In this document: positions 1-11,331 of the stretch, one piece after another
Position numbering within the stretch: the stretch's first letter is position 1
Layout: every line of letters begins with the position of its first letter
NCBI GenBank assembly: GCA_035644495.1
Contig: DASQOM010000190.1
Span: forward strand, 1 to 11,331
Length of the DNA stretch: 11,331 bases
Origin: Planctomycetota bacterium
Lineage (GTDB): Bacteria > Planctomycetota > MHYJ01 > JACPRB01
Direction of reading: 5' to 3'
The notes under the pieces: generated by a model
Databases searched by the model: none
What the model saw: only the letters and a program-made list of their open reading frames with translations
What the model was told of the DNA's origin: nothing
Translations under genes and position numbers: made by a program

Positions 1-484
1 GCGGCGGCCAGTTCCAGAAGCGGAACGCCAGCCCGCCGAACCCGTAGCGCGAATCGTAGTGCCAGGCCGCCACCGGCGACTCCTTCCCGCACGCGGGGCA
101 ATACAGGGTGGCGTCGTCGTCTCCGCCGTTCCAGGCCTGCAGCGCCGCCAGCCACTCGCCGTCCACGTCGTCGAGCATCACCCCGCACAGCGGACAGCGG
201 GCCAGGGGCGCCTTGAATTCGCTCAGATCGTCCGCGTGCGTCATGCGGCCGATCAGCACCTGCAGGTGGGAGTGGACGGGCGGGATCGACTCATGCCGCG
301 TCGCCGGAAACTCGATGATGGAGATGTCCAGCGCGCGCGGCCCGCGGTCGTAGCCGCCCTCCTCGCTGGGGCTGGCCTTGACGACCCCCTTCTCCGCGAG
401 GTAGGAGACGACGTGGCGCGCCAGGTGGTCGGCCTCGTCCGGCCTCGCGCCGGTGTCGACGATCGTCTGGAAGTAGTCGGCCAT
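1..484 (-). CDS. Hypothetical zinc-ribbon protein, partial (C-terminus runs off the left edge). Translation begins MADYFQTIVDTGARPDEADHLARHVVSYLAEKG... and carries CPLCG...(29 aa)...CPACG.
   Basis: Not in the ORF track because there is no in-window stop. I translated the minus strand by hand from the ATG at 484-482 (CCATGG); an in-frame upstream stop lies at 523-521. Codon third positions are strongly G/C (GAC, TTC, ATC, GTC...), matching the other genes. Two CxxC pairs form a zinc-ribbon signature. No family recognised. Confidence 0.55.
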   Translation of the reverse strand, partial: MADYFQTIVDTGARPDEADHLARHVVSYLAEKGVVKASPSEEGGYDRGPRALDISIIEFPATRHESIPPVHSHLQVLIGRMTHADDLSEFKAPLARCPLCGVMLDDVDGEWLAALQAWNGGDDDATLYCPACGKESPVAAWHYDSRYGFGGLAFRFWNWPP

Positions 485-676
485 GGAAGAGGGACCACAC
501 AGGGACAAAGACCACGGAGGTCACCAAGACGACCGGTTCGTATTCCTTACAGCTTTACGCTTGGAGATGCCGCAAGGAAAGAAAAACCGGCCTTCCCCGT
601 TCACGACCCGTCGTCTTCCCTCCCCCAGAGGAGGTCCTCTTCGGGGCCTCCGGGGTCTTCGTGTGGGTGTCCGTCT

Positions 677-721
677 TAAAAAGAAAAACCGGGCGTGCGG
701 CCTGCCGCGACGCCCGGCTTG
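677..721 (-). terminator. Rho-independent terminator downstream of the Lys-rich secreted protein gene
   Basis: On the minus strand, immediately after the TAA at 741-739, a GC-rich hairpin CCGGGCGT-CGCGGCAGGCCGC-ACGCCCGG (8 bp outer stem plus a 4 bp inner stem) is followed by TTTTTCTTTTT (plus-strand aaaaagaaaaa at 677-687). Confidence 0.6.
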
Positions 722-738
722 TCCTGTCTGGGAGTAGC

Positions 739-1086
739 TTAGTTGTTGGCCTTCTTCTTCTTGGCCGCGAACTCCTCGTCCATCTTCTTCTTCTGGTCGT
801 CGTCCTTGCAGATTTCCTTCAGCTTGTTGATGCCTTCCGTGCGGATCGTGCGGACCTCGCCGTAGGCCGCCTTCTTGTCCGCGGCGTCCTTGGCCTTGTC
901 GGCCGCTTCCTTCACCTTGGGCGTGTATTCCGCGATGATGGGCTCGGCCTTCTTGAGCTGCTCCTCGTCGAAGCCGATCTTGGTCTTCAGGTCGTCGGCC
1001 GTGGGAAAGGACGCGCCCTTGCCCTGGGCCTGAGCCACTCCCGCCGCCAGGAACACCACCGCGACCGCCGTCAGAATATGCCGCAT
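739..1086 (-). CDS. Small secreted Lys/Glu/Ala-rich protein (115 aa) with an N-terminal signal peptide. Possibly a periplasmic alpha-helical chaperone-like protein.
   Basis: ORF 739..1260(-). I place the start at the internal ATG (1086-1084, MRHILTAVAVVFLAAGVAQA|QGKG) because it yields a canonical signal peptide with an AQA cleavage motif and GGGAG lies about 10 nt upstream. The 58 upstream codons are Arg/Pro-rich and look non-coding. The mature part is highly charged (KVKEAADKAKDAADKK...KKKMDEEFAAKKKKANN). No LTXXQ motif seen, so Spy/CpxP membership is unproven. Confidence 0.65.
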   Translation of the reverse strand: MRHILTAVAVVFLAAGVAQAQGKGASFPTADDLKTKIGFDEEQLKKAEPIIAEYTPKVKEAADKAKDAADKKAAYGEVRTIRTEGINKLKEICKDDDQKKKMDEEFAAKKKKANN

Positions 1087-1225
1087 GGCCAATCTCCCAA
1101 AAAAATCATCCAACCCCGGGGTACTTCCCCCAGACGTCAGGTGTGATACGACGGCCCCGGCATTATTCCGAAAATTCCGAGCGGGTCGTGTCCATGGACC
1201 ATGGGCCGCCGGCCGATATTCCCAT

Positions 1226-1254
1226 TTGCGATTCCTCTCTTTGGGGCGTAAGAT
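1226..1254 (+). promoter_or_regulatory. Candidate σ70-type promoter for the coiled-coil/actin-like gene: TTGCGA-N17-TAAGAT
   Basis: -35-like TTGCGA (1226-1231), 17-nt spacer, -10-like TAAGAT (1249-1254). Each hexamer matches consensus at 4/6. The predicted TSS is about 1261, 20 nt before the ATG at 1281. Planctomycete promoter consensus is poorly defined, so this is weak. Confidence 0.2.
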
Positions 1255-1280
1255 CGACATGCCCCCTCCGGGGGCGACCC

Positions 1281-3167
1281 ATGGCCCAAGACAAATTCAA
1301 CCTCAAGAAGGTCCTGGCCGACAACTCCCAGGTCAGCGACCTGGCCAATCTCGCCAGCAGCGGGGTCAAGAGGGTCAAGGTCCTGGACGAGAATGCCCTC
1401 CAGGAAATGATCCAGCAGGCCATCGACGAAGTCATCTCCTCGTCCACCGCCGAGGAGCGCTCGCGCATCCTGGCCGACTCGCGCAAGCAGCTGACGAAGC
1501 TGATGAACGAGCGCGACGAGTTCGCCTCGCGGGCCCAGATGCAGGAGGCGGACCGCAACGACCTGATCGCCGAGATCGAGAAGCTCCAGGAGGAGGTCAA
1601 GATCCGTCGCAAGGTCGACGAGAACCAGTCCGCCGCCGACCAGCGCATTGCCGAGCTCGAGGCGGACAACGTCTACGTCCGCGGCGAGCACGACAAGATG
1701 GTCGAGACGCTCGACCAGTGCCAGACCGAGATCAAGGAGCTCAAGGCCGAGATCGCCCGGCTGGAGGCGGAGATCGAGCGCCTCATGGGCCTGCTCCAGG
1801 AGAAGGACGCCCTGCGCCGGCAGTTCGACGAGGCCGAGGCCGAGCTTGCGGCGCTCCGCGACAGCTCCTTGCAGGGCGACACGCTGGCGTCGGAGCTGAA
1901 CAAGTCGAACGAAGAGAACGCGGACCTGCGCCAGCAGCTCGAGGACATGCGTTCCGCGGGCTCGACCGCCGCCTCGGGTCTGCGCCACGAACTGGCCACG
2001 GTCCGCGAGGACTACGAGCGGCGTCTCGCCGAATCCCAGGCAGCGCTCGAGGCGGCCCAGGCCGCGATGCCGCCCCCGGGCCCGGACCCCTACGTCGTCC
2101 TCCCGTCCCCCGAGGTGCTCGAGGAGGTGCTGCCGCCCCCGAAGCCCCCGCCTCCGCCGATCACCAAACCTGGCAAGGGCCTCGACGTCGGGACCGTCAA
2201 CCTGGTCGCCGCCTGCCAGAACCCGGAGAACGAGATCGAACTGCGCACCCAGCGCAACGTCTTCCTCGACGTCGAGATCACGCCGTATACGAAGGCGATG
2301 CTGACCAAGCTGAACGTCGGCTACGTCATCCAGGGCAAGCGCCTCTATATCCTCGGCGAGCCCGCCTTCAAGCTCGCCAACGTGCTGAACCGCCGCACGC
2401 GGCGCCCCATGAAGGACGGCCTGATCTCGCCGAAGGAGCAGGACGCCCTCCCCATCATGAAGCTGCTCATCGGCTCCATCCTCGAGGATCCCCGCATCCC
2501 CCAGGAGGTCTGCTTCTATTCCGTGCCCGGCGACCCCGTCGACTCCGACCTCTCCGTCGCCTACCACCGCGACCTCTTCGACGCCGTCCTGAAGGCGCTC
2601 GGCTACAAGCCCTCCCATATCCTCGAAGGCCACGCGGTCACGTTCGCGGAGCTGGGCGAAGAGGACTTCACCGGCATCGGCGTCTCCTGCGGCGGCGGCA
2701 TGTTCAACATCTGCGTCGCCTACAAGTCGATGCCGGCGCTCTCCTTCTCGACGGCGCGCAGCGGCGACTGGGTGGACATGAACGTGGCCCAGGCGCTGGG
2801 CATCAAGCCCGAGAAAGCCGCGCAGTTGAAGGAACAGGGCGTCGACCTGATGGCGCCGAAGAACCGCGAAGAGGACGCGATCTCGATCTACTACCGCAAC
2901 CTGATCCAGTACAACGTCACCAGCATCGCCGATCGCTTCCGTTCGGCGGACAACATGCCGTCCTTCAAAGATCCGATCTCGATCGTCTTCTCCGGCGGCA
3001 CGTCGATGGCGGGCAACTTCATCGAGCTCGTGAAGGACGTGTTCAAGAAGATCGAGTTCCCCATCCCGGTGAAGGACATCCGCCTGGCGAAGGATGCCCT
3101 GAATGCGACGGCAAAGGGGGCTCTGGTGGCGGCCCAGCTCGAAATGGCTCACCTGGCCTCCCAGTAA
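1281..3167 (+). CDS. Coiled-coil protein fused to an actin-fold (ASKHA; MreB/ParM/FtsA-like) ATPase domain, 628 aa
   Basis: ORF 1143..3167(+). I chose the start at ATG 1281 (MAQDKFNLKK) because it is preceded by a G-rich stretch and the 46 upstream codons look non-coding. Residues ~40-250 are heptad-rich and charged (EIEKLQEEVKIRRKV...IKELKAEIARLEAEIERLMGLLQEK...), giving a long predicted coiled coil. A Pro-rich linker follows (MPPPGPDPYVVLPSPEVLEEVLPPPKPPPPPITKPGKG). The C-terminal ~290 aa carry actin-fold motifs: phosphate-1 LDVGTVNLVAA, PMKDGLISPKE (compare MreB PMKDGVIADFE), phosphate-2 GIGVSCGGGMFNICVAY, and adenosine/connect-2 IVFSGGTSMAGNFIELVKDV...AKGALVAAQLE. The overlapping antisense ORF 1137..3152(-) is a mirror artefact. 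Confidence 0.85.
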   Translation: MAQDKFNLKKVLADNSQVSDLANLASSGVKRVKVLDENALQEMIQQAIDEVISSSTAEERSRILADSRKQLTKLMNERDEFASRAQMQEADRNDLIAEIEKLQEEVKIRRKVDENQSAADQRIAELEADNVYVRGEHDKMVETLDQCQTEIKELKAEIARLEAEIERLMGLLQEKDALRRQFDEAEAELAALRDSSLQGDTLASELNKSNEENADLRQQLEDMRSAGSTAASGLRHELATVREDYERRLAESQAALEAAQAAMPPPGPDPYVVLPSPEVLEEVLPPPKPPPPPITKPGKGLDVGTVNLVAACQNPENEIELRTQRNVFLDVEITPYTKAMLTKLNVGYVIQGKRLYILGEPAFKLANVLNRRTRRPMKDGLISPKEQDALPIMKLLIGSILEDPRIPQEVCFYSVPGDPVDSDLSVAYHRDLFDAVLKALGYKPSHILEGHAVTFAELGEEDFTGIGVSCGGGMFNICVAYKSMPALSFSTARSGDWVDMNVAQALGIKPEKAAQLKEQGVDLMAPKNREEDAISIYYRNLIQYNVTSIADRFRSADNMPSFKDPISIVFSGGTSMAGNFIELVKDVFKKIEFPIPVKDIRLAKDALNATAKGALVAAQLEMAHLASQ

Positions 3168-3259
3168 GCCTGAAGCATCCGCCGAGGCAAGCCCAGCGAC
3201 ACGCCCGCATCCATTCAGGAAGAGGACAACTTCTCGACGGCCGGGGACTCCCTATAGAG

Positions 3260-3817
3260 GTGATTGCGTCGTCGAAGACGGTCTGGAGCGCCGGGCACTC
3301 GACCCTGTGGCTCCCCGCGTTTCTCGACCTCGTGGGAGACATCGACCTGATCGTCGACATCCGCCAGTACCCCTATTCCCGTCGATATCCGCACTTCAAC
3401 GGCTCCGAGCTGGCCAAAGAAAAGTCGTACGGGTGGATCCAGGATCTGGGCGGCCGGCGTCACGTTGCGGGCGAGCGGCATCCGGCGTGGCGGGTGGCCG
3501 CGTTCCGGTCCTACGCGGGATATATGGAGACGGAGCCGTTCCAACGGGGGCTTTCGCAGCTGGAACAGATCGCCTCGGATCAGCGGACGGCATTCTTCTG
3601 CGCGGAGGCCCTGTGGTGGCGCTGTCATCGCCGGCTGGTGAGCGACGCCCTCGTGGTACGCGGGTGGACCGTCCTGCACCTGCCGAAGGGGGAGCCGCAT
3701 CGGCTGAGTCCGATGGCGCGCGTCGAGGGGGATGGGACGCTGGTCTACGACGTCGCCGTCAGCTCAGCATCATCACCTTCATCTGGCCGCCCGGGTAGAA
3801 GACGGCGAACCAGGTGA
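3260..3817 (+). CDS. DUF488 family protein (YeaO-like), ~185 aa
   Basis: This is the C-terminal part of the spurious 910-aa ORF 1085..3817. Only the last ~186 codons look protein-like. Diagnostic DUF488 motifs are present: AGHSTL, DIRQYPYSRRYPHFN, LGGRR, YAGYMETEPFQ, FFCAEALWWRCHRRLVSDALVVRGW. I propose a GTG start at 3260 (VIASSKTVWSAGHST) with AGAGG overlapping it; no in-frame ATG is available. The start is uncertain. The 3' end overlaps the convergent gene by 59 nt. Confidence 0.65.
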   Translation: MIASSKTVWSAGHSTLWLPAFLDLVGDIDLIVDIRQYPYSRRYPHFNGSELAKEKSYGWIQDLGGRRHVAGERHPAWRVAAFRSYAGYMETEPFQRGLSQLEQIASDQRTAFFCAEALWWRCHRRLVSDALVVRGWTVLHLPKGEPHRLSPMARVEGDGTLVYDVAVSSASSPSSGRPGRRRRTR

Positions 3818-4427
3818 AGGCGGTCGCGTCGATATAGAGACGATCGGTTTTCGCGCCGAAGGCCCCGAGGACCATGTCGGCCGTCCTGAGGAAGACTTCG
3901 CCGGTGCCCTCGAAGCCGAAAGAGGTATCCCAGAGCATCACTTTGCCCTTCGGATCGATGATCGCTTCCATCGTCCGCTTGAACCCGGGGAGGCCGATCG
4001 AGCCGGTCCAGCCTTCGAGCGCGGTCTGGCCGTTGACCTTGCCTTTCATGAGCGCGTCGCCCATGCCGATCGGGCCGTCGGGCATGCCGCCCATGGCGCG
4101 GTCGAAGAACTCCTTCAGCAGCTTCCGCGATTCCTTGTAGTAGATGAACCTCCAGGACTCGTACTCGGAGGCGAAGCCCGGGCGGACGCGGTCCGGGACC
4201 AGCGTCGTGATCGTGTTCGGCGGGATCGCCGGGACGCTCAGCTTGTAGATGGGGTCGTAGACGGCGGCCGTGGGCTTGAGCTGGGCGAGCAGCTCATTCT
4301 GGATCTCTTCCTTGGACGGACCGCGGGGGCCGATCGCGCCGGTGATGTGGACCGCGGTCCAGTCGGGGATCGCCTGTCGGAGCACATTCAAGGTGTCCGG
4401 CAGCTGGGCCTTGAAGAGGGCCGGCAT
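3759..4427 (-). CDS. Hypothetical protein (~222 aa), family not recognised
   Basis: ORF 3759..4967(-). Its N-terminal 180 codons are Arg/Pro/Gly-rich and overlap the DUF1501 gene, so I treat them as non-coding. The start is taken at ATG 4427-4425 (MPALFKAQLPDTLNVLRQAIPDW...). The downstream sequence has balanced composition (YKESRKLLKEFFDRAMGGMPDGPIGMGDALMKGKVNGQ...DPKGKVMLWDTSFGFEGTGEVFLRTADMVLGAFGAKTDRLYIDATAFTWFAVFYPGG). No signal peptide. A GTG six codons upstream is an alternative start. Confidence 0.6.
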   Translation of the reverse strand: MPALFKAQLPDTLNVLRQAIPDWTAVHITGAIGPRGPSKEEIQNELLAQLKPTAAVYDPIYKLSVPAIPPNTITTLVPDRVRPGFASEYESWRFIYYKESRKLLKEFFDRAMGGMPDGPIGMGDALMKGKVNGQTALEGWTGSIGLPGFKRTMEAIIDPKGKVMLWDTSFGFEGTGEVFLRTADMVLGAFGAKTDRLYIDATAFTWFAVFYPGGQMKVMMLS

Positions 4428-4522
4428 GATCGGCACCGTCTTCACGGCGAGAGCAGGTGTCGAGATCTCCACCGACGAAGGATAACAGGTGATTCCGGGA
4501 GAGTAAAGGAAGCGACCGGAAC

Positions 4523-5872
4523 TTAGACCAGCTCGCGCAGCGGCTTGTATTCTTCCTCGACCAGGTAGTGCGGGCGACCGGCAAGGTCGGTGACCGTCGC
4601 GGCGCCGACGTCGATCCCCAGCCGGTTGTAGAGCGTCGCGAAGACGTCCTGGAAGTGTACGGGACGCGAGTCGGGCTCGCCGCCGTCGCGCGTGGTCGAC
4701 CCGATCACCTGGCCCGTGCGCAGGCCGCCGCCGGCCATCAGGGCGCAGGAGACGCGGGGCCAGTGGTCGCGGCCGCCGTCCTTGTTGATCTGCGGCGTCC
4801 GGCCGAACTCGCCCCAGGCGATCACCGTCACGTCCTTGTCGATGCCGCGGTCGTGCAGGTCCTGCACCAGCGCGCTCATCGCCTGGTCGAAGTCGGGCAG
4901 GTTCCGCTTCGCGTTCTCGAAGTTGCCGCCGTGCCAGTCCCAGAACGAGTAGCTGAAGGTCACGCAACGGACGCCGGCCTCGACGAGCCGCCGCGCGAGC
5001 AGGAACTGCGCGTTGATGCGCGGCGCCCCGTCGCCCTGGTGCACGGTCGTCCCCGTCCCGTAACGCTCGCGCAACGCGGGGTCCTCCTTGGACAGGTCGA
5101 GCGCCGTCGCGAGCCTGCTCGACGTCAGCACGCCGAAGGCCTGCTGCGTGAAGGCGTCGACGCCGTCCATGACGCGGGCCGCATCGGCCTCGCGGCGGAA
5201 GGAGTCGAGGCTCGCCAGCAGGTGCTTGCGGTCCTCGAGCCGCTCCAGCGAGACGCCGTTGAGCGTGAGGTCGTTGCGGCCCTCGTCCTCGGGCTTGAAC
5301 GGCGCGTGGGCGGGTCCCAGGAAGCCCGGCGTGCCGTTATTGTAGGGGCGGTGCTGCATATGGGGCGACAGCGCCATGAACGGCGGCACCGCGGATTGCG
5401 TCGGGCCCTGCACGTGCGAGACGACGGCGCCCAGCTCGGGCCAGCCGCCGCGCGGGAGGTTTTCGTTGAGGCGGCCGGTGAGACACTGGAACGACTCGTG
5501 CCGGTCCTTTGCGCCGACGATCGAGCGGATCGGCACCAGCTTGTCCATCATGCCCGCGAGACGCGGCAGCAGCTCGCAGACCTGGATGCCGTCGACGTTG
5601 GTCTTGATCGGCCGGAACTTCCCGCGGACCTCCGCGGGCGCGTCCATCTTGAGGTCGAACATATCCTGGTGCGGCGGACCGCCGGGCAGGTAGACCATGA
5701 TGACGGCCTTGTGGCCGAGTCCGCCGCTGCGGACCTTCGACGGCGACTGCTGCTGGGCCGCGAGGATCTGCGGAAGGGCGAGGCTGCCCAGGCCGAGGCT
5801 GCCGATGCGCATGAAGGCGCGGCGGGAGATGCCGTCGCAGTAGCGCGCCCCCGAGCCTTCCAGTCGCAGCAT
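4523..5872 (-). CDS. DUF1501 domain protein with twin-arginine (Tat) signal, 449 aa. Sulfatase-like fold; characteristic of Planctomycetota/Verrucomicrobiota.
   Basis: The N-terminus MLRLEGSGARYCDGISRRAFMRIGSLGLGSLALPQILAA is a Tat signal (SRRAFM). The protein is full length and matches the DUF1501 core pattern (HWPRVSCALMAGGG..., WGEFGRTP..., DHW). GGGAGG lies about 14 nt upstream of the ATG. The overlapping +strand ORF 4568..6361 and the -strand ORFs 5337..5927 and 5548..5925 are off-frame artefacts. Confidence 0.9.
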   Translation of the reverse strand: MLRLEGSGARYCDGISRRAFMRIGSLGLGSLALPQILAAQQQSPSKVRSGGLGHKAVIMVYLPGGPPHQDMFDLKMDAPAEVRGKFRPIKTNVDGIQVCELLPRLAGMMDKLVPIRSIVGAKDRHESFQCLTGRLNENLPRGGWPELGAVVSHVQGPTQSAVPPFMALSPHMQHRPYNNGTPGFLGPAHAPFKPEDEGRNDLTLNGVSLERLEDRKHLLASLDSFRREADAARVMDGVDAFTQQAFGVLTSSRLATALDLSKEDPALRERYGTGTTVHQGDGAPRINAQFLLARRLVEAGVRCVTFSYSFWDWHGGNFENAKRNLPDFDQAMSALVQDLHDRGIDKDVTVIAWGEFGRTPQINKDGGRDHWPRVSCALMAGGGLRTGQVIGSTTRDGGEPDSRPVHFQDVFATLYNRLGIDVGAATVTDLAGRPHYLVEEEYKPLRELV

Positions 5873-5946
5873 CCGGGTATCTTACGCCTCCCGGAAGGTG
5901 AAAGGGGCCTGAAGGGCGCTTCCACACCCTCCAGGCCCCGGAACGT

Positions 5947-5969
5947 TCGAAGGCCGACGCGGCCTTCGA
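5947..5969 (-). other. Perfect GC-rich hairpin (TCGAAGGCCG-cgt-CGGCCTTCGA) between the small membrane protein gene and DUF1501. Possible U-tract-less terminator or mRNA-stabilising stem.
   Basis: A 10-bp perfect inverted repeat sits 14-36 nt downstream of the stop of the 5983..6285(-) gene. No U-run follows on either strand, so it is not a canonical intrinsic terminator. Confidence 0.3.
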
Positions 5970-5982
5970 GGGTGGGTCCGGT

Positions 5983-6285
5983 CTATCGCGGGCCGATCAC
6001 GCCCAGGCTGAACAGAGCGCCCCCGGCGATCCAGAGCAGGATCGACATCCCCCCCCACGCGAGCCGGCATCGGAACTCCAGGGGGTTGTCGACCCGACGA
6101 AGCACGCCCCGCGGAGTCCGCAGGAGTCCATGCTCCCGGCACCGCGCCATCGACAGCAGGCCCCCGAGTCCCACGGCCAGGGTCCCCAGGGCGACGAGCC
6201 CTCTCCAGCCCATCAGCATCGACAGCCCGCAAAGGCCCAGTCCGCCGACTCCCAGCATCAGGATCCACCGTTCTCTTCGACGCAT
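5983..6285 (-). CDS. Small integral membrane protein (100 aa, ~3 predicted TM helices), encoded directly downstream of the flotillin gene
   Basis: An ATG with a strong SD (GGAAGGAGGGCACG-ATG). Hydrophobic segments: ILMLGVGGLGLCGLSMLMGW, LVALGTLAVGLGGLLSM, MSILLWIAGGALFSLGVIG. Third codon positions are strongly G/C. It lacks an NfeD-type C-terminal beta-barrel, so it is not a classical NfeD/YqiJ. Contains a G8 run (plus-strand C8 at 6049-6056). Confidence 0.6.
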   Translation of the reverse strand: MRRRERWILMLGVGGLGLCGLSMLMGWRGLVALGTLAVGLGGLLSMARCREHGLLRTPRGVLRRVDNPLEFRCRLAWGGMSILLWIAGGALFSLGVIGPR

Positions 6286-6309
6286 CGTGCCCTCCTTCCC
6301 TGCCCGGGA

Positions 6310-6347
6310 GGGGATGAAGGACGCCCGTTGCGGACGCCTTCATCCCC
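6310..6347 (-). other. Intercistronic RNA stem-loop between the flotillin gene and the small membrane protein gene
   Basis: An 11-bp perfect inverted repeat, GGGGATGAAGG (6310-6320) / CCTTCATCCCC (6337-6347), with a 16-nt loop that contains a CCG-TTG-CGG mini-stem. It lies 10 nt after the flotillin stop and 24 nt before the next SD. No U-tract follows. Confidence 0.35.
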
Positions 6348-6357
6348 CGTTGTGTCG

Positions 6358-8382
6358 CTAGGCCGCCTTCGAGGGCGGGTCCTGGCTGTCCAGGGACAGG
6401 CCGGACTTCTCCGCCACCAGCAGGCTGAGCAGGGTCCCCATCAGGCTCGACCCCGACTTGCCGTCGGCGCCGCCCGTGATGAGGAGCCGCTCGGGCACCA
6501 GGGGCTGCTTGCTCTCGCTGAGCCGCTGGGCCACCAGGGCCAGGGCATAGAGCCTCGGATCGCCGTACGCCGCGATCTTCCGCTCCTGCACCCGCGCCTC
6601 CGCCTCGCCTTCGAGCGACAGACGCCGGCTCTCGCCTTCGCCGACCAGCACCCTCGTGCGCCCCTCCGATTCCGCGAGGAGCACCTTCTTCTTGCTGTCG
6701 CCTTCGGCCGTGACGACGGATTCCTCCGCCTGCTTCCGAGCCAGGGCAAGCTTCGCATCGCCCCGGTTTCCGGAGATCTCCACCTCCACCTTCGAGTTCG
6801 TCAACTCCGTCTGCTTCTCCGCCAGCGCCTGGGCGGTCTTCAGCGTGAGCAGCTTGTCCGCGGCCAGCCGCTGCTGCTCGTAGGTCTCCACCTGCTCGCG
6901 CGCCAGCTGCCGCATCCGCAGCTGCTCCAGCAGCGTTTCGATCGCCCCGCCGGCCCCCGCCGTGTCGGGCTTCCCGATCAGCACGTCCACGAGCTCGATG
7001 TCGAACTCCGCGAACCGGAAGCGCAGCTCGCGCCTCGCCTCCTGCTGGATCTGGTCCCGGTCGTGCAGGAGCTGCAGCATCGTCTTCTTGTGGGCGATGT
7101 CCCGGAAGTACGCGCTCAGCATCGGATCGAGCGTCTGCGTGATCAGCTTCTTCACGTCGCCGAACCGCTGCACCACCTTGGGCGCCTTCTGATAGTCGAT
7201 GTGGACCACCACCGACAGCGGGAGCACCGGCTCGTACGCGTCGGCCGTCACCAGGTCGATCGACTTCAGCGTCTCGTCATAGCGGTGGCTCTCCGTGCGC
7301 CCCGTGATCCAGTGCAGGACGAAGTTCGTCGTGGGCACCAGATACACGCAGCCGGCGTACGTGTTGAAGGGGTACTTGCCGGGGCCCAGCGTTTCAGCGA
7401 GGACTCCTCGTTCACCCTCGACCACCTGCTCGCCATGACGGAACCCCTTGCCCGTCAGGTCTTCTCCTTTCTGCCCGAAGTAGCTCACCACGACTCCCAC
7501 GGAGCCGATCGGAACCACCGTCTTGGGCACGATCTCCACGGACGCGAACCACCGGTTCAGGAAGTACGTCCCGTCCGTCAGGGGCACGTACTGCCGGCCT
7601 CGACGGCCGCCGGCCTTCAGGAACGTCTCCACGTCCTGGTAGTTGCTGTGGTACGACGGCCCTTCCGGGTCCGTCCCCACCGGCGGGGCGATGATCTCGC
7701 CCGGCCCCAGCGCGGGTCCGTCGTGGACGGTGACGATCGCGATCGAGTCGTCCGACTCCGACGCGTCCTCGCGGTTCCGGCTGTGGCTCCGGTCGATCAC
7801 GACCGGGCTGAACCCCTTGATGTCCTGCAGCTCCTTCTGCCACTTCTTGAAGGTCTCGGTCTGCTGACGGTCGCCCAGCTCGAGGCTGTACACCGTGTCC
7901 TCGGTGATCACCACGAAAAGCGCCACGTTGATCGCGTAGACGCCTTCGCGGAGGATCGCCCGCTGGCGGCCCCGCTGCCCCACCACGCCCTTGCCCGGCG
8001 CCAGGAACGCCCGCGCGTTCTGGAAGTGGTTGCAGTCGATCACCCGGCCCAGCGTCTGCTCCGGCGGCAGCGCCTGGCCGTCCCGGGCGAAGACATAGCC
8101 GATCTTGCCCTGCGGGACCGACGTCAGCCGGGACTTGTGCACACGGAACTGCCACGGCCAGTACCCGAAGTGCACGCCGCCGCGGAGGATCTCCGACTGC
8201 AGGCCCGCCTCTCCGGCGAGCGCGATCAGCCGTCCCTCCGGAAGCGACCCGCGGCCGGACCACAACTTCTCCACGATCCCGACCCGGTTGTTGGGGATGA
8301 CCCGCATTCCCAGCAGCGCCGGCACCAGGAGCAGGACCGCCACGACCGCCATGGCGCCCAGAACCCATCCGAAGCTCAACAT
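6358..8382 (-). CDS. Flotillin-like SPFH/Band-7 domain protein (YqiK/FloT-like), 674 aa
   Basis: ORF 6358..8502(-). The start is taken at ATG 8382 (MLSFGWVLGAMAVVAVLLLVPALLGM, an N-terminal membrane anchor), preceded by AAAGGAGGGGCTT-ATG. An SPFH core is present (VVVHIDYQKAPKVVQRFGDVKKLITQTLDPMLSAYFRDIAHKKTMLQLLHDRDQIQ). A long C-terminal coiled-coil/flotillin-repeat region follows (EQVETYEQQRLAADKLLTLKTAQALAEKQTEL...EGEAEARVQERKIAAYG). The overlapping ORFs 6130..8598(+) and 7412..8368(-) are off-frame artefacts. Confidence 0.9.
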   Translation of the reverse strand: MLSFGWVLGAMAVVAVLLLVPALLGMRVIPNNRVGIVEKLWSGRGSLPEGRLIALAGEAGLQSEILRGGVHFGYWPWQFRVHKSRLTSVPQGKIGYVFARDGQALPPEQTLGRVIDCNHFQNARAFLAPGKGVVGQRGRQRAILREGVYAINVALFVVITEDTVYSLELGDRQQTETFKKWQKELQDIKGFSPVVIDRSHSRNREDASESDDSIAIVTVHDGPALGPGEIIAPPVGTDPEGPSYHSNYQDVETFLKAGGRRGRQYVPLTDGTYFLNRWFASVEIVPKTVVPIGSVGVVVSYFGQKGEDLTGKGFRHGEQVVEGERGVLAETLGPGKYPFNTYAGCVYLVPTTNFVLHWITGRTESHRYDETLKSIDLVTADAYEPVLPLSVVVHIDYQKAPKVVQRFGDVKKLITQTLDPMLSAYFRDIAHKKTMLQLLHDRDQIQQEARRELRFRFAEFDIELVDVLIGKPDTAGAGGAIETLLEQLRMRQLAREQVETYEQQRLAADKLLTLKTAQALAEKQTELTNSKVEVEISGNRGDAKLALARKQAEESVVTAEGDSKKKVLLAESEGRTRVLVGEGESRRLSLEGEAEARVQERKIAAYGDPRLYALALVAQRLSESKQPLVPERLLITGGADGKSGSSLMGTLLSLLVAEKSGLSLDSQDPPSKAA

Positions 8383-8411
8383 AAGCCCCTCCTTTCGTCG
8401 GGGCCCTTCAT

Positions 8412-8427
8412 CGCAAGGGGCATGCCA
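8412..8427 (-). promoter_or_regulatory. σ54 (RpoN) -24/-12 promoter upstream of the flotillin gene: TGGCATG-CCCC-TTGCG
   Basis: The minus strand at 8427-8412 reads TGGCATGCCCCTTGCG, against the consensus TGGCACG-N4-TTGCW. The GG and GC dinucleotides are at the correct spacing and 10/12 consensus positions match. The predicted TSS is about 8401, giving a ~19-nt leader with AGGAGG before the ATG at 8382. A σ54 activator gene lies divergently 113 bp away. Confidence 0.55.
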
Positions 8428-8461
8428 CGGCGCGGCGTGCAACCCCCTGGAAGCCAGGCCG

Positions 8462-8490
8462 TTGCCCGGGGACCCGACCCGGGATATGGT
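8462..8490 (+). promoter_or_regulatory. Candidate σ70-type promoter for the bEBP gene (TTGCCC-N17-TATGGT)
   Basis: -35-like TTGCCC (8462-8467), 17-nt spacer, -10-like TATGGT (8485-8490); each hexamer matches at 4/6. It would give a 40-50 nt leader to the ATG at 8540. It overlaps the inverted-repeat patch, which would allow autoregulation. Confidence 0.2.
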
Positions 8491-8509
8491 GTTTTTCACC
8501 AAGGTTGGT
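8487..8509. promoter_or_regulatory. Cluster of short perfect inverted repeats (TGGTG-TTTTT-CACCA and ACCAA-GG-TTGGT) in the divergent intergenic region. Candidate enhancer (UAS) for the bEBP.
   Basis: TGGTGtttttCACCA (8487-8501) overlaps ACCAAggTTGGT (8498-8509). This is an AT-rich patch in otherwise GC-rich DNA, 60-85 bp upstream of the σ54 -24 element, which is the typical position for bEBP binding sites. CCTGGaagCCAGG at 8446-8458 is another palindrome nearby. Confidence 0.3.
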
Positions 8510-8539
8510 TTTTTCTGTCAGATGAGGTATCCTGCTACC

Positions 8540-9901
<1,362 letters not shown>

Positions 9902-9908
9902 GAGTAGC

Positions 9909-10790
9909 ATGATCCTGCTGCTGCTCGCCGTCCTGCTCGCCCAGGCCGCTCCCGCCGATGGCAACCCGGGGCATCTCAAGATGGCCCTGGTGAATCTCAA
10001 GTCCGTCACCAGCGACGGCACGGATCCCGCCGCCAACGCGGCCGCGATCCAGGCGAACCTGAAACGGCACGCCGACTTCATCGACCGCCTCGCGTCGGAC
10101 GGCGTCGAGTTCGTCGGTTTCCCCGAGCTGTCGGTGAACGGCTACCACTTCAGCAAGACGATGACCTGGCTCAGGCTCGACGGGCCCGAAGTGCAGGCGC
10201 TGCAGAAGAAGGCCGTGGACAAGCGCGTCTATGTCAGCGCCGGGATCGCCGAGATCGACGCGGACGGCAAGACGTGGAACACGCAGATCGTGATCGACCC
10301 CGGGGGCAAGCTGCTCGGCAGCCACCATAAGGTCTATCTGACCAAGGAGAACGGCTTCACCGAGAAGGGCACCGACCACAACGTCTTCGAGGTGAAAGGC
10401 GTGAAGCTGGGGATTTCGACGTGCGCGGACGGGTCGGACCGGAAGAACCTCGACGCGCTCGTCGGGAACGGCGCGAAGATCATCTACGGACCGCACGCGA
10501 ACACGACGGGCGGGACGACGGCGGGATGGTACAAGTTCCGCGCCGCCTGGGGTGGGCCCGAGGGGTGGATCGCGCAGCTCAAGGTGACGGCCGCCCTGCA
10601 CAACCACGCCGGTCTCTACAATCCGGACTATGGCGCGCCGGCCGGCGCCGACGCGAACACGGGCTGGGCAAGCGGCTCCTGGTTCATCGGCCCCGACGGC
10701 GCCACGCTTTCGCAGATGCCGCCGTCGACCCAGAAATCGGACAGCAAGGAGTACGTCCTTATCCAGAACATCCTCTTGGGCCGCCCCTGA
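9909..10790 (+). CDS. Carbon-nitrogen hydrolase (nitrilase-superfamily) protein with N-terminal signal peptide, 293 aa
   Basis: The start is 7 nt after the bEBP stop, with GGAG at 9900-9903. The signal peptide is MILLLLAVLLAQAAPADG (AQA-A cleavage motif). The nitrilase-superfamily catalytic triad is in canonical order and spacing: Glu in VGFPELS, Lys in GSHHKVYLT, Cys in LGISTCADGS. The antisense ORFs 9849..10793(-) and 8408..10081(-) are artefacts. Confidence 0.85.
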   Translation: MILLLLAVLLAQAAPADGNPGHLKMALVNLKSVTSDGTDPAANAAAIQANLKRHADFIDRLASDGVEFVGFPELSVNGYHFSKTMTWLRLDGPEVQALQKKAVDKRVYVSAGIAEIDADGKTWNTQIVIDPGGKLLGSHHKVYLTKENGFTEKGTDHNVFEVKGVKLGISTCADGSDRKNLDALVGNGAKIIYGPHANTTGGTTAGWYKFRAAWGGPEGWIAQLKVTAALHNHAGLYNPDYGAPAGADANTGWASGSWFIGPDGATLSQMPPSTQKSDSKEYVLIQNILLGRP

Positions 10791-10817
10791 CATAGTTCAC
10801 CATTTTCCGGATATACT
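10787..10817 (+). promoter_or_regulatory. Candidate σ70-type promoter (CTGACA-N19-TATACT) for the downstream zinc-ribbon/TM protein gene
   Basis: CTGACA (10787-10792) overlaps the hydrolase stop codon. TATACT (10812-10817) matches TATAAT at 5/6. The spacer is 18-19 nt. The ATG at 10851 lies about 27 nt after the predicted TSS. Confidence 0.3.
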
Positions 10818-10850
10818 GAGGCGGGATTCAAGGGCCGGGGACGAGAATAG

Positions 10851-11331
10851 ATGGGTCAGGCGATCTCTTATTGCTTCCGCTGTTCCACACAACTGCGGGA
10901 CGTGCAATTCGAGCAAGGCAAGGCTTACCGCCTGGACAGCTGGGTCGTCTGCGCCGCTTGCGCCCCCGAGGCCGTCAGGTCGTTGCCGCCGGAAAGCGTT
11001 CAAAAGCTTCTGGACGCCATCGCGGGCAAGAAGCCTGCGAGCAGCCGCAAGACCGGCTATGCGCTTCCGTCGGTCAAGGAGCCGATCCGCGAGTCCAGCC
11101 GCCTGATGCCGCTCACAAGCTCGTCCAGCCGGGGCATTCCGGCCACGGGATCGTCGACCGTCACCAAGACCCTGCCTGCGACGCCCCGCAATTCCTGGCT
11201 CCTCGTCGCGATCGTCGGCGGCGCCCTGGTCGTCGTCCTCCTCGCCGTCCTGATGAGCCGCCGCGCGCCGCCGGAGGTCCGCGTCGAGGAGACTGCGAAG
11301 CCCCCCCAGCCGCCCCTCGTGGCGAGGCCGA
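10851..11331 (+). CDS. Hypothetical protein, partial (runs off the right edge): N-terminal zinc ribbon, Ser/Thr-rich linker, one TM helix, then a Pro-rich region
   Basis: Hand translation from ATG 10851: MGQAISYCFRCSTQLRDVQFEQGKAYRLDSWVVCAACAPEAV (CxxC...CxxC), then ...SSRGIPATGSSTVTKTLPATPRNSWLLVAIVGGALVVVLLAVLMSRRAPPEVRVEETAKPPQPPLVARP. There is no stop before the window end. Third codon positions are G/C-biased. It is not the listed ORF 10630..11106, which is in another frame and Arg-rich. Confidence 0.55.
   Translation, partial: MGQAISYCFRCSTQLRDVQFEQGKAYRLDSWVVCAACAPEAVRSLPPESVQKLLDAIAGKKPASSRKTGYALPSVKEPIRESSRLMPLTSSSSRGIPATGSSTVTKTLPATPRNSWLLVAIVGGALVVVLLAVLMSRRAPPEVRVEETAKPPQPPLVARP

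Follow-up and report, generated by a model that had tools for sequence, protein, structure and literature searches.

In the ParM/ParR system the N-terminus of ParR binds cargo and its C-terminal tail binds the actin protomer. To our knowledge no covalent fusion of adaptor and actin is known for ParMR, and none for crenactin and its arcadins. Crenactin of the Thermoproteales belongs to the 'arcade' cluster, which includes the coiled-coil protein arcadin-4 and the small arcadin-2, whose C-terminal peptide binds the actin cleft (in part after a reference cited in the supplement of PMC10869688). In vivo, volactin (VolA, HVO_2015) of Haloferax volcanii assembles into dynamic filaments that meet the membrane at their tips (PMC10869688). 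The Pfam family Volactin is named after this actin homologue, for which an influence on cell shape was shown (PMC10869688). The VolA paper mentions no coiled-coil partner and no bacterial relatives (PMC10869688). The protein neighbouring VolA, HVO_2016, is uncharacterised. In deep-branching magnetotactic bacteria MamK and Mad28 provide actin-like filaments together with a network of coiled-coil Mad proteins (PMC12748827). 'Saltatorellin' is a MamK-like actin of Saltatorellus which may or may not belong to the volactin family (bioRxiv 10.1101/817700).

The window, the whole stretch of 11,331 nt of DNA that was analysed, encodes a protein of 628 aa laid out as N-module, helical and coiled-coil stalk, Pro-rich linker and volactin-family actin-like ATPase (Table 1). 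A preliminary description of the sequence had proposed three parts, a helical rod, a Pro-rich linker and an actin-fold ATPase, and this architecture is real as judged by the ORF, the AlphaFold2 model and Pfam. The protein is 100% identical to NCBI HZE97934.1, recorded as 'hypothetical protein VE981_12975 [Planctomycetota bacterium]' from a metagenome-assembled genome (MAG), and the host phylum is Planctomycetota, as had been assumed. Orthologues with coiled coil and actin-like domain, for which profile searches had been suggested, do exist. About 45 distinct full-length fused homologues of 46-80% identity share the start, the layout and the Pro-rich linker. The ATG at 1281 is backed by a conserved M-A-x-D start in these proteins. 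The fused gene was present in eight independent loci from different samples, the window included, and all loci were MAG or metagenome sequence. No functional annotation of the fused architecture was found in any source consulted. The supposition that the fused architecture is not annotated as a known family was upheld, while the actin domain alone already corresponds to Pfam Volactin.

Table 1. Positions of the fused gene, the parts and motifs of its product, and a conserved neighbouring gene in the window.
Feature	Residues (aa)	Position (nt)	Strand	Basis
Whole gene, 628-aa fusion protein		1281..3167, stop codon included	+	ORF list and translation
N-module, conserved head	1-~90	1281..1550	+	Conservation among fused proteins; N-terminus of stand-alone partner ORFs
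Helical stalk	57-261	1449..2063	+	AlphaFold2 helices, heptad score
Clearest heptad register	~134-195	1680-1865	+	Heptad score
Pro-rich flexible linker, PPPGPDPYVVLPSPEVLEEVLPPPKPPPPPITKPGK	262-298	2064..2174	+	Composition, AlphaFold2
Volactin-family actin-fold ATPase domain	299-618 by Pfam, fold on to ~627	2175..3134	+	PF25216, AlphaFold2, Foldseek
Phosphate-1 motif G-L-D-V-G-T-V	300-306	2178..2198	+	D302, G304, T305 invariant in alignment
R-R-P-M-K-D-G element	374-380	2400..2420	+	R374, R375, P376, M377, G380 invariant
Phosphate-2 motif G-I-G-V-S-C-G-G-G-M-F-N-I-C	465-478	2673..2714	+	S469, G471-G473, M474, F475, N476 invariant, 60 relatives
Adenosine-binding motif F-S-G-G-T-S-M-A-G-N-F	570-580	2988..3020	+	G572, G573, T574, F580 invariant
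Convergent gene, ~235 aa, no Pfam match		3759..4466	-	BLASTP to neighbours of fused genes

The C-terminal domain matched Pfam PF25216 (Volactin) with 269.6 bits (cutoff 35, E = 5.8e-80) over profile positions 3-321 of 321. All homologues found carried the same precomputed Pfam match. The actin domain was modelled by AlphaFold2 with a pLDDT >90. The best Foldseek matches to this model in the PDB were MreB, MamK and BeeR (probability 1.0, E 2.6e-14 to 1.7e-12, target TM up to 0.74). The top 50 matches also included FtsA and EutJ, a non-filament protein, beside the filament formers. The actin fold proposed for the C-terminus was thus borne out by structure and by family. The domain by itself is a member of a family already defined in Pfam. 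Short planctomycete homologues are named 'disk-shape morphogenesis protein volactin' by NCBI. The classical families compared here (FtsA, MamK, MreB/Mbl) did not fit. The FtsA models were below cutoff (PF14450: 22.4 bits, cutoff 31.8; TIGR01174: 13.9 bits, cutoff 175.85), as was the MamK model NF040964 of NCBIfam (12.9 bits, cutoff 400), and magnetosome genes were absent from the window. MreB/Mbl PF06723 gave no match to the window protein at E<=1 and 16-17 bits to paralogues (cutoff 27).

The actin motifs listed beforehand were recovered for phosphate-1 (GLDVGT), RRPMKDG and adenosine (FSGGTSMAGNF), while phosphate-2 was found to be altered. The canonical Asp of D-x-G-G-G is replaced in phosphate-2 by Ser469, which is invariant in 60 of 60 aligned relatives. 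Their counterparts in an alignment with MreB are IDLGTANT for phosphate-1, RPMKDG, VVDIGGGTTEVAV for phosphate-2 and LTGGGALLRNL for the adenosine motif. With no canonical Asp in phosphate-2, the protein may hydrolyse ATP in another way than MreB or ParM, or have other polymerisation dynamics coupled to hydrolysis.

The N-terminal ~250 aa had been described as coiled coil. AlphaFold2 helices at aa 57-194 and 201-261 agree with this, but the first ~90 residues form a conserved head module, and residues 1-56, which belong to it, are not coiled coil. On a crude home-made heptad score aa 57-261 reached 0.55 compared to 0.42±0.02 for 100 shuffles, about 6 SD above them. The helices, the score and the Pro-rich linker support a layout of rod and tether; a continuous heptad register was seen only at approximately aa 134-195, so part of the 'rod' may be one helix alone or a bundle of another kind. 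For the stalk there were only weak matches of the SMC/Rad50/PspA coiled-coil type, and in the alignment its length varied among homologues. The linker was as Pro-rich as first described (43% Pro). It is disordered or non-helical in the AlphaFold2 model, with the lowest confidence at aa 268-276. In homologues the linker is variable yet Pro-rich, with a recurring P-φ-φ-V-L-P-S-x-E element.

The N-module is strongly conserved in the alignment of fused proteins, with the signature ..FN/DφxKVφ....L..L...G...VKVLDE..φ..φI..AφD.Vφ..(S/T)..ER..φ...SR..L..L..E. The window protein scored 150 bits against the N-module HMM and could be aligned with 65 split partners. Stand-alone ORFs that precede short actin genes also carry the module at their N-terminus (BLASTP E=2e-6; hmmsearch E 1e-5 to 1e-29). 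A word-indexed profile search with the N-module alignment returned 34 matches, mostly fragments, and an exhaustive search was used in its place. This recovered 555 representative clusters at E<=1e-3, with the module almost always at residues 1-150. In at least five representative clusters, P0168 and P0183 among them, N-module and coiled coil are fused to a DDE_Tnp_1_4 transposase-like domain. Weak matches of the N-module HMM inside actin domains were rejected because the HMM seed was contaminated by P0065, a tandem actin-actin protein.

No meaningful PDB relative was found by profile search of PDB sequences for the N-module or for the whole protein. A permissive Pfam scan of 41 members (E<=10) gave no consistent match, and ribbon-helix-helix (RHH), HTH and other DNA-binding families were absent from it. 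AlphaFold2 confidence for the N-module was low (pLDDT 44-64). The head modelled alone from a 122-row alignment reached a pLDDT of 64 and a pTM of 0.30, too poor for fold comparison. The low-confidence model predicted for aa 29-60 an extended segment, a helix at 37-52, a short S/T turn and a helix from 57 on.

By the N-module HMM the module lay in an ORF of its own immediately before a short (~350 aa) volactin-like ORF in 66 loci; among the best 80 Planctomycetota loci this arrangement holds for ~65. N-module and actin shared one ORF in eight loci, the window counted. The fused gene is the minority form. At one locus (L003) the ORF upstream of actin extends 11 nt into the called actin gene, and its N-terminal ~77 aa are shared with the window protein (BLASTP E=2e-6). 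By these BLASTP and HMM comparisons the coiled-coil half has its homologue in a partner gene standing before the actin gene across Planctomycetota, and as a scaffold it is no new invention. As the N-terminal half has a separate neighbouring gene as its homologue, the window gene is read as a fusion of a conserved gene pair.

In the split partner the N-module is followed by a stalk that varies, then by a Gly-rich linker and, at the C-terminus, by a conserved motif of ~45 aa (C-motif). The C-motif has the consensus ..RPSEAALEALFS..ELESNLKKVEVKEKKAGGVASALAKLKNLRKGG and the pattern ..ELESNφ..φ.φ..K..G.φ...L.KLK.L..GG. It was detected in 74 split-type ORFs at E<1e-3. The C-motif HMM matched 0 of the 8 fused ORFs, including that of the window, even at E<=10. 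The window protein without this motif is therefore a derived fusion and not a typical member of the partner family. The Pro-rich linker lies where stand-alone partners have the Gly-rich linker followed by the C-motif. N-module and C-motif occurred together in 95 of the 176 retrieved N-module representatives (median 321 aa), and in 86 of these 95 the C-motif formed the very C-terminus; N-module and actin domain occurred together in only three of the 176. A scan of GTDB species representatives found 320 stretches, and the pair occurs in hundreds of Planctomycetota species. Tandem actin paralogues and actin-actin fusions were present in the same loci. No paper on the coiled-coil partner or on a fusion of volactin-like proteins in Planctomycetota was found among open-access papers and preprints.

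The fused gene and the split operon were found together, on different contigs, in four MAGs (JBGPCZ01, DASVNH01, JAHFOZ01 and CAZUJF01), a coexistence that rests on binning. In these the fused and split versions are 77-86% identical in the actin domain and 31-38% in the N-module. A chimeric origin, with the head from another paralogue and actin from the operon, had been suspected from this mismatch and was rejected, as the ratio of actin to N-module identity is typical of split-split pairs at equal actin identity. Simple duplication plus fusion therefore remains adequate. The actin domains of the fused proteins grouped with the short actins of that clade in a neighbour-joining tree that had no bootstrap support. 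In the N-module tree the fused heads were nearer to a class of ~1000-aa coiled-coil proteins than to the operon partners, so domain shuffling, and not simple read-through fusion of neighbours, may have been involved.

Co-transcription with the downstream DUF488 gene had been proposed for the window. Pfam confirmed the DUF488 assignment and no terminator-like site was found in the 92-nt gap before the gene, but conservation gives a functional link no support. DUF488 was absent downstream of the fused gene in the other loci compared (L001, L002, L004-L007, L014 and the P0007 locus), where the downstream neighbour differs. The small Lys-rich secreted protein encoded upstream had no detectable homologue beside other fused genes. 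By BLASTP the convergent gene of Table 1 is conserved in relatives as the neighbour downstream of the fused gene. Its product has 62-74% identity to ORFs that follow the fused gene immediately in L001 and L006 and lie close to it in L004, and the P0007 locus also has a gene of 237 aa. It is a candidate functional link only.

From the homologies described, the window gene is probably a natural fusion of a recurring Planctomycetota gene pair, whose tethered adaptor and actin halves would serve as a nucleator or anchor of filaments. In the split system the first gene encodes the coiled-coil protein, read as an adaptor, and the downstream, often overlapping gene a volactin-family actin-like ATPase of ~350 aa. 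The C-motif of the partner would dock on the actin protomer. In the fusion the C-motif and the intergenic region are lost and a Pro-rich tether joins the stalk to the actin domain, a covalent link that would make docking redundant. The stalk would probably dimerise, so that a pair of actin protomers faces a pair of N-modules at the opposite end. The actin domain would polymerise with ATP, as volactin of H. volcanii does in vivo, and the fused protein would probably co-assemble with the 77-86%-identical free actin of the split operon. As a built-in element the fused paralogue could thus nucleate, end-anchor or cross-link volactin-like filaments and tie them to the target of the N-module. A wider proposal is doubtful. 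The N-module/coiled-coil/C-motif protein and its volactin-like actin or actins would form an undescribed cytomotive machine widespread in Planctomycetota, with a role in division or budding, membrane remodelling or chromosome positioning. The fused paralogue would be its nucleator or anchor, and the N-module a targeting head of general use, bringing in further cargo as well, for instance a domesticated DDE-transposase-like domain.

It is unlikely that the protein is a non-polymerising ASKHA-fold ATPase on a coiled-coil scaffold, either an FtsA- or PilM-like organiser of a membrane or complex or a chaperone-like protein, with the actin domain as a regulated binding module. The weak FtsA-type similarity (22.4 bits) points in this direction, but Volactin is by far the best sequence family (269.6 bits) and its type member is filamentous in vivo (PMC10869688). 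FtsA and the non-filament EutJ appear in the top 50 structural matches, whereas the closest structures are the filament-forming MreB, MamK and BeeR. The invariant Asp-to-Ser change in phosphate-2 would also suit such an ATPase; against it, the same loci contain tandem paralogues and actin-actin fusions, which suggest that protomers contact one another.

A part in DNA positioning of the ParMRC kind is judged quite improbable. Here the N-module would be a DNA-binding head (e.g. RHH-like) and the coiled-coil protein a giant ParR-like adaptor whose C-motif inserts into actin. DNA would be pushed or pulled by the filament, with adaptor and motor in one piece in the fused form. The layout of the split partner parallels ParR, which has an N-terminal DNA-binding dimer and a ParM-binding C-terminal tail, but here the partner gene comes before the actin gene, which is not the order of parM-parR. 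The topology predicted for aa 29-60 would be compatible with RHH, yet no RHH, HTH or other DNA-binding family was detected among the 41 N-modules at E<=10, the module has no PDB relative, and the head model is of low confidence (pLDDT 64, pTM 0.30). The fusions of N-module and coiled coil to DDE_Tnp_1_4 in at least five clusters fit a nucleic-acid-binding head, and salactin, a relative from haloarchaea, assists in partitioning DNA (as cited in PMC10869688). However, the loci are chromosomal with housekeeping flanks, and no plasmid or phage genes were among the neighbours listed.

That the long ORF is an artefact, with a frameshift, misassembly or lost stop merging two adjacent MAG genes, is extremely improbable and already contradicted, for although every sequence is metagenomic and the commoner arrangement is split, with the two genes adjacent or overlapping, the fused form recurs in eight independent loci and ~45 distinct proteins of 46-80% identity with a common start and Pro-rich linker, fused and split versions of different sequence occur in the same MAGs, and the ~45-aa C-motif, which simple read-through of two genes would keep, is consistently missing from fused forms.

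The fusion of the gene pair suggests that the actin-like ATPase and the coiled-coil partner cooperate in a bacterial cytoskeletal system of which no description was found. Fused genes classically point to physical interaction of the products, and here the fusion links a volactin-family actin to a coiled-coil family without annotation, Pfam model or solved relative. The coiled-coil partner family, which has no curated counterpart, is defined here; the actin family was already known as Pfam Volactin. The latter, named from haloarchaea, is thereby extended to bacteria and gains a defined partner. As short conserved elements, the N-module and the C-motif provide two handles for experiments. The division and budding apparatus is unexplained in at least some Planctomycetota. 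FtsZ is reported to be lacking in the phylum (PMC11032199) and canonical division genes are dispensable in Planctopirus limnophila (PMC6952346). With these observations the conserved actin-adaptor pair becomes a testable candidate for unexplained planctomycete cell biology.

Compared to described systems, the window protein has MreB as its top structural match and has the RPMKDG element and the phosphate-1 and adenosine motifs in common with it. It differs in having no PF06723 match above noise, a Foldseek-aligned identity of ~15-18% and Ser for Asp in phosphate-2, and MreB is without a coiled-coil extension. MamK is likewise among the best structural matches (target TM 0.74), but the MamK model score (12.9 bits, cutoff 400) and the lack of magnetosome genes in the window set the protein apart, and MamK partners are separate and not fused. 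Crenactin is similar in that an actin homologue is clustered with partner proteins; it belongs to another actin family and another domain of life, and no homology between the partners was detected. The likeness to ParM/ParR is that an actin-like ATPase is encoded beside a dedicated adaptor, and the split partner has a head, a spacer and a C-terminal motif. By sequence neither ParM nor ParR was matched. In planctomycetes the gene order is the opposite one, partner first; a coiled coil of 100-400 aa forms the spacer, and the pair is chromosomal and recurs across Planctomycetota MAGs. The C-terminal domain matches the profile named after VolA end to end and has an MreB-like actin fold. VolA is archaeal and was described without a fused domain, whereas the window protein is bacterial and carries 298 aa of N-module, stalk and linker ahead of its actin domain.

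A long ORF on the plus strand of the window ends at 3167 and encodes 628 amino acids from the ATG at 1281. This start is correct because approximately 45 full-length homologues share an M-A-x-D start and could be aligned from residue 1. This DNA also contains long ORFs that are antisense or out of frame, as arise by chance at 62-70% GC. The 628-aa protein matches, at 100% identity, NCBI entry HZE97934.1, 'hypothetical protein VE981_12975 [Planctomycetota bacterium]', so the preliminary description was correct in its guess of the host phylum.

The Pfam family PF25216 (Volactin) spanned residues 299 to 618 end to end, scoring 269.6 bits against a cutoff of 35 (E = 5.8e-80). In the Pfam scan FtsA fell below its threshold and MreB_Mbl gave no match, and the NCBIfam MamK and FtsA scores were far under their cutoffs. 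The AlphaFold2 model, based on a 60-row alignment, had a pLDDT above 90 in this domain. The top Foldseek matches in the PDB were MreB, MamK and BeeR (probability 1.0, E 2.6e-14 to 1.7e-12, target TM <=0.74). The phosphate-1 (GLDVGT), RRPMKDG and adenosine (FSGGTSMAGNF) columns were invariant across 60 relatives and aligned with their MreB counterparts, the comparison with the E. coli MreB sequence serving as a guide only. Together these results bore out the C-terminal actin-fold domain of the preliminary description. By sequence, the actin half belongs to the Volactin family and, by the tests run, the protein is not an MreB, FtsA, MamK or ParM. Volactin (VolA, HVO_2015) is a Haloferax volcanii actin homologue which forms dynamic filaments in vivo and promotes the rod-to-disk transition (PMC10869688). 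Some short planctomycete homologues carry the NCBI name 'disk-shape morphogenesis protein volactin'.

The phosphate-2 motif (residues 465-478, window 2673-2714) read V-S-C-G-G-G-M-F-N. S-C-G-G-G-M-F-N was present in all 60 aligned relatives, both fused and short, with Ser469 invariant at a position where actin-like ATPases have Asp. This change may alter ATP hydrolysis. It also suggests a non-polymerising ASKHA ATPase, but the Volactin family assignment and the closest structures count against that reading and make it unlikely.

Ahead of the actin domain AlphaFold2 predicted helices at residues 57-194 and 201-261, with residues 262-298 disordered and residues 1-56 of low confidence. A crude custom heptad score for residues 57-261 was approximately 6 SD over shuffles, with a continuous register only at about residues 134-195. 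The linker is 43% Pro. Among fused homologues the first ~100 residues were strongly conserved, the length of the mid-stalk differed by more than 100 residues, and the linker was variable yet Pro-rich. A coiled coil of ~250 amino acids, as described earlier, is thus roughly right for the stalk given its helices and heptad score but misses the conserved N-terminal module.

Homologues fell into two size classes. Those of 620-710 amino acids covered the full query and those of ~350 amino acids (short actins) covered only the actin half, at 55-60% identity. At locus L003 a 421-aa gene without Pfam match preceded the short actin gene with an 11-nt overlap, and its N-terminus resembled that of the window protein (E = 2e-6 over 77 aa). 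A scan of GTDB species representatives gave 320 matching stretches, of which the best 80 loci were fetched. Nearly all of these 80 were Planctomycetota MAGs, including Brocadiaceae, Phycisphaeraceae and Planctomycetia. HMMs for the conserved head (N-module) and the actin domain were run on stop-to-stop ORFs of L001-L083, three of them fetched earlier, and of the window. Both domains were in one ORF in eight cases (the window, L001, L002, L004-L007 and L014). At 66 loci, or 65 distinct places since L032 and L003 are the same contig, the N-module had an ORF of its own immediately upstream of the actin ORF. Four loci gave no N-module; in three of them the sequence ahead of the actin gene is shorter than 1 kb. 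The stand-alone partners, encoded by the separate N-module ORFs, share a C-terminal motif (C-motif) with the consensus ..RPSEAALEALFS..ELESNLKKVEVKEKKAGGVASALAKLKNLRKGG, preceded by a Gly-rich stretch. The C-motif HMM matched 74 ORFs at E<1e-3 but none of the eight fused ORFs even at E<=10. Each half of the window protein is homologous to the product of one gene of an adjacent pair, and the adjacency of partner and actin recurs in ~65 of the best 80 Planctomycetota loci. The window gene is very probably a fusion of this conserved gene pair.

An exhaustive N-module profile search of 1.84 billion representatives gave 555 clusters at E<=1e-3, of which 223 reached E<=1e-10, and placed the module almost always at the very N-terminus. 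The module was combined with the C-motif in 95 of 176 retrieved sequences (median length 321 aa) and with an actin domain in only three, the remainder being either long proteins or fragments. The fused architecture is thus genuine, though found in a minority. The partner family, by N-module and C-motif, had no Pfam, NCBIfam or PDB counterpart and no mention in the searchable literature. At least five representative clusters (1058-1225 aa) joined the N-module and a coiled coil of ~500-900 amino acids to a C-terminal transposase-like domain (PF13701, DDE_Tnp_1_4). Three other long proteins with the head had no Pfam match (P0163, P0189 and P0192), and the C-terminal region of P0163 was visibly the same as in the DDE class. 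The DDE_Tnp_1_4 fusions suggest that the head is reused at the N-terminus of coiled-coil proteins whose C-terminal ends differ. These same fusions, together with the layout of the partner, would suit a ParR-like DNA-positioning system. No DNA-binding family matched the head, however, and the chromosomal context also speaks against such a system, which is quite improbable. The AlphaFold2 model of the head alone was too poor for structural comparison. Protein P0065 (742 aa, outside the window) contained two tandem volactin domains at residues 10-302 and 350-678. It represents a second fusion type in the volactin family and hints at protomer-protomer contacts. Weak N-module HMM matches inside actin domains were spurious and came from P0065 in the HMM seed.

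The split locus of the clade nearest the window comprises three genes, namely a partner, a short actin with a domain ~80% identical to that of the window, and a second volactin paralogue. This paralogue is 590-690 amino acids long, with an N-terminal extension of ~165-190 residues and a C-terminal extension, both without Pfam match. In the four MAGs compared, its actin domain (~residues 165-500) shared ~52-56% identity with that of the fused protein. The fused gene and the closest-clade split operon were on different contigs of the same MAG in four MAGs. Within these the fused and split actin domains were 77-86% identical and the N-modules 31-38%. This gap looked like a sign of a chimera, but split-split pairs at 75-85% actin identity had a median head identity of 35%, making the gap a normal rate ratio. 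Fused actin domains clustered with the short actins of the closest clade in a neighbour-joining tree without bootstrap support. In the head tree the fused heads were nearer a class of ~1000-aa coiled-coil proteins. An assembly artefact was ruled out because the fusion occurs in eight independent loci and in ~45 distinct full-length proteins, and because the C-motif is consistently lost.

Genes flanking the fused gene in the window and related features outside it
Feature	Location	Strand	Remarks
Lys-rich small protein gene	739-1086	-	signal peptide; upstream, divergent; no Pfam match
DUF488 gene	92 nt downstream of window gene		Pfam match
~235-aa gene	~3759-4466	-	no Pfam match; convergent to DUF488 gene, overlapping its 3' end
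DUF1501 gene	4523-5872	-	common in planctomycetes; flanks region
Band_7/SPFH (flotillin-like) gene	6358-8502	-	714 aa; long C-terminal coiled-coil-like tail
Sigma-54-dependent activator gene	~8560-9901	+	divergent from Band_7/SPFH gene
CN_hydrolase gene	9909-10790	+	product apparently secreted; flanks region
Second volactin paralogue	L008-L013, L015-L024, L026, L028, L035 (e.g. L013:3535-5469); also L074, L077		relative loci
N-module-DDE_Tnp_1_4 proteins	P0168, P0169, P0171, P0183, P0187		outside window

The small secreted Lys-rich protein and the terminator-free gap before DUF488 had both been described earlier; the former was found, and no terminator-like site was present in the latter. The Lys-rich protein had no homologue beside other fused genes, and none of the relatives examined had DUF488 at the equivalent position. 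The ~235-aa gene is the sole conserved neighbour, its homologues (62-74% identity) directly following the fused gene in L001 and L006 and lying nearby in L004. In the P0007 locus the pair of Band_7/SPFH and sigma-54 activator genes is again present, ~4-6 kb away from the fused gene. L002, too, has a CN_hydrolase gene, which lies upstream of the fused gene in divergent orientation. In two distant loci (L003:9447-10547 and the P0095 locus) the short volactin-like gene is followed on its own strand by a Peptidase_MA_2 gene, which may be another neighbour conserved with the split system.

In ParR and arcadin-2 the C-terminal tail is an actin-docking element. By analogy, the C-motif may be the docking element of the partner, and the Pro-rich tether would take its place in the fused protein. 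Because the stalk is proposed to dimerise, the fused protein would keep two actin protomers together. The paired protomers could serve to nucleate, cap or anchor filaments that probably also contain the free paralogue, and the N-modules would tether the assembly to a target. This overall explanation of fusion, docking replacement and paired protomers is rather probable; a specific role as nucleator or anchor is much less so.

The fusion reveals a two- or three-gene system of actin and adaptor that is widespread in Planctomycetota, and no description of it was found in the searchable literature. For those working on the bacterial cytoskeleton or planctomycete cell biology this system matters more than the fusion as such. 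Functionally, the nearest analogues are ParM/ParR, crenactin with the arcadins, and MamK/Mad28 with the coiled-coil Mad proteins. In ParM/ParR and crenactin/arcadins the partners are separate proteins, in contrast to the fused window protein. MamK/Mad28 and the coiled-coil Mad proteins are likewise separate partners, unlike the window fusion (PMC12748827).
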